The notes beneath the pieces were generated by a model. The model saw nothing but the letters and a program-made list of their open reading frames with translations, did not search any database and was not told the DNA's origin. Shown here piece by piece: positions 1 through 64,000 of a stretch of 64,000 nt of DNA; positions within the stretch are counted from its first letter, which is position 1, and every line of letters starts with the position of its first letter. Source of the DNA: Coprobacillus sp. (GTDB lineage Bacteria; Bacillota_I; Bacilli_A; RFN20; CAG-826); NCBI GenBank assembly GCA_021203905.1, contig JAJQAG010000004.1:129939-193938 (forward strand), in the 5' to 3' direction. The translations under genes were made by a program, and so were the position numbers.

Positions 1-131
1 CTTCTCTTTTTACAGACACTATCTAATAAAATACTATAAAATAGTATTCTTTTCAATAAAAATATATCTTTTAATTTTATCAAATTAAAGGGTATATTCA
101 GGGTTTTTTCATAGATTTTTAATACATAGTA

Positions 132-1136
132 TTAAATAAGTGTTTGTTGATAAGGAAGGGAGAGATGATGATACGCTTTGATGGTGGCCACTCTTCCCTT
201 CTGGGTTCTATCGATAAATCCTATCTGAATAAGATAGGGTTCATAGACGTCTTCTAGGTTATTAACTTCCTCTCCAATAGCATTAGCGAGTGCTTCCACT
301 CCGACAGGCCCACCTTTAAATCTTTCAATAAGAGTTTTAAGGTAGCGGACATCAACATCATCGAGTCCGATAGCGTCAACCTTAAGAGCCTCAAGAGCTT
401 TTAAAGCATCTTCTTTAGTGATGTGATCTTTTCCTTCGTAGTTAGCAAAATCCCTCACTCTCTTATAAAGACGATTGGCAATTCTTGGAGTTCCACGACT
501 TCGAAGGGCAATCTCGTGGGCGGCATCTTTATCAATACTACATTTAAGAACTTTAGCGGTTCTATTGACAATCTGTTCCATCTCTTCAATGGTGTAAAAA
601 TTAAGTCTCTCCGTAAAACCAAATCTTGTTCTTAAAGGTAAGGAGAGATCACCCGCTCTGGTGGTAGCCCCGATTAAAGTAAAGGGTGGAAGATCGATAT
701 TAATCTCTCTTCCTCCAGAATCTTTTTGGACAACCACTGTGAGTTTAAAATCTTCCATAGCTTCATATAAGACTTCCTCACAAACTCTAGGAAGGCGATG
801 AATTTCATCGATAAATAAAACATCTCCAGGTTCTAAAGAAGTTAAAATTGCCGCTAAATCTCCAGTTTTTTCAATACTTGGACCACTCACAGCGTGGATT
901 TTCGCGTGCATTTCATTGGCAATGACATACGCAAGAGTTGTTTTTCCAAGTCCGGGAGGTCCATAAAAAAGAATGTGATCAAGAGCCTCTTCTCTATGAA
1001 GGGCGGCTCCAATAAAAACCTTAAGGTTCTTCTTGAGAGCATCTTGACCCACATAGTCATCGAGACTTAAAGGACGAAGAGTAACCTCTTCTTCTTTTTC
1101 ACTTTCATTGACATTGGCGTCAAGTAATCTCGACAT
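132..1136 (-). CDS. ruvB: Holliday junction branch migration helicase RuvB
   Basis: 334 aa. AAA+ Walker A motif [12 protein letters not shown] RuvB-like C-terminal winged helix is present. The start lies 1 nt after the ruvA stop. Confidence 0.95.
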
Positions 1137-1137
1137 T

Positions 1138-1689
1138 TTACTTCCTCAATTTCGCTAAAGCGGCTTTTAAGATTTCTTCGGTTGTTCCATTAGGAATATT
1201 AATGGTGGCGAGGGTTCGATCAATCGCCGCTCCCTTAAAGCCTAAACCTTTTAAAGCCTCATAGACTTCATCATAGACACTAGGATCACCTTTAGTTCCT
1301 GTTATCTCTCCCTTTAAGTCGAGAATAATTTGACTCGCGGCTTTAGAACCAATCCCAGGAAGTTTCTTTAAAAAGGCCACATTATTGGCACTGATCGCAT
1401 CCATCACCGCTTCTGGAGTGGTGCTACTGAGAGCACTAATCACAGTCTTTGGACCCAAGCCTTTAACTTTGATAAGAGAGAGAAAGACACTCTTTTCACT
1501 TTCACTTGAGAATCCGACTAGGTATTCTTCATCTTCTTTCACGACATCATAAGTATAGATTTTGACTTCTTCCCCAATGTGATATTCATCAAGGTGAGAA
1601 ACATAAATAGAATAAGCGACATCATGAACATCGAGGATGACTTGATCCCCATCTTTTTCTGCGACAATTCCTTTTAAGTAGTAAATCAT
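1138..1689 (-). CDS. ruvA: Holliday junction DNA helicase RuvA
   Basis: The track ORF runs to 1782, but its first 31 residues are low-complexity. An internal ATG at 1689 gives the canonical RuvA N-terminus MIYYLKGIV and is preceded by an AAGGAGAAAG Shine-Dalgarno. The C-terminal domain has the GIG motif. Confidence 0.88.
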
Positions 1690-1702
1690 TTCTTCTTTCT
1701 CC

Positions 1703-1798
1703 TTAAAACACGAGTACAAAGATAATAATAAGAATGAGGATGACGATGGCGGCCACGAGTCCGGCGACAAGAGCGATATCAAATTTATTCTTATCCAT
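1703..1798 (-). CDS. small hydrophobic peptide of 31 aa, MDKNKFDIALVAGLVAAIVILILIIIFVLVF
   Basis: Not in the ORF track. Its ATG overlaps the obg TAA stop as TAATG. The product is a single predicted TM helix. The locally GC-rich codons reflect Ala/Gly/Val usage. Confidence 0.3.
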   Translation of the reverse strand: MDKNKFDIALVAGLVAAIVILILIIIFVLVF

Positions 1799-3078
1799 TA
1801 TTCAACATATTCGAAGATGAAGTCATCGAGTTGGACTGTATCTCCATCTTTCGCTCCCATTCTTTCTAATTCATCATCCACTCCCACTCTTCTTAAATGG
1901 GAGATGAGTTTGAGCATTCCCTCATCAGTGGAAATGTTACACATTTGATAGTACTTCTCTATTCTATCACCACTGATGACGAAATAATCAGATTTTACTT
2001 TTGTAATTTCAAATTCTTTCTCTTCTTCGCCGAGAGTATAGACCTTGATGGTCTCTTCCTCTTCATCTTCTGTATAAAGAGGGAACATCGGAGTGGTCTT
2101 TAAGGTTTCAAAGCATTTATCGATGAGTTTATCCACTCCCCAGCCTCCTAAAGCGGAGATTTCAATTATCTCTTTTTTCACTTTCTTTCTTAAGGAAGCG
2201 AGTCTCTCTTTACTTCCTTCTTCATCCATCTTTGTGGCGACAAGGATCATCGGTCTCTTAAGAAGACCAAACCCATATTCTTTGAGTTCTTTATTAATGG
2301 TTTTATAGTCTTCATAAGGATCTCTCCCCGTATCAGACATATCAATAAGATGGACAATGACACGACATCTTTGAATATGACGGAGAAATTGTAAGCCTAA
2401 ACCTTTACCAAGATGGGCTCCCGCGATTAAACCAGGAAGATCTGCAGCCACAAAGGAATCATTACCATGTACCACTACTCCTAGGTTAGGCACTAAAGTG
2501 GTAAAAGGATAATCCGCAATCTCGGGTCTGGCGGCGCTTATGACACTAAGAAGAGTGCTTTTCCCAACACTTGGAAGACCCACAAAACCAACATCCGCAA
2601 GAAGTTTTAATTCAAGAACTAAACGTTTTGTTTCTCCAGGCGCTCCATTCTCCGCGACTTTTGGCGCTTTATTGACAGAGGACTTAAAGCAAGTGTTACC
2701 TCTTCCACCACGTCCTCCTTTCGCCACACAGATCATCTTCCCATCTTCGTTTAAATCTCCAAGGAATTCATTATCCTCTTCTAGGTAAACGACTGTCCCA
2801 ATAGGAACATCGACGATGACATCTTTTGCCGCTTTTCCGTAGCGGTTTTCTGGACCTCCATTTTCCCCATCCTCTCCAATAAAGGTTTTAGAATGACGAA
2901 AATTATATAGGGTATTTATTGTTTTGTTTGCTCTGAAATAGATGGATGCGCCACGACCGCCATTTCCTCCACTTGGACCTCCATGAGAGACATATTTCTC
3001 TCGATGGAAGGCAATCATCCCATCTCCACCTTTTCCGCTTCTAACTTCAACTATGGCACGATCGACAAATAATGACAT
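1798..3078 (-). CDS. obg: GTPase Obg/CgtA
   Basis: 426 aa. Glycine-rich Obg fold (GKGGDG...GGPSGGNGGRG), a G domain with GLPSVGKST, and an Obg C-terminal domain. Confidence 0.95.
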   Translation of the reverse strand: MSLFVDRAIVEVRSGKGGDGMIAFHREKYVSHGGPSGGNGGRGASIYFRANKTINTLYNFRHSKTFIGEDGENGGPENRYGKAAKDVIVDVPIGTVVYLEEDNEFLGDLNEDGKMICVAKGGRGGRGNTCFKSSVNKAPKVAENGAPGETKRLVLELKLLADVGFVGLPSVGKSTLLSVISAARPEIADYPFTTLVPNLGVVVHGNDSFVAADLPGLIAGAHLGKGLGLQFLRHIQRCRVIVHLIDMSDTGRDPYEDYKTINKELKEYGFGLLKRPMILVATKMDEEGSKERLASLRKKVKKEIIEISALGGWGVDKLIDKCFETLKTTPMFPLYTEDEEEETIKVYTLGEEEKEFEITKVKSDYFVISGDRIEKYYQMCNISTDEGMLKLISHLRRVGVDDELERMGAKDGDTVQLDDFIFEYVE

Positions 3079-3083
3079 AAGGT

Positions 3084-3113
3084 TATTATACCCATTTTTA
3101 TTCGTATAAACAA
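3084..3113 (-). promoter_or_regulatory. putative sigma-A promoter for a leaderless obg mRNA
   Basis: On the minus strand there is a perfect TATAAT (plus 3084-3089) only 5 nt before the obg ATG. A TTGTTT motif lies 18 nt upstream. No Shine-Dalgarno precedes obg. Confidence 0.3.
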
Positions 3114-3179
3114 AGTTTATTTACGAATAAGTAAACCTGTTTTATCATTAAATCTATAAAGGAAGTTTGTGTTTAAGGA

Positions 3180-3464
3180 TTAGTCTGCGACCACACAGAC
3201 ACATTTCTTTCTTCTTCCCATTCTCTGGTAGTGAACAGTGCCATTAACTAGAGCGAAGATGGTGTCATCTCCACCTTTCTTGGTATTGGTCCCTGGATAA
3301 ATCTTTGTTCCTCTTTGACGGTAAATAATTGATCCAGCATGGCACCATTGCCCATCGGCGACTTTAGCACCTAAACGACGGCCCGCGCTATCACGGCCGT
3401 TCTTGGTACTCGAGGCACCTTTATGGGATGCGAATAATTGTATATCTAATTTAAACATCATCAT
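3180..3464 (-). CDS. rpmA: 50S ribosomal protein L27 with N-terminal propeptide
   Basis: 94 aa. [26 protein letters not shown] matches the Firmicute L27 pro-sequence and its Prp cleavage site. Confidence 0.95.
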
Positions 3465-3480
3465 CGGTTACCACCTTTCT

Positions 3481-3804
3481 TTAATCTATGGTCACCACTT
3501 CACTGACGGAGACATATTGGGGATAACTTTCTTTAATTGTCTTTAGAGAAGTTAACATTGTCTCGATGACCACTTTGTCATGCTCGCTTGGTTCTTCTTT
3601 GGCCACCAAGCTCGCATATCCACTTTCGAGTTGGAGAGAGAATTTATTGCTGTCTTGGAGAGAATTGAATCCTCCAGTGACGATACTTGAGACAGCGGCA
3701 CATATGAGATCTTCACCTTTTTCAGCGCTTCCACTATGACCAGTGACGAGAAGTGTTACCGGAGTGGTGCTATGATTTGAATAGGTGTAGACAACTTTAA
3801 TCAT
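3481..3804 (-). CDS. prp: ribosomal-processing cysteine protease Prp (YsxB family)
   Basis: 107 aa. The conserved [18 protein letters not shown] catalytic His/Cys region is present. The gene lies between rplU and rpmA as in Bacillus, and its start overlaps the rplU stop as ATGA. Confidence 0.85.
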
Positions 3805-4115
3805 TTGGTGTTGATACTTTCAATGACTAAGCATGTGTAGGGCTGACGATGGCCCATGGTTTTTCTCTCATTGGTTTTTGCTCGATAATGGAAAACGCGA
3901 ATTTTTCTTTCTTTGCCCTGTTTTTCCACTGTAGCGGTGACACTAGCGCCACTCACATAGGGTTTCCCAACAGAGTTTTTCTTACCGTCAGAGATGAATA
4001 GCACTTTATCGAGAGTGACACTTGAACCCTCTTCAGCGGGAAGTTTTTCAACATAGACATGTTGACCAACCTCGACACGGACTTGCTTTCCACCCGTTTC
4101 AATGATTGCGTACAT
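3801..4115 (-). CDS. rplU: 50S ribosomal protein L21
   Basis: 104 aa, beginning [17 protein letters not shown] Shine-Dalgarno lies 7 nt upstream. Confidence 0.95.
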
Positions 4116-4262
4116 TACTTGGCCTCCTTATTTTAAATTCACTAAGGACTCGCTATGAAGGTCGAGAAGAATCTCAGTTAGTAAACCTTTTCTAGGCGGT
4201 TGTAGCTAGTGAGGCTAAACAACGCTTGATACTATAACATAGTTATAATATGCCCGCAAGAA
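4116..4262 (-). promoter_or_regulatory. rplU promoter (TTGCGG-17-TGtTATAGT) plus a leader of about 125 nt, possible L21 leader
   Basis: On the minus strand an extended -10 TGTTATAGT sits with 17-nt spacing to a TTGCGG -35. A long structured 5' UTR precedes the L21 Shine-Dalgarno. The L21 autoregulatory leader of Firmicutes is established knowledge, but the fold was not verified here. Confidence 0.35.
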
Positions 4263-4276
4263 GTTTTTTAAGAGGG

Positions 4277-4972
4277 TTAGAGTTTTTTATAGATGATGTC
4301 TTTATTATCCGCAAACGAATAATAACCTTGACCAGAGATGATAATGTGATCGAGAAATTCAATTCCGACTTTTGCACTATCCTCTAAAAGAAGGAAGGTG
4401 AAATTGATATCATAGTCACTCGGTGTGACCACCTTTTGACCAGAGGGGTGATTATGAATAATGTAATACTTTTTCCCTCCTCTCTTTAGTATTTCCCCTA
4501 AAATTTCATTTTCATTCACCGACATATCACTACTGGTTCCTTGGTAGAGATCGCTCTCATGAATGATCCTTCCACTTTTAGAGATGGAGACGACGATAAG
4601 GTGTTCTTGTCCTTCGTCTCGAAATAGGCTTTGGTATTTGTTAATGAGGTATTCTTTGATATCCCCAATCGAGGCACACTCTTGAATCTGATAGTTGTAT
4701 CTTTTAGCGATTTCTATGACCGCGGCAATCTTGGTGGCATTGATCTTATTAATCCCTTCATGGGCCACTAAATCATCCATGGTCATTTCTCCTACTTTTA
4801 CTAGTCCTCCTTCCATTAAAATAGATTGACTTATCTCAATCGCGGACATCTTCTTAGTTCCACTAGAGATAATCAGAGCGACGAGTTCTGTATCAGAGAG
4901 GGCGCTAATCCCATAACGCATGGCTTTTTCTCTCGGTCTGAGTAAAGGTGGGATGTTTTTTATCTTTCCCAT
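4277..4972 (-). CDS. radC: RadC-like JAB/MPN domain protein (UPF0758)
   Basis: HNHPSG JAMM motif and an N-terminal HhH segment LSDTELVALI. The start is set at the ATG at 4972 (MGKIKNIPPLLRPRE), which overlaps the stop of the upstream small ORF as TAATG. The track start at 4993 is an alternative. Confidence 0.85.
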   Translation of the reverse strand: MGKIKNIPPLLRPREKAMRYGISALSDTELVALIISSGTKKMSAIEISQSILMEGGLVKVGEMTMDDLVAHEGINKINATKIAAVIEIAKRYNYQIQECASIGDIKEYLINKYQSLFRDEGQEHLIVVSISKSGRIIHESDLYQGTSSDMSVNENEILGEILKRGGKKYYIIHNHPSGQKVVTPSDYDINFTFLLLEDSAKVGIEFLDHIIISGQGYYSFADNKDIIYKKL

Positions 4973-5154
4973 TAAGCCCACTGAAATTCCCATCCACCAG
5001 GGATGGTGACCTCTCCACTGTTACTGGTGGCAATACGACAGACAAGAGCGGCAACTACCGCTGCGGCAAGGATTGCCATTACTGCGGTAAGAGTTATGGC
5101 TTCACCAACGACCTCTTGACGCATCTCGTCATCATTCATTTTTGTTAGTGTCAT
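4972..5154 (-). CDS. small membrane protein of 60 aa
   Basis: The central stretch ITLTAVMAILAAAVVAALV is hydrophobic. A strong GGAGG Shine-Dalgarno lies 7 nt upstream. The gene is translationally coupled to radC and is preceded by a 24-nt motif shared with the gene at 20633. Confidence 0.45.
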   Translation of the reverse strand: MTLTKMNDDEMRQEVVGEAITLTAVMAILAAAVVAALVCRIATSNSGEVTIPGGWEFQWA

Positions 5155-5161
5155 TCTTTTT

Positions 5162-5186
5162 CCTCCTTTGTCTATATATTCATTAG
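5162..5186 (-). repeat. conserved leader motif copy A: CTAATGAATATATAGACAAAGGAGG on the coding strand
   Basis: Near-identical to positions 21092-21120 (one T indel). It ends in the Shine-Dalgarno of the downstream gene. Confidence 0.5.
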
Positions 5187-5236
5187 TAAGAGATTTCTCT
5201 CTTTTGGGAGAAAAATGTTAAAGAAAAGACACAAAA

Positions 5237-5262
5237 GAAAAAATCACCGAAGTGATTCTCTC
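5237..5262 (-). terminator. intrinsic terminator after valS
   Basis: The minus strand reads AATCACttcgGTGATT followed by TTTTTT. Confidence 0.6.
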
Positions 5263-5285
5263 TTTTATATACAAAGTATATAAAC

Positions 5286-7865
5286 TTACTTTAACTTAGA
5301 GAGCAAGGCCTTGAGATTCTCTTCGTGTTTCTTCTTCTTCGCTTGCTCAAGCTCGACCTTTTCTTTTGGGGCTTTAGAGACAAAACTTGGATTAGAGAGT
5401 AAGCTCTCACATCTATTGATCTCACTCTTAAGATATTCTATCTCTTTTAAGATGGCGTCTTTGTCAGTCTCTTCTTCTACAATTAAGAGATCAAAACTAG
5501 AGAATGTATAGAGAGAACCTTCTTTCTTAGAGATGTTTTTATCATTAATTGTGAGCTCATCTGTAAAGGTAAATCTCTTAAATAAAGGAGTAATATCATA
5601 ACTATATAGACCTTTATAGTTGAGAGAGACGACTAACCCTTGATTGGGAGAGATTTTTCTCTCAATTTTATAGTTTCTCACGACCTTAATAGCACTCACT
5701 AAAGAATCTATGAGTTCATCACTCTCTTTATTAACCCACTTTGCGTGATACTTAGGATAGGTTTCTAAGTTCACACTTTCTCGGTGAGAAGGAAGTGATA
5801 AATAGATCTCTTCACTGATAAAAGGAGTAAAAGGAGAGAGCATTAAAACAATATTCTTAAGGCAATAATAGAGGACTTGATAAGTAACCTCTCTCTCCTC
5901 ACTTTGAAGAGAAACTTTACTCATCTCGATATATGTAGAGCAGAAATCATCGTAGACAAAGTCATAGAGAAGAGAACTCGCTTGATTAAAGTTATAGTGT
6001 TCCATATGGGTGGTGACCTTCTTTGTCACCTCTTCCATCTTATTAATAATCCATTGATTAAGAGGAGATAAGTCTAAACGAGAGAGATTCTTTACTGGTT
6101 TAAAGCCTTCTGGTAAGACACTTAAGACATAGCGTGCGGAATTATAGACCTTATTTAAGTAATTAGAGGCCGCAACGACCTTATTTTCACTATATCTCAT
6201 GTCAAGACCTGCTGCGGTATTCGTGGTAAGGAAATATCGAAGAGCATCCGCACCATATTTATCGATAACCACAAGGGGATCCACTCCATTACCTAAGGTT
6301 TTTGACATCTTTCTTCCTAATTCATCACGACAGAGACCATGAATGATGACATTACGGAAAGGAATCTGGTTATTAAAATGGAGAGATTGGACCATCATAC
6401 GACTGACCCAGAAAAAGATTATGTCATATCCTGTAATAAGAGCGGAGGTTGGGAAATAACGCTGAAATAATGGATCTGTAGTATCAGGCCAGTTTAAAGT
6501 GGCAAAGGGCCAAAGAGCACTTGAGAACCAAGTATCTAAGACATCACTATCTTGTTCGTAGTTATTAATATCTTTTGGGGCCTCTTCACTAACGATGACA
6601 GAGCCATCAATCTTTGAATAATACGCTGGGATACGATGTCCCCACCTAAGTTGACGAGAGATACACCAATCTTCGATATTATCCATCCAGCGGATAAGAG
6701 TATTATTAAATCTTTGTGGGATAAAATTCACTTTCCCTTTACCCTTTTGTGTCTCAATGACTTTTTGGGCAAGAGGTTTCATCTTCACAAACCATTGTTT
6801 GGAAATCATTGGTTCCACAACAGCGCCAGAGCGCTCACTATGTCCCACAGAGTGAGTGATGGTTTCTTCTTTGATAAAATCATCATTATCTATTAGTTCT
6901 TTTAATAAAGCTTCACGACAATCATATCTATCTAGGCCTTGATATTTCCCGCAGTGCTCATTCATCTTCCCATCTAGCGTCATAATCACAGGTTTCTCGA
7001 GATGATATTTCTCCCCAATAAGAAAGTCATTAGGATCATGAGCGGGTGTACATTTCATCACTCCCGTTCCAAAACTAACATCGACATATTCATCACAAAT
7101 TACTTCAATTACTTCTTTATTTGCGGGATTTATCACTTTTTTACCGATATATTTTGTATATCTTTTATCTTTAGGATTCACTACAAGACAGACATCTCCA
7201 AACATGGTCTCGGGTCTTGTTGTGGCCACTGTGAGATATTCATCACTATCCACTAAACGATACTTAAAGTAATACATCTTTCCTAGATCATCGCTATGGA
7301 TAACTTCAACATTACTTAAAGCGGTCATCTGCACTGGATCCCAGTTTATGATCCTCTGTCCTTGATAGATAAGTCCTTCCTTATACATTTGGACAAAGAC
7401 TTTCTTTACCGCTTTTTGCATCCCCTCATCAAGGGTGAATCTTTCCTTAGAATAATCAAGGCTTAATCCAAACTTCTTCCACTGCTCATGAATGCTAGAT
7501 GCATACTCATCTTTCCATTGCCAAGCGTAGGTTAGGAATTCATCACGACTTAAATCATGAGGATTAATCCCACTATTTCTGAGTTTCTCACTGACTTTAG
7601 CTTCAGTAGCAATACCCGCATGATCCATTCCTGGAAGGAATAAGACATCATATCCTTTCATTCTTTTATAGCGGCAGATAATATCTTGTATGGTCGTGTC
7701 CCAAGCATGTCCTAAATGGAGTTTTCCGGTCACATTAGGGGGAGGAATAACGATGGAATATGGTTTCTTAGTGAGATCACCACAAGTAAAATAACCTTTC
7801 TGACACCAGGTTTCATACTTCCCTTCTTCCACTTTTTTTGGATCGTATCTTTTATCCATAACCAC
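5286..7865 (-). CDS. valS: valyl-tRNA synthetase
   Basis: 859 aa. HIGH-type motif region (GKLHLGHAW) and KMSKTLGN. A C-terminal coiled coil is present. Confidence 0.97.
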   Translation of the reverse strand: MVMDKRYDPKKVEEGKYETWCQKGYFTCGDLTKKPYSIVIPPPNVTGKLHLGHAWDTTIQDIICRYKRMKGYDVLFLPGMDHAGIATEAKVSEKLRNSGINPHDLSRDEFLTYAWQWKDEYASSIHEQWKKFGLSLDYSKERFTLDEGMQKAVKKVFVQMYKEGLIYQGQRIINWDPVQMTALSNVEVIHSDDLGKMYYFKYRLVDSDEYLTVATTRPETMFGDVCLVVNPKDKRYTKYIGKKVINPANKEVIEVICDEYVDVSFGTGVMKCTPAHDPNDFLIGEKYHLEKPVIMTLDGKMNEHCGKYQGLDRYDCREALLKELIDNDDFIKEETITHSVGHSERSGAVVEPMISKQWFVKMKPLAQKVIETQKGKGKVNFIPQRFNNTLIRWMDNIEDWCISRQLRWGHRIPAYYSKIDGSVIVSEEAPKDINNYEQDSDVLDTWFSSALWPFATLNWPDTTDPLFQRYFPTSALITGYDIIFFWVSRMMVQSLHFNNQIPFRNVIIHGLCRDELGRKMSKTLGNGVDPLVVIDKYGADALRYFLTTNTAAGLDMRYSENKVVAASNYLNKVYNSARYVLSVLPEGFKPVKNLSRLDLSPLNQWIINKMEEVTKKVTTHMEHYNFNQASSLLYDFVYDDFCSTYIEMSKVSLQSEEREVTYQVLYYCLKNIVLMLSPFTPFISEEIYLSLPSHRESVNLETYPKYHAKWVNKESDELIDSLVSAIKVVRNYKIERKISPNQGLVVSLNYKGLYSYDITPLFKRFTFTDELTINDKNISKKEGSLYTFSSFDLLIVEEETDKDAILKEIEYLKSEINRCESLLSNPSFVSKAPKEKVELEQAKKKKHEENLKALLSKLK

Positions 7866-8057
7866 TCCTAGAAGAAATAAAAAACGTCCATCTTAAGGAC
7901 GCTCATCACGCGGTACCACCTTAATTCGCTACACCGTAACGCACTTCATTTATTGTTTTGTTCTCCAAAGCGACCTTCGTTATACTTCTTCACCAGGCTT
8001 CCACCATCCCCAGCTCTCTATACAAGATGGATATAACTACTCCTCTTCTTCACCGAA
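7866..8057 (-). promoter_or_regulatory. T-box leader of valS
   Basis: On the minus strand the T-box sequence AATTAAGGTGGTACCGCGTGA (plus 7909-7926) is followed by the terminator CGTCCttaagatGGACG and TTTTTT (plus 7879-7901), directly before the valS Shine-Dalgarno. Confidence 0.8.
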
Positions 8058-8064
8058 CACTCTT

Positions 8065-8093
8065 ATTATAATAAGAGAACAACCTTAATTCAA
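8065..8093 (-). promoter_or_regulatory. promoter of the valS T-box leader (TTGAAT-17-TATAAT)
   Basis: The -10 box lies inside the perfect 18-bp palindrome CTCTTATTATAATAAGAG (8058-8075). Confidence 0.5.
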
Positions 8094-8127
8094 TATCTCA
8101 AATATCAAATACATGATATTTAAAAGT

Positions 8128-8150
8128 CCCACAAAGTGGGACTTATATTA
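8128..8150 (-). terminator. intrinsic terminator after the XRE-family gene
   Basis: GTCCCACaaaGTGGGAC is a perfect 7-bp stem, followed on the minus strand by TTTTAAAT. Confidence 0.55.
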
Positions 8151-8196
8151 TATATAATGTCGGGAAACACATATATACATTTAATTAAGCTTTAGC

Positions 8197-9210
8197 TTAC
8201 TTTGTCCTCGCCCTATCAGAAGCTAAACGATAAGGATTCTCGTTCTTTGCGACTAAATGGATGGTGTCAACATGCTTATAGGCACGATGGACCGCTACTG
8301 GGAAAGCAAAGATTGAGAAGAGAGCGGAAACAAAGAACGCGGCAAGGAAAGCCACGATAACAAACAAGAGACTTACAAGGAAGAAGAATAATTTAATCGT
8401 AATTAAGAAGATTATTCCTCCTACTGACCAGCCAAAGATTACTCCTGGCATCCTCACAAATCCCCAGCTTGCAACCTCTGTAAACATCTCACCCACAAAG
8501 GTATTATCCACACCCACAGTGAAGACAAATGCAAGCATGACATACGCTCCGGCAATACTTCCGATGCAAAGTCCTAAGCAGAGACCGAGATTATCGTGCT
8601 CGGCAATACCGGCAACTAGCATCGCCACAAAGGTGATAGAAGCAAGGGTAATTGCCCAAGCCCAGGATCTCTTTCTTCTTCTTAGATGCTTTGATTTCTC
8701 ATTCGCAATCCAGTTTTCTCTTCTCTTCATGAAGCAATCGTCACAAAGAGTCCAACCTTTTCTTCCACCTTTCCCTGTGGTGGATTTCTTGACATGCATA
8801 GTTTCGCCTTCAAGAATTGGTTTTTGACAATCATCACAAACACCAATTTGTCTCTTTGTGAGTTGCTGATATAGCTCTTCATCAATGACTCTTGTGGGAG
8901 CACTTCCTTGTGGCGCCGCTTGACTAGTAGCGGGCGCACTTGTAGTTTGACCACTGCTCACAGGGCTTTCTCCTACAAGGGCACTTGCCGGTGATGTCGG
9001 TGTTACAGCTGTTTTTGTGGAGTATAAGTCATCAATCGTGACATTAAAAATTTTCGCGAGTTTCGCCACAGTATCGAGATCTGGTTCGCTATTACCAGTC
9101 TCCCATTTAGAAACCGCTTGTGTAGTTACGTAAAGCTGACTCGCGAGATCGCTCTGCGAGAGATTATGAAGCTTACGATAGTATTGGATTCTTTCCCCTA
9201 TCTGTGACAT
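8197..9210 (-). CDS. membrane-anchored XRE-family HTH transcriptional regulator with a central Cys4 zinc-ribbon-like motif
   Basis: The N-terminal HTH_3 region reads YYRKLHNLSQSDLASQLYVTTQAVSKWETGNSEPD. It is followed by a low-complexity linker, then CDDCQKP...CDDCF, then about four C-terminal TM helices. Confidence 0.8.
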   Translation of the reverse strand: MSQIGERIQYYRKLHNLSQSDLASQLYVTTQAVSKWETGNSEPDLDTVAKLAKIFNVTIDDLYSTKTAVTPTSPASALVGESPVSSGQTTSAPATSQAAPQGSAPTRVIDEELYQQLTKRQIGVCDDCQKPILEGETMHVKKSTTGKGGRKGWTLCDDCFMKRRENWIANEKSKHLRRRKRSWAWAITLASITFVAMLVAGIAEHDNLGLCLGLCIGSIAGAYVMLAFVFTVGVDNTFVGEMFTEVASWGFVRMPGVIFGWSVGGIIFLITIKLFFFLVSLLFVIVAFLAAFFVSALFSIFAFPVAVHRAYKHVDTIHLVAKNENPYRLASDRARTK

Positions 9211-9279
9211 AACTCACCTCCTAGTTGATAGCATAAATATAAAGCGAAAGAGATAATAATGTAAATAATTTAACCTAAA

Positions 9280-9316
9280 ATCAACTAACGGTTGATAGAA
9301 ATCAACCATTGGTTGA
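9280..9316. promoter_or_regulatory. two adjacent palindromes, ATCAACtaacgGTTGAT and TCAACCAtTGGTTGA, candidate operator
   Basis: Both share TCAAC/GTTGA half-sites and lie 70-105 nt upstream of the XRE regulator start. A third GTTGATAG half-site sits next to its Shine-Dalgarno at 9216-9223. Confidence 0.4.
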
Positions 9317-9328
9317 CACCTTTATAAG

Positions 9329-9907
9329 TTAAAGGACACTCTCAATCATTCCTTTTAGAGTGGAGAGGGACTTTCTATCGCTAGAACTAGTAAAAAGATA
9401 TTGGGTGTCTTTTCCCACTTGATCAAGACTTTTTAGACAGGCGACTTTCTCCTTTTGGGTGAGCTTATCAGCTTTGGTAAAGACGATGATAAAGGGGATG
9501 TGATAGTAATTGAGATAGTCAATCATCTCTAAATCAATATCTAAGATTCCCCTTCGACTATCAATGAGAAGAAAAGTACATTTTAGGGTTTTTACTTTTT
9601 CAAAATAAGAGGTCATCAAGCAAGCAAAAATCTCAGCTAGCTTGACACCTTTTGCGGCGTATCCATATCCCGGAGCGTCCACTAAATAGAATGCATGATC
9701 GACATCAAAGTAGTTTAAAAGCGTCGTCTTGCCAGGAGTCGAGGAAACCTTCGCTATCCCCTTGTTTTCCACTAAAGCGTTAATGAGGCTACTCTTCCCG
9801 ACATTAGAACGGCCAACAAAAACCACCTCTTTACTATAAAGAGATGGCTTATTGGTCACATCGTTAACACTTTTAACAAAAGATGTATTTCGAAAATTAA
9901 TCATCAA
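9329..9907 (-). CDS. engB: ribosome biogenesis GTP-binding protein EngB/YsxC
   Basis: 192 aa. G1 motif GRSNVGKSSLINAL. The gene sits immediately downstream of lon as in Bacillus. Confidence 0.9.
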   Translation of the reverse strand: MMINFRNTSFVKSVNDVTNKPSLYSKEVVFVGRSNVGKSSLINALVENKGIAKVSSTPGKTTLLNYFDVDHAFYLVDAPGYGYAAKGVKLAEIFACLMTSYFEKVKTLKCTFLLIDSRRGILDIDLEMIDYLNYYHIPFIIVFTKADKLTQKEKVACLKSLDQVGKDTQYLFTSSSDRKSLSTLKGMIESVL

Positions 9908-12232
9908 TTATTGAATGAATGCTGTGGCGACAGCATCATCCACAGTGGTCATAAACTTAATGGTTAAGTTATCTTTGACCTCATCAGGAAGTTCTTCAAC
10001 ATCCTTCTTGTTTTCTTTTGGAACGATGATGGTTTTAATCCCACTTCTTAGGGCTGCTAAGGACTTCTCACGAAGTCCACCGATAGGAAGAGCGTGACCT
10101 CTTAGAGTCACCTCTCCTGTCATCGCCACATCAGGATTAACGGGTTTGCGACTGAGACAAGAGATGATTGCTGTGGTAATGGCGACACCTGCACTTGGGC
10201 CATCTTTAGGAACCGCTCCTTCAGGAACATGGATATGAATATCGTTGTTCTCAAAGATATCGGGATCAATCCCGTATTTCTCAGCATTGGCTTTCACATA
10301 ATCAAGAGCGATTGAGCAGCTCTCTTTCATGACGTCACCAAGGTTTCCAGTAACGACAAATCCACCCCTTCCTTTGAAGTAGTTAACCTCGATTGGAAGG
10401 ATTTCTCCACCATATTGAGTGTAGGCTAAACCAGTCACCACTCCAATCTGCTGTTCTGGTTCCTTCTTACTCTCTTCAAAGATTTCGGTGCCGAGATATT
10501 CAACGACTCTCTTTTCATCGACATCGACATGTTTAATTGAAGGATCTTTGACAATAGAAACCGCAATCTTGCGGAGACAAGAAGCAATTCTTCTCTCTAG
10601 CTCACGAACACCCGCTTCTCGTGTATAGTAACGGATGATATATAGATAGGCATCATCACTAAAAGAAACTTGTTCAGTGGTTAAACCATTGAGTTCCACT
10701 TGCTTCTGATATAAGTGCTCTTTGGCAATCATGAGTTTCTCATATTCGGTATAAGAAGAGAGTTCAATGAGTTCAAGTCGATCTCTTAAAGGATCAGGAA
10801 TATCTTCAAGGCTATTCGCAGTGCAGATAAATAAGACATCGCTTAAATCATAGGGTTCTTCAATGAAGTTATCGTTAAAGGCATTATTTTGTTCAGGATC
10901 AAGCACTTCAAGAAGCGCACTACTAGGATCACCATGATAAGAATTGGCGAGTTTATCGATTTCATCGAGAAGGAAGACAGGGTTATTCGCGCCTGCTCTC
11001 TTCATCCCGCTGATGATTCTTCCAGGCATCGAACCGACATAAGTTCTTCTATGACCTCTAATCTCCGCTTCATCACTGATACCACCTAGGGAGGCTTTGA
11101 CAAACTTACGACCAAGAGCTCTTGCAATGCTCTTACTTAAAGAGGTCTTACCACATCCCGGGGGACCATAGAAACAGAGAATCGGGGATTTGAGATTTCC
11201 CGTCAACTGTTTGACTGCGAGATACTCAATAATTCTCTTTTTGGGTTCTTTAAGACCATAGTGGTCTTCATCAAGAATCTTCTCGACATTATCAAGATTA
11301 TCGTTATCTTCGGTTTTTTGATACCAAGGAAGAGAGAGAAGAGTGTCTAAATAAGAAAGCACTAAAGCGCCTTCCAAACTTCCTTGAGGCATCATCTCAT
11401 ACTTCTTCGCCTCGGCGTGAACTTTGGCTTTGACGTTCTCTGGATAAGGATTCTCATCCGCTTTCTTGACGTAAGCGTCGATGTCATCTCCTTCTCCTTC
11501 GTCCTCTCCAAGTTCTTTCTTAATGGCTTTAAGTCTTTCTCTTAAGAAGTAGTCTCTTTGACTCTTTTCCGTGCTCTCTCTAATTGAAGATTGAATATCT
11601 TTTTCTATCTCTGTTTGTTGTTTTTGAGAGAGAAGTCCATCGGTGACTAAATCACAGAGAGATTCAATATCTTCCGCTTCGAGTATCGCTTGCTTTCTCT
11701 CCGTGGGGAGAGTTAAAGCGCCCGCAATCATATAGCAAAATAAGTCAGCATTTTTAATTCTTCCAAGGGAATTAAGATTCTCTCTGGGCATGGTGGACAT
11801 GACATCAGGCATAGATTCCATAAGGGATGTTAAGGAATCGATAACCGCTTTCCCTTTCGCATCATCGAAAGGATGGAGTTTCACCACTGTCCCTTCACAG
11901 ACAAAGAACCCATCTTCATTCATAAAGACATTCTCTAAGGTGACCTTATCAAGAGGTTGCATTCTCACTTTAAGGTTCTTGCCTTTAGGAGAAGTTGAGA
12001 CAATCTTACATAATGTCGCACTTTTATAGACATCATCACCGGTGACCTCTTCAAGGTCACTGCTATACTGGGTCGTCACAAAAATAAGGGAATCGCTGCT
12101 CTCTTGCGCCGCTTTTATCGCGTTGAGAGAGATATCTCTACCCGCATCAATATTGGTGGTAACACCAGGATAAAGCACCACGCTCTTAGTGACTAAGAGT
12201 GGGAGTATCATTTTTTCGTCTTGTTCAGCCAT
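9908..12232 (-). CDS. lon: ATP-dependent Lon protease
   Basis: 774 aa. LON N-domain, AAA+ motif [10 protein letters not shown], and protease domain with PKDGPSAG. Confidence 0.97.
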
Positions 12233-12265
12233 TGTTATACCTCCTTACTAATTAAGACACTTATA

Positions 12266-13546
12266 TTAGTCATTCTCACGATATAACAAATCTTCAATAC
12301 GAGTAAATCTCACTTGGCTGCGGAATTGTTCAACTTGAGAAGCTAGAGCTTCTCTGACTTGATCAATTTCCATATGATAGGCTTCCGCCATCTTGGCGTA
12401 TTCAAACTCAAGATCGGCGTCTTCAATGACAATATCTTCAATTTGACCAATCTTGTCTAAGATAAAGAAGTTGGTGACGTTCTTCGTCGCTCTCTCACGG
12501 AGTTGAGCCATGAATTCATCTTCACTTTGACCAACGATTTGGAGATATGACTCAAGGTCAAAACCAGATTGGGCCATCTGCTCTTCCTGACTCTCTCTCA
12601 TAGAGTCCGTCTCTTGATCAATAATTTCATGAGGAATATCAATAGAAGAATGACTAATAATCTCATCTAAGACTTTACCAATGTAGTCACTCTTGAGTTT
12701 GTTGCTCTTCTGTTGAAGAAGATCTTGTTTAGTGTGCTCCCTAAATTGCTCAACCGTCTTAATGCCGTCATGGTTAAGACCTTCAATAAAGGCATCAGTT
12801 AATTCTGGTAATTGTTTGGTTTTCACTTCGTGAACATCTGTGTGAAACACGGCGTTCTTACCCGCGAGATTCTCCACATATTGTTCAGGGAAGGTAATCG
12901 CGACATCGACATGTTGATCAGGCTCCACGCCGACAAGTTGTTCTTCAAAACCCGGAACAAAGGATTGAGAACCTAATTCGAGTTCATAGTTGGTAACTGT
13001 CCCCCCTTCAAAAGGTTCTTCTTCACCCTCAAGGACTCCTACGGCATCGATGACGACGACATCGCCTAATTCCGCTTTACCCTCTTTAATTACAAGAGTA
13101 GCGTTCTCGCTTTGAGTCTTCTTGAGGCTCTCTTCCACTTCTTCATCACTGACTGTGGCTTCTTCTTTGCCCACTTCAAGGCCTTTATAAGGACCGATTT
13201 CAATGATGGGTTCAGTGGTGACCATAAACTTCATGGCTAACTCATCGTTAGAGCATTTTGTCACCATGACATCAGGTGAGGCAAAAGGATGAACATCCTC
13301 TTTTTTAATGGCCTCCACAAAGAGATCATTAATGATGGAGCTAATGGCTTCGTTCCACACTTTACTATCACTAATCTGTTCTTTGACGAGGTTTTGGGGA
13401 GCTTTGCCTTTTCTAAAACCTTTGATTTCGACATCTTTTGCGAGTTTATCAAAAGCTTTCTTTTGGGCGCCTCTCCACTGCTCGGCGTCAACCTCAACTT
13501 CAAGTTCAAGATGAGTATTATCTGTTTTTGTTACTTTGGTTTCCAT
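12266..13546 (-). CDS. tig: trigger factor
   Basis: 426 aa. Ribosome-binding GFRKGKAP motif, then PPIase and C-terminal domains. Confidence 0.95.
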   Translation of the reverse strand: METKVTKTDNTHLELEVEVDAEQWRGAQKKAFDKLAKDVEIKGFRKGKAPQNLVKEQISDSKVWNEAISSIINDLFVEAIKKEDVHPFASPDVMVTKCSNDELAMKFMVTTEPIIEIGPYKGLEVGKEEATVSDEEVEESLKKTQSENATLVIKEGKAELGDVVVIDAVGVLEGEEEPFEGGTVTNYELELGSQSFVPGFEEQLVGVEPDQHVDVAITFPEQYVENLAGKNAVFHTDVHEVKTKQLPELTDAFIEGLNHDGIKTVEQFREHTKQDLLQQKSNKLKSDYIGKVLDEIISHSSIDIPHEIIDQETDSMRESQEEQMAQSGFDLESYLQIVGQSEDEFMAQLRERATKNVTNFFILDKIGQIEDIVIEDADLEFEYAKMAEAYHMEIDQVREALASQVEQFRSQVRFTRIEDLLYREND

Positions 13547-13619
13547 GTTTTACCTCCAGGTTCACACACAAATATATTGTATTATAAAAATTAATTTTTA
13601 TACAACCCCTATTTGAGAT

Positions 13620-14552
13620 TTAAAAATTCTCACTACTCTCTTTAATTTTATTGATTAAAGTTAAGACTTTATCAGGGTTGGCATTCCACATTCCCACGAT
13701 GTTTTCAAGAGTTAACTGATCATCAGTTTGCATATAATCTCTTGCGACAATATGAAGAGCGCATCCAAGGTTAGATAGTTCATCACTCTTACTTGAGGGG
13801 AAATAATAGAGATAGTAAAGGGGATAGAGTGATAAAGCGATATTGACCAAGGAAGAATCATTGATATTCGATTGAAGGGAATACGCTAGCTTCCTCAATT
13901 CTTCTCCTCCCCTTAAGACTTCGTAATCTTTTAAGGTCACAGTGATACTTTGATTATCCTTATTAGAGAAGGTAATATCCTTACTGTATCCTTTGGATAC
14001 AAGAGTGAGAAGGGCAAACATACGGACACTATAAGAGAAAGTAGAAACACAGAGATTAAGAAGGGGATCAATACAATCGAGGAAGTTATTCTCATCCACT
14101 TCATTCATCGTCGAGATAAGTTCACTCTCATCTCGAGAGGTGGTTAAGATTGAGGCAATCTCATTGCCGCTCTTTTTCTGCATGCTCTCGTAGTATTCTT
14201 TCTCTTTTTGCTTTATCTCCTTTGGATAGGATTGAAGCATCTCTTCCACTTCTTGACTCTCATATGGGAGAGTGGCATAGAATTCCATTCTCTCTTCCGC
14301 TTCTTGAAAGAGATTAGCGGCGAGAAGAGATTCAATGTTGGTCTTGATAAGAAGAGAGAGTCTCTCTTTAAGGATGTCAAACTTCTTATCGATGAGCTTT
14401 CTCGCCTCTTCAAATTGGGCGGTGGCGTATAAAGAAAGAAGGCGACAGAAGAGGAAATCAATATCATCATTTCCTTCAGTGGCCTTTAAAACAAGGTCAT
14501 ATTGACCCTTCTCTAAGAGAGAATATAAGTTATCAAATTCTTGTTTTTCCAT
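13620..14552 (-). CDS. hypothetical protein, acidic and helical
   Basis: 310-aa ORF with good coding statistics. No motif recognised. Confidence 0.6.
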   Translation of the reverse strand: MEKQEFDNLYSLLEKGQYDLVLKATEGNDDIDFLFCRLLSLYATAQFEEARKLIDKKFDILKERLSLLIKTNIESLLAANLFQEAEERMEFYATLPYESQEVEEMLQSYPKEIKQKEKEYYESMQKKSGNEIASILTTSRDESELISTMNEVDENNFLDCIDPLLNLCVSTFSYSVRMFALLTLVSKGYSKDITFSNKDNQSITVTLKDYEVLRGGEELRKLAYSLQSNINDSSLVNIALSLYPLYYLYYFPSSKSDELSNLGCALHIVARDYMQTDDQLTLENIVGMWNANPDKVLTLINKIKESSENF

Positions 14553-14608
14553 TATATCTAGTAGTTTTTTAGTATATTTATATATAACCCACTCTCTTAA
14601 AAAAAGAG

Positions 14609-14685
14609 TGGCGCCCTCGAGGCGACTCGAACGCCTGACCCACAGCTTAGAAGGCTGTTGCTCTATCCAACTGAGCTACGAGGGC
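14609..14685 (-). tRNA. tRNA-Arg (anticodon TCT)
   Basis: The reverse complement folds as a cloverleaf: acceptor GCCCTCG/CGAGGGC, T-loop TTCGAGT, anticodon loop CTTCTAA. U33 and A37 are present. The discriminator is G and CCA is encoded. Confidence 0.9.
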
Positions 14686-14700
14686 ACGGACACTTTCTTT

Positions 14701-14729
14701 ATATTAAACATCTATGATGTTAAATGCAA
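14701..14729 (-). promoter_or_regulatory. promoter of tRNA-Arg (TTGCAT-17-TAATAT)
   Basis: -35 at plus 14724-14729 and -10 at plus 14701-14706 on the minus strand. It sits about 15 nt upstream of the tRNA 5' end. Confidence 0.5.
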
Positions 14730-14734
14730 TTCTT

Positions 14735-16489
14735 TTATGAGGTGTGAAATAAGTTATAAAGGTTAGTGGCAACATCTTTAGGAAGGATCTCTTCTAGGTC
14801 GCTTAAAGTGGCGTTATGAAAGAGTTCTAGACTTGGATAAAGAGCGAGAATTTTCTCTTTTCTCTTCTCTCCAATCCCACTTATTCCATCTAGATATGAC
14901 TTTGTCATATGCCTAGCCCTTGTCTCATGATGATACTTAATCGCAAAGCGATGGACTTCATCTTGCATCCTTGTAAGTAGGAAGAAGAGAGATTCATCCT
15001 CAATAGTGATGACTTGGTTATCTAAGGTCACTATTCCTTTGGTGCGGTGCCTCTCATCCTTATAGAGTCCATAGATAGGAATATCTAAACCTAAAGTACT
15101 GAGTACTTTAGCACCGACTTCTAGTTGGGTGATACCCCCATCCACAAAGATGAGATCAGGACGTTCTGTCTCTTCACTGATCATCCTCTTATATCGTCTG
15201 GTCATAATCTCTTCCATATCTTTGAGGTCATCTCTCGCATCGTCTTCATTGAGTTTGTACTTTCGATACATTGAGGGGCACTTCTCTCCATTGATAAAGA
15301 CCACCATGACACCCACAGGATCACTACCCGCAATATGGGAATTATCAAACATCTCAATTCTTGTGGGAAAAGAAATATGGAGGAGATCCGCTAACTTAGT
15401 AAGAAGCTCTTCTTTCCCCTCATCGATGCGAGCACTTAAGAAGTATTGATCAAGAGCGTTATTCGCGTTCTCTTTCGCTAGAACCACTAAATCATATATC
15501 GGCCCTTTTGACTTATTGGTGATATTACAAGAAAGGTAAGATTCTAATTCTTCAATCACACGATCGTTATTTATAACGATTTCTTTCGGAAGAGGATGAG
15601 ATTGATAATACTGTAAGATGAGGTCAGCGACCTCTTCTTCTTGGTTTAGAAAGGTTTCGACGACAAAAGACTTTTTGGCGAGTAACACTCCATTGACATA
15701 AGAGAAGATAACTAAAGATAAGAGGTTCTCCCTCGTAGAGAAGGCAAAGATGTCACGATTGAGCTTATCTTTCATCTCGACATTTTGCTTCGCACTGATA
15801 TGATCGATAGAATCAATGATATCTTTATATTCTTGAGCGAGCTCATAATTCATGGAGGCGCTCGCTTCTTTCATCTTATTTTCGTATTCTCTTCTTTCCT
15901 TGGCGGTGTCTCCACTTAAAAAGCGTCTGATTTCTTCAATCATCTCTTTATAGGTAGATTCTTCAATCTTATTGATACAAGGAGCGAGACACTGCCCTAG
16001 ATGATAATAAAGACAAGGAGAAGAGGGAATTCTCTGACATTTCCTCAAAGGAAAGATCTTATTAAGTAAATCTAGGATTTGGTGGATATTCGCACCACTA
16101 GGGAAAGGTCCAAAGTAATAGTAACTAGGATTCTCAGTATTTCTTTTAATCGTGAGATAGGGATCTTCTCCCTTTTTTAAAGCGATATAGGGATAGTGAC
16201 TATCATCTTTAAGGAGGATGTTATATTTCGGATGATGATGCTTAATAAGATTCATCTCTAAGACGAGGGCTTCTTTCTCATTCTCCGTGATAATCGTATC
16301 AAAGTGATGAGCTTCACTCGCCATCTTGGCGACTTTCCCATATTGCTCACGAAGGAAGTATTGACTCACTCTTTTATATAAGTCTTTAGCCTTTCCAATA
16401 TAGATAATCTTATTATCCTGGTTATACATTAAATACACTCCAGGGAGGTGTTTGAGATTAGAAATACAAGAGGCGATTAAATCAGTCAT
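14735..16489 (-). CDS. uvrC: excinuclease ABC subunit C
   Basis: 584 aa. GIY-YIG N-terminus (GVYLMYNQDNKIIYIGKAKDL), UvrBC and endonuclease domains, and a C-terminal HhH. Confidence 0.95.
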   Translation of the reverse strand: MTDLIASCISNLKHLPGVYLMYNQDNKIIYIGKAKDLYKRVSQYFLREQYGKVAKMASEAHHFDTIITENEKEALVLEMNLIKHHHPKYNILLKDDSHYPYIALKKGEDPYLTIKRNTENPSYYYFGPFPSGANIHQILDLLNKIFPLRKCQRIPSSPCLYYHLGQCLAPCINKIEESTYKEMIEEIRRFLSGDTAKERREYENKMKEASASMNYELAQEYKDIIDSIDHISAKQNVEMKDKLNRDIFAFSTRENLLSLVIFSYVNGVLLAKKSFVVETFLNQEEEVADLILQYYQSHPLPKEIVINNDRVIEELESYLSCNITNKSKGPIYDLVVLAKENANNALDQYFLSARIDEGKEELLTKLADLLHISFPTRIEMFDNSHIAGSDPVGVMVVFINGEKCPSMYRKYKLNEDDARDDLKDMEEIMTRRYKRMISEETERPDLIFVDGGITQLEVGAKVLSTLGLDIPIYGLYKDERHRTKGIVTLDNQVITIEDESLFFLLTRMQDEVHRFAIKYHHETRARHMTKSYLDGISGIGEKRKEKILALYPSLELFHNATLSDLEEILPKDVATNLYNLFHTS

Positions 16490-18773
16490 TAAAAGTCACC
16501 ACTGTCGCTCCCATGGAACCCTCATAATCGTTTCCATATCGATAGGAGAGACCTTTCTTCGTCTTTAAATAATCCCACACGGCTTTTCTTAAAGCTCCCG
16601 TTCCATAACCATGGATAATCCTTACGCTCTTTAATTTATGTAGTATTGCCTCATCGAGGTATTTATCAAGAGCGGCAATCGCTTCATCCGTGCGGTAACC
16701 TAAAAGATTAATCTCACTCGGCATTGATCCAGTTATCTTCTTATCGATATTAATACTAGAGACCACTCTTTGTTCTCCTTCTTCTTCTTTTTTCGTGTTT
16801 TTAAGTGGGGCTTTTACACTCATCCCTTCACTGGTAAGAATAGTTAATGTTTCTCCTTTTATCGCTTTCACTCTTCCTTTTAAGGAGAGAGAAGGAATCG
16901 AGACATAATCTCCCACATGAATATCATCATCAAACTCTTCATCATCTTCATTCTCTCTTAAAGCGTTGACTCTCCCTTTCGCTTGAATGACATCGTTGAG
17001 TTTAACTTCTCTCTTATTAAGATCCTTCATAATCTCATTAAGTTCTTCTTCGGTGCCTTTTAAGAGCTGTTCTTTCTCTTCTTTAACTTCTTCTAGTAAG
17101 AGAGACTTTCTTCTTTCAAGAGTCTTCTTCTCGTTATTTAATTCCTTTTCTTTTTTCTCTAAATCTTGTTGTTTCTCATTTAATTGTTTAGAAAGATTCA
17201 TATTAACCACTAACTGGTTAGTGAGCTCATCGAGCATTTGTGCGCTCTCGCTCTCTCCACTTCTCTCTTTAGCGGCTTGGACAATATCTTGTTTAATGCC
17301 AAAGCGAGACGCTACCTCAAAGGCATAACTCTTTCCAGGTACTCCTTGAACAAAGATATAAGTGGGTGAGAGTTCTCTCTCATCAAATAGCATCATTCCA
17401 TTACTAATCCCCTCTTGTTGGTAGGCATATTCTTTAAGTCCTGAGAAGTGAGAAGAGATTAAACAAAACACTCCTTTAGAGTGAAGATAACTAACAATAG
17501 AGATGGCTAAGGCTTCTCCCTCTTTTGGATCGGTACCTGTTCCTAGTTCATCGATAAGCACTAAATCATGACTGGTGACATGATTAAGAATCTCACTGAT
17601 ATTTGACATGTGAGCGGAAAAGGTTGAGAGATTATCACTTAAAGACTGTTGATCTCCAATATCAATATAGATGTGATTAAAGTAGGAGAGTTTTCCCTCT
17701 TCAACAGGAATCATCAACCCACATTGATTCATATAGATAAGAAGACCAATAGTCTTAAGAGAGACAGTTTTACCTCCCGCATTAGGACCAGAGATAATAA
17801 TGATTTGATTATCTTTATCAAGAAGAAAGGAGTTAGCAACGACTTTCGTGGGATCAATCAAAGGATGACGGGCTCTTTTTAAGGAGATGACTTTTTCCTT
17901 TTCTAGTGATAGCAAAATGGATCCACTCTTTTTCCCATACTTCGCCTTGGCTTGGAGAAAATCAATCTCCCCAATCACCGAGTTATTATGAATAATCTCT
18001 TCTTCTTGTAAGAGACACATATTGGTAAGTCTTAATAAGATCTTTCTCTCTTCACTGGCTTCCTCAATTTTAAGTGCGGTGATGTCATTATTAAGTTGGA
18101 CAATCTCTAAAGGTTCAATAAAGGTGGTGTTGCCAGTTTGTGAGATATCATAGACTATCCCCGAGATTTTATTCTTATACATGGTCTTAATAGGTAAGAC
18201 ATAATGACCATCCCTCATCGTCATATTCTCATCACTTAAAAGAGAAGAATACTTATAAGAAATCTTGGTGATGGTGTCATTTAATTCTGTTTCTTTGCTT
18301 TTAATTTTCTTTCTAATCTGGGCAAGGTCCACTGACGCAGTATCTAAGATTGTTAAAGCGTTACTGATAGTCTTTTTAATCTCTTTCATTAAAGAAGAGA
18401 GATCTGAGAAAGAATCAATTAAAGAGGTGAGATAAGGATAATCTACTTTCTCCACTTTTTTATAGAAGGTGATAATCTCATTACTAAGAACAATATCATC
18501 ATAGATATTCATTAAATCTTGAGGAGTTAGAAGTCCTGATTTATGCGCGATATCGATGATTTTAATCGCGGATTTAGACATACTTAAGGGAAAAAGAGAG
18601 TGCTTTTCATTAAGATTAATCATCTCTTGTAGTTTCTCTTTTTCTTTTATAAGTTCTTCTTTTGAAAGCATGGAAAGAGAAGAGATTCTCTCTTTTCCCA
18701 CTTCCGTTGTGGCCTCAAAAGAGACACTCTCGAAAATATCACGAACTTGAAAAGTAGATATCAAATCTTGCAT
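16482..18773 (-). CDS. mutS2: endonuclease MutS2 (MutS domains plus C-terminal Smr)
   Basis: 763 aa. Walker A GPNAGGKT, a long coiled-coil linker, and a C-terminal Smr domain. Confidence 0.95.
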   Translation of the reverse strand: MQDLISTFQVRDIFESVSFEATTEVGKERISSLSMLSKEELIKEKEKLQEMINLNEKHSLFPLSMSKSAIKIIDIAHKSGLLTPQDLMNIYDDIVLSNEIITFYKKVEKVDYPYLTSLIDSFSDLSSLMKEIKKTISNALTILDTASVDLAQIRKKIKSKETELNDTITKISYKYSSLLSDENMTMRDGHYVLPIKTMYKNKISGIVYDISQTGNTTFIEPLEIVQLNNDITALKIEEASEERKILLRLTNMCLLQEEEIIHNNSVIGEIDFLQAKAKYGKKSGSILLSLEKEKVISLKRARHPLIDPTKVVANSFLLDKDNQIIIISGPNAGGKTVSLKTIGLLIYMNQCGLMIPVEEGKLSYFNHIYIDIGDQQSLSDNLSTFSAHMSNISEILNHVTSHDLVLIDELGTGTDPKEGEALAISIVSYLHSKGVFCLISSHFSGLKEYAYQQEGISNGMMLFDERELSPTYIFVQGVPGKSYAFEVASRFGIKQDIVQAAKERSGESESAQMLDELTNQLVVNMNLSKQLNEKQQDLEKKEKELNNEKKTLERRKSLLLEEVKEEKEQLLKGTEEELNEIMKDLNKREVKLNDVIQAKGRVNALRENEDDEEFDDDIHVGDYVSIPSLSLKGRVKAIKGETLTILTSEGMSVKAPLKNTKKEEEGEQRVVSSINIDKKITGSMPSEINLLGYRTDEAIAALDKYLDEAILHKLKSVRIIHGYGTGALRKAVWDYLKTKKGLSYRYGNDYEGSMGATVVTFND

Positions 18774-18780
18774 AGGAATA

Positions 18781-18818
18781 AGTTTAGCACATATTTTTAA
18801 TTTAAAATATGCTAAACT
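18781..18818. promoter_or_regulatory. 38-bp imperfect palindrome AGTTTAGCAcATATTTTtaaAAAATATGCTAAACT
   Basis: It fills most of the 51-nt divergent gap between the mutS2 start (18773) and the rnhC start (18825). Arms are about 15 bp with one bulge. Confidence 0.4.
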
Positions 18819-18824
18819 AGAGGC

Positions 18825-19694
18825 ATGGCAAGTGGCTACTTAACACTCTTAGTCAATGAAGATGAAAGAGAAAAAATCACCACTCTTTTCGCTGACTATG
18901 AAAGACAATGTGGAGAGGTATATTGCACTCACCACTACGAAAGAGAGGGTTATCAAGTAAAACTCTATCAATCGAAAAAAGGAGATAAACTCGTGATTCA
19001 AGGACCAGATCCTATCGAGTTTCGCAATAAATATCTCTCTTTTATTGATGTGTGGGCGTGTGAAGAGAGTCAAATTGGAAGTGATGAGGTAGGAGTGTGT
19101 GATTTCCTTCTCCCTTTAGTGGTGGTTTCTGTCTATCTTGATAAAAAAGATGTCAGTAAGATCGAAGAATATGGAATAAGAGATAGTAAGAAACTCTCTG
19201 ATAGTTATATCCTCTCTATTGGTCCAAAGCTTGTTAAAGAATTTGCTTTTTCGAAGTTAACAGTCTCTAATGAAAAATACGATGAATTAGTGAGAGGGGG
19301 AGAAACCACTCACACGATTAAAGCGAAGCTTCATAATCGTGCTATCGGAAATATTCATAAACAATTCCCACAGTGTGAAAATATCTTTCTTGATCAATTC
19401 GTGAATGAGAAAAAATACTTTGAATATCTAGAAAATGAAGAGGAAGTTGAAAGGAATATCTCCTTTTTAACAAAGAGTGAGACCTACTATCCGAGTGTCG
19501 CTTTAGCTAGTGTCATCGCTCGATACTCTCTTTTATTGGAAAAGAAAAAACTCGAAGAGAAATATCACATGACTTTCCCAGCGGGAGATGGGAAAGAAGC
19601 GGATAACGCCACAAAGAGATTTGTAGCGAGATATGGAAAGGAAGAGTTACATAAAGTAGCAAAAACCACTTTTAAGAATTTCAAAAATATTTAA
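18825..19694 (+). CDS. rnhC: ribonuclease HIII
   Basis: 289 aa. The N-terminal RNase HIII-specific domain is followed by an RNase HII-fold core carrying IGSDEVGVCDF (the DEDD motif region). Confidence 0.85.
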   Translation: MASGYLTLLVNEDEREKITTLFADYERQCGEVYCTHHYEREGYQVKLYQSKKGDKLVIQGPDPIEFRNKYLSFIDVWACEESQIGSDEVGVCDFLLPLVVVSVYLDKKDVSKIEEYGIRDSKKLSDSYILSIGPKLVKEFAFSKLTVSNEKYDELVRGGETTHTIKAKLHNRAIGNIHKQFPQCENIFLDQFVNEKKYFEYLENEEEVERNISFLTKSETYYPSVALASVIARYSLLLEKKKLEEKYHMTFPAGDGKEADNATKRFVARYGKEELHKVAKTTFKNFKNI

Positions 19695-19705
19695 GGAAGA
19701 TAGAT

Positions 19706-20608
19706 ATGCTTATCCATGTTAGTGACGAGGTACAAGAAGCCCTAGATAATCATCAACCAGTGGTCGCTCTAGAGACCACTATTATTTCTCATGGGATGCC
19801 CTATCCCACAAATGTCGAGACCGCCCTTAAAGTGGAAGAGACAATTCGTTCTTTTGGAGTGGTTCCCGCCACTATCGGTATCATTGATGGGATTCCCACT
19901 GTGGGTATGAACAAAGAACAAATTGAAGAGTTTGGAACCAGAAAAGGAATTAAGAAAGTCTCAAGAAGAGATTTAGCGAGTGTCTGCGCAAATAAACAAT
20001 GGGGCGCCACGACTGTCAGTGGAACCATGATTATCGCCAAAGAAGCGGGGATTAAAGTCTTTGTCACCGGAGGAATCGGTGGGGTGCATCGTGGAGCGGA
20101 AACCACCATGGATATATCTGCGGATCTAGAAGAGCTCGCGCAAACAAATGTTGCCGTTGTTTGTGCGGGACCAAAAGCTATTCTTGATTTAGGATTAACC
20201 CTAGAATACTTAGAGACAAAAGGGGTGACAATCGTTGGTTATCAGACCAATGAACTCCCCGCTTTTTATACAAGAGAAAGCGGCTATCCTGTGGATGTTA
20301 AATGTGACAGCCCAAAGGAGATTGCGGATCTCATTAAGATGAAGAATGAATTGCATCTTGAAGGGGGAATGCTCATCGCTAATCCAATCCCTCAAGAATA
20401 CGCGATGAATAAACTTGTGATGGACTACGCTATTGATCAAGCCATAGAAGAAGCAAACGAGAAAGGAATTAAGGGGAAAGACTTAACGCCATTTCTCCTC
20501 TCTCGAATTAGTGATATCACTGGGGGAGAGTCTCTTGAAAGCAATATTCACCTCATTATGAATAATGCTGTCCTTGGAGCACAACTAGCCCTTGAATTAG
20601 AAAAATAA
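19706..20608 (+). CDS. psuG: pseudouridine-5'-phosphate glycosidase
   Basis: 300 aa. IndA-like motif VALETTIISHGMPYPTN. Confidence 0.85.
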   Translation: MLIHVSDEVQEALDNHQPVVALETTIISHGMPYPTNVETALKVEETIRSFGVVPATIGIIDGIPTVGMNKEQIEEFGTRKGIKKVSRRDLASVCANKQWGATTVSGTMIIAKEAGIKVFVTGGIGGVHRGAETTMDISADLEELAQTNVAVVCAGPKAILDLGLTLEYLETKGVTIVGYQTNELPAFYTRESGYPVDVKCDSPKEIADLIKMKNELHLEGGMLIANPIPQEYAMNKLVMDYAIDQAIEEANEKGIKGKDLTPFLLSRISDITGGESLESNIHLIMNNAVLGAQLALELEK

Positions 20609-20632
20609 ATCATTTTATTCCTTTTTTAGAGG

Positions 20633-21085
20633 TTATTTGGATGATTCGTCATCCTTTTTTGCTAATTTATTCATCCAAAAAGGAACCTGAAAATAGGAGG
20701 CTTCATCCATATTCATCACAAAGCCATTCACCGTGAAGTTTTTCTTGATGTCTCCCTTTTTAAAGGTGAGAGTGTAAAAACCAAGCACCACTCTTTCAAT
20801 CCCCCCAAGATTGATAAAGTGATAACCCATAAGTCTCTTTTCTATTTCTTCTTTCTCCTTCTCATCAAGACAGAGGGAGTAGTCATATTTAAGAGAGTTA
20901 TATTCCCTGAGATAACTATCGACATCTCTTGAAGTGGGAGACATAAATAGTTCTCCGGTTTCTTCGTTTTTATCAACGAGAAGAAAGGGTTCATCATCGG
21001 TCTGATAAATATAGTTTCTTCCCCTGAATTTAGCGGTCAGTAAATAACGACCTTTTAAAAGATAAAAGTTCCCAATTTCTAACAT
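20633..21085 (-). CDS. hypothetical protein
   Basis: 150 aa. GGAGG Shine-Dalgarno 6 nt upstream. It is preceded by the shared 24-nt leader motif. Confidence 0.6.
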   Translation of the reverse strand: MLEIGNFYLLKGRYLLTAKFRGRNYIYQTDDEPFLLVDKNEETGELFMSPTSRDVDSYLREYNSLKYDYSLCLDEKEKEEIEKRLMGYHFINLGGIERVVLGFYTLTFKKGDIKKNFTVNGFVMNMDEASYFQVPFWMNKLAKKDDESSK

Positions 21086-21091
21086 AAAAAA

Positions 21092-21120
21092 CCTCCTTGT
21101 CTATATATTCATTAGGGAGG
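21092..21120 (-). repeat. conserved leader motif copy B: CCTCCCTAATGAATATATAGACAAGGAGG on the coding strand
   Basis: Near-identical to positions 5162-5186. CCTCC and GGAGG flank an 18-nt loop and could sequester the Shine-Dalgarno. Confidence 0.5.
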
Positions 21121-21148
21121 TTTAATGCTAATCTCGGACATCAAATTA

Positions 21149-22063
21149 TTAGTCACTGTTAAAAGGTTCGAGTGAATCGAGAATATTTTTAAAATATTCT
21201 GGGAGAGGACTATTAAAGGTCATCTCTTCTTTTGTAGTGGGATGAACAAGGGTTAACTGGTAGGCATGAAGCATCTGTCCATTGGGGCTGAGAGGTTTAA
21301 CATTCTTTTCACCATATAAAGGATCACTTTCAATGGGATAACCAAGATAGGCAAGGTGCACTCTAATCTGGTGAGTACGGCCGGTCTCTAGATCACATTT
21401 AATAAGGGTGTGACTCTTATATCTTTTAACCACTTCAAAGTAGGTCACCGCGCTTTTACCCCCTCTGACCACCGCTTGTTTCATGGGATACTTTTTATCT
21501 TTATCAATGGGTAAATCAATCTTCGCTTTATTCTCCTTAATGTTTCCTCTCACCAGAGCATAGTAACTTCTTCTCATCGTGTGATCTTCAAGTTGCTGTG
21601 AAAGAAAGGCATGAGCATAGTCATTCTTCGCCACACAGACGAGTCCAGAGGTATCTTTATCGATGCGGTGGACAATCCCAGGACGAAGATCCCCGTTTAA
21701 AGTGGAGAGTTGAGCGAAATGATAGGCAAGAGCATTGGCCATGGTGTGGGTCTCATTACTGATTCCAGGGTGCACTACCATACCCTGAGGTTTATCCACA
21801 ATGATAATGTCATCATCCTCATAGACAATATTAAGGGGAATATCTTCTTTAAGAAGAGTGACTTCTTTCTCGACCTCTTCCACACTGATTTCATCATCAA
21901 GTTTAGTGATATAAGAAGGTTTGACTTTAGTGTCATTAACTAACACTCCCCCTTCTTTAATAAGTGTGGCAATACTACTTCTGGACATATTAGGAAAAGA
22001 TAAGGCCAAGGCCTTATCAATTCTCATATCTTTAAGGTAATCGTCAACTTTTACTCTTTCCAC
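21149..22063 (-). CDS. rluD: RluA-family 23S rRNA pseudouridine synthase (RluD-like)
   Basis: 304 aa. N-terminal S4 domain and catalytic HRIDKDTSGLV. Confidence 0.9.
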   Translation of the reverse strand: MERVKVDDYLKDMRIDKALALSFPNMSRSSIATLIKEGGVLVNDTKVKPSYITKLDDEISVEEVEKEVTLLKEDIPLNIVYEDDDIIIVDKPQGMVVHPGISNETHTMANALAYHFAQLSTLNGDLRPGIVHRIDKDTSGLVCVAKNDYAHAFLSQQLEDHTMRRSYYALVRGNIKENKAKIDLPIDKDKKYPMKQAVVRGGKSAVTYFEVVKRYKSHTLIKCDLETGRTHQIRVHLAYLGYPIESDPLYGEKNVKPLSPNGQMLHAYQLTLVHPTTKEEMTFNSPLPEYFKNILDSLEPFNSD

Positions 22064-22913
22064 GAGAGGTCTTCTCCTCTATGGTTTCTTTAGTTGGGGT
22101 CTCTACGGGGGCGACTACAACGTCCTCAACCTTTTCTTCTTCTTTTGGATTTGTGGATTCCTCTCCATGTATTAAAGCGTCCATCTGAGCTTGATGAAGC
22201 GCCACTTCGCTCTTAGCTTTCTCTTCTTTCTCTTTCTTACTTTGTTTTCCGTCCCAGACAAAGAGCCAAATGATAAGCATAATCACTCCGACGACTAAGC
22301 AGGCATCCGCCCAGTTAAAAGTGGGGAACTCATAATTTCCAAAGTGGAAAGCAATCCAATCAATCACTCCACGAGTGCTCCCACTGACACCTAAATAGGA
22401 GGAAGTATAGAAGGCTCGATCAATCAGGTTTCCAATACAGCCCGCAAGAATAATCATGCAACAAGCTCTCGCAAATTTGGGAATCTTTTTATATTTGACT
22501 GCAAAAACAGTAATGATTACTACTGCGGCAATAACACTAATACCAACAAAAACAATGATATTTGCAGTGTAATTACCAGTATCTATTCCAAAAGCCATCC
22601 CATCATTGATGACATATTTTACCCCAAGGAAGTTATTAATAAGCCAGATCTCTTCGCCTTCACTGCTATAGTAGTAAGGAACATAGTCCTTAATTAAAGT
22701 TTTGGTGACGATATCGATAATAAACATCAAAACGAAGAGCCAAATAAAAGACTCGAAGATCCACTTCCAAGTAGCATCCCATTTAGGATGTTTCTTGACA
22801 GTAGCGGTTACTTCTTGTTCGGAAACCTGTGCGCTCTCTACGGGTGTGGTTTCAATAGGAGTTTCTTCCTTGACTTTCTTTGGCATTACTTTTTCTCCAT
22901 GAGATGATGACAT
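22044..22913 (-). CDS. lspA: lipoprotein signal peptidase II with long charged N- and C-terminal extensions
   Basis: Core motifs NNFLGVKYVINDGMAFGI and IDRA..GxVxDWI are present. The start is ambiguous: a TTG at 22922, an ATG at 22913, or an ATG at 22886 that overlaps the ileS TAA stop as TAATG. Confidence 0.8.
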   Translation of the reverse strand: MSSSHGEKVMPKKVKEETPIETTPVESAQVSEQEVTATVKKHPKWDATWKWIFESFIWLFVLMFIIDIVTKTLIKDYVPYYYSSEGEEIWLINNFLGVKYVINDGMAFGIDTGNYTANIIVFVGISVIAAVVIITVFAVKYKKIPKFARACCMIILAGCIGNLIDRAFYTSSYLGVSGSTRGVIDWIAFHFGNYEFPTFNWADACLVVGVIMLIIWLFVWDGKQSKKEKEEKAKSEVALHQAQMDALIHGEESTNPKEEEKVEDVVVAPVETPTKETIEEKTSRGKSKS

Positions 22914-25621
22914 CTTGGGCAAAGATATGAATCTTTCTCTACCTCTATGGCGTCATAATCATAGTTCCAACATCTCTCACAATAGTGTCCACTATGACGA
23001 TGGACATCAATGATTGAGTGGTTATATTCATCTCCTTTAATTTCTTCTTTATAGATATTAAATCCGGAGACGACAAAGAGATTCTTTAAATCTTCTTTGT
23101 TTATTTTATCAAATAAGTGGGAAATATTTACATCTTTTATGAAAATATTTACTTCCGCTTCTTGACTAGAACCAATAGTTCCTTTTTCTCTCTCCACTTC
23201 AAGTGCCTTTAAGACTTCACTTCTTAAAGCCTTAAAGAGTTCGTATTCCAAGAGAAGAGCGTCATCCACTTCCCCCTCTTTTGGAAAGTCGAGCAATTGG
23301 ACATATTCCTCTCTTTTCCCAGGAAGATTCTTATTAAATTCGTCCATGGTGAAAGGAAGAATAGGATTAAGTAATCTTAAGATAGATTCTGAGACGAGAT
23401 ACATCACTGATTGCATCTGGTTCCTTCTCTTTGAATCTTTTTCATCACAATATAAAGTGTCTTTAGCAATATCTAGATAGAAGGAAGATAAATCACTAGA
23501 AAGGAAAGTCGTAATATAACTCATTCCGTTCGCGTAGTTATATTCATCAAAACTCTTTCTCACTTCTCTCTCGACATAGTGTAAACGATTAAGGATATAG
23601 GTATCCACAAGGGTAAAATCACTAGTAGTATTCTTGGGATCAAAGTCCACAAGATTCCACGACATAAACTTTAAAGTATTACGGATTTTACGATAGACTT
23701 CACTTACTTGTTTAATGATATCTTCACTCATTCTCACATCGCTTTGATAGTCGATTGTCCCGCAGTAAAGACGAACGACATCGCTACCATACATATCTAT
23801 CACTTTAAGTGGGTCAGTACCATTACCTTTAGACTTAGACATCTTCTCCCATTTTTCATCCATGATAAACCCATGGGTGACCACGGCATCATAGGGGGCG
23901 TGACCATAGACTGCGGTCGAGATAATAAGGGAAGAATTAAACCATCCACGATACTGATCGCTCCCTTCTAAGTAGAGATTTGCGGGGAAATTTAAACCTT
24001 TATCGACGATATTGTACATAAAGGAAGAACCACTATCAAACCACACATCCATGATATCGACTTCCTTAGTAAATATCCCGTGGGGAGAATGAGAATTTTT
24101 ATAGCCTTTAGGGAGTAAATCTATCGGGTCTTTTTCATACCATACATTTGACCCATTTTCTCTCACTAATTTAATAATATTATCAAAGACTTCTTTCTCA
24201 ATAATGGGAGTCTTATCTTCACAGTAAATAATGGGGATAGGAACACCCCACGCTCTCTGACGAGAGATACACCAATCGCTACGATCTTTAATCATATTGA
24301 CCATTCTTACTTCTCCCCAACTTGGGTACCATTTTACCTTATGAATTTCATTTAGAAGCTTCTCTCTAATGGGTTCAATTGAGCAGAACCATTGATCCGT
24401 CGCTCTAAAGATTAAAGGTTTATTAGTTCGCCAATCATGAGGATAGGAGTGAATAAAGGTTTCATGTTTTAAAAGATGTTGATTCTTCGCGAGAATATCA
24501 AGAACGACATCATTTCCTTTCTCGTAGAATAAACCACTTAACTCTGCTCCGACACTCTCATCAAAATATCCCTTCTCATCCACTGGGCAATAAGGTTCAA
24601 TCCCATATTTTTGACAGACAATAAAATCATCCACACCATGTCCACCAGCGGTATGGACAAATCCCGTTCCAGCGTCATCGGTAACATGAGTTCCAAGAAT
24701 AATGGGAACTACTCTCTCATAGAAAGGATGAGAACATTTAACAAGTTCCACTTCTTTTCCCTTAAATTCCCGAATGAGTTTCACATCTTTAAGATTAAGT
24801 TCATTCACTAATTTATCTTTTAGAGAAGTAAGGAAGGCTAAGTTTCCTCTGTTTGTACAATACACTCCATAAGTAAAATCTGGATGAGCGGATATCGCCA
24901 TATTTGCAGGTAAGGTCCATGGGGTGGTGGTCCAAATAACCACTTGATCACCTTTGTTTAAGATGCCATTTCCTTCAATGACATCAAAGGCCACATAGAT
25001 AGAGTGGCTTTCAACATCTTTATATTCAATCTCTGCTTCTGCTAAAGCGCTTTCACTACTCGGGGACCAATAGACAGGCTTAAGGCCTTTATAGATAAGA
25101 CCATCAAGCGCCATCTTGGCGAAACACTCTAGCTGGCTAGCTTCGTATTCTTTTAAAAGGGTGAGATAAGGTTTCTTAAAATCTCCCACGACTCCTAAAC
25201 GTTGGATTTCTTCTTTTTGTCTTTCCACTTGCTCCAAAGCATAGTCTTTACATTGGTCACGGAACTGGACAATAGGTGTGGTCTTTCGATTGATTCCCAT
25301 CGCTGTGACTTTATTTTCAATAGGGAGACCATGGGTATCCCAACCAAAGACAAAGGGTGTTTGATAACCACACATATTCTTATAACGGATGGTGATATCT
25401 TTAAGCACTCGATTAAGCATATGCCCACAGTGCATATCTCCGTTAGCGTAGGGCGGTCCATCATGGAGAGTGTACTCTGGACACTCTTTTCTTTTCTCCA
25501 TCATTAAAGAGTAGAGATCCTCATCTAACCACTTCTTGATAAGAACTGGTTCTTTAGAAGGGAGGTTTCCTCTCATCTCAAAATTACTTTTATTCATCAG
25601 TAAGGTGTCTTTATAATCCAT
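22886..25621 (-). CDS. ileS: isoleucyl-tRNA synthetase
   Basis: 911 aa. HMGH-type motif region, KMSKSKGN, and a C-terminal Zn finger CERC...CPRC. Confidence 0.97.
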   Translation of the reverse strand: MDYKDTLLMNKSNFEMRGNLPSKEPVLIKKWLDEDLYSLMMEKRKECPEYTLHDGPPYANGDMHCGHMLNRVLKDITIRYKNMCGYQTPFVFGWDTHGLPIENKVTAMGINRKTTPIVQFRDQCKDYALEQVERQKEEIQRLGVVGDFKKPYLTLLKEYEASQLECFAKMALDGLIYKGLKPVYWSPSSESALAEAEIEYKDVESHSIYVAFDVIEGNGILNKGDQVVIWTTTPWTLPANMAISAHPDFTYGVYCTNRGNLAFLTSLKDKLVNELNLKDVKLIREFKGKEVELVKCSHPFYERVVPIILGTHVTDDAGTGFVHTAGGHGVDDFIVCQKYGIEPYCPVDEKGYFDESVGAELSGLFYEKGNDVVLDILAKNQHLLKHETFIHSYPHDWRTNKPLIFRATDQWFCSIEPIREKLLNEIHKVKWYPSWGEVRMVNMIKDRSDWCISRQRAWGVPIPIIYCEDKTPIIEKEVFDNIIKLVRENGSNVWYEKDPIDLLPKGYKNSHSPHGIFTKEVDIMDVWFDSGSSFMYNIVDKGLNFPANLYLEGSDQYRGWFNSSLIISTAVYGHAPYDAVVTHGFIMDEKWEKMSKSKGNGTDPLKVIDMYGSDVVRLYCGTIDYQSDVRMSEDIIKQVSEVYRKIRNTLKFMSWNLVDFDPKNTTSDFTLVDTYILNRLHYVEREVRKSFDEYNYANGMSYITTFLSSDLSSFYLDIAKDTLYCDEKDSKRRNQMQSVMYLVSESILRLLNPILPFTMDEFNKNLPGKREEYVQLLDFPKEGEVDDALLLEYELFKALRSEVLKALEVEREKGTIGSSQEAEVNIFIKDVNISHLFDKINKEDLKNLFVVSGFNIYKEEIKGDEYNHSIIDVHRHSGHYCERCWNYDYDAIEVEKDSYLCPRCHHLMEKK

Positions 25622-25876
25622 ACTCTCTCCTTAAAAAGAAATAAAAAGCATCCATATCTAAGGACGCTTTCGCGCGGTACCACCTTAGTTCTAGAGAACC
25701 CTCTCTAGCGCTTCATTAGCCTAATAACGTTTAGAAAACGGAGACTTACTCTTAGTTCAGTACTCATAAGAAGGAGTGATATCTATACATCTCTTTCTTG
25801 TTGACCTTTCCATCCACTGCCAACTCGCTGTAAGGGGGTGATATATAAACTTGTCTCCTAATTGCTTACTAACAAG
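25622..25876 (-). promoter_or_regulatory. T-box leader of ileS
   Basis: On the minus strand the T-box sequence CTAAGGTGGTACCGCGCGAAAGCGTCC (plus 25671-25688) is followed by a terminator hairpin and TTTTTATTTC, then the ileS Shine-Dalgarno. Confidence 0.8.
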
Positions 25877-25882
25877 CAAGAT

Positions 25883-25911
25883 TATTATAGAAATAAAGTT
25901 TCTATAACGCA
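25883..25911 (-). promoter_or_regulatory. promoter of the ileS leader (TTGCGT-17-TATAAT)
   Basis: Perfect -10 at plus 25883-25888 and -35 at plus 25906-25911 on the minus strand. Confidence 0.6.
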
Positions 25912-25990
25912 AGGAAGTTTATAAATAGTATTAGACAGACTATGCTCTAATATCGATAAGTATGTTCCACTTTTAAGCAACTATTTTGCA

Positions 25991-26392
25991 GTGGCAACCC
26001 CAGATTACAGAACTTATCAAGATATGAACGATAATGTAATCCGTTACAACACTTACAGGAATCGATGGATTGGTGCGTATCTACAAGAACGGGGAATCAA
26101 AGTCATTCCAACCATTGGGTGGGGTAGTAAGCAAACCTTTAAGTATGCCTTTTCCGGGGTGGAAAAAGGAAGTGTCGTGATTGTCTCCACAATTGGTTGC
26201 CAAAAAGTTAAGAAAGATTTTATAAGGGGGTATAACAAGATGCGAAAAGTTATTAAACCATCGATAGTTATCGTTTATGGGAAACTAATCCCAGGAATAA
26301 AAGGCAAAATCATAAATTTTGCTTATGAAGACGCATTTTTAGGACATGATATATCCAATCATATCGAAAATATCAAAAAGGGGGTAAAATAA
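25991..26392 (+). CDS. hypothetical protein, island gene 1, possibly a fragment
   Basis: 133 codons, Lys/Ile/Gly-rich. It is open only from a GTG with no recognisable Shine-Dalgarno. The in-frame upstream region is open back to 25925 with no ATG. Confidence 0.4.
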   Translation: MATPDYRTYQDMNDNVIRYNTYRNRWIGAYLQERGIKVIPTIGWGSKQTFKYAFSGVEKGSVVIVSTIGCQKVKKDFIRGYNKMRKVIKPSIVIVYGKLIPGIKGKIINFAYEDAFLGHDISNHIENIKKGVK

Positions 26393-26394
26393 AC

Positions 26395-26805
26395 ATGGGT
26401 GGACGAGGAGCATTTGCCGATTCTAACAATCAAAATTTCACCTTTGTTGAAGGTGGCCAAACTTACCGAACAATTAAAAAATATAAAGGGTTTGAAACAA
26501 TCGAAAAAATTGATCAAACCAAAAATACTGCTATCCCTTTTTATTCCCATTCTGGAAGCAACATATATGTAGTAGTCCAACAGAATAAGATTAAAAATAT
26601 AACAGTGTACGGAGAAAACCACAATGTAGTTACAAGTATTGATTTTTACAAAAAGCACCACGGAGTGATTCCCCATACGCATCCTCATGGGATTCATACA
26701 AATGATGGACCCGGAATCCCACCAACAGAAGAAGAATGGAAGTTGATACGATACATCAAAAAGAAAACGAGGTTAAAATGTTTCAATGATCAAAGCACCA
26801 ATTAA
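26395..26805 (+). CDS. hypothetical protein with His-rich motif HTHPHGIH, island gene 2
   Basis: 136 aa. The ATG lies 2 nt after the gene-1 stop, with an AAGGGGG Shine-Dalgarno. Confidence 0.55.
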   Translation: MGGRGAFADSNNQNFTFVEGGQTYRTIKKYKGFETIEKIDQTKNTAIPFYSHSGSNIYVVVQQNKIKNITVYGENHNVVTSIDFYKKHHGVIPHTHPHGIHTNDGPGIPPTEEEWKLIRYIKKKTRLKCFNDQSTN

Positions 26806-27283
26806 TTATTATGGCGAATGCAAATCAATTAATATCTTCTATGACTACTACTATCCACTAAAGAGTGTTGAAGATTTTTGCAATGTCTGCATGGTTTTTG
26901 AGTACGATGGTGTCCTCTATCTTCTAGATGAGGAGATGGTGGATCCAGACATATTTCCTAACAATAAAAATGACGGATGCGATTACTCCATGAGAAGAAT
27001 CTACCGCTTGAAGTTACAAGACGACGGAACTTACCAAAGAACTTTACTTGCTACATATAGAACACTAGCAAAAGTCCTCACGGAATGGAAAGTAGACGGT
27101 GTCCCCTTAGAATCCATGTTTGGAATGGACAATATGAGAGTAATCGAAATGTATTCTCGAGAGTATCGAGAAGAAAACACACTAAACTTTAAAGAATATG
27201 CCGAGAGGTATAAGAGAAATAATGAACCAAACGACAAAAAGACCAAAAAACACAAAAAGAAATGGTGGGAAAAATTGCGATGA
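26786..27283 (+). CDS. hypothetical protein, island gene 3, paralogue of gene 4
   Basis: 165 aa with a Lys-rich tail. It overlaps gene 2 by 20 nt. Confidence 0.6.
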   Translation: MIKAPINYYGECKSINIFYDYYYPLKSVEDFCNVCMVFEYDGVLYLLDEEMVDPDIFPNNKNDGCDYSMRRIYRLKLQDDGTYQRTLLATYRTLAKVLTEWKVDGVPLESMFGMDNMRVIEMYSREYREENTLNFKEYAERYKRNNEPNDKKTKKHKKKWWEKLR

Positions 27284-27663
27284 CAGACAATCACTTTGAT
27301 TCACTAGATGAATTCTACAATTTATACTATGAACGCCGCCCTTATCCTGGACCCGATTACATGGATATGGATTTCTATTACAAAGGAAAGTTTTATTGGT
27401 ACATGGAAGAAGGCATCATGAGAGAAGATTTTCCAAATTTATACCACGATGGGGGAGATTATGCCGTTAGAATTGCTTATGAATTGATACCAGAAGATGG
27501 GAAGCCGATGTCGAAAGAAAAGTACGATTTTACAAAGTGCAAGTGTATATTATTAGGAAAATATCGCTTGATGGAGGATATTCTCAATGATTGGATAATC
27601 GATGGGAAGCCATTTAAAGATGTCCTCATTGATAAAGAGACACATATTTACGATATTAGATAG
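27280..27663 (+). CDS. hypothetical protein, island gene 4, paralogue of gene 3
   Basis: The start is reassigned to the ATG at 27280 (MTDNHFD), which overlaps the gene-3 TGA as ATGA and is preceded by a GGTGGGA Shine-Dalgarno. It shares the motifs Y.G..Y...EE, DFPN and DG.DY..R..Y.L with gene 3. Confidence 0.6.
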   Translation: MTDNHFDSLDEFYNLYYERRPYPGPDYMDMDFYYKGKFYWYMEEGIMREDFPNLYHDGGDYAVRIAYELIPEDGKPMSKEKYDFTKCKCILLGKYRLMEDILNDWIIDGKPFKDVLIDKETHIYDIR

Positions 27664-27671
27664 TTCCTATT

Positions 27672-27709
27672 AAAAAAAAAGGTGGCTGGGCCACCTTTTA
27701 TTTATTGTT
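27672..27709. terminator. bidirectional intrinsic terminator
   Basis: A9 followed by GGTGGCtggGCCACC followed by TTTTATTTATT. It serves both the plus-strand island and ftsZ on the minus strand. Confidence 0.65.
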
Positions 27710-28808
27710 TCAAGAAAGAGGGGAGAATGTTAGATTTATCTAACTCCTCCTTCTCTTCACTCTTTTCTGGCTCACTCTCTTCAATGGGAGCCTCCTCAAT
27801 AGTAGGACGAGTAATTGGATCCACAAGCAAGGGTTGAGAGAAATCCATCTCTTGTTCAAAGTCCGCGGCAATGACACTGACGATGATTTCATCATCGAGT
27901 TGATCATTAATGCTCACTCCAAACTTGATATCAATATCTCTTCCCGCGGCTTCGATAAGATATCTCACCGTATCTTGAGCATCAAAGAGAGAGACATTAG
28001 TGCCACAAGTCACAGAGACAATGGCGCGTCTTGCTCCAGCAACACTGGCTTCTAGTAAAGGAGAGGAGATGGCGCTTAAAGCGGCGTCTTTTGCCCGATT
28101 AGGTCCTTTTCCATAACCACTACCAATGAGTCCCACTCCAGAATGTTGAAGGGTATTTCTCACATCCGCAAAATCGAGGTTGATAACTGCGGGGAGTAAG
28201 ATGAGATTCACCACTGTCTTCACAGATTGCGATAAGACTTTATCGCTTTCCGCAAAAGCACTAGGAATAGGAATTGTTCCCACATTTCTAAGGAGTTGAT
28301 CGTTAGAGACGACAATAATTGAGTCGACATTTTCTTTAAGTTTATTTAAGCCATCGATGGAGTTATTGATCCTTGTCTGTCCCTCAAAGGTAAAAGGACG
28401 AGTGACAATGGCCACGACTAGCGCACCTGCATCTTTCGCGATACGAGCGACCACCGGAGCGGCGCCTGTACCAGTGCCACCACCCATACCGGCAGCGATA
28501 AAGACAAGATCCGCACCATTAACCATCTCTCTAATGGCGTCAGCGCTCTCTTCTGCGGCTTTTTCTCCGACTTCAGGAACACCCCCGGCTCCTAAGCCTC
28601 CCGTCGTGTTCTCTCCTAAAACTGTCCTATTTGATGCTTTAGAAGAGGAGAGAGCTTGTTTATCAGTATTCAAAACATAGAAGGTGACATTAGCAATTTC
28701 ATCATCAATCATACGATTGACAGCATTGCTTCCTGCTCCCCCCACACCAATGACGACAATTTTGCATGCGGGTTCAAAATTATCTAAGTCATAGTTCCCA
28801 CTAGCCAT
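27702..28808 (-). CDS. ftsZ: cell division GTPase FtsZ
   Basis: GGGTGTG tubulin signature. The start is set at MASGNYD (ATG at 28808) with a GGAGG Shine-Dalgarno. The track ORF extends 22 codons upstream into ftsA. Confidence 0.95.
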   Translation of the reverse strand: MASGNYDLDNFEPACKIVVIGVGGAGSNAVNRMIDDEIANVTFYVLNTDKQALSSSKASNRTVLGENTTGGLGAGGVPEVGEKAAEESADAIREMVNGADLVFIAAGMGGGTGTGAAPVVARIAKDAGALVVAIVTRPFTFEGQTRINNSIDGLNKLKENVDSIIVVSNDQLLRNVGTIPIPSAFAESDKVLSQSVKTVVNLILLPAVINLDFADVRNTLQHSGVGLIGSGYGKGPNRAKDAALSAISSPLLEASVAGARRAIVSVTCGTNVSLFDAQDTVRYLIEAAGRDIDIKFGVSINDQLDDEIIVSVIAADFEQEMDFSQPLLVDPITRPTIEEAPIEESEPEKSEEKEELDKSNILPSFLKQ

Positions 28809-30030
28809 TGTTACGACCTCCTTTAGAAGATGTACGTGTTCCAGTAGGATTGGCTGCTGGACGAGTATCTTCATAAATATTCTTATATTTAGAGTTTGTT
28901 AAAACTGCTCCTAAGACATTGTAGAGATTGGGTTTTCTCGCTCCTAAACTCGTGGGTACGGGAGTGGTGATATTCTTTGAACTCACTATCGGAGAGAGAT
29001 AGGAGACGAGTCCATTAAGACGGGCTCCACCCCCGATTAAGACCATCGGGAGAGAGCGGTAAAAGTCTTTCTCTTCCTCTTCATAACCCGCGAGTAAGAC
29101 ATCTATCGTCGTATTGAGATGATTGATGAAGGTTTCAAGTTCTTCTTTGACAAGATCATTTAGTTCAGAAGCATAACAGACCTTCCCCTCTTCGCTTGTA
29201 TAGATGGGAACTTGGAAACGCATTTGCTTCTTATCATAGCCATAGAGACATTTAAGCTCTTCGGCTTTTTCCATAGAAACACTAAGATGATGAGCGATAT
29301 GTCTCGTAATACTATTCCCACCCCAGGCAAACTGTTGAGAGGAATATAGCACTCCATCGCCAATAAGAGAAACAGTAGTCATCTCTCCACCGATATCCAC
29401 TAAGAAGTAAGCACTAGGGGTTGTGGGTTGAGTAGCGAGTAGTTCGCAAGCGGCAAAAGGTGCCACTACCATTCGAGAGATAGATAATCCCGCTTCAAGA
29501 ACCGCTCTACGATAACTATCAATAAGAGGGATGGGGAGAGTGTGAAGTTTCGCTCGCATGGTTAGTCCCGTAGAAACTAAACCAATAGGAGGGGTTATAT
29601 ACTCCTTCCCATCATCGACAATGAAGGTGTCAGGGATAATATCCACACAATCATTATTGAGTTCCGCCGGAAATTTATCTTTTCTAATCAAAGCGTATAA
29701 GTTCTTAATATCTATCGTATCGATTCTTCCTTCTGGAGAGACAATCGTCGTGAACTTATCATTGTTAAAGACCACAAGACCATTAGGAGGAAGCACTAAG
29801 ATAACCTCTTGAACGAGGACCGAGATCTTTGCATCAGGATCTTCAAACTTGGTTAAAGAACTAATCTCTTTGACAAGTTTGGCTTTATCAACGATGGAAC
29901 CATTCTCGATGACACCAGAAAGAGGTTTCTCCTTCACATAGATAACATACACTTGTCCTTCATTTTCAAAACCTTCAAGAAGTTTGAGAGATGAATCCGA
30001 AATTTCAAGAACAAAGACAGGTTTTTTCAT
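28801..30030 (-). CDS. ftsA: cell division protein FtsA
   Basis: 409 aa. Actin-like ATPase fold with an SHS2 insert. It lies immediately upstream of ftsZ. Confidence 0.88.
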   Translation of the reverse strand: MKKPVFVLEISDSSLKLLEGFENEGQVYVIYVKEKPLSGVIENGSIVDKAKLVKEISSLTKFEDPDAKISVLVQEVILVLPPNGLVVFNNDKFTTIVSPEGRIDTIDIKNLYALIRKDKFPAELNNDCVDIIPDTFIVDDGKEYITPPIGLVSTGLTMRAKLHTLPIPLIDSYRRAVLEAGLSISRMVVAPFAACELLATQPTTPSAYFLVDIGGEMTTVSLIGDGVLYSSQQFAWGGNSITRHIAHHLSVSMEKAEELKCLYGYDKKQMRFQVPIYTSEEGKVCYASELNDLVKEELETFINHLNTTIDVLLAGYEEEEKDFYRSLPMVLIGGGARLNGLVSYLSPIVSSKNITTPVPTSLGARKPNLYNVLGAVLTNSKYKNIYEDTRPAANPTGTRTSSKGGRNNG

Positions 30031-30165
30031 ACTGCTATTTTATAACTTTCGACTAATATTATACAAGAAATTAGTAAAATCATAAAATATAATTTTATAG
30101 TCTACTAAATATCTACTATTTTTCAACTTTTAAAAGTGGTCAGGCCCCACACTACTACGATGATC

Positions 30166-30210
30166 GAAACAAAAGAAAAACCCCATACATAAGGGGGATA
30201 GTACGGGGTT
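30166..30210 (-). terminator. intrinsic terminator between ftsL and ftsA
   Basis: The minus strand reads AACCCCGTACtatcccccttatGTATGGGGTT followed by TTTTTCTTTTGTT. The stem is 10 bp with one G.U pair. Confidence 0.5.
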
Positions 30211-30333
30211 AGAGGCAGGAAGACACCTGTCTTAAGGAGGTTATATTATAACAACATTTCTGTCGATATAATTAACTTACATTACCAGTATTTTAACATT
30301 GATATTTTATCTCGTCAATACCTAAAAATAACC

Positions 30334-30552
30334 TTATTCATCAAATGGGGATTCGTAAGATAAAACATCAATAGAAGAGGTTTCAAGATTCTCCACGACT
30401 TCTGTGTGAACAGTCGAGGTTTTGTTATTTGAAAGATATGTAGGGATAGTGATGATAGCGCCGATTGAAACGAACAATAAAGTAATGAAACTGATGTTTC
30501 TTAAGCGATAGTAGCTTGCGGTCCTGTTGTACTTAATAAGTTTGTCTTTCAT
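30334..30552 (-). CDS. FtsL-like single-TM cell division protein
   Basis: 72 aa from the ATG at 30552 (MKDKLIKY). The helix ISFITLLFVSIGAIITI is hydrophobic. Its position between rsmH and ftsA matches ftsL in division and cell wall (dcw) clusters. Confidence 0.5.
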   Translation of the reverse strand: MKDKLIKYNRTASYYRLRNISFITLLFVSIGAIITIPTYLSNNKTSTVHTEVVENLETSSIDVLSYESPFDE

Positions 30553-30562
30553 CGTGTTTCCT

Positions 30563-31501
30563 CTACTTTCTTTCAATCACTCTTAGCTTTGCGCTCTTAC
30601 ATCTGGGATTAGCTTCCACCTCTTCTTCACTCGGGGTGATCACCTTATTGTTGATTAACCTATAATCAACATCCCTATTTATCTGCGGTCCATTGATTCT
30701 ATCTCCTTGGACGACGGCATACTTTCTAAATGTTTGTTTCACTATCCTATCTTCTAGGGAATGGAAGGATATTACTGCAAGTCGGCCACCACTATCTAAG
30801 AATGGCAAGACCTTCTCTAAGGTTTCTCTTAGGACATTGAGTTCATCGTTTACTTCAATACGGAGAGCTTGAAATACTTGTTTAGCGGGATGACCGGGTT
30901 TAGATAACTCCTTACTGGGCTTGCTCTTTTTAATGATCTCTACGAGTTCAAGTGTGCTTTCAATCGGTTTCTTTTCTCTTTCTAGGACAATGTTTCGAGC
31001 AATGCTTGAGGAGTATTTCTCTTCTCCATATTCTTTGAATATCTGGGTGAGTCTCTCTTGCGAATAGGTATTAACAACTTCTCTTGCGCTCAAGGGATTG
31101 TCTTTATCCATTCTCATGTCAAGAGGTCCATCTTCTCGATAAGAGAAGCCTCTCTCACTCTCATCAAACTGGTTTGAGCTGACCCCAAGATCCATAATCA
31201 CTCCATCGACAGAAGTTGTTCCTAACTCCTTTAAGATGGTGTCAACATGGACGAAGTTATCTTTGATAAGGGTGAATTTCTTTGAGATGTGATTAAGTCT
31301 CTCACTAGAGGCTTTTATCGCCTCTTCATCTTGATCAACCCCGATAAGATAACCTGTCGTGAGACTCTCAAGGATTCGTGAAGCATGTCCTCCTCTTCCT
31401 ACGGTGAGATCAAGATAGATTCCTTCGGGCTTAACTTTTAAGAGAGAAATAGTCTCCTCAACTAGGACTGGTAGATGTCCGTAATCCTTATCACTCGCCA
31501 T
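30563..31501 (-). CDS. rsmH: 16S rRNA m4C1402 methyltransferase RsmH (MraW)
   Basis: SAM motif DLTVGRGGHA. The start is trimmed to MASDKDYGHLPVLV (ATG at 31501). The track ORF overlaps mraZ by 143 nt. Confidence 0.9.
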   Translation of the reverse strand: MASDKDYGHLPVLVEETISLLKVKPEGIYLDLTVGRGGHASRILESLTTGYLIGVDQDEEAIKASSERLNHISKKFTLIKDNFVHVDTILKELGTTSVDGVIMDLGVSSNQFDESERGFSYREDGPLDMRMDKDNPLSAREVVNTYSQERLTQIFKEYGEEKYSSSIARNIVLEREKKPIESTLELVEIIKKSKPSKELSKPGHPAKQVFQALRIEVNDELNVLRETLEKVLPFLDSGGRLAVISFHSLEDRIVKQTFRKYAVVQGDRINGPQINRDVDYRLINNKVITPSEEEVEANPRCKSAKLRVIERK

Positions 31502-31922
31502 GATCAATGAGTTCACCTGCGACTTCTTCATAAGAAGAATCAGCTTCTTTTTCGTATTCGAGATACTTCGTACGATCCCAAATTTCAATGTGGTCCACCA
31601 CTCCAAGGATGAAAATATCTTTTCCGATTCCATACCTGGTGATGAGGGCAGTGGGTATCGTCACTCTTCCAAGCTTATCAACCTCTAGTTCATAGGTAGA
31701 AGAGAGTTGGGTTCTTATGTAAGAGCGGCTCTCCTTCTTTTGAAAAGGAAGAGAGTTTATTTCGGTAATTAAGTTATTAAATGCTTCGGCGCTATAAAGA
31801 GAAAGCGCTCCATCATATCCCTTCATGATATAAAGAGGAGAGGAGACCTCTTCTCTCATCCTTTTAGGGATGACAATGCGGTTCTTTTCATCAAGTGAAT
31901 GTTCATAACGACCAAAAAACAT
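31491..31922 (-). CDS. mraZ: transcriptional regulator MraZ
   Basis: The start is set at MFFGRYEHSLDEKNRIVIP (ATG at 31922). Two DxxxR repeats are present. Confidence 0.9.
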   Translation of the reverse strand: MFFGRYEHSLDEKNRIVIPKRMREEVSSPLYIMKGYDGALSLYSAEAFNNLITEINSLPFQKKESRSYIRTQLSSTYELEVDKLGRVTIPTALITRYGIGKDIFILGVVDHIEIWDRTKYLEYEKEADSSYEEVAGELIDHGE

Positions 31923-31927
31923 ATTTA

Positions 31928-31951
31928 CCACTTTTTCCCACTTTTTACCAC
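31928..31951 (-). promoter_or_regulatory. three direct AAAGTGG repeats at 10-bp spacing, putative MraZ operator
   Basis: The minus strand reads caAGTGGtaaaAAGTGGgaaaAAGTGGtaaatATG. The repeats sit in the 5' UTR directly before the mraZ start codon. Confidence 0.6.
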
Positions 31952-31959
31952 TTGACTAT

Positions 31960-31989
31960 ATTATAAATAGCATTTTAAAAGTTTGACAA
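31960..31989 (-). promoter_or_regulatory. mraZ promoter (TTGTCA-18-TATAAT)
   Basis: Perfect -10 at plus 31960-31965 and near-consensus -35 at plus 31984-31989 on the minus strand. Confidence 0.55.
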
Positions 31990-32055
31990 CACTTATTTTG
32001 ATAAAAATAAAAAGCCCTCCAAAAGGAGAAGCTATGTTACAGATGAGAAGATTGG

Positions 32056-32547
32056 TTATAAGTCGAGATTATCTAAGACATCAAAGGGAGATGATTTATC
32101 TTCTTCTCTCTCTTTCTCTAGTTCATCTTCTGTTAAGACTCGATAACCTTTTCCACCTTGAGGGAGGCTCGCTCCTGGTTTGTGGAGATGGAAAGGAACT
32201 GTCGCCACAATGATGGAGTGGATGACATCATCGAGATTGATATCTCCATTCTTTTCTATCGTATCAATCCCCTCTTCTTCGTTTCCATTAAAGGAGAAGA
32301 TAAAATCTTCTTTCTCTTTTCCATGATACTCCACCTCTTCTAGGGTATAACTACAAGGAGCAAGAGCCACAAACTTGACACTCACGGTAAGATAAAGTAG
32401 TTCCCCCACTTTGGTGACATCAACATCAGCGTGACAACTCCTTACCCCTAATATATGGACGGGATCAAACTGCTCTGACTTAAAAGAAGGGTCATAAGAA
32501 ACCCTTTCTTTTTCATTTTCTTTATATGTATAGAAGTTGATTTTCAT
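32056..32547 (-). CDS. YceD/DUF177 family protein
   Basis: 163 aa, acidic, ending SPFDVLDNLDL. A Cys pair is present. Confidence 0.7.
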   Translation of the reverse strand: MKINFYTYKENEKERVSYDPSFKSEQFDPVHILGVRSCHADVDVTKVGELLYLTVSVKFVALAPCSYTLEEVEYHGKEKEDFIFSFNGNEEEGIDTIEKNGDINLDDVIHSIIVATVPFHLHKPGASLPQGGKGYRVLTEDELEKEREEDKSSPFDVLDNLDL

Positions 32548-34940
32548 TAGCTACGAAGCACCGCTTTAAAACGACGATTTAATTCAAACTTAATATTGTC
32601 TTCAACTTGTGTCACTTCTTTATCTTCTAGGGTGTGAGTGTCACTTCCATAAGTAATAGTAATGGCGACACTCTTAGTGCCGCTCGCAATCCCCTTTCCT
32701 TCATAGACATCAAAGACTTCACAAGAGGTGACAATCCCGTTAGCGGTCTTAGTAATAAGATGAAGGAGTTCTTGACTAGTGACCTCTTTTGAGACAATAA
32801 GAGCGAGGTCGTGACTAATAGTGGGATATTTAGAGATCTTTTCCATCTTCGTGGTGCTGACCTTAAGAGCAAAGATATCATCAAGAACGACCTCAGCGAG
32901 TAAAACATTATTCTTTCCAAGGTCGTATTTAGTGATGGTCGTTGGATGAAGCTCTCCAAAATAACCAATGGTCTTACCAGCGATGGTGATAAGAGCGCTC
33001 TTTCCTGGATGGAGCTCCTCCACTTGATCATTACTAACAATCTTATAACGGCTAGCGTCCACTCCTAAGGTTTCAAAGATTCCACAAACAAGTCCTTTCA
33101 AGTCATAGAAGTCATAAGGACGAGTGACGAGAAGTCCTTGTTCATGTTTATCATTAACAAGAGCGATACATAAATGATGAGTATAGCTATTCTTTGTGGT
33201 TATCTCACTAATTTCAAATAGGGCCATATCCTTGGTTTGACGAGAGATGTTATAAATAACATTCTTCATCATGGAGTGGGCTAAACTCGTTCTTACCACC
33301 ACATGATCGTCTGTGAGGGGATTCATCACTTTATAAGCATCATGATCAAAGATGGTAGTAAAGGTTTCGTCGTACTCTTTCTCACTTAATAAAGTGTAAG
33401 AGAGACACTCATCTAAACCTTGATTTAAAAGATAATCACTAACAAGGTTAATCTTGATGGCACTTTCACTTAAAGAACCCTCACTACTCTCAAAGGTGGG
33501 AAGAATAGAGGGCACGTGCTCATAACCAAGGAGACGAATGACCTCTTCACTAAGATCTTCCCATCTCTCAATATCAAGACGATAGCTGGGGACAGTACAG
33601 ATAAACTTATTCCCTTTATCCGTAACTTTAAAGTTGAGTCTCTCAAGAGCTCCTTTAATCTCCTTAGGAGAGAAAGAAGTGGCAAGACGAGAATTTATCT
33701 TTTCATAAGTGGTTTCAATTTGAATGGGTTTTTCTTTTTCACTTTGATAAATGATAGTTTGCGAGAATTGCTCTCCCCCACAGAGTTGTTTAATTAAACT
33801 CGAGGCATAATCAATGACAAATTCAGACTGAAAGTGATTGGTCCCTTTCACAAAGCGAGAGGAAGATTCACTACTTAAACCAAGTCTCGTGGAAGTATGT
33901 CTAATCGTCACCGCATAGAAAGAGGCCGCTTCAATAACAATGTCTGTGGAACCACTATCAACCGCACACTCTAAAGAACCCATCACTCCACCGAGACACA
34001 TTGCCCTCTCTTTGGAGCAGATACAAATATCTCCTTTGATGACATCATATGATTTAGTGTCAAGAGCGACAAAGCTTCCTTCATAGTCATCTCTCGCCAC
34101 AAGTTTTCTCTCGGGGAGTTTATTAACATCATACATGTGTAATGGTTGACCGGTAATAAGCATGACATAGTTACCGATATCGACAATATTATCAATGGAT
34201 CTCACTCCCATCGCCATGAGATATCTCTGCATCCATAAAGGAGATGATCCAGATTTAATTCCTTTAATTTCTTTGCCACTGAATTGAGGGCATTTTTCTG
34301 TTTCAGAGCCCACTTTAAAGTCGGTTTTATAGGTTTCAAGATGTTCGACTTTTATAGGATAAGTAGGACGAGAGAAGATTGCTCCCGCTTCTTTAGCGAT
34401 ATTTAAGATCGAGAGAAGATCAGGACGATTCGCTAAAACTGAAAGAGAGAGAACATAATCATCTAAAAGAAGATAATGTAAGACATTCTCTTCTCCCACT
34501 GGAGCAGCACTATCAAGTTCAATAATTCCCTCTAAATCTTTATCACTTAAATACTTACGATCAAGGCCAAGTTCAAGATAGGAGCAGCACATCCCGTGAG
34601 ATTCCACTCCTCTAATAGTGGATTTACCAATCTTTCCACCGATTAATTCACAGCCTTCAAGGGCCACGACCACTTTAAGTCCACTTCTTACGTTAGGAGC
34701 ACCGCAGACAATTTGTTGGGTGCCATATTTCTGACCAAGATTGACACTTAAAACATGAAGATGAGTGCCTTCTATCTCTTCACAAGTTAAGACTTCTCCA
34801 ATACAGAGTTTTGTGCCATACGCTAAAGGTCTAGTCCCTTCCACTTCAATGCCCGCAAAGGTAAAACCATGGGCAATCTCTTCGACGCTTAAGCCCTCTA
34901 AATCCACAAACTGTTTTAAACAATTAAGAGAGACTTCCAT
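32547..34940 (-). CDS. pheT: phenylalanyl-tRNA synthetase beta subunit
   Basis: 797 aa. tRNA-binding, B3/B4, B5 and FDX-ACB domain order. Confidence 0.95.
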   Translation of the reverse strand: MEVSLNCLKQFVDLEGLSVEEIAHGFTFAGIEVEGTRPLAYGTKLCIGEVLTCEEIEGTHLHVLSVNLGQKYGTQQIVCGAPNVRSGLKVVVALEGCELIGGKIGKSTIRGVESHGMCCSYLELGLDRKYLSDKDLEGIIELDSAAPVGEENVLHYLLLDDYVLSLSVLANRPDLLSILNIAKEAGAIFSRPTYPIKVEHLETYKTDFKVGSETEKCPQFSGKEIKGIKSGSSPLWMQRYLMAMGVRSIDNIVDIGNYVMLITGQPLHMYDVNKLPERKLVARDDYEGSFVALDTKSYDVIKGDICICSKERAMCLGGVMGSLECAVDSGSTDIVIEAASFYAVTIRHTSTRLGLSSESSSRFVKGTNHFQSEFVIDYASSLIKQLCGGEQFSQTIIYQSEKEKPIQIETTYEKINSRLATSFSPKEIKGALERLNFKVTDKGNKFICTVPSYRLDIERWEDLSEEVIRLLGYEHVPSILPTFESSEGSLSESAIKINLVSDYLLNQGLDECLSYTLLSEKEYDETFTTIFDHDAYKVMNPLTDDHVVVRTSLAHSMMKNVIYNISRQTKDMALFEISEITTKNSYTHHLCIALVNDKHEQGLLVTRPYDFYDLKGLVCGIFETLGVDASRYKIVSNDQVEELHPGKSALITIAGKTIGYFGELHPTTITKYDLGKNNVLLAEVVLDDIFALKVSTTKMEKISKYPTISHDLALIVSKEVTSQELLHLITKTANGIVTSCEVFDVYEGKGIASGTKSVAITITYGSDTHTLEDKEVTQVEDNIKFELNRRFKAVLRS

Positions 34941-35980
34941 TACGATACCTTCTTTTTAAATTGTTCGAGGAAACGTACATCATTAGTGTAGAATCTCCTG
35001 ATATCATCAATGCCATACCTAAGCATGGCCACTCTTTCAATCCCAATTCCAAAGGCAAATCCACTATAAACCTCTGGATCGTAACCATTTATTTTAAGAA
35101 CATTAGGATGAACCATCCCTGCTCCTAAGATTTCAATATAACCATTCTTACACATAGAGCAACCCTTGCCCCCACAATTTCCACAAGAGACATCAACCTC
35201 CACACTCGGTTCGGTAAAGGGGAAGAAAGATGGACGGAAGCGGACTTCTCTCTTTTCTCCAAACATCGCTTTGGCAAAAACCTCAAGAGTGGCTTTAAGA
35301 TGAGCCATATTAATTCCCTTATCCACCACTAAACCTTCGATTTGAGCGAATTGATGAGAATGCGTCGCATCATCATCATCTCTACGATAAGTCTTCCCTG
35401 GGCAAATAATCTTAAAGGGTTTCCCTGCTTTTTCTTCCATCACCCTCGCTTGAATGTTAGAGGTTTGACTACGGAGAAGTAAGTTTTCATTTATGTATAA
35501 AGAATCCTGCATATCTCTCGCGGGATGATCTTTAGGAATATTCAATCTTTCAAAATTGTAGAGGTCACTCTCTACTTCTGGTCCTTCTTTAACTTCGTAT
35601 CCCATCTTAAGGAAGATATCGGCAATTTCATCACGGATGATATAGAAAGGATTCTTCGCTCCAATGCTATTACCTCTTCCTGGAAGAGTGATATCAAGTT
35701 TCTCGTGGGCAAGTTTTTCATTGAGCTCTTCAAGAGTTATTTCTTCTGACCTTGACTCAAAAGCGGAGGTTAACTCCTCTCTTAAACGAGATAAGAGACT
35801 TCCGTACTCTCTTTTTTCCTTATCAGAGAGAGAAGGAAGTTGACTGGTTAAGAGAGCAAGTTCTCCTCTTTTTGCAAAAAAGCGATTACGAAAAGTGGTG
35901 ATATCCGCACTCGAGACAATCTTACTTAACTCTGCAAAAGCAGTCTTTCTTAATTCTTCAATGTTATCTTTTAAACTCAT
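34940..35980 (-). CDS. pheS: phenylalanyl-tRNA synthetase alpha subunit
   Basis: 346 aa. Class II motifs are present (FRPSFFPFTEPS, GxGxGxER). Confidence 0.95.
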   Translation of the reverse strand: MSLKDNIEELRKTAFAELSKIVSSADITTFRNRFFAKRGELALLTSQLPSLSDKEKREYGSLLSRLREELTSAFESRSEEITLEELNEKLAHEKLDITLPGRGNSIGAKNPFYIIRDEIADIFLKMGYEVKEGPEVESDLYNFERLNIPKDHPARDMQDSLYINENLLLRSQTSNIQARVMEEKAGKPFKIICPGKTYRRDDDDATHSHQFAQIEGLVVDKGINMAHLKATLEVFAKAMFGEKREVRFRPSFFPFTEPSVEVDVSCGNCGGKGCSMCKNGYIEILGAGMVHPNVLKINGYDPEVYSGFAFGIGIERVAMLRYGIDDIRRFYTNDVRFLEQFKKKVS

Positions 35981-36028
35981 ACCTTGTTATTTTATCATAC
36001 AAGAGTTTTATAAAAAACTAGAAATTTT

Positions 36029-36757
36029 TTATAACTTTGTGCCATTTATAAAATAAAACATGACAATTCCCGCACAGACTGCAACATTAAGGGAATCGAT
36101 GTCATTCATTTTGATACTGATTCTTCTATCCGCGAGATTAACTACTTCCTCACTCACTCCATGGGCTTCGCTTCCAAAGACTAAAAGGTAGGGTTCTTTC
36201 ACTCTCGTATCCACAAGGGTATCTTCATTGAGGGGAGTGGTCACATAAATAGTATGGGTGCGTTTATAATCTTGAACGGATCCTTGCTTAATGGGGAGGG
36301 AGAAGATAGCCCCTTTTGAAGCGGAAACAACCTTAGCGTTATAGATAGAAACACAATCACTTGAGAGCACTACTCCATCAAAACCAAGAGCGAGAGCAGT
36401 CCTTAAGATAGTTCCCATATTTCCTGGATCTCTGACACCATCAAGATAAATGAGCTTATCTTCCTTACTGAAAGGAACCTCTTCCATCTTAGAAATAAAA
36501 ACCACTTCTTCATTATTGACTAAAGAAGAGATCTTTTCTAAGACATTAGTGGGTACGACAATTTGTTCAATATCCCCAACATTTTCTAACTCTTTTGTGG
36601 TAAAAATCGTTTCCACCACTCCTTGTTTAAGTGCCATTTCCAGATTGAATTTTCCTTCACACAAAAACTTCTTTTCGCTTTTGGCAAAAGAAATATTCTT
36701 AAGCTTAACAGTGTACTTAATTAAAGGATTAGTAAGAGAAGTAATTTCTTTAGTCAT
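36029..36757 (-). CDS. SpoU/TrmH-family RNA 2'-O-methyltransferase (YsgA-like)
   Basis: 242 aa. Motif LDGVRDPGNMGTILRTALALG. It lies upstream of pheS as ysgA does in Bacillus. Confidence 0.85.
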   Translation of the reverse strand: MTKEITSLTNPLIKYTVKLKNISFAKSEKKFLCEGKFNLEMALKQGVVETIFTTKELENVGDIEQIVVPTNVLEKISSLVNNEEVVFISKMEEVPFSKEDKLIYLDGVRDPGNMGTILRTALALGFDGVVLSSDCVSIYNAKVVSASKGAIFSLPIKQGSVQDYKRTHTIYVTTPLNEDTLVDTRVKEPYLLVFGSEAHGVSEEVVNLADRRISIKMNDIDSLNVAVCAGIVMFYFINGTKL

Positions 36758-37397
36758 TGCGGATTCCTTTTTTCAAACTCTTCTGTATTTCCCGATAATT
36801 TGGACAATACTTATACACGATATTATAGAAGTTTTGGGAGTGGTCAAAATAGAAATAATGGGCTAATTCGTGAACGATAACTGTGTCAATAATCTCAGGA
36901 TCATAATGAACAAGCATCATCGCAAAAGTTAAAGTGTGAGTCTTAAGAGAGTTCGTGCCCCATCTAGTCTTCATCACTCTCACTCTTACATTATATGGCT
37001 CTTTGATAGACATTAAATCCTCGTAATAGTTCACTCTTCCCACTAAATATTCCTTAAACATCTTCTTAAGTTTCCTATCAAGTTCTTCCTTTGATTCATA
37101 TTCAATGGAGGGATAATTAGTAAAATCGATGGAACCATTAGGAAGAGTTAAATCCGCTTTACGACCAAAGATATAGATAAATTTGTCAGTGTATAAAACT
37201 TGTGCTTCCGCTTTATCAACGAGCTTTCTCGCAAACTTATCAAGACCTTCGCGGATCTTCTTTTCACTTGTTAAATAAGGACAGGTTACTTTGAATTTTC
37301 CATCAAAAAATCTGTAGCGGATGCTCTTCATTTGTTTGGGGTAAATATTGACGATATAATCCACTCCATCAAGGCTATAAGTAATCTGATTTTTCAT
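36750..37397 (-). CDS. YgjP-like metal-dependent hydrolase (DUF45/M48 superfamily)
   Basis: 215 aa with HELAHYFYFDHSQNFY. Confidence 0.75.
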   Translation of the reverse strand: MKNQITYSLDGVDYIVNIYPKQMKSIRYRFFDGKFKVTCPYLTSEKKIREGLDKFARKLVDKAEAQVLYTDKFIYIFGRKADLTLPNGSIDFTNYPSIEYESKEELDRKLKKMFKEYLVGRVNYYEDLMSIKEPYNVRVRVMKTRWGTNSLKTHTLTFAMMLVHYDPEIIDTVIVHELAHYFYFDHSQNFYNIVYKYCPNYREIQKSLKKGIRND

Positions 37398-37450
37398 CGC
37401 TTTATTATAACTTGATTTGACCTTTAATTTATATATAAAATTAAGGAGCG

Positions 37451-37915
37451 ATGAAAAAAGAAAAAATCCTTATCTCCTCTTGTTTGGTGGGCGATAAAGT
37501 TCGCTACGACGGGAGAAGTAATCAAGTGGATTCTCTTGATGAACTTCTCGAGAAGTATGAACTCGTCCCTTTTTGTAGTGAAGTTGAAGGAGGATTACGT
37601 GTTCCTCGAGCTCCGAGTGAAAGAGAAGGAGATAGAGTAATTAACTCCTTAGGTAAAGATGTCACAAAGCAATACCACCTTGGAGCGGAGAGGGCTTTAA
37701 ATATCTGTAAGTATTTAGGAATCACGAAAGCGATTCTTAAAGATAAGTCTCCCGCTTGCGGAGTGTATGAAATCTATGATGGAACCTTTGCCCACAAAAA
37801 GAAAAAAGGCGAGGGCACTACCACCGCCTTACTTCGAGAAAACGGCATCACTGTCTATAGTGAAAAAGATATCCCTCAATTACTTAATAATTCGAATTTT
37901 GACGCTGATGATTAA
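37451..37915 (+). CDS. DUF523-family protein (TudS-like)
   Basis: N-terminal ILISSCLVGDKVRYDG matches the DUF523 Cys motif. Confidence 0.6.
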   Translation: MKKEKILISSCLVGDKVRYDGRSNQVDSLDELLEKYELVPFCSEVEGGLRVPRAPSEREGDRVINSLGKDVTKQYHLGAERALNICKYLGITKAILKDKSPACGVYEIYDGTFAHKKKKGEGTTTALLRENGITVYSEKDIPQLLNNSNFDADD

Positions 37916-38375
37916 CTTGCATCTTTTTAAGATAAGCTTCAATTAATTCATCCATTTCAAATCCGAGGGGATGGATAAGAGAGAGAAAACAACTAAAGGC
38001 CTTCATATAGGTCCTTTCATTTTGTTTTTTAAGGAAAGAAAGAACAAGATCATAGAGATGGAGGAAGTGTTGGTTCACATCATCTTTATCCTTACTATAG
38101 GGAATATGGTAACTCTTCACTCCAATATCGATGCCAAGAGAGAGAAAGAAATGCACTCCATCACTATATTCGTCAAGAACTCTTTCTTTGCTCTCGCTGC
38201 CTTTATTGCTCCAATATTTAAAGCATCTTGTGGAATTAATGAGTTCCCCAATTTCCACAAGCAAAGCAAGGAGCCTTCTCGTCCTCGTTGAGGCATAAGT
38301 GACATTATGCCTTTCACAAATTTCCGTATCTAAGTTCTTTTGAAGAGCATAGAGAGAAGAGAGATCAACTTCCAT
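37884..38375 (-). CDS. all-alpha NTP pyrophosphatase, dimeric dUTPase-like
   Basis: 163 aa with LLALLVEIGELINSTRCFKYWS, which resembles the dUTPase_2 family. Its 3' end overlaps the convergent DUF523 gene by 32 nt. Confidence 0.5.
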   Translation of the reverse strand: MEVDLSSLYALQKNLDTEICERHNVTYASTRTRRLLALLVEIGELINSTRCFKYWSNKGSESKERVLDEYSDGVHFFLSLGIDIGVKSYHIPYSKDKDDVNQHFLHLYDLVLSFLKKQNERTYMKAFSCFLSLIHPLGFEMDELIEAYLKKMQVNHQRQNSNY

Positions 38376-40789
38376 TAGTCATCCCCCGTCACCTTGTGGA
38401 GGTGCCAAATATCTTGGACGTATTCTTCAATGGTACGATCACTAGTGAAGTAACCACTATTGGCGACATTCATTAAGCACATCGTTGCCCACTTATCATG
38501 GTTAGCGTAGAGCTTTTGAATCTTTTCATTGGCAGTGACATAAGCATCAAAATCTTTGAGAATGAAGTAGTTATCACGACCATTCATAATCTCATCAAAG
38601 ATCATTCTGAAGCGGTCTTGATGATAGAAGCACCATGGTCCATTAAAGAGAGAATCAAGAACGTTTTTAATGCGATAATCACTATTATAGATATCCCATG
38701 GATCATATTTTCCAGAGTTAGCTAACTCCTCTACTTCTTGCGCGGTTAAACCAAAGATGACAGCGTTATCTTTTCCGCAGGCATCGACAATCTCGATATT
38801 CGCTCCATCAAGAGTGCCAAGAGTAACTGCTCCATTCATCATAAGCTTCATATTAGAAGTTCCACTGGCTTCTTTACCAGCGGTTGAAATCTGAACGCTG
38901 ACATCGCTTGCGGGGATAATGAGCTCCGCAAGGGTGACACCATAGTTCTCAATAAAGACCACTTTGAGATACTTATTGGTTTCTTCATCCGCATTAACGA
39001 CATCCGCTACCGCTAAGATTAACTTAATAATCTCTTTAGCGTATTCATAACTTGGCGCCGCTTTTGCGCCAAAGAAGAAGGTCATAGGATGAGGTCGATA
39101 TGAAGGATCATCTTTCATCTTTTGATAGAGGTACATGACATAGAAAATATTTAAGAGTTGTCGCTTATAAGCATGGAGTCTCTTAATCTGGACAATAAAG
39201 ATAGAATCAGTATCGACATCAATGCCATTATGTTGTTTGACATACTCCGCTAATTTGACTTTACTATCGTGCTTAATTTCTTGAAAATCCTTCAAAACTT
39301 CCTTATCTTTAGCGAATTTCTCAAAATCTTTAATCTTACTAAAGTCTGTAATCCAGTCCTCTCCAATACATCTTGTAATGAGATCTGCTAGTTCGGGATT
39401 AGCATTTAATAACCACCTTCTATGGGTGACACCATTGGTCTTGTTATTAAATTTAGTGGGGTAGTATTCATTAAAATCTTTAAAGGTAATTTGTTTTAAG
39501 ATGTTGGTGTGGATTGAGGCCACACCATTAACGGAGAAGGCGGTGACAATGGCAAGATTACACATATGGATTTGTCCATCTTTAATAATCGCCATGCTCT
39601 GTTTCTTTTCTTCGGAAACATGCTTCTCAGTAAGCTCAATCATGAAGCGACGATTAATCTCTTCAATAATCATATAGACACGAGGAATAAGGGTCTGGAC
39701 ATATCTCACTGGCCACTTCTCAAGGGCTTCTGGCATCACTGTGTGATTGGTAAAGGCCATGCAGTGGGTGACCTCTTTCCAAGCATCATCCCACTCCATA
39801 TTGTAGTCATCGAGAAGAATTCTCATCATCTCCGGGATGGCAAGGATCGGATGGGTATCGTTGAGTTGGAAAACATATTGATCGCTGATGCCCACCACGG
39901 TTCCGTGATGCTTATAATATGATTTCACTGTGGATTGCACTCCCGCCGAGACAAGGAAGTATTGTTGACGGAGTCTTAAAAGTTTCCCGTGCTCGGTCGT
40001 ATCATCAGGATAGAGACCATGACATAACTCTTCAATTGAGTGTAAATACTCCTCAAAAGAAGTGTTTTTAGGAAGATTTTCAGTTGAGGGCTCCGCATTC
40101 CATAGTCTTAAATAGTTAGTAATTTGATTACGATATCCGACGACAGGAACATCATAAGGAACCGCGGTGATATGAAGAGCGTTACCCGTCTTCATCCCAT
40201 ACGTTCCATCAGGTTTAAGATAGCTTTCAGGGTTTCCATAGAACTGGACATCGACCGCATATTTTATTCTTCTTATCTCCCAGACATTCCCGTTGGTGAG
40301 CCATTGGTCAGGAAGTTCTTCTTGTCTTCCTTGATCGAGTTTCTGACGGAAGAAACCATAGTGATAACGAATCGTGTTACCATGACCGATATAGCCCAAA
40401 GAGGCAATCGAATCGAGGAAGCACGCAGCGAGACGACCAAGTCCACCATTACCGAGACCCGCATCACTCTCAAGCTCTTCGAGTTCATGAATATTAATTC
40501 CTAAATCTTTGAGTCCATCTTTCGCCACTTGATAGATGCCAAGATTTTGCATATTGTTCACTAAAAGTCTGCCAATAAGGAATTCCATAGAGAAATAAAT
40601 AAGGGTTCTCTCGTGTTTACTCACAGTGAGATTATGAGTTTTGACATAGTCAACATTCGCGTAATCTCTCACCATTTCCCCTAAGATTTGATATTGCTCG
40701 GTGGCGTGAGAGTTATAGACATCCACGCCATATCTCTCAATCATTCGTCGAGTAAACTCTTCCTTAAAATCATTTTTACTATCAAACAT
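38375..40789 (-). CDS. glgP: glycogen/maltodextrin phosphorylase
   Basis: 804 aa. The PLP site EASGTSNMK is present. Confidence 0.95.
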   Translation of the reverse strand: MFDSKNDFKEEFTRRMIERYGVDVYNSHATEQYQILGEMVRDYANVDYVKTHNLTVSKHERTLIYFSMEFLIGRLLVNNMQNLGIYQVAKDGLKDLGINIHELEELESDAGLGNGGLGRLAACFLDSIASLGYIGHGNTIRYHYGFFRQKLDQGRQEELPDQWLTNGNVWEIRRIKYAVDVQFYGNPESYLKPDGTYGMKTGNALHITAVPYDVPVVGYRNQITNYLRLWNAEPSTENLPKNTSFEEYLHSIEELCHGLYPDDTTEHGKLLRLRQQYFLVSAGVQSTVKSYYKHHGTVVGISDQYVFQLNDTHPILAIPEMMRILLDDYNMEWDDAWKEVTHCMAFTNHTVMPEALEKWPVRYVQTLIPRVYMIIEEINRRFMIELTEKHVSEEKKQSMAIIKDGQIHMCNLAIVTAFSVNGVASIHTNILKQITFKDFNEYYPTKFNNKTNGVTHRRWLLNANPELADLITRCIGEDWITDFSKIKDFEKFAKDKEVLKDFQEIKHDSKVKLAEYVKQHNGIDVDTDSIFIVQIKRLHAYKRQLLNIFYVMYLYQKMKDDPSYRPHPMTFFFGAKAAPSYEYAKEIIKLILAVADVVNADEETNKYLKVVFIENYGVTLAELIIPASDVSVQISTAGKEASGTSNMKLMMNGAVTLGTLDGANIEIVDACGKDNAVIFGLTAQEVEELANSGKYDPWDIYNSDYRIKNVLDSLFNGPWCFYHQDRFRMIFDEIMNGRDNYFILKDFDAYVTANEKIQKLYANHDKWATMCLMNVANSGYFTSDRTIEEYVQDIWHLHKVTGDD

Positions 40790-40840
40790 AAGTGATCCTC
40801 CTTTCCAAAATAAAAAATAGGATGAATAGTTTGGTATTAA

Positions 40841-42700
40841 TTATTTAACTTTTTTAAAGATACACGCGGCAAGAGTGCCAAGCTTAATAGTGATGTGATA
40901 GGGTTTTCCTTCACTACCACCTAAACCAGTGGTAAGGGGGAGACCATTATATTGGTTCCACCCACCATAGACATCTTTATCACTATTAAAGATTTCTTCG
41001 TACTCCCCCTCTTCTATGACGGGAATGTCATAGTCGGGGTAAAACTCTGTCGTCATATTAAAGACAAACACCAAGAGATCATCATCCACTTTTCTTTGGA
41101 AAGCAAAGACAGATTGATCTCTGTTATCCACCATCAACCACTGGAAATGAATGGGATTATATTCTTCCCAGTACATGGCTTTTTCATGACAATAAATTCT
41201 ATTTAAGTCTCTTACAGTTCTTGAGACAGAATCATGCTTTGGATAAGACTTCAGATTCCAGGGGAGAGATTTATTTTCATTCCACTCATCAAAGGAACCG
41301 AGTTCGTTACCCATGAAGTTGAGTTTTTTACCAGGATGTGCAAACTGATAAGTATATAAGTTCCTTAATATGGCAAACTTACAATCATAGTCACCCCAGA
41401 GTTTATTAATAATAGTTCCCTTTCCATGCACGACTTCGTCGTGACTAAGGGGAAGAAGGAAGTTATCAGAATAGAAATATGCCATCGAGAAGGTGAGTTT
41501 GTTGTGGTCATATTTCTTATATATCGGATCAAGAGAGTAATACTTAAGGGTGTCGTTCATCCATCCAAGGTCCCACTTATAATCAAAGCCAAGACCTCCT
41601 TGATCTGTGCCTTTGGTCACCAAAGCGTAGTCACTCGAATCTTCCGCAATCATCATCACGGTGTCGTGAGCGATATGCATCTTCCCATTGAGTCTTTTAA
41701 TAAACTCCACCGCTCCTTCATTAAGGCCGTTACTCTTATCCCCATTATAGAAGATGATATTAGAGACCGCGTCCACTCTAATACCATCAAAGTGGTAATA
41801 ATCAACAAAGAAGTTCATCGCACTCATAAGGAAGCTTCTCACTGGATCTTTTCCAAGGTCAAATTGGAGGGAACCCCAAGGAGAAACTCTCCATCTATTT
41901 GAATATTCAAATAGTTTTGTGCCATCAAAATCCGCAAGAGCCCACTTATCGTTAGCGAAGTGAACAGGAGCAAAGTCTAAGATGACTCCGATATTAGCCT
42001 GATGTAAACGATCAATTAAAGACATTAATTGGAAGGGGTTTCCATACCTTGAATCCACTGAATAGAAACCTGTGGCTTGATAGCCCCAGCTTCCGTCAAA
42101 GGGATATTGAACAATCGGCATAATCTCAATATGGGTAAACCCATGTTCTTGAATATAAGGAATAAGATAATCCGCGATTTCTTCATAGGAGAGGACATGA
42201 CCATCCATAGCTCTCCCTTTCCAACTTCCAAGGTGCATTTCATAGATTGACATGGGTTGATCAAAGTTACGACTTCTTGACGCTAACCAAGGATCATCAT
42301 GCCACATGAAGTTATTGATATCGAATAACCTGGAACAAGTTCCAGGACGGAGTTCACTATAAAAAGCGAAAGGATCCGCACGATCAACATAGTTCCCTTT
42401 CGCATCTTTAAAATGGAATTTATATGATTGATAACTCACGAGGTGAGGAACAAAGACTTCCCACACTCCGCAGTCATCAACTTTGTGCATCTTATCTCTT
42501 CCGACATCCCACTCATTCCACTCTCCAATGACAGAGACGTCACTCGCACATGGAGCGTATAATCTAAATACAACACCATCTTCTTGGTCAAGTTTCACAA
42601 AGTGGGCACCAAAATACTTGTATGCCTCAAGTGTCTGACCCATAAGGAAGTCGTAAAGTAAACCAAATGCCATATTTAGAAACGAATGATTGAATATCAT
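40841..42700 (-). CDS. glgB: 1,4-alpha-glucan branching enzyme (GH13)
   Basis: 619 aa. N-terminal CBM48-like region and GH13 catalytic motifs (GFDGIRVDAV, EDSS). Confidence 0.9.
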   Translation of the reverse strand: MIFNHSFLNMAFGLLYDFLMGQTLEAYKYFGAHFVKLDQEDGVVFRLYAPCASDVSVIGEWNEWDVGRDKMHKVDDCGVWEVFVPHLVSYQSYKFHFKDAKGNYVDRADPFAFYSELRPGTCSRLFDINNFMWHDDPWLASRSRNFDQPMSIYEMHLGSWKGRAMDGHVLSYEEIADYLIPYIQEHGFTHIEIMPIVQYPFDGSWGYQATGFYSVDSRYGNPFQLMSLIDRLHQANIGVILDFAPVHFANDKWALADFDGTKLFEYSNRWRVSPWGSLQFDLGKDPVRSFLMSAMNFFVDYYHFDGIRVDAVSNIIFYNGDKSNGLNEGAVEFIKRLNGKMHIAHDTVMMIAEDSSDYALVTKGTDQGGLGFDYKWDLGWMNDTLKYYSLDPIYKKYDHNKLTFSMAYFYSDNFLLPLSHDEVVHGKGTIINKLWGDYDCKFAILRNLYTYQFAHPGKKLNFMGNELGSFDEWNENKSLPWNLKSYPKHDSVSRTVRDLNRIYCHEKAMYWEEYNPIHFQWLMVDNRDQSVFAFQRKVDDDLLVFVFNMTTEFYPDYDIPVIEEGEYEEIFNSDKDVYGGWNQYNGLPLTTGLGGSEGKPYHITIKLGTLAACIFKKVK

Positions 42701-42810
42701 TCTCTACTAAAAGTATAATGAGAACGGGTCAAATTTCATACTAAAAATTAATCTAAGATAATTTTTTATATGAGATGTGATATAGTAAAGAAATTAGAGA
42801 CGAGGTAGTT

Positions 42811-44025
42811 ATGGCAAAAGTAATGACAATCAATTCCGGAAGCTCCACTGTAAAGTTTAAACTTTACGAAATGCCGGAAGAAAAAGTTTTATGTTCAGGA
42901 AACTGTGAAAGAATCGGTGAAAAAACCGGAATTTTCACCTTTAAATGGGGTGATCAAAAAGAAGTCGATGACAAGATTGTCTTTCCCACTCACGGAGAGG
43001 CCGCTCAAAAGGTGATTGCCACCATTAAAGAAAAAGGAATTATTAAAGACTTTAGTGAAATAGAAGCCATTGGTCATCGTATCGTCCAAGGTGGTAAATA
43101 CTTCAGTGAGAGTGCTCTCTTTACAGAGGAGAACGAGAAGCTCATTGAATCTCTTATTCCTCTCGCTCCTCTTCATAATGCCGCACATTTAGCGTGCTAT
43201 CGAGCTTTTAAGGAAGTCTTACCCGATACTCCCGCCATTGCGGTCTTTGATACTGCGTATCATCAATCTATGGAAGAAGAGGATTATCTCTTTGCCATTC
43301 CTTATGAATTAAGTGAGAAATATAGCATCAGACGTTATGGAGCCCATGGCACCAGTCATCAATATCTCGCTCAAGAATGTAAGAAATACTTAGGTAAGAA
43401 TAAAGATCCCAAGATTATTACTTGTCATATTGGTTCAGGTGCCTCTATCACCGCGACAAGAAACTATAAATGTGTAGCCACTTCTATGGGACTTACACCT
43501 TTAGGGGGCATCATGATGGGGACAAGAACTGGAGATATGGATCCAAGTGTCTTTAATTATCTTGTTCAAGTCACTGGTCAGAGTGCGGAAGAGGTCTATC
43601 AGATGCTCAATAAGAAATCTGGCTTACTCGGTGTCAGTCAAATCTCTAATGATTCGAGAGATGTCTACGCGGCATTTGAAGCGGGTGACCCCAGAGCCAT
43701 TAGAACGATTAAACTCTTTAATCGACGTATTGCCGACTACATCGGACAATACTATGTCCGTCTAGGAGGATGTGATATCCTTGTGTGGTCCGCGGGAATT
43801 GGAGAGAATGAACCGAGGACAAGAAGAGATGTCTGTCGTCTCCTCCACGATTCTCTTGGAGTGGAGATTGATGAAAAACTCAATGAGACAATCCACGGCA
43901 CAGAAGCTGTCATCTCCACAAAGAAGAGCAAGATTAAGGTTGTGGTTATCCCCACAGATGAGGAAGTGATGATTGCTAGAGATGCCTTAAGAATTGCTAC
44001 CTCCTTAAAAGAAGGAAAGAAATAA
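42811..44025 (+). CDS. ackA: acetate kinase
   Basis: 404 aa. Begins MAKVMTINSGSSTVKFKLY. ASKHSA fold. Confidence 0.95.
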   Translation: MAKVMTINSGSSTVKFKLYEMPEEKVLCSGNCERIGEKTGIFTFKWGDQKEVDDKIVFPTHGEAAQKVIATIKEKGIIKDFSEIEAIGHRIVQGGKYFSESALFTEENEKLIESLIPLAPLHNAAHLACYRAFKEVLPDTPAIAVFDTAYHQSMEEEDYLFAIPYELSEKYSIRRYGAHGTSHQYLAQECKKYLGKNKDPKIITCHIGSGASITATRNYKCVATSMGLTPLGGIMMGTRTGDMDPSVFNYLVQVTGQSAEEVYQMLNKKSGLLGVSQISNDSRDVYAAFEAGDPRAIRTIKLFNRRIADYIGQYYVRLGGCDILVWSAGIGENEPRTRRDVCRLLHDSLGVEIDEKLNETIHGTEAVISTKKSKIKVVVIPTDEEVMIARDALRIATSLKEGKK

Positions 44026-45020
44026 TGGCGAAAGAAAAAAGCGAAATTCAAAAGTATCAAAACCGATATAGTGAGCAATACAAACATATTCTCTCTAAAA
44101 TTGAGCAATACGATAATATCGTCATCTTCAGGCATATAATGCCTGACTATGATTGTCTTGGAACGCAAATTGGTCTTTATACATGGATAAAAGATAACTA
44201 TCCACATAAGAATGTAAAGATTGTTGGGGATAATCATGTGACCTTTACTCCAAGACTCTTTCCCGTGATGGATGTTTTACATGATGGAGATTTTGAGAAA
44301 CCATTTCTCGCTCTTATAGTGGATGCCTCTAATGCCTCAAGAGTGGCGGATCCAAGATGGGAGAAAGCGGAATATAAGATTAAGATTGATCATCACCCTG
44401 ATGTGGAGAACTTCACTGACTATAAATTAGTGGATGACAAGATGGTCGCTTGCGCGGAACTGCTCTGTAATATGCTCTTTGGCGTAAAACATAAAGTGAT
44501 GAGTGAAGAAGCCGCCAAATACTTCTTTATTGGAATCATAGGCGACTCTGGAAGATTACAGTATCCTTCCACGACTGTCCATACCTTTGAGATTGTGGAA
44601 AAGTTAATGAGATGTGGGATAAATATTGATAAGATTTATCAAAACATGTATGTGAAGAAAATTGAAGATCTCAACGTTACCGCTTACATCTTAAATCACT
44701 TCACAGTCAGCGACCATGGTGTGGCCTATTATATCCTTGATCTTGAAACCCAGGATCGTCTTCATATCACCACTGAAAGAGGGAAGGAGAATGTCAATCT
44801 CTTCTCTAACATTGATGGCATCAATGCCTGGTGCTCAATCACAGAAGATGGGAAAGATCACTGTTGGAGAGTCTCAATAAGAAGCAAAGAGAAAGCCATT
44901 AATGGTGTGGCGGCGATGTTTGAAGGCGGAGGTCATGACCATGCCTCCGGGGCAAAACTTTGGTCTTTGGATGATCTACCAAGACTTATAGAAGAACTCG
45001 ATAAACTCTTTATTGAGTAA
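44025..45020 (+). CDS. nrnA: DHH/DHHA1 phosphoesterase NrnA (oligoribonuclease/pAp phosphatase)
   Basis: 331 aa. DHHPD and GGGHDHASGA motifs. Confidence 0.85.
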   Translation: MAKEKSEIQKYQNRYSEQYKHILSKIEQYDNIVIFRHIMPDYDCLGTQIGLYTWIKDNYPHKNVKIVGDNHVTFTPRLFPVMDVLHDGDFEKPFLALIVDASNASRVADPRWEKAEYKIKIDHHPDVENFTDYKLVDDKMVACAELLCNMLFGVKHKVMSEEAAKYFFIGIIGDSGRLQYPSTTVHTFEIVEKLMRCGINIDKIYQNMYVKKIEDLNVTAYILNHFTVSDHGVAYYILDLETQDRLHITTERGKENVNLFSNIDGINAWCSITEDGKDHCWRVSIRSKEKAINGVAAMFEGGGHDHASGAKLWSLDDLPRLIEELDKLFIE

Positions 45021-45040
45021 GAATAAAACAAGAAGCAAAA

Positions 45041-45069
45041 ATACCTTTATCACAAAAAGGTATTTTTCT
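45041..45069 (+). terminator. intrinsic terminator after nrnA
   Basis: ATACCTTTatcacaaAAAGGTAT followed by TTTTTC. Confidence 0.55.
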
Positions 45070-45103
45070 TTATAAGAAAAGGTAGAGAGTTTATAATAAA
45101 CTT

Positions 45104-48100
45104 ATGTTTACACCCTTAAGAATTATTACTGGTTATACTTTTCTTTCTAGCGGTTTATCGGTTGATAAAACTGTTGGATATTTAAAGAAAACCAATTATC
45201 TCGGAGCGGGCATTTGTGACCGTGGGGTTTTATATGGTTTAGCAGAGTTCTATCACCTCATGAAAGGCATTGATAAAAAACCCATTGTGGGTATAGAACT
45301 CGTCATTGATTCTTTAGTGTGCGCGATTTACATCATTAGTGAAGAGAGCTATCGCGATATGTGTCAATTAAGCGCACTGCTCGATGAGTATGAAGTCTCC
45401 TTAAAAGACATTGAAAGATTCACGAAGAACTCCCTTGTCGTGATCGATACAAGCACAGATTCTTTCCAAGCCTTGTTTGAGAATGACCTAGAGATGAGAA
45501 AGAAACTTCTCTCTTTTTCAAAAGCCTTTAAAGAATGCTATTTAGGAATCGAAGTCATTAGCAAAGAAGATAAACTTAAAGCGGATCGCGTCAGAAAGTT
45601 TGCTCGTCAATATCCCTATCCTTTAGTGGCTTTCCCTAAGATCCGCTACAAAAAAGAAGAAGACGCCATCTCAATTAAGATCGCAGAGGCTATAAGAGAT
45701 AGTGCTAATCTTGAAGAGAAAAGTGCTACTGGAGAAGAGTGCTTCCACGATGAAAGTTATTATCAGCAAAGATATACAAAAGAAGAAATTGATAACACGG
45801 AGAAGATTCTTTCTTCCTCTACTTTTGATTACTTTATGAAGAGAGGAAAAATGATCCATTATTCCGATGAAAGCGATAAAAACCTTTTAAAAGAGAGGGC
45901 TTTTAAAGGACTAGAAAGTAAAAACCTTGCAAATCAGGAATATGTCGAGAGATTAAACTATGAACTCGAAGTTATTGAAGAAATGGGCTATAACGACTAC
46001 TTTTTAGTGGTGGCCGATTATGTGAGATATGCGAGAGAAAATCATATTCTAACCGGTCCTGGAAGAGGTAGCGCGGGTGGTTCTCTTGTCGCCTATGCCC
46101 TGGGGATTACCACAATTGATCCCATAAAGCATAGTTTGAGATTTGAAAGATTTTTAAATAAATCTCGTAAGTCCATGCCAGATATCGATGTCGATTTCGC
46201 GGATAATCGTCGTGATGAAGTCGTTGAGTATGTAAGAGAGAAGTATGGAAAGAATCGAGTAGCTAATATCGTTACTTTCCAAACTATTGGCGCGAAGCAA
46301 GCTCTAAGAGATATCGGAAGAGTCTATCAATATAAAAACTCCCATATCGATCGACTTTGTAAAATGCTTGGGAAAAGCGATGTTAGTTTAAGAGAGAGCT
46401 ACCTCACAAACAAGATATTTAAAGAAGAGGTTGATCGCGATAAGTATGTCTTAGAGATTGTCACCTTAGCCTCTAAGATTGAAGGTCTTCCCCGACAAAG
46501 TGGCCAACATGCCGCGGGTATTGTTTTAAATGATGAACCCCTAGAGAACGCTATCCCCATCACTAAGGATTTTGATGGTAACTATATTGTCCAATATGAG
46601 ATGACATACCTTGAAGAAGATGGATTCTTAAAGATGGATTTTTTAGGACTAAAGAACCTCACTATTATCGATAACTGTGTCGCTCTCATCAACAGAACTG
46701 AACATCTCCATCTCGATCCCTTTAATCTCGATTGGGACAAGAAAGAAGCATATGAAGTTATCTCTCGCGGAGAGACCATGGGTCTCTTCCAGATAGAAAG
46801 TGAAGGTATGCTTAAATCAATAAGAGAAATCCAACCAACCTGTTTTGATGATATCGTCGCCCTGCTCGCTCTCTTTAGACCTGGACCCATGAGCTCTATC
46901 CCTATGTACGCAAAAAGAAAGAAAGGTTTAGAGAAAGTCACCTATCTCTCTAAAGATATGGAAAGGATTCTTGCTCCAACCTATGGAATTATCGTCTATC
47001 AAGAACAGATTAACGAAATCGCTACCACTATGGCGGCTCTTAGTCCTGATGAAGCGGATAATTTTAGAAGAGCAGTCTCGAAAAAGGATGCCACCAAAAT
47101 GGTGGGTCTTGAGAGAGAATTCATCGAAGGAGCAAAGAAAAATGGTTATAGCGAAAAAGATAGTAAAGAGACCTTTAAGCTCATCGAAAAGTTTGCAGAA
47201 TACGGATTTAATAAATCACATGCTGTAGGTTATGCAGTGGTAACGGTTGAGATGGCGTACCTTAAAGCCTTATACCCCTTACAATTCTATGCTTGTATCC
47301 TTGATAGCACCTCAGGTAGCGATCCTAAGTTCAACCAATATCTTGTGGAGATGAGAAAGAACAATTACAATGTCGCTCTTCCTTCTATTAACTACTCCAC
47401 GGCGAGATTTGAAATTAAAGATAATACTCTTCTTTATCCATTAACTGGAATTAAAGGACTTAATGTCCCTAATGCCTACGATATCTTAAGAGAAAGAGAA
47501 ATCAACGGAAAGTTCGAAGACTTCTATTCGTTTGTGACGAGAATGTTCCCCTACCACTTCACGGAAAACATGGTCACTAAACTTATTGATGCAGGAGCCT
47601 TTGATGAGATGAATCCTTCTCGTGCTTCTTTAAGAGCGTCAATTCTCTATGCTTTCCAACTTGCTAAACTCTCCGTTGGAGAGAATGGACAACTTACTTT
47701 AGGATTATCTCTCCCGAAACCCAAGATTATCGTCGATAAAGATGACTTAAAAGACAATCTCGAGAGAGAAAAAGAATGTTTAGGGACAAATCTCTCTAAG
47801 AGTCCACTCTCTTATAGACAAGATTTACTTGCCGCTAATGAGGTCACACCTCTTGAAAAGGTGACGGCCTATAATAAGACCTATAATGTCGCGGGAATGG
47901 TTCTCTCAGTAAAAAAGATAACCACTAAGAATAAACAGAATATGGCATACATTAAGATCTTTGATGATGTCACTGAACTAGAAGTCACTGTATTCCCATC
48001 ACTATATGAGAAAGTCTTTGATTTACTCACTAACTACAATTGTCTCCTTATTAGAGGAAAGAAAGATCAACAATCCTTTATCGCGGAGGACATTAAACTA

Positions 48101-48118
48101 TTAGAGGAGAGCATCTAA
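45104..48118 (+). CDS. dnaE: DNA polymerase III alpha subunit, DnaE type
   Basis: 1004 aa. N-terminal PHP region, polymerase core with GRGSAGGSLVAYALGIT, and a C-terminal OB domain. Confidence 0.9.
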   Translation: MFTPLRIITGYTFLSSGLSVDKTVGYLKKTNYLGAGICDRGVLYGLAEFYHLMKGIDKKPIVGIELVIDSLVCAIYIISEESYRDMCQLSALLDEYEVSLKDIERFTKNSLVVIDTSTDSFQALFENDLEMRKKLLSFSKAFKECYLGIEVISKEDKLKADRVRKFARQYPYPLVAFPKIRYKKEEDAISIKIAEAIRDSANLEEKSATGEECFHDESYYQQRYTKEEIDNTEKILSSSTFDYFMKRGKMIHYSDESDKNLLKERAFKGLESKNLANQEYVERLNYELEVIEEMGYNDYFLVVADYVRYARENHILTGPGRGSAGGSLVAYALGITTIDPIKHSLRFERFLNKSRKSMPDIDVDFADNRRDEVVEYVREKYGKNRVANIVTFQTIGAKQALRDIGRVYQYKNSHIDRLCKMLGKSDVSLRESYLTNKIFKEEVDRDKYVLEIVTLASKIEGLPRQSGQHAAGIVLNDEPLENAIPITKDFDGNYIVQYEMTYLEEDGFLKMDFLGLKNLTIIDNCVALINRTEHLHLDPFNLDWDKKEAYEVISRGETMGLFQIESEGMLKSIREIQPTCFDDIVALLALFRPGPMSSIPMYAKRKKGLEKVTYLSKDMERILAPTYGIIVYQEQINEIATTMAALSPDEADNFRRAVSKKDATKMVGLEREFIEGAKKNGYSEKDSKETFKLIEKFAEYGFNKSHAVGYAVVTVEMAYLKALYPLQFYACILDSTSGSDPKFNQYLVEMRKNNYNVALPSINYSTARFEIKDNTLLYPLTGIKGLNVPNAYDILREREINGKFEDFYSFVTRMFPYHFTENMVTKLIDAGAFDEMNPSRASLRASILYAFQLAKLSVGENGQLTLGLSLPKPKIIVDKDDLKDNLEREKECLGTNLSKSPLSYRQDLLAANEVTPLEKVTAYNKTYNVAGMVLSVKKITTKNKQNMAYIKIFDDVTELEVTVFPSLYEKVFDLLTNYNCLLIRGKKDQQSFIAEDIKLLEESI

Positions 48119-48119
48119 T

Positions 48120-50723
48120 ATGGCAAAGCTCATACTCGTTGATGGTAATTCCTTATTGTTTAGAGCATTCTACGCTACGGCATACTCTTCTCCTAATGGG
48201 ATTATGAGAACTTCTAGTGGTGTCCCCACAAACGCAATCTTCTCTTTTAGTGCGATGATTAATCGCATCTTAAAGGATCTTAATCAAGGGGACTATTTTA
48301 TGGTGGCTTTTGATGCGGGTAAAAAGACCTTTAGGAATGAAGAGTTAGAAACCTATAAAGCGAATCGAAAAGCCGCACCAGACGAGCTTGTCAAGCAATT
48401 CCCCATTGCCAGAGAATTCCTTAAAGCTCTCAATATCTTTCAATTTCAAGAAGAGGGGTATGAAGGGGATGATATTATTGGTTCGCTATCTTCGATAGCG
48501 GAATCACAGAATATCAAGACCATTATCTATACTTCAGATAGAGATTTCCTTCAATTAGTGAATGACAAGATTAACGTCAATATCCTTATTAAGGGGATGA
48601 GTGATACAGAATTATATGATACCCAAAAAGTCTATGACAAATATGGGTTTGGACCAGAGTTTATACCAGACTACAAAGGATTAAGAGGTGACAGTGCAGA
48701 TAACCTAAAAGGCATCAGTGGCGTGGGTGAAAAGACCGCTTCAAAACTTATTGAAACCTATGGTGACTTCGATAGTATCGTGAAGGCCATGGAAAATGAT
48801 ACTTCTAAGGTTGGCCAATCAATCATCGCAGAGCAAGATCAAGGAAGACTCTGTAAACAACTTGGTATCATAAGAAAAGATATTGAATTACCTTTTGACC
48901 TTAAAGATACACTTTATGAGGGCTACTCTTTTAATCACATTAAAGAGTTCTGTGATAAGTATGAGCTTAAGACCTTTCTCAATCGTCTCATTAATAAATG
49001 GAAGAGAGATGATGAAGAGGAGGAGATGGTTGTTTCTGATATTAGTGAACTCGATACCAAAGATGTGAATGAGATTGGAATTGCTATCGATCTTGAAGAT
49101 GAAGAGGATTACTACAACTCCCCTATTCTTGGGGTGGGATTACATATTAAAGATAAGAACTTCTATGTCGATATCCCCACACTTAAAAAGACAAAAGATC
49201 TTCTAGATCTTTTAAGAAACGAAAATGTCAAGAAATACTGCTACGATTATAAATGCATAAAGGTGGCCCTATCCACGCAAGGAATTGAGATTAATGGATT
49301 AGCATTTGATATCTTAATTGCCACCTATCTCCTTGATACCTCTCTTAATAAGAATGCTGAACATATCTTCTCTTACTTTGGAGAGAATATCTCATCGAGA
49401 AAAGATAACACCATGTCGCTTCTTGATATGGATAACTCCTTAACCACTACCAAGATTGCCTACTTTAGTTATAAGCTCGCTCCTAAAGTGGTCACTGATC
49501 TCTCGATTAGTAAGATGCTAGATTTATATAATGATCTCGAATTACCACTTGTTGATACCTTAGCCAATATGGAAATAGAGGGTTTCCCACTAGATAGAGG
49601 AGAGCTAGAAGAATATGGGAAGCAATACCAAGAGATAATTAACGAGAAAGAGCAAGAGATATACCAATTAGCGGGTAAGGAGTTCAATCTTAATTCTCCA
49701 AAGCAACTCGCGACTCTATTGTTTGAAGATCTTGGACTCTATGATAGAAGCGGAAATGGTTCCACTTCAGTAGAGAATCTCAATGAAATCAGAGAGGAAC
49801 ATCCTATCATCCCCGCGATACTAGAATATCGAAAGTACTTTAAACTCCTCTCTACCTATGTCAATGGCTTGACCGCTCATATCAGAGAGGATAATAAAAT
49901 CCACGCTCAATTTAACCAAGCTCAGACCCAGACAGGAAGATTATCATCTTCTAATCCCAACCTTCAAAACATCCCTGCCAGAGATGAAGAAAGTAAGTTT
50001 ATAAGAAAAGCTATGCACTATGAAGATGAGAATCTAGAGATATTATCTCTAGACTACTCGCAAATTGAATTACGAGTGCTCGCGCATATGTCAGGATGCC
50101 AAACCATGATAGATATCTTTAATTCAGGTTTAGACATTCATGGAGAAATGAGTAAAAGAATCTTCCATCTTGATGGTGAACCCACAGCGGAGCAAAGAAG
50201 AAAAGCTAAAACAGTAAACTTTGGTATCATCTACGGAATAAGTGATTGGGGTTTAGCGGATCGTCTTTCTATCCCTTTAAAAGAAGCCAAAGAAATCATC
50301 ACTTCCTTCTATAAGGAATTCCCAGAAATAGAAGCCTATCTTAATAAGATTAAAGAAGCCGCTAATAAAGATGGTTATGTCTCCACAATTATGGGAAGAA
50401 GAAGATATTTATCGGGAATTAATGATAGTAACTACCAAGTAAGAGAATTCCAAAAGAGAGCGGCGGTCAATGCTCCAATACAAGGTAGCGCCGCGGATCT
50501 TATTAAAACCGCAATGGTGAAATGCGAAAAGGCTTTAAAAGAAAAAGGACTTGAAACGAAGATGATCCTTCAAATCCATGATGAGCTTATCTTTAAGGTC
50601 CCAGTTAAAGAAAAAGAAATCGTCTTACCACTTCTTAAAGATATCATGTCAAATGCCTTAAAACTCAATGTTCCCTTAGAGGTAAACGGAGGCTTTGGCA
50701 AGGATTGGTATGAAGCAAAATAG
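48120..50723 (+). CDS. polA: DNA polymerase I
   Basis: 867 aa. 5'-3' exonuclease N-terminus and Pol A motifs DYSQIELRVLAH and RRKAKTVNFGIIYG. Confidence 0.95.
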   Translation: MAKLILVDGNSLLFRAFYATAYSSPNGIMRTSSGVPTNAIFSFSAMINRILKDLNQGDYFMVAFDAGKKTFRNEELETYKANRKAAPDELVKQFPIAREFLKALNIFQFQEEGYEGDDIIGSLSSIAESQNIKTIIYTSDRDFLQLVNDKINVNILIKGMSDTELYDTQKVYDKYGFGPEFIPDYKGLRGDSADNLKGISGVGEKTASKLIETYGDFDSIVKAMENDTSKVGQSIIAEQDQGRLCKQLGIIRKDIELPFDLKDTLYEGYSFNHIKEFCDKYELKTFLNRLINKWKRDDEEEEMVVSDISELDTKDVNEIGIAIDLEDEEDYYNSPILGVGLHIKDKNFYVDIPTLKKTKDLLDLLRNENVKKYCYDYKCIKVALSTQGIEINGLAFDILIATYLLDTSLNKNAEHIFSYFGENISSRKDNTMSLLDMDNSLTTTKIAYFSYKLAPKVVTDLSISKMLDLYNDLELPLVDTLANMEIEGFPLDRGELEEYGKQYQEIINEKEQEIYQLAGKEFNLNSPKQLATLLFEDLGLYDRSGNGSTSVENLNEIREEHPIIPAILEYRKYFKLLSTYVNGLTAHIREDNKIHAQFNQAQTQTGRLSSSNPNLQNIPARDEESKFIRKAMHYEDENLEILSLDYSQIELRVLAHMSGCQTMIDIFNSGLDIHGEMSKRIFHLDGEPTAEQRRKAKTVNFGIIYGISDWGLADRLSIPLKEAKEIITSFYKEFPEIEAYLNKIKEAANKDGYVSTIMGRRRYLSGINDSNYQVREFQKRAAVNAPIQGSAADLIKTAMVKCEKALKEKGLETKMILQIHDELIFKVPVKEKEIVLPLLKDIMSNALKLNVPLEVNGGFGKDWYEAK

Positions 50724-50731
50724 AGGTTAAA

Positions 50732-52123
50732 ATGCCAGAGTTACCAGAAGTCGAAACAATTCGCAATATCTTAAAATCCATTGTGATTGGAAAAACCATT
50801 TCAAACGTGGATGTTTTTCGTGAAAAAACTATTTTAAGTGATGTGAATGAATTCAAAAATAATTTAGTGGGAGCCACGATAAAAGATATAGAGAGAAAAG
50901 GGAAATTTCTCATCTTTGTTTACGACAATAATTACGCTTTACTCTCTCACCTACGCATGGAAGGAAAGTATTATCTCTTAGAGGAAGAGACACCAAATAC
51001 TAAGTATGCTAGAGTGGTCTTTCACTTTACAGATAACACCAAATTGTGCTTTGATGATTCGCGATGCTTCGGGATTATGAAATTAGCAAAAACAGCGGAA
51101 ATTTACGAAGAAAAAGAATTAAAAAGCTTAGGATTAGAGCCTTTTGAAATTTCTGATGTCGATTTTTTGATGAAACGGAATAAGAAAAGTAATAAACCCA
51201 TTAAGTCAACCTTGCTAGATCAAACTCAAATTGCTGGTCTTGGGAACATTTATGCGGATGAAGTTCTCTTCTATAGTGGTATTAACCCACTAGAAAAAGC
51301 GAAAGATATAACTAAAGATCAATGGAAAACGATTATTAAAAATGCCGTTATTATTTTAAATAACGCGATTAAAGATGGAGGCAGTACAGTGCATTCCTAT
51401 CACCCCGCTGATGGAATTGACGGCAATTTCCAAACAAAATTAAAAGCGTACGGAAAACGAGGAGAAAATTGTCCCAATTGTGGACACGAATTGTATTATA
51501 AAAAGATTAATGGACGAGGCTCTACTTATTGCCCGATGTGTCAAAAGAAGCAACACCCGCCTATCTTTGTTGGTTTAACTGGTCCTATCTCTAGCGGAAA
51601 ATCTGTTGTTCTTGAAATATTCAAGAGAGAAGGTTGCTCTGTTCTTTCATGCGATGAGGTGGTTCATGAGTTATATAAACAACCAGAGGTTATTACAAAA
51701 ATCTCCTCTATCACGGGCTTAAAATTTGGAAATGAAGTTGATAGAAATGCTTTACGAGAATACACAAACGGCAATCTTAAGGCTCTAAAACGCATTGATA
51801 ATTACATCCATCCTCTTGTGAGAAAGTATGTAAGCGAATTTCTTGATGAAGCCTGTGGTAGCGCTGTTGTGGAAGTTCCACTTCTTTTTGAAAGTCATTT
51901 CCAAGATCTATTTGATTACATTGTCGCAGTTTCTATCTCTAAAGATAGGCAGTTAAAATACCTTAGAGCGAGAGAAGAGCATTTTGAAGAAATGCTTGAA
52001 TTAAACGGAAAAGAAAACACCTTCTACACAGAGAAGGCGGATTATGTCATAAAAAATGACGGAGATTTAGAACAACTTTCGAAGGAAGTTAAGACTTTTC
52101 TTCGTAAAGTCCAGCGAGATTAG
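50732..52123 (+). CDS. mutM-coaE: formamidopyrimidine-DNA glycosylase fused in-frame to dephospho-CoA kinase
   Basis: The N-terminus reads PELPEVE and the Fpg domain ends in the Zn finger CPNC...CPMC. This is followed directly by the CoaE P-loop IFVGLTGPISSGKS. There is no stop between the two domains. Confidence 0.8.
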   Translation: MPELPEVETIRNILKSIVIGKTISNVDVFREKTILSDVNEFKNNLVGATIKDIERKGKFLIFVYDNNYALLSHLRMEGKYYLLEEETPNTKYARVVFHFTDNTKLCFDDSRCFGIMKLAKTAEIYEEKELKSLGLEPFEISDVDFLMKRNKKSNKPIKSTLLDQTQIAGLGNIYADEVLFYSGINPLEKAKDITKDQWKTIIKNAVIILNNAIKDGGSTVHSYHPADGIDGNFQTKLKAYGKRGENCPNCGHELYYKKINGRGSTYCPMCQKKQHPPIFVGLTGPISSGKSVVLEIFKREGCSVLSCDEVVHELYKQPEVITKISSITGLKFGNEVDRNALREYTNGNLKALKRIDNYIHPLVRKYVSEFLDEACGSAVVEVPLLFESHFQDLFDYIVAVSISKDRQLKYLRAREEHFEEMLELNGKENTFYTEKADYVIKNDGDLEQLSKEVKTFLRKVQRD

Positions 52124-52979
52124 AAACCACAATCTCATGGTCACAATCAAGAGCAATAAGATCGACGAGATCTTTTGCTTTGTATCGAGAATCTTTACTC
52201 ACAGTAATATAGTGTTCAAATAATTCATTAAAGGAGAACTTTGAAACATAAATTGTTTCAAGTTGTCTCTCATTTCTAAACTTAATAATCTTTTTGATGA
52301 TTTGATCACGGATGTAATCATTCGCAAATTCTTCTCCAAAATTATCCAAGACGAGAAGATTACAGCGGGAGTATCTTTTAATCATCTCTTCTCTCTCTTC
52401 TTCACTAGCTTTATTCATTTCGTTAATGCGGTAGACACTATCAAGATAGCAGATTTTGTCCACTCCATCTTTAGCGATTTCATTCGTAATCGCGGTGGCT
52501 AGATATGACTTACCAGTATTCTCCGCTCCTTGAATATAAGTAGACTTACGATCAAAGTAGGCTCTTTGAATGGCATCATATCTCTTCTTAGAGGTATCAA
52601 GATTTCCGGTCTTAATATCAAGAATGTCCCACTCTTGGGGATAATCTCTAAGAATGTATCTTGTATTTAGTGTGGTTAACTTAAGGATTTGTTGGCAGGG
52701 AATAAATAGTTCTTCCACCACTCCAGAGTGAACTTTGATATTACTGGTGACAAAGCTCTCTTTCGAGCACTTTTCAATTCCAGGACATTTGGAACAAATT
52801 AAATGATCACAGACATAGTCATAAACACTGTAAATATATTCATCAAGGAGCTTCTCATCAAGATTAGCGGGTAATGGAACTTCTTTTTCGTGCTTTTTAA
52901 TAAAAGCTTTCATCGAAGCAATTTGCTTGGTGTCTCTTTTTATTCCTAATTCATCGATGTTGATATTAATCTTTTCCAT
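52089..52979 (-). CDS. dnaI: primosomal helicase loader DnaI
   Basis: 296 aa. AAA+ Walker A GAENTGKSYLA and Walker B LLVLDNFGEE. An N-terminal Zn-binding domain is present. Confidence 0.85.
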   Translation of the reverse strand: MEKININIDELGIKRDTKQIASMKAFIKKHEKEVPLPANLDEKLLDEYIYSVYDYVCDHLICSKCPGIEKCSKESFVTSNIKVHSGVVEELFIPCQQILKLTTLNTRYILRDYPQEWDILDIKTGNLDTSKKRYDAIQRAYFDRKSTYIQGAENTGKSYLATAITNEIAKDGVDKICYLDSVYRINEMNKASEEEREEMIKRYSRCNLLVLDNFGEEFANDYIRDQIIKKIIKFRNERQLETIYVSKFSFNELFEHYITVSKDSRYKAKDLVDLIALDCDHEIVVSNLAGLYEEKS

Positions 52980-54228
52980 GGCTTATTGAGTTGATGAGAG
53001 CGTCCCAATCCTCCTTACTGATTTCATCGTCTTCTTCCTCACCTTTCTTAGAAGGAGTATGAGGAGAAGGAAGTTTAGTGGTCGTGTTATAAAGATACTC
53101 AAAAGCATCTTTTGCACAAGTGCATTTCTGTCTCTTTAGTGAGGCTCCTACCTTATCAAGGTAGGAAAACTTAAGAATGTTATTACAACGATCAAGGGTA
53201 AATTCAATTAAAGCGTTTAAGACTGAATTCGCTAAACCATACTTCATAGAAATATAGTTAATGGCTTTGATATCTGAGTCTGCGGGGGTGGTATAACCTT
53301 GTAAACGAGAGAGGTAATCAGTGGGTGAAAGGGTTTCACAAGTGTTGATCTTCTCTCCTAGTTCTGTTGTGGAGGAAACCTTATCACCACTTGATTTCTC
53401 CTTGGGAGTGTACATCACTCTATCGTGATGATAGAGAAGGATTTGACTAAGTAAGGTGTCAAAGTCCACTCTCTCACCTTTTGGTTTCTCACTATCGTAG
53501 ATCTTAAGGAAGATCTCCGCTCCTTGTTCTTCTTGAATTCCATTAAGAGTGAAGAGGGAGACAAGGCGATTGAGTTCGTCTCTTGTTAGAGCGTCTTGAT
53601 AATAGGCATAACCCCCATTCTTCTCTTTAACAAACTGGAAGAAGAGATCAACATCAAATTCAGAAACTATGTTTCTGGTACGGCGACTCTTCATCTTTTT
53701 ATTGTGGGAAGTCGTAATATCAAACATCGCACTATCAATATCCGCGATCCCAAAGGCTTCTTGGAAATTAGAGGTGATGTCATCGCCTTCATCATGACCT
53801 TCACTAAGATAATATAAAGACTTAATTCTCTCCGCTTCATCTTTTCCAAGAGAACTTTCAAAAAGAGAACTTCGATAGGGATCCACAAAGAATTGACTAG
53901 GAACGACAGGGGCTCTTAATTCATAGTGGTAGATGCTCGCTCCATTAGTGGTTTCAAGTTTTGTCTTAAGAAGTCCAATCCCTTCTAGTTTTTCTCTTGC
54001 ATCCATAAAGGTTTGAGAATTCATCTTGAGACGATTCCAAAAGTTTTCGTGAGTGGATAAGGAGAAGACTTCTTGATTTCTTGCTTCCGCCATAAAAGAA
54101 AAATATAAAGCCACGGCTTCATATCCAATAATGGGTTGATAGAGATTAACAAGAGTCTCTCGATCGTAGTCCGCAACGAGAGAACCAAATCTCACACTAA
54201 AGTAATCTTGTCCACTTACTATTACCAT
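52966..54228 (-). CDS. dnaB: replication initiation/membrane attachment protein, DnaD-domain DnaB of the Bacillus type
   Basis: 420 aa with a DnaD-like C-terminal region. It lies immediately upstream of dnaI and overlaps it by 14 nt. Confidence 0.7.
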   Translation of the reverse strand: MVIVSGQDYFSVRFGSLVADYDRETLVNLYQPIIGYEAVALYFSFMAEARNQEVFSLSTHENFWNRLKMNSQTFMDAREKLEGIGLLKTKLETTNGASIYHYELRAPVVPSQFFVDPYRSSLFESSLGKDEAERIKSLYYLSEGHDEGDDITSNFQEAFGIADIDSAMFDITTSHNKKMKSRRTRNIVSEFDVDLFFQFVKEKNGGYAYYQDALTRDELNRLVSLFTLNGIQEEQGAEIFLKIYDSEKPKGERVDFDTLLSQILLYHHDRVMYTPKEKSSGDKVSSTTELGEKINTCETLSPTDYLSRLQGYTTPADSDIKAINYISMKYGLANSVLNALIEFTLDRCNNILKFSYLDKVGASLKRQKCTCAKDAFEYLYNTTTKLPSPHTPSKKGEEEDDEISKEDWDALINSISHGKD

Positions 54229-54289
54229 ACCCTCTTATTATCTAGAAAAGAAAAGGACTATTCAACCAATAATGTTTACATTATTTGAC

Positions 54290-54390
54290 GGTGGAAAACT
54301 TCTCCACCATCTAATTGTGAATAAGTGTTCCACCAAATAAGGCTTTTATGAGTCCTCTTCACATTTATCCACATTTCATTTTGTGCATAA
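54290..54390. promoter_or_regulatory. cluster of DnaA-box-like 9-mers upstream of dnaB-dnaI
   Basis: A perfect TTATCCACA lies at 54365-54373 and an inverted TGTGCATAA (8/9) at 54382-54390. TTCTCCACC and the reverse complement TTTTCCACC (7/9 each) lie at 54290-54308. Confidence 0.35.
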
Positions 54391-54479
54391 CTTTTTCTCT
54401 CCCCTTTGAAATTATTTAAATAATTTACAAAAGGAGAGCGGTAATATACACTATTAGATAGTAAAGGACACGTCTAATT

Positions 54480-55439
54480 ATGGGAAAAAGAATCGCTATT
54501 TTAACTAGTGGAGGTGACGCTCCAGGAATGAATGCGGCAATCAGTGCCATTGTGAGAAAAGGCCTTGATTGTGGGCATGAAATGTTTGTGGTCTACGATG
54601 GTTTCTTAGGCCTCGTCAATGGAGATATCAAACAAGTGGATCGAAAGTTTGTCTCCGGAATCATCAATAAAGGTGGCACTGTGATTAGAACCGCCCGTTA
54701 TCCTGAGTTTGCGGATGTCAGAGTCCAAAAGAAAGCCGTTAAAGTACTTGAAGAAAATAAAATAGATGTCCTCATCGGTATTGGAGGAGATGGAACCTAC
54801 CATGGTCTTTTAGGTCTCCACAATTGTGGAGCGAAGGTGATTGGTCTTCCTGGTACTATCGATAATGATATTGCCACTAGTGATGAAACCATAGGCTTCA
54901 ACACCGCTCTCAACACCATCTGTGATGCCCTTGAGAAATTAAAAGATACTTCCTCTTCTCACTGCCGTTGTGCGGTTGTGGAAGTCATGGGTCGTTATTG
55001 TGCAGATCTTTCAATCTACGCTGCGATTGCAGAGAGTGCGGAGTGTTTAGTGTGTTATGACCACATTATGCCGGATGAAGAATTATTTGAAAGAATTAGA
55101 AAAGTTAAAGAGAGAAAGAGTCACTGCTTAGTGGTGGTTAGTGAGAACTTGCTCGATATTAATGAACTCGCGAATAAGATTGAAGAAGCGACAGGATTTG
55201 AGGCAAAACCAGAAGTTTTAGGTCGTCTCCAAAGAGGTGGAGATCCATGTCCTCAAGATCGAATCTTAGCCGCGAGACTTGGTTGCTATTCCATTGATTT
55301 AATCAACCAAGGTGTCAGTGGAGTGGTTGTCGGCACCAAGGGAACTGAAGTTGCCGCAACAGGAATTAAAGAGGGCTTCGAGCTTCCTCGTACTGATCGT
55401 ACCTCCTATTTTGAAATTGCCGATGTGCTTGGAAAATAA
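54480..55439 (+). CDS. pfkA: ATP-dependent 6-phosphofructokinase
   Basis: 319 aa. Motifs GGDAPGMNAAI and GLPGTIDNDI. Confidence 0.95.
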   Translation: MGKRIAILTSGGDAPGMNAAISAIVRKGLDCGHEMFVVYDGFLGLVNGDIKQVDRKFVSGIINKGGTVIRTARYPEFADVRVQKKAVKVLEENKIDVLIGIGGDGTYHGLLGLHNCGAKVIGLPGTIDNDIATSDETIGFNTALNTICDALEKLKDTSSSHCRCAVVEVMGRYCADLSIYAAIAESAECLVCYDHIMPDEELFERIRKVKERKSHCLVVVSENLLDINELANKIEEATGFEAKPEVLGRLQRGGDPCPQDRILAARLGCYSIDLINQGVSGVVVGTKGTEVAATGIKEGFELPRTDRTSYFEIADVLGK

Positions 55440-56291
55440 ATGAAACAAGTAATCTCACTCGATATTGGTGGAACAAATTTACGGGCCGCTTTAGTGGATA
55501 GTGATTACCATATTCTTAATGTGGTAAGAATGCCAAATCGTTGCTATGGAGATAAGAAGAAATTCTATAGTAATGTTATTGAAATCATCCAACAACTAGA
55601 GCCAGATTTTGATGATGTCATCAATATCTCTTTAGGAGTTCCAGGAAGAGTAAGAAACGATGGTTTTATTGAAGGACTCGCTAATGTGGGAATTAGTGAT
55701 ATCAACCTGGTGAGAGTCTTAAATAGAAAGTTTCATAAAGATGTCTACATCCGTAATGATGCGGAGATGGGTCTTCTTGCGGAAGCCGTTTTAGGCGAAG
55801 GAAAAGGCTATGATGGAGTGTATTTCATCACCATTTCCACAGGAATTGGAGGCGCTTTTGCCTTTAAGGGGCACCTTAAAAACTATGGTAAAGAGATTGG
55901 TCATATCCCAGTCTTAATTGATGATAACTACTACGAGTTGGAAAAGATGTGCTCAGGAGAGGGGATTAAGAGACTTTGTAAACTATATGATTTAGATGTG
56001 AGCTCAGCGTCAGAATTCTTCTCGATGGTGAGAAGTAGTGAGAAGAAGTCTCTTGTGGTCTTTGAAAAGTGGCTTGAGATCTTCTCACGTCTCCTTCGTT
56101 ATGTTAAAAGAGTCTATAATCCAGATATCTTTACCTTTACTGGAGGAGTCTTTAAAAACAAGGATTTAATCTTTTCTAGATTAAAAGAAATGAATCCTGA
56201 CTTAAATATGGTAGAATGTTATTTTAGAGAGGACGCGGGACTTATCGGTTCTGCGGTCTACGGATTTAGTCAAATGGAGGAAGAAGAATGA
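55440..56291 (+). CDS. ROK-family sugar kinase
   Basis: 283 aa. N-terminal ISLDIGGTNLRAALVD. The start abuts the pfkA stop. Confidence 0.75.
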   Translation: MKQVISLDIGGTNLRAALVDSDYHILNVVRMPNRCYGDKKKFYSNVIEIIQQLEPDFDDVINISLGVPGRVRNDGFIEGLANVGISDINLVRVLNRKFHKDVYIRNDAEMGLLAEAVLGEGKGYDGVYFITISTGIGGAFAFKGHLKNYGKEIGHIPVLIDDNYYELEKMCSGEGIKRLCKLYDLDVSSASEFFSMVRSSEKKSLVVFEKWLEIFSRLLRYVKRVYNPDIFTFTGGVFKNKDLIFSRLKEMNPDLNMVECYFREDAGLIGSAVYGFSQMEEEE

Positions 56292-58057
56292 AAATAGTCT
56301 TACACGATGGAAGTATCAAAGAAGTTGATCAAAATTCCACAGAAGCTTTTAACACTCTAAATCACTCCACCGCTCACCTCCTTGCCGAGGCTGTTTTAGC
56401 CCTATATCCTGATGCAAAACTCTCGATAGGCCCTAGTATTGAAGAGGGCTTTTATTATGATATCGATTTTGGAGACACTCCCTTTAGCGAAGATGATTTA
56501 GCCCCAATTGAAAAGAAAATGAAAGAAATATCCGCGAGAGGATATGATATTAAATACATGACTATGACCAAAGCGGCGGCTTTGGAATACTTTAAAGACA
56601 ATCCTTATAAGGTGGAACTAATCACTAATCTCAGTGATGGGGATATTACCGCTTTTAGACAAAATGATTTTATAGATCTTTGTCGAGGACCACATGTCTT
56701 AAATAGTAACTTGATTAAGCACTTTAAGCTCACCTCTGTCGCCGGAGCATACTGGAGAGGTGACAGCCACAATAAACAACTTACAAGAATCTATGGCACC
56801 AGTCATTTTAGTGAAGAGTCTCTTCAAAACTACCTCACCCTTGTAGAGGAAAGAAGGAAGAGAGATCATCGAGTTCTTGGCAAACAACTCGATTTATTTA
56901 TGCTCTCGGAATACGGTCCTGGATTCCCCTTCTGGCTTCCTAACGGAATGGTAATTCGTACAGAAATCGAGAATTTAATCAAGGAAATGCTAAGAAAATA
57001 CGATTATCAGTTAATTTCCACACCAATTGTATTAAGTAAAGAATTATGGGAGACATCAGGTCATTGGGACCACTACCAAAAGAATATGTATCTCACTCAT
57101 GTCGATGAGAGAGAGTTTGCCATTAAACCAATGAACTGTCCTGGAGCCATCCTCGTCTATAACTCCACTCTCCACTCCTATCGAGATTTACCAGTGCGAT
57201 TAGCGGAGTTAGGACTAGATCATCGTCATGAAGCGAGTGGTGCTCTCAATGGTCTTTTTAGAGCGAGAGCCTTTACCCAAGATGATGCTCATATCTTTTG
57301 CACCAGTGCCCAGCTAAGGAGTGAAATCACCCGATGTGTGAAGTTCTTTGATGAAGTCTATTCTCTCTTCCATCTTGATTACACTGTGGAATTATCCACC
57401 CGACCAGAGAAAGATTATATCGGTTCCGTGAGTGTCTGGAATAAGAGTGAAAAAATTCTTGAAGACGCCATAAAGAAAACAGGAAAACCTTATGAAATCA
57501 ATCCTGGAGATGGAGCGTTCTATGGACCAAAACTCGACTTTAAAGTGAGAGATAGCATGAATCGAGTGTGGCAATGTGGCACTATTCAACTCGATATGAA
57601 TCTCCCTCATCGTTTTGGATGTAGTTATATTGACGCCAGCGGGAATAAGGTTGAACCCATTATGATTCATAGAGCGTGCCTTGGTTCTATCGAGAGATTT
57701 ATTGGGGTGCTCATCGAGCACTTCGCTGGAGCCTTCCCCCTTTGGCTCGCACCAATCCAAATAGCAATCCTTCCCGTTAATAACGAGTTCCATTTAAGAT
57801 ACGCAAAATCACTAAAGACAAGTTTAGAGAAACTTGGTTTTAGAGTGAGTCTTGATGAGAGCGAAGAGAAGCTTGGTTATCGTATGAGAAATGCTCAGAT
57901 GAAGAAAATTCCCTACACTATCGTTATCGGAGATAACGAGGTCACAAATAAAACCTTAACTTATCGCACATATAAGGATAAAGAACAGGTCACTGTTCCC
58001 GTTGGTGATTTTAAGAAGAAGATTAAAATCGAAAGAGACCAAAGAAAACTCAATTAA
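56288..58057 (+). CDS. thrS: threonyl-tRNA synthetase with a vestigial N-terminal TGS domain
   Basis: 589 aa. N2 editing domain (HSTAHLL), class II core, and anticodon-binding domain. Only about 15 residues precede N2. The start overlaps the ROK gene stop as ATGA. Confidence 0.93.
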   Translation: MKIVLHDGSIKEVDQNSTEAFNTLNHSTAHLLAEAVLALYPDAKLSIGPSIEEGFYYDIDFGDTPFSEDDLAPIEKKMKEISARGYDIKYMTMTKAAALEYFKDNPYKVELITNLSDGDITAFRQNDFIDLCRGPHVLNSNLIKHFKLTSVAGAYWRGDSHNKQLTRIYGTSHFSEESLQNYLTLVEERRKRDHRVLGKQLDLFMLSEYGPGFPFWLPNGMVIRTEIENLIKEMLRKYDYQLISTPIVLSKELWETSGHWDHYQKNMYLTHVDEREFAIKPMNCPGAILVYNSTLHSYRDLPVRLAELGLDHRHEASGALNGLFRARAFTQDDAHIFCTSAQLRSEITRCVKFFDEVYSLFHLDYTVELSTRPEKDYIGSVSVWNKSEKILEDAIKKTGKPYEINPGDGAFYGPKLDFKVRDSMNRVWQCGTIQLDMNLPHRFGCSYIDASGNKVEPIMIHRACLGSIERFIGVLIEHFAGAFPLWLAPIQIAILPVNNEFHLRYAKSLKTSLEKLGFRVSLDESEEKLGYRMRNAQMKKIPYTIVIGDNEVTNKTLTYRTYKDKEQVTVPVGDFKKKIKIERDQRKLN

Positions 58058-58083
58058 CATCACTTTCAAAGTGGGAGGAAAGA

Positions 58084-60000
58084 ATGCTTCAACAGATTAC
58101 TCTCTCTTGTCTATTACTTATCGGAAACATGGCGGGTCTCACTGCCTCTTTTTTTACAAATGATGACGAAATGTATAGAGAAGGGTGTTGCCTTATTGAT
58201 GCACCGTATGCGAGTTGCCTTGATAATGAAAGAGAGATTACGGGGGTTGATGAAACATACATTCTCACTGTAAGTGAAGAGGTTAACTCTCTTACCTATC
58301 GAGGAGAGGTGACACTCCTCGAGTATACGATTAAAGAGGGAACAGAAGTTACATGCCTCTTGACTGATTTTATTGATTTAGGAAATATCATCTTTGATTT
58401 TTATCATGATGAAGAGTACATCGCTTCCTACGCTTTGTACTTTGCTAGAGATGACGAAGGGGCCTTTTATTCAAGCGGGAGAAGCCTTGACTGTGCAAAA
58501 TCTCTCGCGGGTCAAGAACTCGGTTATGTTTTTCTTGCGAGTGAAGAAGAGCCAGAAGAAGAGTTAGAAAGCGAGACTTCAAGTGGTCACCGAACCCATG
58601 GAAAGATCTATGGCTACTTTAAGTGGATGGACGATGATGAACAGATTCATCCACTTGTGGGAGCAAAAGTAAAATTAAAAGTAAGAGGAAGCTTCTATAG
58701 TGAAACAACCTATACAGATGATAATGGTTACTACTGTTTTGAGTATAGTAATGTTTTCTACTATGGCTCAGGAATGGCAACAGTTACCTTAAGTTTAGAG
58801 AATGATCTTATTAAAGTTAAAAACTCAAATGTCTATGCCTATAAATACAAACTACAAAAAAGAGATGTTACCTATGAACTATCACAAACCTTCTCCCCTG
58901 AACAAGATGGTGATTTTGGAAAGGCGGCATCAATCTTTCAAGGATTCTATTGCTTTTCCAAAGTAGCGAAAGAATTTGACTACAAGAATAAATTATCTAA
59001 GATTTCCATTATTTATCCTTCTAGTCGGGTGATGTTAATGTCGTTCATGTGGGGAGAAAGAAAAATCGAGGTGGCCAACTATATAGAGAAAAGTGGCTAC
59101 CCAAAAGCCTATGCCTCGTGGGATTCATTTGGGCATGAATATGCTCATTTTGTATGCGCTCGCTACGGATTCTTTTCTTGGTCATCTTCTAATATAGCCC
59201 ACAACAGCATCATAAATCGTATTGAATTGATTATCTTAAATGATGGTGACTCCGCGAGAAAAGCAAAAAGAGTCTCCACTCGTTTGGCGTTTAATGAAGC
59301 CTGGGCCGCCACTTGGTCGGTATTAATTCAACAGTACTTTGATGATGAATGGAAAAGTGTCGCCACAGTGGGAGATAGTTGCTATACCAACTCTTCGGGA
59401 GTAGATGATGATTTTGATGACTATGACACTGACCACCCCGAAAGATATGGGGATAGTGAGGAGTTAGCTCTCTCTAAGATTCTCTATAAACTCGCCACTT
59501 TTGAAACCGATGAATATGATAAATTTTCCCTGGGATTTGAAGAGTTTTGGAGAATTTCTTACGAAAATAAGACAAAGTCTCTCTATGATTTTATCGATGC
59601 GATGTATGAGCAAGGATATAGTAAGAGTGATCTTGGACTTTTACTTGGTCAATTTAATGTCACCCCAAATAAAATCCAAATCACTAATTACTATTTAGAT
59701 ACCTGCCCTACATTAACTTGGTCAGCTTATATGGGAACAGCATACTTTAACTATAATCGTTTTGATATCTATTTCCTTGATGACAATGGAAACGAGATCC
59801 TAAAAAAGAAAGTCAAATCACATGGAGAAGTTACTTGTTCCTACACCTTAAAAGAAGAGGATTGGCAATTAATTCTCGATTCATGTCAAGAGTGCTTCTC
59901 TATCAATATGGTGGTGTGGCAAACAACTTATCGAGATACTGGGGGTTATTATACAGAAACCTTTAGTTATGATCTACCCACTCAATACTATTATCAATAA
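58084..60000 (+). CDS. secreted HExxH...ExxA protein, putative zinc metallopeptidase, paralogue 1
   Basis: 638 aa. N-terminal signal/anchor, acidic linker, a carboxypeptidase-regulatory-like beta-sandwich (PLVGAKVKL...TDDNGYYCF), then WDSFGHEYAHFV and NEAWAA. A GGGAGG Shine-Dalgarno sits 26 nt after thrS. Confidence 0.65.
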   Translation: MLQQITLSCLLLIGNMAGLTASFFTNDDEMYREGCCLIDAPYASCLDNEREITGVDETYILTVSEEVNSLTYRGEVTLLEYTIKEGTEVTCLLTDFIDLGNIIFDFYHDEEYIASYALYFARDDEGAFYSSGRSLDCAKSLAGQELGYVFLASEEEPEEELESETSSGHRTHGKIYGYFKWMDDDEQIHPLVGAKVKLKVRGSFYSETTYTDDNGYYCFEYSNVFYYGSGMATVTLSLENDLIKVKNSNVYAYKYKLQKRDVTYELSQTFSPEQDGDFGKAASIFQGFYCFSKVAKEFDYKNKLSKISIIYPSSRVMLMSFMWGERKIEVANYIEKSGYPKAYASWDSFGHEYAHFVCARYGFFSWSSSNIAHNSIINRIELIILNDGDSARKAKRVSTRLAFNEAWAATWSVLIQQYFDDEWKSVATVGDSCYTNSSGVDDDFDDYDTDHPERYGDSEELALSKILYKLATFETDEYDKFSLGFEEFWRISYENKTKSLYDFIDAMYEQGYSKSDLGLLLGQFNVTPNKIQITNYYLDTCPTLTWSAYMGTAYFNYNRFDIYFLDDNGNEILKKKVKSHGEVTCSYTLKEEDWQLILDSCQECFSINMVVWQTTYRDTGGYYTETFSYDLPTQYYYQ

Positions 60001-60070
60001 CCAATATTGCGAACAATATTGTTGAATATAATCTCTATAATTTTAGATAATATAAAGAGGAGTTATACGA

Positions 60071-62014
60071 TTGTTTCGTCAGTTATTGCTTTCTTGTCTT
60101 TTAGTGGTTAGTTCTCTCTCAGGGATGGTGACAACCTCTATTTTTACTAACTCCTACGAATACGATAGTGGTGATTACATTTGTGATGACTCTCCTTATG
60201 TGAGTTGCCAAGATAATGAGAGAGAAGTAACGAATAAAAAAGAATCCTATGTTTTTGTGGCGAGTCAAGAAATTGACAGTGTCAAATGGGAGGGAGAGGT
60301 CACCCTTAGCCACTACGAAATAAGAAATGAAAATGAAATGACTGCCATTGTCACTAATTATATCGATCAGGGAGAAATTACGTTCCACTTCTACTATCAA
60401 AAGGAATACGTCTGCTCCTATGCTTTATATTTTGCTTGTAGTGAAGATGGAACATTCTATTCCAGCGGAAGGACACTCGATTGCGCAAAAATGCTTGCGG
60501 ATCAACAAGTTAACTACACCTTTTTAAGTAATGATGAAGAAGAGGAAGATGAACTTGTCACTATAGAAGAGAGCACTTCCTTTGGTTTTGGAACCCATGG
60601 TAAGGTCTATGGGTGGTTCCACTGGTGTGGCGATGATGGTGAATCCTATCCCCTTGTAGGAGCGAGGGTCACCTTAAGAATTGGGGGGAGTTGGTATAGT
60701 CAAGTCACCCATACAGACGAAGATGGATATTATTGCTTTGAATATCAAAAGGTTTGGTATTTAGGAAGCGGTCGTCCAACAATCACTCTCCGCCTTCAAA
60801 ACGAGAAAATAAAAGTGAAATCTTCAGGAGTCTATGCCTATAAGTTTAAGATGGCGGAAAAAGACACGACGATGGAGTGTTCGCGAACCTTCACCATTGA
60901 AGAAGATGGAGATTTTGCCAAAGCCGCAGCTCTTTTTCAAGCGGGTTATCTCTATTCTAATTTTGCCTTTGAACATGACGAAGGTGGCATTCTCAAATCA
61001 TGTAAAATAAGATATCCTTCGAATTATGACACTATCTGTTATACCGAAAACATTCGAAGAATAAATATCCCTAATACCATTAATGAAAACTCACCCTCTT
61101 GTTACATGGCGTGGGATACAATTGGGCATGAGTATTGTCATCATGTCCAGGCTTGTCACAAAATAGATCATGTTAGTAAGCACCACAATTCTGCTTATAA
61201 CGACATCGACTATCTCATTGATCGATCTTATTCGACCATGAATAAAGTCAAACATGAGGGAACGACTCTCTCTCTCGATGAGGGATTTGCCACTTATTGG
61301 GGAGTGGTAGCCCAACAGTCCTTTGACCCTAGATGGTGGTATGTCCCCACAGTGGGAGATGCATCCTACACCTCAAGTGGGGGCGCCAATTATAGTTTAG
61401 ATGTCTATTACGATTCCCAAAGCCGTAACCTTGGAGATTGCCAAGAGAGAGCAATTGCTAGAATTCTATATAAGCTCACTTCCGATAAGATTGATACCTA
61501 TGACCGCTTTGCCCTTGGTTTTGATACCATCTGGGAACTCTATGAAAAATATTTACCCACCACCATGAGTGAGTTTATTAACATTCTCTATGAGCAAGGT
61601 TATGACAAATATGATCTTGGACTCTTGCTTGGTCAGTATGGTGTCACCCCGAGTAGCATGAACATCACAAATAATAGCTATGATACATGCCCTACATATA
61701 CGTGGTCGACCTCTTCTGGGAGTAAATACTTCCAATATAACGAATTTGACTTTGTCATCCTCTCTAATGAGGGAGAAGAGTTAATAAACCACCATTTCGT
61801 CTCCGATAATGATGAAGACACCTATTCTTACACTCTCAGTGAAGAAGAGTGGCAACTCATTCAGAATTCCACTTCCCAGTTGTACTATGCCTATCTGGTG
61901 ATGTGGCAAACTGATGATTTTGTCACCGGAGGTTACTATTCAAACTTATATACCTTCTATCTTCCAAGACGGATTGTGATTATTCCGAGACCCGGGGATC
62001 TGATTATCACTTAA
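60071..62014 (+). CDS. secreted HExxH...ExxA protein, putative zinc metallopeptidase, paralogue 2
   Basis: 647 aa, co-linear with paralogue 1 throughout. Motifs WDTIGHEYCHHV and DEGFATYW. TTG start with a GAGGAG Shine-Dalgarno. Confidence 0.65.
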   Translation: MFRQLLLSCLLVVSSLSGMVTTSIFTNSYEYDSGDYICDDSPYVSCQDNEREVTNKKESYVFVASQEIDSVKWEGEVTLSHYEIRNENEMTAIVTNYIDQGEITFHFYYQKEYVCSYALYFACSEDGTFYSSGRTLDCAKMLADQQVNYTFLSNDEEEEDELVTIEESTSFGFGTHGKVYGWFHWCGDDGESYPLVGARVTLRIGGSWYSQVTHTDEDGYYCFEYQKVWYLGSGRPTITLRLQNEKIKVKSSGVYAYKFKMAEKDTTMECSRTFTIEEDGDFAKAAALFQAGYLYSNFAFEHDEGGILKSCKIRYPSNYDTICYTENIRRINIPNTINENSPSCYMAWDTIGHEYCHHVQACHKIDHVSKHHNSAYNDIDYLIDRSYSTMNKVKHEGTTLSLDEGFATYWGVVAQQSFDPRWWYVPTVGDASYTSSGGANYSLDVYYDSQSRNLGDCQERAIARILYKLTSDKIDTYDRFALGFDTIWELYEKYLPTTMSEFINILYEQGYDKYDLGLLLGQYGVTPSSMNITNNSYDTCPTYTWSTSSGSKYFQYNEFDFVILSNEGEELINHHFVSDNDEDTYSYTLSEEEWQLIQNSTSQLYYAYLVMWQTDDFVTGGYYSNLYTFYLPRRIVIIPRPGDLIIT

Positions 62015-62195
62015 AAGGGGGCACTCAACATCTGAAATTAAATAGACGAATGATAGGTGTTGACACATTATTGTTAATAATGTAAACTAACAATCGCAAT
62101 AGATAGAAAGTAGAGGCACCCGCTTCTCACCAGATCGATAAATCGGTTGGTCAATCGCTATTATGAAATACTTACTTATATTCATAAGATGATTA

Positions 62196-62223
62196 CGGGT
62201 GCGGCTACGCATCCGTTTTATTT
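62196..62223 (+). terminator. leader attenuator/terminator of the infC-rpmI-rplT operon
   Basis: CGGGTGCGgctaCGCATCCG followed by TTTTATTT, directly before the infC Shine-Dalgarno. Confidence 0.5.
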
Positions 62224-62237
62224 AGGAAGGAGATGAT

Positions 62238-62804
62238 ATTATCCCAGGCAATTACAATGGTGGTTCAAATAAGAATAGCAACCCACAGAAACCTAACAGA
62301 GATTTAGTAAATGAAGCTATCCACTTCTCCAAAGTCTTGGTCATTGGACCAGAAGGAGAAAGTTTAGGAGAGATGAGCGCTCAAGAGGCCCTAGATAAAG
62401 CCAGTGAGTATAACCTTGACTTATACTGTGTCGCCGCTAACGCTAATCCCCCAGTGTGTAAAATCTTAAATTACAATAAGTTCCGCTACGATCAGAAACG
62501 TAAGGAAAGAGACCAGAGAAAGAACCAGCACATTGTGGAGATAAAAGAGATTCAACTCACCCCTCAAATTGGAATCCATGATCTAGAAATCAAAGCCAAG
62601 AGAGCGAATGAATTCCTTCTTGATGGAAACCGCGTCAAGATTAGAGTGATGTTTAGGGGAAGACAACTATCCCATGTTGATGTGGGTCAAGAAACCTTGG
62701 ATAAATTTCTTGCCTTAGTAAGTGAAAATGGAGAGTTAGAAAAGGAGCCAGTTCTTGATGGAAGATGGCTCAATGGAGTAATTATTCCAAAAAAGAAGAA
62801 GTAA
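62238..62804 (+). CDS. infC: translation initiation factor IF-3, probable AUU start
   Basis: The IF3 N- and C-domains are present (the track begins only at VIGPEGE). The frame is open from 62226. An AGGAAGGAG Shine-Dalgarno sits 5 nt before an in-frame ATT at 62238. No in-frame ATG or GTG is available. Confidence 0.8.
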   Translation: MIPGNYNGGSNKNSNPQKPNRDLVNEAIHFSKVLVIGPEGESLGEMSAQEALDKASEYNLDLYCVAANANPPVCKILNYNKFRYDQKRKERDQRKNQHIVEIKEIQLTPQIGIHDLEIKAKRANEFLLDGNRVKIRVMFRGRQLSHVDVGQETLDKFLALVSENGELEKEPVLDGRWLNGVIIPKKKK

Positions 62805-62818
62805 GGAGAATATGAAAG

Positions 62819-63013
62819 ATGCCAAAAATGAAAAGTAAAAAGGCTCTTACAAAAAGAGTCAAAGTGTCCGGCACTGGGAAAATCATGAGACATCATGCTT
62901 ATACCAGCCATAATGCCCACTCTAAAACAACCAAACAAAAGAAGCAGCTCTCTCAAGCCGCAGTGATGGATAAGACCGATGTCAAGAGAGAGAAAGAGCT
63001 CATTCAGAAATAG
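62819..63013 (+). CDS. rpmI: 50S ribosomal protein L35
   Basis: 64 aa, MPKMKSKKALTKR. Confidence 0.95.
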   Translation: MPKMKSKKALTKRVKVSGTGKIMRHHAYTSHNAHSKTTKQKKQLSQAAVMDKTDVKREKELIQK

Positions 63014-63025
63014 GAGGCATAAACC

Positions 63026-63370
63026 ATGAGAGTAAAAGGTGGAACTGTTTCCCGTAACAGAAGAAAAAAGACATTAAAGAGAGCCAGTGGATACTACGGA
63101 AGTAAGCACTTGCTCTATAAGACCGCTCATGAGCAAGTGATGCATTCACTTCACTATGCCTATCGTGATCGTCGTCTTATTAAGAGAGACTTTAGAAAAC
63201 TCTGGATTAAGAGAATTAATGCCGCGTGCCGTTTAAACGGAATCTCCTATTCCGTGTTCATGCACGGACTTAAAACTAACGGCATTAACATCAATAGAAA
63301 GATGCTCTCAGAAATGGCAATTAATGATCCCGCCGGATTTAAAGAGCTCGTTCAGATTGCTAAAAAATAA
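63026..63370 (+). CDS. rplT: 50S ribosomal protein L20
   Basis: 114 aa, [15 protein letters not shown]. Confidence 0.95.
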
Positions 63371-63390
63371 CTTCTCTAAAGTTAAAGAAA

Positions 63391-63418
63391 AAAAGACACA
63401 GCGATGTGTCTTTTTTTC
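63391..63418 (+). terminator. intrinsic terminator after rplT
   Basis: AAGACACAgcgaTGTGTCTT followed by TTTTTT. A-rich on the other side, so it probably also serves the convergent thiI. Confidence 0.7.
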
Positions 63419-64000
63419 TTAATTAATGATTTCTACCTCAGCTTTTTCAATGGCGGTTTTTATCATCGCCTCATAATCAATTTTAGCTTCAAATTTTCTT
63501 ATTTCATCGAGTTTTGGAGCAGTTTTTGGATTTTTTGGAGCGAATATTGTGCAACAGTCTTCAAAGGGGCGAATGGAGATATCATAGGTTTTGATGTGCT
63601 GTGCTACTTTGATAATCTCAAGTTTATCCATGACCGCAAGTGGACGAATAATAGGGAAGTTGGTTACCTCATTTATCGCTTGTAGAGAATCGAGGGTTTG
63701 AGAGGCCACTTGACCCACACTCTCTCCGGTGGCAATGACTTTACAATGTCTCTCTCTAGCGACTTTCTCTGCAATTCGATACATCATCCTTCTCATGATG
63801 GTGATGCAATAGCTCTCATCAATGTTTTTATAAATCGCTTCTTGAATCTCCGTAAAGGGGATAATTGTGAGACGAATCTGACTTTGGTATTTCGTTAGAG
63901 TTTTAAGTAGGTCTCTAATCTTATAGATAACTCCGACATTAGTGTAGGGAGGAGAAGCAAAATGAATACACTCAAGAGTGATGCCTCTTCTCATAAGTAA
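63419..64000 (-). CDS. thiI: tRNA 4-thiouridine synthase ThiI, C-terminal part, truncated by the window end
   Basis: PP-loop ATPase C-terminus with ATGESVGQVASQTL. The ORF is still open at the window edge. Confidence 0.8.
   Translation of the reverse strand, partial: LLMRRGITLECIHFASPPYTNVGVIYKIRDLLKTLTKYQSQIRLTIIPFTEIQEAIYKNIDESYCITIMRRMMYRIAEKVARERHCKVIATGESVGQVASQTLDSLQAINEVTNFPIIRPLAVMDKLEIIKVAQHIKTYDISIRPFEDCCTIFAPKNPKTAPKLDEIRKFEAKIDYEAMIKTAIEKAEVEIIN

What the first reader, a model, noticed from the sequence alone, without database searches (positions are those of the whole stretch)
5155..5190. Conserved 24-nt motif ending in the Shine-Dalgarno, copy A, upstream of the small membrane protein/radC unit
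The coding-strand sequence CTAATGAATATATAGACAAAGGAGG recurs almost identically at 21092-21120 in front of an unrelated gene. Copy A follows the valS terminator, so it must carry promoter and/or translational control information. It contains a TATATA -10-like core, a possible TGaaTATATA extended -10, and the Shine-Dalgarno. The -35 region is not conserved between the two copies. This points to an operator or RNA element rather than a plain promoter.
Basis: seen in the sequence. Interest (0 to 1): 0.5.

Follow-up and report, generated by a model that had tools for sequence, protein, structure and literature searches.

The report
Shared hairpin masking two ribosome sites
The repeated 19-base motif is real and is kept in related bacteria, and it is most likely the top of a small RNA hairpin that hides the ribosome-binding site of two unrelated genes: an ordinary kind of translational brake, not a promoter.

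Summary
CTAATGAATATATAGACAA occurs exactly twice on the minus strand (5168-5186 and 21097-21115). Each copy sits 0-1 nt before a GGAGG and 6-7 nt before an ATG, far beyond chance.

The organism is an uncultured Coprobacillus MAG. The motif is kept at both orthologous loci in a sister species, 19/19 and 18/19. At locus B it is kept in a third species, 17/19 with a 2-nt loop deletion, although the downstream protein there is only 36% identical. The adjacent spacer sequence has diverged.

In all ten leaders examined, the Shine-Dalgarno pairs with an upstream CCUCC or CUCC, and the bases flanking this core change in a compensating way. In more distant relatives the 19-mer is absent. A short CCUCC-loop-GGAGG hairpin with a U-run stands in its place and is the only terminator-like site after valS.

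No sigma-70-like promoter is detected at either copy, and no Rfam family matches.

Best reading: a Shine-Dalgarno-sequestering leader hairpin descended from a terminator hairpin. A ~30-nt module of it is duplicated in front of a second gene. Why the apical sequence is conserved is unexplained; a shared trans-acting factor or nuclease site is inferred. This is a new member of a known kind, of modest interest.

The parts
5168..5186 (-). Copy A of the 19-mer CUAAUGAAUAUAUAGACAA. It is read as the apical part of the hairpin: inner CUA:UAG pairs, an AU-rich loop and a 3' ACAA bulge.
   Evidence: Exact match. 19/19 identical in sister species L075-L077.
5157..5166 (-). 3' arm of hairpin A, GGAGGAAAAA. 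The Shine-Dalgarno GGAGG is 5162-5166 and the ATG start is 5152-5154.
   Evidence: Sequence. Paired in the minimum-free-energy fold. Predicted probability that the Shine-Dalgarno is paired is 0.99.
5207..5215 (-). 5' arm of hairpin A, UUUUUCUCC (the distal anti-Shine-Dalgarno).
   Evidence: Folds. The block is conserved in L075 (UUUUUUCUCC) and L078 (AUUUUCUCC).
5188..5203 (-). Small inner hairpin AAGAGA-GAAA-UCUCUU, inserted between the anti-Shine-Dalgarno and the 19-mer. It is species-specific: L075 has a different AU hairpin plus a proximal CCUCC here.
   Evidence: Only 10 of 21 aligned columns are identical between the two species.
5229..5270 (-). Intrinsic-terminator-like hairpin of valS followed by a U-run.
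   Evidence: Almost invariant in L075.
4972..5154 (-). 60-aa predicted membrane protein. It is the first gene behind copy A and overlaps the radC ORF (4277-4993).
   Evidence: Orthologues of 60-61 aa sit between valS and radC in seven other assemblies. No Pfam or NCBIfam family matches.
21097..21115 (-). Copy B of the 19-mer.
   Evidence: 18/19 identical in L008-L010. 17/19 with a 2-nt deletion in L085.
21089..21123 (-). Hairpin B: AAACCUCC (21123-21116), the 19-nt apical part, then GGAGGUUU (21096-21089). The Shine-Dalgarno is 21092-21096. A U6 run and the ATG (21083-21085) follow.
   Evidence: Folds (z = -2.5 to -3.0). Probability that the Shine-Dalgarno is paired is 1.00, rank 1 of 17 GGAGG-led genes. 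It is the only GGAGG-plus-start site in the window with CCTCC within 60 nt upstream.
21080..21130 (-). Outer extension of hairpin B. UAGCAU (21130-21125) pairs with AUGUUA (21085-21080), so the start codon is also enclosed.
   Evidence: Minimum-free-energy and centroid folds. The same is predicted for L008.
20633..21085 (-). 150-aa clade-restricted ORF behind copy B.
   Evidence: Only two other relatives were found, among 5.8 billion and 1.84 billion sequences. No family matches.
21149..22063 (-). rluD, the last recognisable gene of the T-box-led ileS-lspA-rluD operon. Copy B lies in the 63-nt spacer that follows it.

Best explanation
The motif is the apical portion of a cis-acting RNA hairpin in the leader of two distal cistrons. 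An upstream CCUCC (copy B) or UUUUUCUCC (copy A) pairs with the GGAGG Shine-Dalgarno and its 3' flank. In B the start codon is paired as well. The ribosome-binding site is therefore masked, and translation of the 60-aa membrane protein/radC unit and of the 150-aa ORF is held low or made conditional.

Both genes lack a detectable promoter of their own. Each sits at the far end of a T-box-controlled aminoacyl-tRNA synthetase operon (valS; ileS-lspA-rluD). The hairpin would uncouple their translation from read-through transcription of those operons.

The structure descends from a terminator-type hairpin, CCUCC-short loop-GGAGG-U run. That hairpin still ends valS in more distant relatives. In this clade the loop grew into the 19-mer, and a ~30-nt module (CCUCC + 19-mer + GGAGG) was copied between the two loci.

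Shown: the repeat, its conservation, the complementarity, and the flank covariation. Inferred: that the hairpin forms in vivo and lowers translation. Also inferred: that the sequence-specific conservation of the apical 19 nt reflects recognition by a shared trans-acting factor, which could be a protein, an sRNA, or an endoribonuclease that cuts the loop and frees the Shine-Dalgarno.
For: 1. All ten leaders fold with GGAGG paired to an upstream CUCC, CCUCC or CCCCC. They come from two loci and eight assemblies. The probability that the Shine-Dalgarno is paired is 0.80-1.00.

2. The pair next to the core covaries: A:U in winB and L081, G:C in L008B, U:A in L085B and L075A, C:G in L083A. The pairs inside the core also switch, UA:UA against UU:AA against UAU:AUA.

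3. This architecture is rare. In the window, 1 of 37 GGAGG-plus-start sites has CCTCC within 60 nt upstream, and that site is copy B. Copy A has CTCC 44 nt upstream. Apart from two CTTCC matches of different sequence and a mirror-strand artefact, the architecture occurs in 173 kb of clade DNA only at these two loci.

4. Constraint is local. At locus A the motif block is 29/29 identical while 10 of 21 columns match in the adjacent spacer (Fisher p = 2e-5). At locus B the figures are 28/29 against 19/29 (p = 0.005). Four-fold degenerate sites differ by 35-52% between the same two species. In L085 the motif is kept although the downstream protein is only 36% identical.

5. The 2-nt deletion in L085 lies in the apical loop and creates a perfect CUAAU:AUUAG inner helix. 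That is tolerable for an RNA hairpin but awkward for a dimeric DNA operator.

6. In L079 and L082 the homologous hairpin is the only terminator-like site after valS.

7. No promoter-like site is found at either copy.
Against: There is no expression or structure-probing data, so transcription across the element and its effect on translation are inferred.

Predicted Shine-Dalgarno pairing is not unique to these genes. Four other leaders in the window score at least 0.89.

Fold z-scores are modest, from -0.2 to -3.4.

The reverse strand folds as well or better, so a strand test gives no support for the sense RNA. L081 and L083 carry a C-A mismatch in the core on the sense strand.

A hairpin alone does not explain why 19 loop nucleotides are invariant. 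No partner RNA was found in the window and no binding protein is known.

Leaders in general are well conserved between the two closest species, 49-59 of 60 nt. The sister-species comparison alone is therefore weaker than the four-fold-site figure suggests.

How copy A is transcribed past a strong valS terminator is unknown.
Confidence: 0.6

Rival explanations
1. DNA-level control. The motif would be a weak or extended -10 promoter with an overlapping operator for a transcription factor that co-regulates both genes. One candidate is autoregulation by the 150-aa protein, whose homologue in L085 is paired with a toxin gene.
For: The 19-mer has partial dyad symmetry (TG-N2-TATATA-N2-CA), and the L085 version is a perfect CTAAT-N4-ATTAG palindrome. 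Sequence-specific conservation of the interior is what an operator would show. Toxin-antitoxin-like modules are commonly autoregulated at palindromes (general knowledge), and the L085 neighbour is a CptIN-family toxin. Copy A needs some way to be expressed after the valS terminator.
Against: No sigma-70-like site is found at either copy, while canonical promoters are visible elsewhere, for example before obg. The -35 position falls in the least conserved segment. The half-site spacing changes by 2 bp in L085. The arms of the palindrome are always exactly the Shine-Dalgarno and its complement, while the interior is free to vary in more distant relatives, which points to RNA. The 150-aa protein has no recognisable DNA-binding domain, and its structure model is too poor to judge.
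Confidence: 0.13
2. It is simply an intrinsic terminator of the upstream operon (valS; ileS-lspA-rluD). Its 3' arm happens to serve as the next gene's Shine-Dalgarno, and there is no dedicated translational role.
For: In L079 and L082 the homologous hairpin with a U-run is the only terminator-like site after valS. L083 has A-run and U-run flanks. Copy B and its orthologues keep a U-rich tract after the stem.
Against: Copy A in the window and in L075 is followed by AAAAA, not U, and a separate canonical terminator stands 40 nt upstream. The pairing is nevertheless maintained through a distal UUUUUCUCC arm. In this clade the loop is 19 nt or longer, outside the usual terminator range, and the scan does not call it. 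A terminator role does not explain an invariant loop.
Confidence: 0.1
3. A small ligand-sensing riboswitch, or an RNA thermometer, whose aptamer or sensor is the conserved apical 19 nt.
For: Shine-Dalgarno sequestration beside a conserved, apparently unpaired sequence is the usual expression platform of small riboswitches (general knowledge). The element is conserved across three species.
Against: No Rfam family matches either copy even at E up to 10. The downstream genes have no metabolic or transport link. The conserved part is AU-rich, has almost no predicted internal structure, and tolerates a 2-nt deletion. It is absent from more distant orthologous leaders. No copies exist outside this narrow clade.
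Confidence: 0.05
4. A functionless remnant: a recent local duplication or gene conversion, a dispersed repeat (REP/MITE-like), or attL/attR of an inserted element.
For: The two copies are direct repeats 15,929 bp apart. The shared segment has sharp borders of about 30 nt.
Against: Both copies were already present before the split from the sister species and have stayed nearly identical, while adjacent bases diverged. The DNA between them carries syntenic housekeeping genes, including valS and mutS2, with the same gene order in relatives. No further copies occur in 173 kb of clade DNA.
Confidence: 0.04

Closest known systems
Shine-Dalgarno-sequestering leader hairpins (translational attenuators). 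Examples from general knowledge: the TRAP-dependent trpE Shine-Dalgarno-blocking hairpin of Bacillus subtilis, type I toxin mRNA leaders, and fourU/ROSE RNA thermometers.
   Same: A pyrimidine anti-Shine-Dalgarno stretch pairs with the Shine-Dalgarno, and partly with the start codon, directly in front of the regulated cistron. One regulated product is a small hydrophobic protein, as in many toxin leaders.
   Different: No trigger (protein, temperature or antisense RNA) is known. The anti-Shine-Dalgarno is CCUCC rather than UUUU (fourU) or UYGCU (ROSE). The apical 19 nt are sequence-conserved and shared by two unrelated genes. No Rfam family matches.
Rho-independent terminators whose 3' arm contains the next gene's ribosome-binding site
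   Same: In relatives L079, L082 and L083 the homologous hairpin has 7-11 pairs, a 4-7 nt loop and a U-run, and it is the only terminator-like site after valS. Copy B keeps a U6 tail.
   Different: In the window clade the loop is 19 nt or longer. Copy A has lost the U-run and gained a separate terminator upstream, so termination cannot be its maintained function.
Protein-bound translational operator hairpins. Examples from general knowledge: the phage MS2 coat-protein operator, and ribosomal-protein and ThrRS autoregulatory operators.
   Same: A short hairpin at the ribosome-binding site whose apical nucleotides, not only its stem, are under sequence selection.
   Different: No binding protein has been identified. 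This is a resemblance in logic only and nothing here tests it.
Sigma-70 extended -10 promoter
   Same: It contains TG and a TATATA run about 10 nt before the Shine-Dalgarno.
   Different: It fails the hexamer and spacing consensus at both copies and in the orthologues. There is no conserved -35.

Membership tests
Shine-Dalgarno-sequestering leader hairpin (translational attenuator) | A sequence complementary to the Shine-Dalgarno lies upstream in the same transcript and pairs with it in the predicted fold | tested here: met
   CCUCC or UUUUUCUCC pairs with GGAGG in the minimum-free-energy and centroid folds of both copies and of all 8 orthologous leaders. Probability that the Shine-Dalgarno is paired is 0.80-1.00.
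Shine-Dalgarno-sequestering leader hairpin (translational attenuator) | The pairing is maintained in orthologues through compensatory change | tested here: met
   The flanking pair is seen as A:U, G:C, U:A, C:G and U-G. The inner pairs are UA:UA, UU:AA or UAU:AUA. The register was set by hand because MAFFT alignments were out of register, so no formal covariation statistic was obtained.
Shine-Dalgarno-sequestering leader hairpin (translational attenuator) | Disrupting the hairpin raises translation of the downstream gene | not testable with these tools
   This needs reporter fusions or ribosome profiling.
Sigma-70 promoter (-35/-10, or extended -10) | TTGACA-like and TATAAT-like hexamers 16-18 nt apart, with A at position 2 and T at position 6 of the -10 | tested here: not met
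   Zero promoter-like sites in 4900-5400 and in 20900-21400. The orthologous A leaders of L079, L081 and L082 also have none.
Intrinsic (Rho-independent) terminator | G+C-containing stem, a loop of 3-8 nt, and a U-run directly after the stem | tested here: not met
   Neither copy is called. Copy A is followed by A5 and copy B has a 19-nt loop. The feature is met by the homologous hairpins of L079 and L082.
Any described RNA family (Rfam 15), including small riboswitches, leaders and thermometers | A covariance-model match at or near the gathering score | tested here: not met
   At gathering thresholds the window yields only a tRNA and the L21 leader. At E up to 10 the two copies share no family, and every hit is far below its gathering score.
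Dispersed repeat (REP/MITE) or att sites of a mobile element | Many copies without positional bias, or mobile-element genes between the two direct repeats | tested here: not met
   There are two copies in the window and none extra in 173 kb of clade DNA. The interval carries syntenic housekeeping genes. The whole genome could not be scanned.
Transcription-factor operator (DNA palindrome) | Dyad symmetry with fixed half-site spacing, conserved across orthologues | tested here: inconclusive
   There is partial dyad symmetry, but a 2-bp spacing change in L085 and no interior conservation in more distant relatives. Protein binding is not testable here.

The most novel reading that the evidence does not exclude
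The invariant apical 19 nt could be the recognition site of a dedicated trans-acting factor that opens or locks the hairpin. The factor could be an RNA-binding protein (possibly the 150-aa ORF product itself), an sRNA, or an endoribonuclease that cuts the AU-rich loop and separates the anti-Shine-Dalgarno from the Shine-Dalgarno. This would form a tiny post-transcriptional regulon. It would link a conserved small membrane protein/RadC unit to a clade-specific gene that, in a related species, is the upstream partner of a CptIN-family endoribonuclease toxin lacking the usual RNA-repeat antitoxin.
Probability: 0.2. Interest if true: 0.55.

Novelty: new member of a known kind. Interest (0 to 1): 0.3.

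Why it matters
If the reading is right, it shows how a terminator hairpin can evolve into a dedicated translational brake and then be copied as a roughly 30-nt module onto a newly acquired gene. It also gives a candidate cis-element for controlling a conserved but uncharacterised 60-aa membrane protein that is coupled to RadC in Coprobacillus-like gut bacteria. The unexplained invariance of the loop is the only part that could lead to something new, namely a shared trans-acting regulator. Otherwise this is a routine leader structure in an uncultured lineage.

Tried and rejected
1. Genome-wide and metagenome-wide exact scans of the 19-mer gave 5 and 64 hits. All are single matches in unrelated AT-rich sequence. 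Most read as an in-frame N-E-Y-I-D peptide, and none has a flanking CCTCC or GGAGG. They are chance matches.
2. A viral-contig scan with an indel-tolerant motif, and a viral search with the ORF150 alignment, found nothing.
3. Rfam was searched at gathering thresholds and at E up to 10. Nothing is shared by the two copies.
4. A search for a complementary partner RNA in the window gave a best non-self duplex of -14.7 kcal/mol, which lies inside an 804-aa coding ORF. It was treated as chance.
5. MAFFT alignments of the hairpins were out of register. No covariance model or the count of structure pairs was attempted, and covariation was read by hand.
6. A comparison of sense and antisense folding energy was inconclusive. 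The antisense strand folds equally well or better.
7. An AlphaFold2 model of the 150-aa protein from a 3-sequence alignment reached pLDDT 55, so no fold search was run.
8. Pfam and PADLOC searches of the 60-aa and 150-aa proteins gave no hits, and NCBIfam gave only weak sub-threshold matches for the 60-aa protein.
9. Several ideas were considered by inspection and dropped:
   - NrdR box: the core is similar but the flanks are wrong, there is no tandem pair, and the genes are unrelated.
   - dif/Xer site: there is no XerD arm.
   - CsrA site (ACAAGGA): the GGA lies in the stem, and the presence of CsrA is unknown.
   - Sigma-H and sporulation-sigma -10 boxes: the spacing is inconsistent across orthologues.
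   - K-turn: the GA positions do not fit.
   - Mini-ORF AUG-AAU-AUA-UAG in the loop: it has no Shine-Dalgarno of its own and is not kept in L078.
   - Pseudoknot between the loop and the early coding region: it is not conserved between loci.
10. One look-up of encoding contigs was wasted on a duplicate query.

Full report
OBSERVATION. The minus strand carries CTAATGAATATATAGACAA-A-GGAGG at 5162-5186 and CCTCC-CTAATGAATATATAGACAA-GGAGG at 21092-21120. The 19-mer is identical in both. With up to 3 mismatches there are no other copies in the 64-kb window, against 0.04 expected by chance. It is the only 100%-identical repeat family reported by the direct-repeat scan. Copy A lies after a strong terminator-like hairpin that ends valS (5229-5270), 7 nt before the ATG of a 60-aa membrane ORF that overlaps radC. 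Copy B lies in the 63-nt spacer after rluD, 6 nt before the ATG of a 150-aa ORF. The two downstream proteins are unrelated, and neither has a significant Pfam, NCBIfam or PADLOC match.

WHERE IT COMES FROM AND HOW WIDESPREAD IT IS. The 150-aa protein identifies the source as an uncultured Coprobacillus sp. MAG. Exact scans of 185,579 species genomes and of the JGI metagenome set returned 5 and 64 single matches. All are in unrelated AT-rich sequence, most read in frame as N-E-Y-I-D, and none has a flanking CCTCC or GGAGG. Viral contigs gave nothing. The motif is therefore private to a narrow lineage.

ORTHOLOGOUS LOCI. I fetched relatives through RadC, the 150-aa ORF and RluD.
- Sister species (housekeeping proteins 87-99% identical): locus A keeps 19/19 plus AGGAGGAAAA, now preceded by CCTCC (L075-L077). 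Locus B keeps 18/19 (L008-L010).
- Third species (L085; RluD 78% identical): locus B reads CCTCCC-CTAATGAATAT--TAGATAA-GGAGG. That is 17/19 with a 2-nt deletion, although the downstream protein is only 36% identical.
- Locus A in more distant genomes: the 19-mer fades. L078 has UUUUCUCC-CUAUAUAUAUGACAA-AGGAGGUAAAA, L079 has CCUCCUA-UAUAU-UAGGAGG-U5, L081 has CCCCCUAU-AUAA-AUAGGAGG-U6, L082 has CCUCCUU-UAAUAGU-AAGGAGG-U6, and L083 has A5-U-CCCCCCUA-AUUAUAUAAC-UAGGAGGG-U5.

The feature common to all ten leaders is a pyrimidine block complementary to the Shine-Dalgarno (SD), not the 19-mer.

CONSTRAINT. Four-fold degenerate sites differ by 35-52% between the window and the sister species, and by 64% against L085. 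Leaders in general are much better conserved than that, 49-59 of 60 nt, so the fairer test is local. At locus A the motif block is 29/29 identical while the adjacent spacer has 10 of 21 identical columns (Fisher p = 2e-5). At locus B the figures are 28/29 against 19/29 (p = 0.005). The L085 copy extends this to a distance at which the flanks no longer align. The motif is under purifying selection at both loci.

STRUCTURE. Both copies fold with the SD paired.
- Copy B: AAACCUCC pairs with GGAGGUUU around the 19-nt apical part. An outer UAGCAU:AUGUUA helix also covers the start codon.
- Copy A: UUUUUCUCC pairs with GGAGGAAAAA around a small species-specific hairpin plus the 19-mer.

All ten leaders show this pairing, with a probability that the SD is paired of 0.80-1.00. 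The base pair next to the invariant core changes in a compensating way: A:U in winB and L081, G:C in L008B, U:A in L085B and L075A, C:G in L083. The pairs inside the core switch between UA:UA, UU:AA and UAU:AUA.

The architecture is rare. Of 37 GGAGG-plus-start sites in the window, only copy B has CCTCC within 60 nt upstream, and copy A has CTCC at 44 nt. Across 173 kb of clade DNA, a pattern search for anti-SD, loop, SD and start hits the A and B loci. The only other hits are two CTTCC matches of unrelated sequence and a mirror-strand artefact.

Three caveats apply. Predicted SD pairing of at least 0.89 also occurs in four other leaders. Fold z-scores are modest, from -0.2 to -3.4. The antisense strand folds at least as well. 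I also could not obtain an in-register automatic alignment, so the covariation is hand-read.

ORIGIN. In L079 and L082 the hairpin is the only terminator-like site after valS, and L083 has a bidirectional-looking version. The ancestral element was therefore probably the valS terminator with the next gene's SD in its 3' arm. In the window clade, locus A acquired a separate terminator and lost the U-run but kept the pairing through a distal arm. This argues that SD masking, not termination, is what selection maintains there. Within the 19-mer, CUA...UAG continues the ancestral stem, ACAA is a 3' bulge, and AUGAAUAUA is the loop. The L085 deletion lengthens the inner helix to CUAAU:AUUAG. The 150-aa ORF family has only three members in 1.84 billion representative proteins, and no homologue lies next to rluD in the more distant genome sampled at that locus (L086). 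A ~30-nt module was therefore evidently copied between the loci, but the direction is unresolved.

PROMOTER READING. No sigma-70-like site is found at either copy or in the orthologous A leaders of L079, L081 and L082. The position where a -35 would lie is the most variable segment. An alternating TATATA cannot provide both key -10 bases. Canonical promoters are visible elsewhere in the same genome, for example before obg.

Both copies sit at the distal end of T-box-led synthetase operons. The T-box matches lie just under the Rfam gathering score: valS leader 7892-8062 at 89.4 bits, and ileS leader 25657-25872 at 84.4 bits. Expression by read-through, with translation gated by the hairpin, is the simplest scheme. 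This is inferred.

WHAT REMAINS UNEXPLAINED. A masking hairpin does not need an invariant 19-nt top. No Rfam family matches. No complementary RNA was found in the window beyond a chance hit inside a coding ORF. No structure-based clue came from the 150-aa protein, whose model reached only pLDDT 55. A shared trans-acting factor or a nuclease site is the most natural inference, but it is untested.

VERDICT. It is best filed as a new member of the known class of SD-sequestering leader hairpins (confidence about 0.6). It is derived from a terminator and duplicated onto a second gene. The promoter interpretation is not supported, and the operator interpretation is not excluded (about 0.13). Interest is modest (0.3). 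The upside lies in the possible trans-acting factor and in the link to a CptIN-family toxin module seen in L085.

Noticed in passing
window 7892-8062 (-) and 25657-25872 (-): T-box leaders lie upstream of valS (89.4 bits) and ileS (84.4 bits). Both score just under the Rfam gathering score of 93, so the default scan missed them. A repeat family (D8) had flagged their shared GGTACCGCG core. Both motif copies therefore sit at the distal end of T-box-controlled operons.
   Followed up: yes
L085 2640-3077 and 3074-3598: In a related species, the 145-aa homologue of the window's 150-aa ORF overlaps by 4 nt (ATGA) a CptIN-family type III toxin gene (NCBIfam NF047359, E = 2.6e-29). No tandem RNA repeats are present in that 4-kb contig. 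A protein, rather than the usual RNA-repeat antitoxin, may partner this toxin. The window's 150-aa ORF has no toxin gene next to it.
   Followed up: partly
L086 6931-7153 and 7157-7684 (-): In a more distant relative, rluD is followed by a 117-nt unit repeated 1.9 times. Each unit carries a terminator-like hairpin on the minus strand. The repeat lies downstream of a convergent CptIN-family toxin gene (E = 8.7e-27). Both the position and the period are unlike described type III antitoxin arrays.
   Followed up: no
window 4972-5154 (-); L075 9819-10001, L079 9816-10001, L081 4261-4443, L082 4111-4296, L083 2547-2732, L078 99-281: A 60-61-aa predicted membrane protein has an invariant core GEAITL(T/S)AVMA(I/V)LAAA and a C-terminal TIPGGW(E/N)FxW. 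It is conserved between valS and radC in eight assemblies, and its stop overlaps the radC start. It belongs to no described family.
   Followed up: partly
window 5188-5206 and 5254-5268 (-): The 11-mer AAAAGAGAGAA of the valS terminator's 5' arm is repeated in the small inner hairpin of leader A. This suggests that the species-specific insert arose by local duplication.
   Followed up: no
window 5171-5182 and 21100-21111 (-): The 19-mer contains a mini-ORF, AUG AAU AUA UAG. In L085 the 2-nt deletion turns it into AUG AAU AUU AGA UAA. It has no Shine-Dalgarno of its own and is not kept in L078, so it is probably incidental.
   Followed up: partly
window 4135-4211 (-): An L21 leader (RF00559, 39.7 bits) lies in front of rplU-ysxB-rpmA, directly downstream of radC. 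The 60 nt before rplU are 59/60 identical in the sister species.
   Followed up: no
window versus L075/L008 leaders: The 60 nt before start codons are 82-98% identical between the two closest species, while four-fold degenerate sites differ by 35-52%. Leader and promoter regions in this lineage are therefore far more constrained than synonymous sites.
   Followed up: partly

Follow-up and report, generated by a model that had tools for sequence, protein, structure and literature searches.

The interval between ftsZ and ileS in this Coprobacillus sp. genome raises the question of what four small genes inserted among housekeeping genes encode. The window analysed is the whole 64,000-nt stretch of one contig, to which all coordinates refer. 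The cassette consists of four tightly coupled plus-strand genes followed by a bidirectional terminator and splits the synteny of ftsZ and ileS; it is flanked by rluD-lspA-ileS and by ftsZ-ftsA-rsmH-mraZ, and its left boundary is the T-box leader of ileS. The features of the locus are:

25657-25872, minus strand: T-box leader of ileS (Rfam RF00230, 84.4 bits, E 4e-18)
25917-25930, no strand: deletion junction, 14 nt between two sister-aligned blocks (blastn of the window against the sister genome L044)
25931-26392, plus strand: gene 1, 5'-truncated DUF4417 remnant (Pfam PF14386; first possible start GTG 25991)
26395-26805, plus strand: gene 2, 136-aa His-rich beta protein, distantly Ntox24-like, neighbor of DUF4417
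26786-27283, plus strand: gene 3, 165-aa protein of the g34 family, paralogue of gene 4
27280-27663, plus strand: gene 4, 127-aa protein of the g34 family, paralogue of gene 3, starting at ATGA
27677-27699, no strand: bidirectional intrinsic terminator, common to the convergent ftsZ (terminator scan of both strands)

Organization of the locus

The sequence features listed in the first-pass annotation of this DNA (four coupled plus-strand genes, the 2-nt gap, the 20-nt overlap, the ATGA overlap and the bidirectional terminator) are all present. The stop codon of gene 1 lies 2 nt before the ATG of gene 2, which has the sequence AAGGGGG about 10 nt upstream; genes 2 and 3 overlap by 20 nt and genes 3 and 4 are joined by the ATGA overlap. 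Small, adjacent, co-directional and translationally coupled genes of this kind have the layout of toxin-antitoxin and toxin-immunity loci. The terminator has a 10-bp stem with five G-C pairs and a 3-nt loop, and the A run before it and the T-rich sequence after it let it score on both strands. The four ORFs are real genes: homologues of all four exist elsewhere and dN/dS against the sister genome, an average over both lineages, is 0.05-0.17.

No integrase, structural, lysis or other phage genes are found near the locus, which does not qualify as a prophage, and no direct or inverted repeats marking an insertion mechanism flank the cassette; its GC content is just slightly below that of the flanks. 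The 64-kb window contains no second copy of DUF4417, gene 2 or g34, and the post-deletion sequence upstream of gene 2 shows no promoter-like site on the plus strand.

Gene 1 and the sister-species cassette

Two-thirds of a DUF4417 gene, the 3' part, survive as gene 1. Its score against the family profile (PF14386) is 114.9 bits (E 3.9e-33) with a gathering cut-off of 28.9, so that membership is clear; the match spans profile positions 69-176 of 183, which falls short of a complete domain. Alignment with 11 full-length DUF4417 members shows that P26 and the near-invariant F63 and D66 are missing. Homology begins at 25931, while the frame is open from the GTG at 25991, with an in-frame stop at about 25919 and no Shine-Dalgarno sequence before the GTG. 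The protein is 85.6% identical to residues 69-221 of the L044 DUF4417, without stops and with dN/dS 0.06-0.09. The earlier suggestion of a 3' remnant was therefore correct: gene 1 derives from a larger gene and is a DUF4417 lacking 68 codons, the deletion having been mapped against L044. The accompanying proposal of a C-terminus from an LXG, RHS or WXG effector did not hold, as gene 1 is DUF4417 (Pfam E 4e-33), full-length forms of which are stand-alone proteins of 210-273 aa (221 aa in the sister genome); nor is it the toxin-like gene of the cassette, which is gene 2.

An intact five-gene cassette occupies the equivalent site in the sister species (L044, L045, L047), in the order XRE-type HTH regulator, full DUF4417, gene 2, gene 3, gene 4. 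Window positions 25521-25916, which contain the T-box leader, align to L044 5300-5696 at 92% identity; L044 5697-7146, comprising a 294-aa HTH gene and DUF4417 codons 1-68, has no counterpart in the window by blastn. Here a 1.45-kb deletion has eliminated the regulator together with DUF4417 codons 1-68; it stops about 45 nt short of the T-box leader of ileS, where the sister-conserved block ends. The four ORFs of the window are the 3' part of a five-gene cassette between ftsZ and ileS.

All four genes are under purifying selection averaged over both lineages; dN/dS against the sister is 0.03-0.11 for ftsZ, ftsA, ileS, lspA and rluD, and such averages are compatible with recent inactivation in the window genome. 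Window and sister retain the cassette at a single site across a divergence of about 12-15% in flanking DNA, and its conservation at the same position in a sister species means that it is not a strain-level oddity. The cassette is absent from 80 relatives recovered by an FtsZ-based genome scan, and no relative beyond the lineage carries it; of the 37 relatives with both genes, 22 have ftsZ immediately next to ileS (an FtsA-based genome scan found no relatives, whereas the FtsZ-based scan did). The cassette is a lineage-specific insertion into an otherwise conserved ftsZ-ileS block, which bears out the interruption described at first pass. Two sister-species assemblies carry a 1-nt deletion that breaks the start-codon frame of gene 2, genes 3 and 4 being intact there. 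A swap of the gene 2 allele was considered and rejected; the higher divergence of this gene is spread across its loop and tail segments without sharp boundaries.

Gene 2 and its relation to Ntox24

The family of gene 2 is large and unannotated, and consists of His-rich proteins of about 130 residues (2396 clusters at 90% and 541 at 50% identity). The family invariants are Y58, Y72, I82, D83, H88, P93, H94, H96, H101 and E114, and the HTHPHGIH cluster includes three of these, H94, H96 and H101; a conserved N-terminal MGGRGA and a D...H...PHxH...H motif complete the family pattern. The protein is predicted to form seven strands and one C-terminal helix, an all-beta structure plus helix, and its residues Y58, Y72, H88, H94 and H96 are invariant or nearly so. 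Two ParB_N fusions aside, Ntox24 (PF15529) is the sole recurring Pfam family in the gene 2 family, matched by 16 of 94 diverse members at E <= 0.01 (best 1e-7) and also by 9 of 17 members in a smaller set; the window protein scores 18.6 bits (E 0.0024), below the gathering cut-off of 24 bits. These profile matches suggest that the gene 2 family is distantly homologous to Ntox24, of which the window protein itself is not a member. With DUF4417 matched by gene 1 and a distant Ntox24 relationship for gene 2, the first-pass statement that no function is recognizable was too strong.

In the account of Zhang et al. (2012), Ntox24 is an all-beta domain in which Y, H and H are conserved; it occurs in apparent type II toxin-antitoxin (TA) systems with an uncharacterized antitoxin and also together with MuF. 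Ntox24 domains occur in LXG, WXG, RHS and CdiA toxins; no activity assay of Ntox24 itself was found in the literature. The large toxin context envisaged earlier is not seen for relatives of gene 2: the best 150 of the 541 representatives range from 66 to 332 aa, nearly all being stand-alone proteins of about 130 aa, and the longer ones among them are ParB_N fusions or proteins with unknown extensions, none of the 150 being a large polymorphic toxin or carrying a trafficking domain. ParB_N is fused to the gene 2 core in P0252 and P0292; P0370 was examined as a gene 2-g34 fusion and rejected, its C-terminal extension not being g34. A BFVD viral fold search with gene 2 gave no match at E <= 0.001, PDB sequence searches with the gene 2, DUF4417 and g34 profiles gave chance-level matches alone, NCBIfam had no match for any of the three, and gene 2 and g34 had no matches in plasmids.

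Genes 3 and 4

Genes 3 and 4 are tandem paralogues, as had been noted, with 29% identity over 109 residues (E 3e-12); the g34 family to which they belong has about 115 residues and 208 clusters, with one to three copies per cassette. Gene 3 bears an extra Lys-rich C-terminal tail and is 81.5% identical to its sister copy (dN/dS 0.09-0.17); gene 4 is 85% identical to its own (dN/dS 0.05-0.15), and its AlphaFold model (pLDDT 82.5) has an alpha+beta fold. Conserved catalytic residues of the Cys, His or acidic kind are lacking in g34, and the family gave no match in Pfam, NCBIfam or PADLOC; with no HTH or RHH domain it does not qualify as a classical type II antitoxin, and control seems to rest with a separate HTH(-M78) gene.

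Gene 2 is directly upstream of g34 in 33 of 40 metagenome loci, and the two genes overlap, end to start, by 4 nt in six of the cassettes read and by 20 nt in the window and its sister. Tandem arrays of two or three g34 copies are seen in the window, L044 and L133, and the gene 2-g34 pair is duplicated in L160. Intact g34 stands beside a 3' remnant of gene 2 in L051, L154 and L171/172, orphan g34 is found in L157, L174 and L181, and gene 2-g34 pairs without DUF4417 in L159, L162 and L182; the locus sampling was seeded with g34 and is therefore biased toward g34 without gene 2, and within this sample the partner outlives the putative toxin. Genes 3 and 4 show the behavior of genes for immunity proteins or antitoxins. 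The 1102-aa ORF upstream of g34 in L051 was considered as a gene 2-bearing toxin and rejected, as it replaced the 5' half of the cassette. No g34 homologue was found in phages, either by tblastn of genes 3 and 4 or with the g34 profile on viral contigs.

The DUF4417-gene 2 pair in phages and bacterial cassettes

Among temperate phages of Firmicutes, including those of gut Firmicutes, DUF4417 and gene 2 form a very common uncharacterized pair, which thousands of phage and prophage sequences from this phylum carry. Gene 2 adjoins a full DUF4417 in 41 of 41 phage or viral loci, in either order; where terminase, portal and MuF genes are present at the locus, the pair is located between portal and MuF2 or immediately before TerL-portal-MuF2, and in the model Streptococcus phage A25 it corresponds to gp22/gp23, which overlap by 4 nt just upstream of TerS. 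The DUF4417 motif is MFNYD in the bacterial cassette type versus FxDDYQ in the phage type; blastn of the whole cassette against phage records found nothing, and no functional study of the pair was found in the literature. As gene 2 occurs in phages without a detectable g34, a toxin there would need another neutralizer, or gene 2 is non-toxic alone; the invariable pairing of gene 2 with DUF4417 points to two subunits of one enzyme more than to a simple toxin.

In bacterial cassettes g34 is added directly after gene 2, and many also gain a pair of HTH and M78-peptidase genes in front. HTH and Peptidase_M78 are recognized upstream by Pfam in L003, L005, L048-L050, L052, L134-L137 and L178, and the equivalent pair of L133 by a local HMM alone; related cassettes open with overlapping HTH (about 120 aa) and M78 (about 176 aa) genes, which share the payload's strand. 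The window has no such pair upstream, the region being deleted, and so lacks a CapH/CapP- or ImmR/ImmA-type arrangement. The sister regulator is a single 294-aa HTH protein without an HExxH motif; the PADLOC capH model matches its HTH part only (E 5e-7), with no capP match, and PADLOC-DB 2.0 gives generic HTH matches for this regulator only and none for DUF4417, gene 2 or g34. CapH/CapP-type control of immune operons has been published. Elsewhere the neighbors of the cassette include Fic, HEPN_Apea, MazE and restriction-modification genes and serine recombinases.

Proposed function and alternatives

The cassette is predicted, from sequence comparison and at a probability of roughly 0.5, to be a mobile toxin/neutralizer conflict module for addiction or abortive-infection defense, decapitated in the window. 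Gene 2, which is distantly related to the predicted nuclease- or RNase-type toxin domain Ntox24 and carries an Asp and a His cluster that are conserved, would be the effector; genes 3 and 4 would be non-enzymatic proteins that bind and neutralize it, and DUF4417 an enzymatic or accessory partner. The HTH(-M78) module is hypothesized to activate the operon in response to DNA damage or phage attack, like ImmR/ImmA and CapH/CapP; the window copy would have lost this switch and probably DUF4417 activity too, the gene 2-3-4 core being retained because loss of the neutralizer before the toxin would harm the cell. The fallback offered at first pass, a defense or addiction module or a phage or ICE remnant, was close to what the evidence shows. 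A tentative extension, for which the odds are clearly lower, is that HTH-M78-DUF4417-gene 2-g34 constitutes an undescribed anti-phage or abortive-infection system, in which a captured pair from the phage packaging module is combined with an inhibitor and a damage switch, and of which the window core survives by addiction.

The pair sits beside phage packaging genes, and two "hypothetical proteins" gain a testable hypothesis, that of a new conflict or defense module or a new phage effector; it follows from the kinship to Ntox24, the bacterial versions with a neutralizer-like gene and an ImmA-type switch, and the restriction, Fic and HEPN surroundings. For the window genome the module would be one that decays from its 5' end with the effector/neutralizer core kept.

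An unlikely alternative regards DUF4417 and gene 2 as a two-subunit DNA-processing enzyme of phage packaging (a nuclease or a DNA-modifying enzyme) and g34 as regulatory or structural; the bacterial cassettes would either have been captured and act against phage DNA or packaging, or be parts of satellite-like elements, with no toxin/antitoxin logic. The invariable linkage in both gene orders and the fixed place beside TerS, TerL, portal and MuF2 agree with this, as do the ParB_N fusions, which are known for DUF4417 as well as for the gene 2 core, the enzyme-like invariant polar residues and alternating strand pattern of DUF4417, the label "DNA modification methylase" given by some depositors to DUF4417, and the label "nuclease" carried by PHROG 940. 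However, the cassette proteins match no nuclease or methylase family, and a packaging enzyme leaves unexplained the restriction of g34 to bacterial cassettes, its tandem arrays and orphan survival past gene 2 and DUF4417, the gene 2-g34 pairs without DUF4417, and the absence of stops or frameshifts from genes 2-4 here after truncation of DUF4417.

The locus could also be an inert, decaying remnant of a prophage or mobile element, the genes of which have no current function in the window genome; this is improbable. The truncated gene 1, the loss of the regulator and any native promoter, the lack of a promoter-like site upstream on the plus strand, the gene 2 frameshift in some sister strains and the phage type of the core pair are what such decay would leave, but all four ORFs are stop-free, their two-lineage dN/dS resembles that of the flanking housekeeping genes, the cassette has persisted at its site across the flanking divergence, and no other phage genes are nearby. 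Least probable is an orphan toxin C-terminal/immunity cassette of LXG, RHS or WXG (type VII) kind, with gene 1 as toxin tip and genes 2-4 as immunity or accessory genes: a truncated gene at the head of small, tightly coupled genes, with duplicates downstream, resembles one, as does the presence of Ntox24 in LXG, WXG, RHS and CdiA toxins, but gene 1 is a DUF4417 that stands alone at full length in the sister, the best 150 gene 2 representatives are small and free of trafficking domains, and no type VII secretion genes flank the locus.

Comparison with known systems

The predicted toxin/neutralizer module shares individual parts with several known systems. Gene 1 is a clear member of the family that includes the phage DUF4417 and ParB-DUF4417 proteins (PHROG 8680, PHROG 940, A25 gp22) and has the same downstream partner; unlike in these, the first third is missing from the window copy, and with it two near-invariant residues. 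ImmR/ImmA, DdrO/IrrE and CapH/CapP, each an XRE HTH protein with an M78 peptidase, turn on mobile-element or immune operons after DNA damage; related cassettes resemble these systems in their HTH-M78 start and their defense-island-like neighborhoods, whereas in the window the pair is deleted. The MuF polymorphic toxins (Jamet et al. 2017) share the portal-MuF junction of Firmicutes prophages and Ntox-type domains; gene 2, however, is encoded on its own, near muf or upstream of it, rather than as a C-terminal extension of MuF, and in phages it has no downstream g34-like gene.

Toxin-antitoxin and toxin-immunity pairs are similar in their small coupled genes, tandem divergent downstream partners and a partner that outlasts decay of the upstream gene; they differ in that the present module has DUF4417 as an obligatory third component, a partner without a DNA-binding domain, no secretion or delivery domain, and a toxicity that is predicted. 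Ntox24, like gene 2, is small, is followed by a small uncharacterized partner gene and has a reported association with phage MuF, and its all-beta fold with conserved Tyr and His may also be shared, gene 2 being all-beta plus one helix by model; in contrast, the window protein scores below the Pfam cut-off and its family is not the tip of a secreted toxin, being always paired with DUF4417 in phages and marked by MGGRGA and the D...H...PHxH...H motif.

Anatomy of the locus

Four small plus-strand ORFs lie between the ileS T-box leader and ftsZ, which is convergent to them; the ileS leader is on the other side. The features of the window are:

25657-25872, minus strand: ileS T-box leader (scoring 84.4 bits where the Rfam gathering score is 93, though with E 4e-18 and the whole model covered)
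25991-26392, plus strand: gene 1, GTG start without a Shine-Dalgarno; in-frame stop at about 25919
26395-26805, plus strand: gene 2, AAGGGGG ahead of the ATG
26786-27283, plus strand: gene 3, overlapping gene 2 by 20 nt
27280-27663, plus strand: gene 4, ATGA overlap with gene 3
27677-27699, both strands: terminator, stem-loop of 10 bp, scored by terminator scan

Genes 3 and 4 form a paralogous pair (29% identity, E 3e-12), and on re-examination the first-pass annotation's description of the ORFs, overlaps, terminator, T-box and paralogy was accurate. A sequence scan of the plus strand upstream of gene 2 gave no evident promoter for the truncated operon.

Gene 1 belongs to DUF4417 (Pfam, E 3.9e-33; PHROGs families 8680 and 940), with the match limited to profile positions 69-176 of 183; in alignment, near-invariant N-terminal residues of the family are missing. 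A sister species was reached through a search for homologues of g34, the family of genes 3 and 4, via P0124 (82% identical to gene 3). Its ileS-ftsZ gap, in the three assemblies L044, L045 and L047, holds a cassette of five genes, which in L044 spans about 5700-8900, in this order:

first: 294-aa XRE/CI-type HTH protein
second: full DUF4417, 221 aa, at L044 6943-7608
third: gene 2, 136 aa
fourth: gene 3, 162 aa
fifth: gene 4, 127 aa

By blastn, L044 5300-5696 corresponds to window 25521-25916 (92% identity) and L044 7147-9000 to window 25931-27789 (79% identity); nothing in the window corresponds to the intervening L044 5697-7146, where the HTH gene and codons 1-68 of DUF4417 lie. The deletion junction falls at 25917-25930. 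On its left the deletion reaches to about 45 nt above the T-box leader, where the conserved block ends; a good -10/-35 pair for ileS, judged by eye, falls inside that block. The truncated profile match and the mapped deletion bear out the earlier suggestion that gene 1 is the 3′ remnant of a larger gene. The deletion appears recent relative to the species split, since the remnant has no stops, retains 85.6% protein identity to the sister copy and shows a dN/dS of 0.06-0.09.

Gene 2 and its DUF4417 partner

Profile searches place gene 2 in a family of 2396 clusters at 90% identity (541 at 50%), almost all of them stand-alone proteins of about 130 residues without annotation; the MGGRGA N-terminus is near-invariant, and Y58, Y72, I82, D83, H88, P93, H94, H96, H101 and E114 are invariant. 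Apart from two ParB_N fusions, the sole recurrent Pfam family among the relatives is Ntox24 (PF15529), matched by 9/17 and 16/94 diverse relatives with a best E of 1e-7; window gene 2 scores 18.6 bits, under the cut-off of 24, and the link is judged to be distant. According to Zhang et al. 2012, Ntox24 is a predicted RNase toxin of all-beta type in which Y, H and H are conserved; it occurs in toxins of the T5SS, T7SS and MuF kinds, as well as in what appear to be type II TA systems whose antitoxin is uncharacterised. It is also catalogued as a CdiA C-terminal domain in Pseudomonas. The AlphaFold model of gene 2 has seven strands and one helix (pLDDT 76), with no significant structural neighbour in the PDB or BFVD. 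The first-pass annotation had proposed an orphan toxin C-terminal/immunity cassette of LXG, RHS or WXG type; gene 1 is DUF4417, and the best 150 of the 541 gene 2 representatives include no large polymorphic toxin (two are ParB_N fusions), which argues against it. Representatives P0252 and P0292 show a rare arrangement, a ParB N-terminal domain joined directly to the gene 2 core, which parallels the common phage ParB-DUF4417 fusions.

Full-length DUF4417 adjoins gene 2 on the same strand in 41/41 phage and viral loci (three phage records and 38 viral contigs), in either order. Where packaging genes are present the pair sits within the packaging/head module, between portal and a MuF2-type minor capsid gene or directly 5′ of TerL-portal-MuF2. 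In Streptococcus phage A25, gp22 is DUF4417 and gp23 the gene 2 homologue, with a 4-nt overlap, immediately ahead of TerS; further cultured-phage examples are phiNJ2, Str01, many Javan prophages, Dorea phage DO134P1 and Roseburia phage Jekyll. D, N, Q, T and S are invariant in DUF4417 itself, which shows an alternating strand pattern; its phage versions are often fusions with a ParB-type NTP-binding domain. Many Javan prophage records label the DUF4417 beside gene 2 homologues a 'DNA modification methylase' (e.g. Streptococcus phage Javan258, L185 2360-3031); this label was probably carried over from fusion proteins, as the DUF4417 proteins scanned match no methyltransferase family. Two viral contigs (L040 ~4383, L041 ~2430) have a gene 2 homologue with ACG in place of its Met codon and a ~30-95 nt overlap with the DUF4417 3′ end; in L041 a stop lies a few codons 5′ of the ACG. 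These features point to a start that is non-canonical or to frameshift fusion with DUF4417.

The g34 family and the recurring cassette

The g34 family, whose proteins are about 115 residues long, comprises 208 clusters and has no match in Pfam, NCBIfam or PADLOC; its conserved positions are aromatic or hydrophobic, and the alignment contains no catalytic-type residue. Across the phage records and viral contigs g34 was found only in L003 and L005, which are edges of integrated elements adjoining bacterial genes, and this partner family was found solely in bacterial cassettes. Gene 3 bears a C-terminal extension of about 40 residues with the Lys-rich end KKTKKHKKKWWEKLR (window 27200-27283), kept in the sister species and missing in the rest of the family.

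The unit that recurs in bacterial and metagenome loci consists of an HTH gene (~120 aa), a Peptidase_M78 (M78) gene (~176 aa), DUF4417, gene 2 and g34 in one to three copies, an intact example being the L048 type at 5877-8348. In six of the cassettes read, each gene from DUF4417 through g34 abuts the next or overlaps it by 1-4 nt. Gene 2 lies directly 5′ of g34 in 33/40 metagenome loci, a sample biased by having been seeded with g34. Neighbours include Fic, HEPN_Apea and MazE, type I and type II restriction-modification genes, serine recombinases and an AAA_14/DUF4143 ATPase, a set typical of regions that are variable and rich in defence genes. A Fic-domain gene (387-416 aa) divergent from the cassette HTH gene occurs in eight loci (L048-L050, L052 and L134-L137, ~3539-5783) spanning at least three chromosomal contexts, and may travel with the cassette. 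Just 3′ of the cassette in L180 (5462-8074), a second DUF4417 fragment (161 aa) and an unannotated 137-aa gene lie on the opposite strand.

Distribution and selection

Among 80 relatives recovered via FtsZ (46-79% FtsZ identity), none encodes homologues of DUF4417, gene 2 or genes 3/4. Both ftsZ and ileS are present in 37 of these genomes, less than about 500 nt apart in 22 and separated by 1-5.7 kb in the other 15; the view that the cassette interrupts a conserved ileS-ftsZ block thus holds as to the common adjacency, and the interval itself is variable. The larger gaps sampled contain spoIIGA-sigE-sigG-sepF, metabolic genes or a secreted Endonuclease_1 gene, the last as a large gene in three loci:

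L056 9203-11881: Endonuclease_1 domain with Big_2
L058 9104-10864: Endonuclease_1 domain
L071 8241-11357: Endonuclease_1 domain with Big_2

A similar single large ORF, without annotation, occupies the gap in six further relatives. Given the absence from 80 relatives and the common adjacency of ftsZ and ileS, the cassette entered an ancestor shared by this genome and the sister species, with vertical inheritance since.

Protein identity and dN/dS, window versus sister species
Gene; protein identity; dN/dS
FtsZ; 97%; 0.03
IleS; 95%; 0.03-0.04
FtsA; 91%; 0.06-0.07
Gene 4; 85%; 0.05-0.15
Gene 3; 81.5%; 0.09-0.17
Gene 2; 67%; ~0.16 (dN 0.22-0.25)

On these comparisons selection has maintained the cassette, an insertion specific to this lineage. 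Gene 2 owes its extra divergence to loop and tail segments, over which it is spread; it is not a bounded allele swap.

Decay and rearrangement

Judged from the loci compared, decay of the cassette follows one direction: intact g34 stands beside mere 3′ remnants of gene 2 (L051, L154, L171/172) or alone (L157, L174, L181), and gene 2 with g34 occurs without DUF4417 (L159, L162, L182). The window state, with the regulator and DUF4417 head lost and genes 2-4 intact, fits the same direction. The gene 2 and g34 pair is duplicated in L160 (4082-6348, DUF4417-g2-g34-g2-g34), and L133 (6088-7348) has three g34 genes in tandem. In L051, near genes for a T4SS coupling protein and Clp protease, a 1102-aa ORF without a Pfam match (4389-7697) takes the place of the regulator and DUF4417 together with the 5′ half of gene 2; the cassette is otherwise identical.

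Two sister-species assemblies (L043 ~70-75, L047 ~2164; window 26395-26402) share a 1-nt deletion that shortens the G-run at the start of gene 2 from ATGGGTGG to ATGGTGG and puts the ATG out of frame; the rest of the ORF is open and identical to L044, and genes 3 and 4 are intact in both. Recent inactivation, phase variation or a sequencing error in the homopolymer could each account for the deletion.

Proposed mechanism and comparison with known systems

We infer that the cassette is a kind of toxin/neutraliser conflict module and the window copy a degraded example. Gene 2 would be the effector, a distant Ntox24-like, His-dependent domain probably acting on nucleic acid; the g34 proteins (here genes 3 and 4) would act as stoichiometric neutralisers and DUF4417 as an obligatory partner. 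The HTH(-M78) pair of related cassettes resembles the ImmR/ImmA and CapH/CapP switches, through which DNA damage leads to release of immune operons or those of mobile elements, and by this likeness would release the cassette in the same circumstances. The intact cassette would thus be an addiction or abortive-infection module assembled from a phage head-module gene pair, and the window copy a decapitated version, retained because, as proposed, the neutraliser cannot be lost before the effector.

Against the neutraliser model, phages have gene 2 without g34. A two-subunit enzyme formed by gene 2 and DUF4417 would account for their constant linkage just as well. The toxin/neutraliser reading as a whole, secure in its anatomy but inferred in all its functional steps, is given about an even chance (roughly 0.5).

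The cassette is not catalogued in PADLOC 2.0, and in the literature searched DUF4417 is named in four papers, with no functional work on it. No description appears to exist of the five-gene architecture as a whole or of its phage origin. The cassette is not of the LXG, RHS or WXG orphan toxin kind, and its gene 2/g34 pairing may be the TA-type Ntox24 mentioned in passing by Zhang et al.

Follow-up and report, generated by a model that had tools for sequence, protein, structure and literature searches.

We consider it somewhat probable that two adjacent small genes of a Coprobacillus sp. genome, here termed g3 and g4, encode paralogous antidotes (immunity- or antitoxin-like) to the product of the preceding gene, the Ntox24-like protein g2, within a degraded copy of a conserved DUF4417-g2-antidote cassette that is mobile and probably inducible. 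The evidence for this immunity or antitoxin reading is circumstantial, and it is the best-supported and most likely explanation of the genes that we can offer. The two products themselves belong to a previously undescribed family of small acidic alpha+beta proteins. All positions given below refer to the window, i.e. the whole stretch of 64,000 nucleotides that was analysed.

The island between ileS and ftsZ and its tandem paralogues

The label of an island, which the original prediction had given to these genes, is upheld: four plus-strand ORFs, g1 to g4, are wedged between ileS and ftsZ, both of which lie on the minus strand (Table 1), the GC and AT skews reverse locally across them, and their G+C content is slightly below that of the surroundings. 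The right end of the island is formed by a terminator hairpin, which separates g4 from the convergent ftsZ; no convincing flanking repeats or integration scars were found around the island.

Table 1. Features of the ileS-ftsZ region, with their positions in the window.
Feature	Positions	Strand	Description
ileS	22886-25621	-	
T-box leader of ileS	25657-25872		
Deletion junction	25916-25931		blastn of the window against the sister-species island (L001)
g1	25991-26392	+	5'-truncated DUF4417 fragment, 133 codons; Pfam PF14386, E 3.9e-33; PHROG 8680 and 940
g2	26395-26805	+	136-aa basic protein, pI 9.4, starts MGGRGAF; Ntox24-like; PHROG 9479, E 1.3e-7
g3	26786-27283	+	165-aa paralogue; divergent member of the family
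g4	27280-27663 (longer ORF 27262-27663)	+	Paralogue, 127 aa (133 aa from 27262), pI 4.7
Terminator	27677-27699		Bidirectional intrinsic-terminator hairpin, 10-bp stem, detected on both strands
ftsZ	27702-28874	-	

A complete island occupies the same ileS-ftsZ slot in the sister species (~84-87% DNA identity; locus L001), where a gene for a 294-aa HTH/CI-like protein and a full DUF4417 gene of 221 aa are followed by g2, g3 and g4. By blastn, the window up to 25916 corresponds to this locus up to its position 5968, and the window from 25931 to the locus from 7419, such that ~1.45 kb is absent from the window. The missing sequence, which begins just beyond the T-box leader of ileS, held the regulator gene and approximately the first 88 codons of DUF4417, which is why only a fragment of the latter, g1, is left, covering positions 69-176 of the 183 of the Pfam profile. 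No convincing promoter for g1-g4 was recognised in the window after this deletion; g2, g3 and g4 have plausible ribosome-binding sites. The window contains a decaying version of the cassette, in which the regulator is deleted, DUF4417 has lost its 5' part and the ORFs of g2, g3 and g4 are intact; the island as a whole is a degraded mobile cassette whose two small paralogues probably persist as antidotes.

Both reading frames on which the original prediction was based are present (g3 and the longer form of g4), and its claim that their products align was reproduced, including both of the alignment blocks that it quoted: BLASTP gives 46.6 bits and an E value of 4e-12 over 109 residues, of which 29% are identical and 46% positive. 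Both g3 and g4 also match a family profile built with independent members of other bacterial origin, and the two are therefore homologous, as opposed to similar by chance. A tandem duplication with strong divergence, as had been proposed, is borne out. For g4, the ATG at 27280 is the probable conserved start, which would yield a protein of 127 aa: this codon overlaps the g3 stop as ATGA, and the sister orthologue, P0001, begins at the equivalent methionine. In the AlphaFold model, the longer form has a disordered stretch at residues 1-8. The 5' end of g3 overlaps the 3' end of g2 by 20 nt in the window. The g3 protein has an acidic core (pI 4.6 for residues 1-120) and a lysine-rich, lineage-specific C-terminal tail. 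An origin of this tail from a duplicated g2 3' end was considered and discarded, the protein comparison being insignificant (z 0.28 and -1.2), as was a 23-nt direct repeat upstream of both starts as a trace of the duplication, since 126 of 1000 DNA shuffles reach its score.

Three single-copy partners from elsewhere, P0006, P0008 and P0007, match g4 with E values from 4e-15 to 2e-8, and g3 more weakly, from 3e-6 to 0.02; judged by these scores, g4 stands nearest to the single-copy proteins and is the canonical member, g3 the divergent one. Only in the Coprobacillus lineage does a single g2 have two partners behind it; this is so at both loci of the lineage, with the order reversed at the second (a g4-like gene first, a g3-like gene second). 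All other loci have one partner per cassette, except for L040, in which the g2-partner pair is duplicated. It is plausible that a second g2 was lost from an L040-like double pair, or that a new g2-g3 unit was captured upstream of an older partner; no sequence trace of such a lost g2 or captured unit was found. Both copies are present in three sister assemblies, and a fourth contig also carries both. The original prediction had, furthermore, termed the genes an immunity or antitoxin array: immunity or antitoxin is indeed the best-supported reading, while array is too large a word for merely two copies.

Comparison of the window with the sister species (L001) yields dN/dS values of 0.056 for g1, 0.087 for g3 and 0.045 for g4, against 0.042 for ileS and 0.068 for ftsA. 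The values of g3 and g4 resemble those of ileS, ftsZ and ftsA; both genes are under purifying selection relative to the sister species, which favours the antidote reading. In this pair of genomes, g2 is the more diverged protein (67% amino acid identity, below the 81-85% of g3 and g4), the opposite of the family-wide trend described below. In two sister strains (L002 and L003), g2 carries a 1-nt deletion at codon 2, which changes ATGGGTGG to ATGGTGG, and g3 and g4 are intact and identical despite this frameshift.

The family is rare and was difficult to reach. Word-indexed homologue searches recovered the sister species only. The family was reached in two ways: a profile was run exhaustively against 1.84 billion representative proteins, which gave seven members, and loci were anchored on g2. 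A search of immunity families such as SUKH and Imm, which the original prediction had advised, did not place g3 and g4 in any of them, by sequence or by fold: neither protein matches Pfam at E values up to 1, and ten members of the family match none of the Imm and SUKH families (SUKH/SMI1_KNR4, Imm50, Imm53 and others) at E values up to 5. NCBIfam and PADLOC returned nothing and PHROGs only chance-level hits, and no housekeeping family emerged from the Pfam, NCBIfam and PADLOC scans. No HTH, RHH or AbrB match was found in g3, g4 or their relatives. AlphaFold models g4 confidently, with a pLDDT of 84.5 and a pTM of 0.80, in the order helix, four strands, two helices, strand. A Foldseek search with this model found no neighbour in the PDB or BFVD at an E value of 0.001 or lower, and, as far as the predicted structure can tell, no fold shared with a solved member of the known immunity families was found for g3 and g4. 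When profiles of DUF4417 and of the g2 and partner families were searched against PDB sequences, only chance-level matches came up.

g2 and its downstream partner in related loci

The products of the g2 family are stand-alone proteins of 124-136 aa, typically ~129 aa, with an N-terminus of the form MG[GS]RGAF. Twelve members share the invariant residues Y58, Y72, I82, D83, P93, H94, H96, H101 and E114. The window g2 matches the Ntox24 profile (PF15529) with 18.6 bits and an E value of 0.0024, under the Pfam gathering cut-off of 24 bits, and sub-threshold matches were obtained for seven of the 12 members, the best at 2.2e-4 and none reaching the cut-off. Ntox24 has been described as an all-beta domain with conserved Y, H and H, for which metal-independent RNase activity is predicted (Zhang et al. 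2012, PMC3482391). It is a toxin of polymorphic-toxin and toxin-antitoxin systems, its routes include phage MuF, and stand-alone copies occur in novel type II toxin-antitoxin pairs with uncharacterised antitoxins, for example gi 139439131 (PMC3482391). The sub-threshold matches, together with invariant tyrosine and histidine residues that may correspond to the Y, H and H of this description, make g2 appear toxin-like and are suggestive of membership in Ntox24. An AlphaFold model of g2, built on a shallow alignment, shows seven strands and one helix and is unreliable (pLDDT 46.5).

To survey the cassette, 90 related loci (10 from genomes and 80 from metagenomes) were anchored on g2 and all of their ORFs tagged by profiles. 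They come from Lachnospiraceae, Selenomonadaceae, Ruminococcus and related MAGs as well as from metagenomes of human gut, rumen, pika and other sources. In 88 of the 90 loci, a member of the partner family lies behind a g2 reading frame or a fragment of one. Where g2 was called as an ORF (87 loci), the partner lies downstream without exception; in L014 a g2 fragment was detected by tblastn only, and L113 shows the partner only, its contig being too short upstream. In 85 of these 87 loci, the partner begins 4 nt ahead of the g2 stop; the remaining two are L040, whose duplicated pairs both have the 4-nt overlap, and L058, which has a 31-nt gap. Look-ups anchored on the partner agree, since g2 precedes P0006, P0007 and P0008: the P0007 locus has the order DUF4417, a 124-aa g2, P0007, and g2 C-termini precede the other two at contig edges. 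Going by gene order, the partner family is an obligate downstream partner of g2, and this conserved, translationally coupled pairing with a basic Ntox24-like protein across about 90 loci is one of the reasons why we read g3 and g4 as antidotes.

Upstream, DUF4417 directly precedes g2 except in L013, L054 and L055, where none was detected in the upstream sequence, and in L038, where the contig is short. Genes for an XRE HTH protein and an ImmA-like peptidase, identified with their own profiles, are found further upstream in approximately 40 of the 90 loci; several more have one of the two only, or end too near the cassette. The full cassette in relatives is thus composed of an HTH repressor, an ImmA/CapP-like peptidase, DUF4417, g2 and the partner. 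In PADLOC, the regulators of L009 match capH (1.1e-5) and capP (4.2e-11), a result which also speaks for the antidote reading; CapH/CapP pairs are described as controlling many immune operons. Relaxase, primase or serine-recombinase genes adjoin the cassettes L006, L009 and L010, and other cassettes sit directly between housekeeping genes.

The two proteins differ strongly in charge, g2 being basic (median pI 9.10 over 36 distinct sequences) and the partner acidic (4.49 over 46), a complementarity that points in the same direction. The partner is, furthermore, the fastest-evolving gene of the cassette, with a mean p-distance of 0.49 against 0.42 for DUF4417 and 0.29 for g2, which again is consistent with an antidote. 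At the metagenomic locus L040, the order DUF4417-g2a-partner-a-g2b-partner-b shows the g2-partner pair duplicated and co-diverged as a unit, as would suit a toxin and its antidote: the g2 copies are 82% identical, with most differences in the half that holds the histidine motif, and the partners are 74% identical. A mirror-tree correlation between g2 and partner (r 0.91) was set aside as evidence of pairing, being non-discriminating, as it is no higher than that obtained with DUF4417 (0.89).

Finally, the persistence of intact partners behind truncated or frameshifted g2 genes argues for antidotes. Among the loci examined, it is g2 that was lost and the partner that was kept, and a damaged g2 with an intact partner was found in five lineages. 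In L032-L036, only a 3' relic of g2 remains (for L032, z 8.5 against g2, a score that none of 500 shuffles reached); behind it stand P0004 and P0005, two family members that are both intact. These contigs represent the second locus of the Coprobacillus lineage, which adjoins rsmE; they stem from assemblies of the sister's project and from the run that also yielded the sister-strain contig L003. In L013 and L014, g2 is truncated at its 5' end and the partner is intact.

If this reading holds, g2 would be toxic inside the cell, and a protein of the g3/g4 type, produced by coupled translation from the g2 mRNA, would bind and neutralise it one-to-one, in the manner of an immunity protein or a type II antitoxin. 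The full cassette may then serve as a stress- or phage-inducible addiction or abortive-infection module on mobile elements. The second partner in the Coprobacillus lineage would probably be a leftover (orphan) or a back-up immunity for a second g2 variant.

Phage copies and alternative readings

Several observations weigh against antidotes: every Ntox24 match lies below the Pfam cut-off and the g2 model is unreliable, DUF4417 is a near-constant companion, g2 diverges more than g3 and g4 between the window and the sister species, and the window copy has no recognisable promoter. To these are added the phage copies. In Roseburia phage Jekyll and in the IMG/VR contigs L028-L031, DUF4417 and then g2-like genes lie immediately upstream of the terminase genes, and the partner gene is absent, which implies that these phages tolerate g2-like proteins without it or that the proteins act in some non-toxic way. 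These phage-type proteins are only 25-30% identical to cellular g2; a viral scan with the cellular g2 profile gave no match, and the plasmid collection contains no g2 homologue. A table for an S. pyogenes phage lists, at the equivalent position, a DUF4417 gene with a small unassigned protein (PMC8066415).

It is possible, although rather unlikely, that g3 and g4 are accessory subunits and not inhibitors, with DUF4417, g2 and the partner forming one phage-derived machine or pathway. Such a machine could process or modify GGRG proteins or target them to capsids, or have a packaging-related or DNA-modification function, and the partner would then be a chaperone, adaptor or specificity factor for g2. 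The adjacency of DUF4417 and g2, in cells (with few exceptions) as in phages, would suit this, as would the phage order, in which DUF4417 is found directly upstream of terminase with one to three unrelated MGGRG proteins behind it, the lack of need for an antidote that partner-free phages imply, and the tight co-evolution of all three genes (r 0.89-0.91). Strong basic/acidic complementarity is, however, typical rather of toxin-antidote pairs. Moreover, a subunit would be expected to disappear with its enzyme, whereas the decay in the loci examined is one-sided, with g2 lost and the partner kept, and the g2-partner pair was duplicated as a unit in L040.

A plain two-gene toxin-antitoxin model also falls short because it leaves the DUF4417 companion unexplained, and g2 could belong, as one payload among others, to a wider system linked to DUF4417. 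In phages, DUF4417 precedes one to three mutually unrelated small proteins which all start MGGRG[AS]. One protein of Jekyll starts MVVNLQFF|GGRGG, which fits the L27/Prp cleavage motif, [MLxx(D/N)LQ(F/L)F'A...] (PMC9405229); cleavage at this point would expose a GGRG N-terminus. DUF4417 itself has so far been mentioned solely for its fusions with ParB-CTPase folds, in which it is a phage-enriched partner (bioRxiv 10.1101/2025.10.10.680097). One might imagine DUF4417 and the proteins headed by a (processed) GGRG N-terminus as an undescribed polymorphic effector system of Firmicute phages from which cells captured g2 and an inhibitor, a proposal that we regard as unlikely. DUF4417 would there recognise, process or traffic its payloads by way of the GGRG tag, for example into capsids, an idea suggested by the adjoining terminase genes. 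Cellular elements would have taken the payload g2 with a g3/g4-type inhibitor under DNA-damage-responsive control, the captured cassette would act as a defence or addiction module, and the tandem g3/g4 would be a two-specificity inhibitor set, shaped by a phage-host arms race.

It is also doubtful that g3 and g4 guard against incoming g2-like effectors and not against the resident g2. Phages would, on such an account, deliver GGRG-headed effectors from the capsid, and the chromosomal partners, in two diverged copies, would counter more kinds of them. The presence of g2-like genes in phage late regions and the listing of Ntox24 with MuF phage-head delivery (PMC3482391) are in keeping with this, but the encapsidation of g2-like proteins is hypothetical, and the phage-type proteins share little identity with cellular g2. 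Partners do persist where the resident g2 is dead, and the second copy has diverged to 29% identity; against this, nearly all loci have the partner closely tied to a resident g2. The least probable account holds that the window genes no longer function, being what is left of a degraded mobile element, and that their duplication serves no present purpose. It could appeal to the absence of the regulator, of the 5' part of DUF4417 and of the promoter region and to the lack of a convincing promoter. Against it stand the intact ORFs of g2, g3 and g4 with their plausible ribosome-binding sites, dN/dS values of 0.045-0.087 like those of ileS, ftsZ and ftsA, and the retention of both copies in the three sister assemblies and the fourth contig.

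Should g3 and g4 indeed be antidotes to g2, they would represent a new antitoxin or immunity family, with a fold that has no match in the PDB or BFVD, and g2 a new stand-alone branch of Ntox24-like toxins. With DUF4417, a toxin and its antidote, the cassette would amount to a core of three genes that is conserved among Firmicutes of gut and rumen and in many cases governed by CapH/CapP-like regulators. For DUF4417, which is enriched in phages and whose role is not known, it would open a first way to a function. The data also point to a short common N-terminal tag, GGRG, on variable phage proteins encoded beside packaging genes. For this particular genome, the practical meaning is modest.

Comparison with known systems

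Close parallels are the Ntox24-immunity pairs with Imm50 or Imm53 and the stand-alone Ntox24 pairs of the novel type II kind (PMC3482391). The g2 protein is small, basic and predicted to be beta-rich, has conserved tyrosine and histidine residues and weak Ntox24 matches, and is immediately followed by a small partner gene; the phage links recall Ntox24-MuF (PMC3482391). The cassette differs from these pairs in that g2 stays below the Pfam threshold, the partners match no Imm50, Imm53 or other Pfam family, and an extra DUF4417 gene lies ahead of g2. The g2-partner pairs also have the small, adjacent, co-oriented genes and coupled translation of type II toxin-antitoxin systems, but no match to a DNA-binding domain that could serve autoregulation (HTH, RHH or AbrB) was found in g3 and g4. 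From the gene content, it seems to be the separate HTH and peptidase genes that regulate the cassette.

In orphan toxin-immunity modules of the CDI/Rhs type, displaced 3' fragments of toxin genes carry their own immunity genes. The 3' g2 fragments followed by intact partners (L032, L013 and L014), the diverged tandem pairs of L040 and a partner that outpaces g2 in evolution are all reminiscent of such modules. Unlike CDI/Rhs loci, however, the cassette has no toxin of the large, secreted kind whose N-terminus is a trafficking domain: g2, at ~129 aa, is the whole protein, its only common 'address' is the short MG[GS]RG N-terminus, and no secretion system is located nearby.

MuF polymorphic toxins carry variable payloads and are encoded in the morphogenesis or late regions of temperate Firmicute phages (Jamet et al. 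2017, PMC5576092). The phage-borne relatives of g2 are likewise toxin-like payloads of late regions, and an immunity gene downstream in the lysogen (PMC5576092) is a further likeness. In contrast to MuF toxins, they are separate small proteins encoded after DUF4417 and upstream of terminase, not C-terminal domains of MuF proteins, and the phage copies come without a partner gene. Finally, although DUF4417, g2 and the partner are absent from PADLOC, and although the window has lost its regulator by deletion and the sister species has a single 294-aa HTH/CI-like protein, the cassettes resemble CapH/CapP (ImmR/ImmA-type) operons in the co-oriented XRE HTH and ImmA/CapP-like metallopeptidase genes that stand directly upstream in about 40 of the 90.

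Left edge of the island and other RNA features of the window

The left junction of the island lies ~45 nt past the ileS T-box leader, a feature that does not appear in the default Rfam scan because its score of 84.4 bits is slightly below the gathering score of 93. Compared with the complete island of a sister Coprobacillus species (L001), the window lineage has lost ~1.45 kb at this point, comprising an HTH/CI-like regulator gene and the initial ~88 codons of the DUF4417 gene. Elsewhere in the window the Rfam scan detects a tRNA gene as well as an L21 ribosomal leader, neither of which is related to the g3/g4 finding.

Coordinates of RNA features, the deletion junction and phage DUF4417 neighbourhoods
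Feature	Position	Strand	Source
L21 ribosomal leader	window 4135-4211	-	Rfam scan
tRNA gene	window 14612-14685	-	Rfam scan
ileS T-box leader	window 25657-25872	-	Rfam, 84.4 bits
Deletion junction	window 25916-25931 vs L001 5968-7419		
DUF4417 + MGGRG[AS] genes	L004 (Roseburia phage Jekyll) 4091-5396		
DUF4417 + MGGRG[AS] genes	L028 (IMG/VR phage contig) 3986-6201		
DUF4417 + MGGRG[AS] genes	L029 (IMG/VR phage contig) 3179-5396		
DUF4417 + MGGRG[AS] genes	L030 (IMG/VR phage contig) 4385-6104		
DUF4417 + MGGRG[AS] genes	L031 (IMG/VR phage contig) 4118-7637		

Divergence and inactivation of g2

Between the two Coprobacillus species, the DUF4417 fragment g1 and the paralogous partner genes g3 and g4 are 81-85% identical, whereas the putative toxin gene g2 (window 26395-26805 vs L001 7882-8292) is far more diverged, with 67% amino acid identity and saturated synonymous sites; this excess suggests that the gene has recombined or undergone diversifying change. 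In two sister strains (L002, ~70-80; L003, ~2164-2175), represented by independent assemblies, the GGG run at g2 codon 2 is short by 1 nt (ATGGGTGG to ATGGTGG), a loss that inactivates the gene, while the adjacent g3 and g4 are intact.

Related loci and duplicated pairs

A second locus of the Coprobacillus lineage (L032, 2973-3934, and likewise L033-L036), which in L032 adjoins genes for an rsmE-type methyltransferase and a TM2-domain protein, retains a 3' relic of g2 followed by a tandem pair of partner-family members. In the L032 pair, P0004 is g4-like and P0005 g3-like, the order being opposite to that of the window. In a pika gut metagenome (L040, 3301-5555), it is the g2-partner pair that is duplicated in tandem, after a single DUF4417 gene, and the two g2 copies differ mainly in the C-terminal half, the site of the His motif. 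A further cassette is carried by GenBank MT837061 (L005), an 'unverified phage' scaffold labelled 'Bacteriophage sp.', where it sits between putative pstS-like and pstC/pstA/pstB-like genes, as named from the ORF translations. No phage structural genes were seen on this scaffold, which looks like a piece of bacterial chromosome.

Phage DUF4417 neighbourhoods and GGRG N-termini

In Jekyll and the four IMG/VR contigs, the DUF4417 gene, which in some cases bears a ParB-like extension at its N-terminal side, is followed by one to three small, mutually unrelated proteins, each starting MGGRG[AS], with the terminase genes directly downstream. This start looks like an N-terminal tag common to polymorphic payloads. 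A 90-aa protein of Jekyll (L004, 4717-4989) begins with MVVNLQFF|GGRGG, a ribosomal-protein-L27/Prp-type cleavage motif, and a cut there would yield a GGRG N-terminus, as in Met-processed g2-like proteins.

Follow-up and report, generated by a model that had tools for sequence, protein, structure and literature searches.

Three AAGTGG boxes between a predicted promoter and mraZ can be annotated, with high confidence, as a putative MraZ operator; the mraZ gene itself begins 5 nt downstream of the last box. As judged from the sequence, autorepression of mraZ-rsmH, and perhaps of ftsA-ftsZ, would be the most likely function of these boxes, since the array stands at about the predicted transcription start. 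The array is a further instance of a well-characterized type of MraZ operator, and as such the finding opens no new question. It provides a confident annotation of the site at which the cell-division cluster of an uncultured gut bacterium would be regulated, and it adds approximately 40 Mollicutes-like species of Bacilli to the set in which a MraZ box array is conserved.

The window, by which we mean the whole 64-kb stretch of DNA that was analyzed, carries the array on its minus strand, where the elements can be read in the order TTGTCA-18-TATAAT-atagtc-AAGTGG-taaa-AAGTGG-gaaa-AAGTGG-taaat-ATG. The features of this region are as follows.

32015 to 32030, minus strand: terminator-like hairpin after the upstream yceD-like gene (hairpin, YceD Pfam domain)
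31984 to 31989, minus strand: -35 hexamer TTGTCA of the predicted mraZ promoter (promoter scan; 18-nt spacer)
31960 to 31965, minus strand: -10 hexamer TATAAT (promoter scan)
31948 to 31953, minus strand: putative MraZ box 1, (c)AAGTGG, core GTGG at 31951-31948 (sequence reading)
31938 to 31944, minus strand: putative MraZ box 2, AAAGTGG, core GTGG at 31941-31938 (sequence reading)
31928 to 31934, minus strand: putative MraZ box 3, AAAGTGG, core GTGG at 31931-31928 (sequence reading)
31491 to 31922, minus strand: mraZ, 143 aa, presumed cognate regulator (Pfam PF02381 MraZ, E value 6.9e-27)

The initial annotation had described direct repeats at a 10-bp period between a near-consensus promoter and the mraZ ATG. 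Both parts of that description hold, as the sigma-70-type promoter TTGTCA-18-TATAAT has 11 of 12 matches in the promoter scan and the GTGG cores start at 31951, 31941 and 31931, a period of exactly 10 bp. The repeats had also been called three copies of AAAGTGG, which is correct for boxes 2 and 3 but not for box 1, which reads CAAGTGG; what all three boxes share exactly is the 6-mer AAGTGG. The A-rich 5' flank of the AAAGTG[T/G] box form is nevertheless present, in full in boxes 2 and 3 and as CAAGTGG in box 1. The -10 hexamer ends 8 nt before the core of box 1, and box 3 ends 5 nt before the mraZ ATG (31922-31920). Placing the transcription start at the usual distance of approximately 7 nt past the -10 hexamer predicts a start near 31953. 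Counted from there, the boxes would span approximately +1 to +26 of a leader of about 31 nt that contains boxes only. The array would thus start at about the transcription start, in analogy to Mycoplasma genitalium, where the start lies inside box 1.

No fourth box precedes the array, the sequence 10 bp upstream of box 1 being ATAT. Two other candidates were considered and rejected. The first, ATGT at the start codon, follows box 3 after a spacer of 5 nt, but in relatives the ATG stands anywhere from 1 to 7 nt after box 3. The second, AAGTGT at 31994-31989, overlaps the -35 hexamer, lies 41 nt upstream of box 1 and is absent in the closest relatives (L001 and L002), and it was treated as a chance occurrence. 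Since the terminator-like hairpin at 32030-32015 closes the yceD-like gene, mraZ appears to have a promoter of its own, which the hairpin would insulate from that upstream gene.

The automatic listing of open reading frames opens the mraZ frame at a GTG at 31931, inside box 3. We place the start at the ATG at 31922, because homologues begin with MFFG and because relatives do not keep a multiple of 3 between box 3 and the ATG. The MraZ chains 1n0e, 9qlr, 9qlg and 9sx6 of the PDB match the encoded protein with E values of about 1e-19, and NCBI has an identical protein under the label 'MAG: Coprobacillus sp.'. Five residues (D11, K13, R15, D82 and R86) were invariant in an alignment of 19 MraZ sequences, and in the window protein all five align with M. 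pneumoniae MraZ (PDB 1n0e). The protein therefore has the two DXXXR motifs together with the base-contacting residues K13, R15 and R86.

A mechanism can be proposed from these features and from published structures. In each helical turn one box would be read by one MraZ subunit, whose 'cradle' of K13, R15 and R86 would enter the major groove there, and neighboring subunits of the oligomer would bind cooperatively. A MraZ oligomer on approximately +1 to +26 would deny RNA polymerase the DNA required to form an open complex and to escape from the promoter. The outcome would be negative autoregulation of mraZ-rsmH and of any transcription that reads through into orf80-ftsA-ftsZ. Control of ftsA-ftsZ is the less certain part, because a separate promoter-like site precedes ftsA, and these two genes may escape MraZ. 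The sign of the regulation is not certain either, since activation has been reported in M. gallisepticum; by analogy with the other studied systems, we infer repression at the mraZ of the window.

In order to compare the array across species, one genome per species was scanned with a pattern built from 10 closer MraZ sequences, which returned 80 loci of other species that encode a relative of the window MraZ. The closer loci (L001-L041) come from uncultured MAGs named 'Bacilli' or 'Coprobacillus', many of them labelled as rumen, faeces or gut, with MraZ proteins 39-67% identical to that of the window. Among the more distant loci (L042-L080) Syntrophomonadaceae predominate; four loci are from Clostridium and a few from unclassified Bacillota MAGs, and MraZ identity to the window protein is 36-42%. 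A three-box array with spacers of 6-7 nt, one degenerate box being allowed, was present within 150 nt upstream of mraZ in 76 of the 80 loci, while the remaining four had only two clear boxes. The strict threefold GTG[GT]-N6 pattern was found in 64 of the 80 (25 close and 39 distant), and it did not occur anywhere else, on either strand, in the 482,322 bp of these loci. The core of box 2 was GTGG in 24 of the 25 close strict loci, the other one being GTGT, and in all 39 of the distant ones. In the position counts the box cores were invariant and the spacers varied, and both groups had 5' flanks rich in A. Invariant cores with variable spacers are the footprint that would be expected of a protein-binding site.

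Among the 37 closest three-box loci, a -10-like hexamer ends 8-11 nt before the core of box 1 in 34 (TATAAT in 21 of these 34) and 1-5 nt before it in the other three, and the close relatives have hexamers of the TTGC(A/G) type at the -35 position. The two groups of loci can be set side by side with respect to the spacing on either side of the boxes.

Close clade (L001-L041): -10 end to box 1 core usually 8-11 nt, hexamer usually TATAAT; box 3 to ATG 1-7 nt (5 nt in the window)
Distant group (L042-L080): -10 end to box 1 core mostly 3 nt, hexamer TAGAAT; box 3 to ATG 25-47 nt

The initial annotation had read the repeats as a MraZ operator and had named their absence at mraZ in related genomes as a reason to abandon that reading; the relatives do carry the three boxes, in the proportion given above. 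The reading is supported further by the Pfam-identified mraZ gene directly downstream, by the published type of the boxes and by the lack of such arrays elsewhere in the loci.

The alternative that survives best is that the repeats act in RNA, as a translation enhancer, a ribosome-binding region or a site for an RNA-binding protein, and not as a DNA operator, and to this we give a slim chance. It would fit the observations that the whole predicted leader consists of boxes, that box 3 lies at the usual Shine-Dalgarno position, and that the leader is unstructured and purine-rich. Yet in Syntrophomonadaceae and Clostridium the same boxes stand 25-47 nt upstream of the ATG, and separate G-rich stretches just upstream of the start codon resemble, by eye, Shine-Dalgarno sites. 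Box conservation is thus independent of the position at which the ribosome binds. A fixed Shine-Dalgarno role cannot be reconciled with the range of 1-7 nt between box 3 and the ATG within the close clade. The leader pairs weakly with the assumed 3' tail of the 16S rRNA, at -5.3 kcal/mol, compared with -10 to -16 kcal/mol in the same calculation for those genes of the window that have strong Shine-Dalgarno sites. No RNA structure was found in the leader, whose repeat region is unpaired (z-score 0.74), and this lack of structure was counted against a purely RNA-level function as well. We conclude that a purely RNA-level function of the boxes is unlikely.

A secondary role in ribosome loading could exist beside the operator function. 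Since the predicted leader is only about 31 nt long and has boxes throughout, ribosomes would have no other place to load than transcribed boxes 2 and 3, a purine-rich and unstructured stretch with weak pairing to the anti-Shine-Dalgarno sequence. It is conceivable, if rather doubtful, that the operator has been compacted onto the start codon in this uncultured, gut-associated lineage of Bacilli (41 sampled species). The leader of approximately 30 nt would then consist of transcribed boxes, box 3 or box 2 would be the sole ribosome-loading sequence, and selection would act on the boxes twice over, for their service as a DNA operator and for a weak, non-canonical function in ribosome binding. 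If this were true, the dual-use boxes would hard-wire a low translation of the autorepressor, which would be of modest interest. The location of box 3 at 5 nt from the ATG, with the putative operator filling the whole leader, is the only mildly unusual feature of the array and is a minor architectural variant.

A DNA or RNA G-quadruplex formed by the G-rich repeats and regulating mraZ, as claimed for Staphylococcus aureus, is a still fainter prospect. The precedent is a motif reported to form a G4 downstream of the mraZ promoter in S. aureus, such motifs being stated to be conserved across bacteria (PMC11796246). Only three G-tracts (GG, GGG and GG) are present here, however, separated by A-rich loops of 8 nt, and a search that accepted G-tracts as short as two and loops as long as 12 nt found no four-tract G4 motif in the region. 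The maximum G4Hunter score is 0.80, which is below the commonly used threshold of approximately 1.2. In addition, what is conserved is GTGG with its T included, repeated every 10 bp exactly, as would suit recognition by a protein better than conservation of G-tracts.

That the array is a chance low-complexity repeat in an A-rich intergenic region is barely credible: the 7-mer AAAGTGG is indeed common in the window (33 copies against 8.6 expected from dinucleotide shuffles), but the 26-nt pattern AAGTGG-N-AAAAAGTGG-N-AAAAAGTGG arose in none of 100 dinucleotide-preserving shuffles, and shuffles and conservation at the same place in other species together effectively refute a chance origin. The 26-nt pattern has a single copy in the 64-kb window with up to two mismatches allowed, and GTGG-N6-GTGG-N6-GTGG with up to one mismatch was found in the window only at mraZ, against an expectation of 0.03.

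The excess of AAAGTGG was itself considered as a possible regulon and rejected. The copies are mostly in coding sequence and lie on both strands, spread over sense, antisense and intergenic positions, and AAAGTGG ranks only 293rd among the 15,112 7-mers of the window; its excess reflects general composition. The window contains three further pairs of the form GTGG-N6-GTGG, all on the minus strand (at 23647, 29387 and 41128), where 0.42 would be expected over its whole length. All three are inside genes, namely a class I tRNA synthetase gene, ftsA and a glgB-like gene. The pair in ftsA, GTGGATATCGGTGG, reads in frame as V-D-I-G-G and matches the VDIGG segment of FtsA. These additional pairs probably reflect coding constraints and are not MraZ sites.

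The mraZ gene heads the cluster mraZ-rsmH-orf80-ftsA-ftsZ, whose remaining features are listed below.

30563 to 31501, minus strand: rsmH (mraW), start overlapping the mraZ end by 11 nt (Pfam Methyltransf_5, E value 4e-119)
30334 to 30576, minus strand: orf80, 72-80 aa, with a hydrophobic stretch resembling a single transmembrane segment (position conserved in relatives)
30318-30290, minus strand: promoter-like site TTGACG-17-TAAAAT with TG extension, 10/12 matches, in the 300-nt gap upstream of ftsA
28801 to 30030, minus strand: ftsA (Pfam FtsA, E value 8.5e-13)
27702 to 28808, minus strand: ftsZ (Pfam Tubulin, E value 5e-52; FtsZ_C, E value 7e-21)
27699-27677, minus strand: terminator-like hairpin after ftsZ (terminator scan)

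The rsmH product begins MASDKDY..., as read from the sequence. No Pfam match was found for orf80, but most of the 41 closer loci (L001-L041) give a tblastn match between rsmH and ftsA, at 26-50% identity, and the product could be a minimal analogue of FtsL or DivIC. The site at 30318-30290 may drive ftsA-ftsZ independently of MraZ. The gene order pheT-yceD-mraZ-rsmH-orf80-ftsA-ftsZ is kept across the close clade, in approximately 41 species represented by uncultured 'Bacilli' or 'Coprobacillus' MAGs. The cluster contains no wall-synthesis genes (no ftsL, pbp, mur, mraY or ftsW), and none was detected among the 26 ORFs of the window that were scanned against Pfam. Such a reduced dcw cluster, as has been described for wall-less mycoplasmas, suggests a Mollicutes-like and possibly wall-less lineage. 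It uses the standard genetic code, the long ORFs of the window being intact under table 11.

The initial annotation had taken the repeat motif as a hint of affinity with Mollicutes or Erysipelotrichia. The Coprobacillus-labelled identical protein, Coprobacillus being a genus of Erysipelotrichia, and the Mollicutes-like reduced dcw cluster do point, independently of the motif, towards such an affinity. The motif, on the other hand, is not diagnostic, as Clostridium and Syntrophomonadaceae share the A-rich boxes; the A-rich AAAGTGG form is widespread in Firmicutes and is no signature of Mollicutes.

Several other features were recorded in the window. Rfam searches matched a ribosomal protein L21 leader at 4135-4211 (39.7 bits; gathering score 36) and one tRNA at 14612-14685, both on the minus strand. 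In a single 463-aa ORF at 50732-52123 on the plus strand, formamidopyrimidine-DNA glycosylase domains occupy residues 1-221 and a dephospho-CoA kinase domain occupies residues 279-447; the ORF may be an fpg-coaE gene fusion or the product of a lost stop codon. Three long ORFs, at 52966-54228 on the minus strand and at 58084-60000 and 60071-62014 on the plus strand (420, 638 and 647 aa), had no Pfam match at an E value of 1e-5 or lower. The upstream context of the ORF at 58084 reads AAAGTGGGAGGAAAGA-ATG, and the GGAGG in it is a normal Shine-Dalgarno sequence.

Repression by MraZ has been reported for E. coli, B. subtilis and M. genitalium. The MraZ site of Mollicutes is given as AAAGTG[T/G] direct repeats in the papers that cite the original description (Fisunov 2016, cited in PMC8475190 and PMC5138195). 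For M. genitalium, binding and repression have been documented by EMSA and reporter assays, the transcription start has been mapped inside box 1, and a cryo-EM study of 2026 placed one MraZ subunit on each box, with K13, R15 and R86 contacting the GTG(G/T) bases and D11 and D82 positioning the arginines (PMC12957436). The window protein carries all five of these residues at corresponding positions. The exception concerns M. gallisepticum, in which MraZ overexpression was activating and not repressing, according to the introduction of the same paper (PMC12957436).

The M. genitalium operator consists of AAAGTGT-N3 three times followed by AAAGTGG (PMC12957436), and the array of the window resembles it in several respects. 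In both, A-rich AAAGTG(G/T) boxes with a 10-bp period follow directly on the -10 hexamer, and the start of transcription, mapped in M. genitalium and predicted in the window, would fall in or at box 1. Both belong to a reduced dcw cluster, which in M. genitalium is mraZ-mraW-(ftsA-like)-ftsZ, and the K13, R15 and R86 positions are identical. The window differs in having three boxes instead of four and in having cores that are all GTGG, whereas those of M. genitalium are mostly GTGT. It also has a clear ftsA, a small conserved ORF between rsmH and ftsA, and the standard bacterial code.

In B. subtilis, repression by MraZ needs three GTGG[A/T]G repeats with 4-nt spacers, as well as R15 and R86 (bioRxiv 10.1101/2022.02.09.479790). 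The window shares with the MraZ binding repeats (MBRs) of B. subtilis and other Firmicutes the three GTGG boxes, the 10-bp period and the location in the mraZ promoter region. The two bases that follow GTGG, however, are TA, GA and TA in the window and [A/T]G in B. subtilis, and the window array abuts the start codon, unlike that of B. subtilis. The B. subtilis operon also runs on into ftsL and pbpB, in contrast to the cluster of the window with its lack of wall-synthesis genes. The Pmra region of E. coli reportedly contains three TGGGN repeats with 5-nt spacers, and its MraZ is an autorepressor, as that of the window would be. Pmra and the window array are alike in having three direct repeats with a 10-bp period between the promoter and mraZ, but the core of Pmra is written TGGG(N) and that of the window GTGG, and E. 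coli has a longer leader and a full-length dcw operon.
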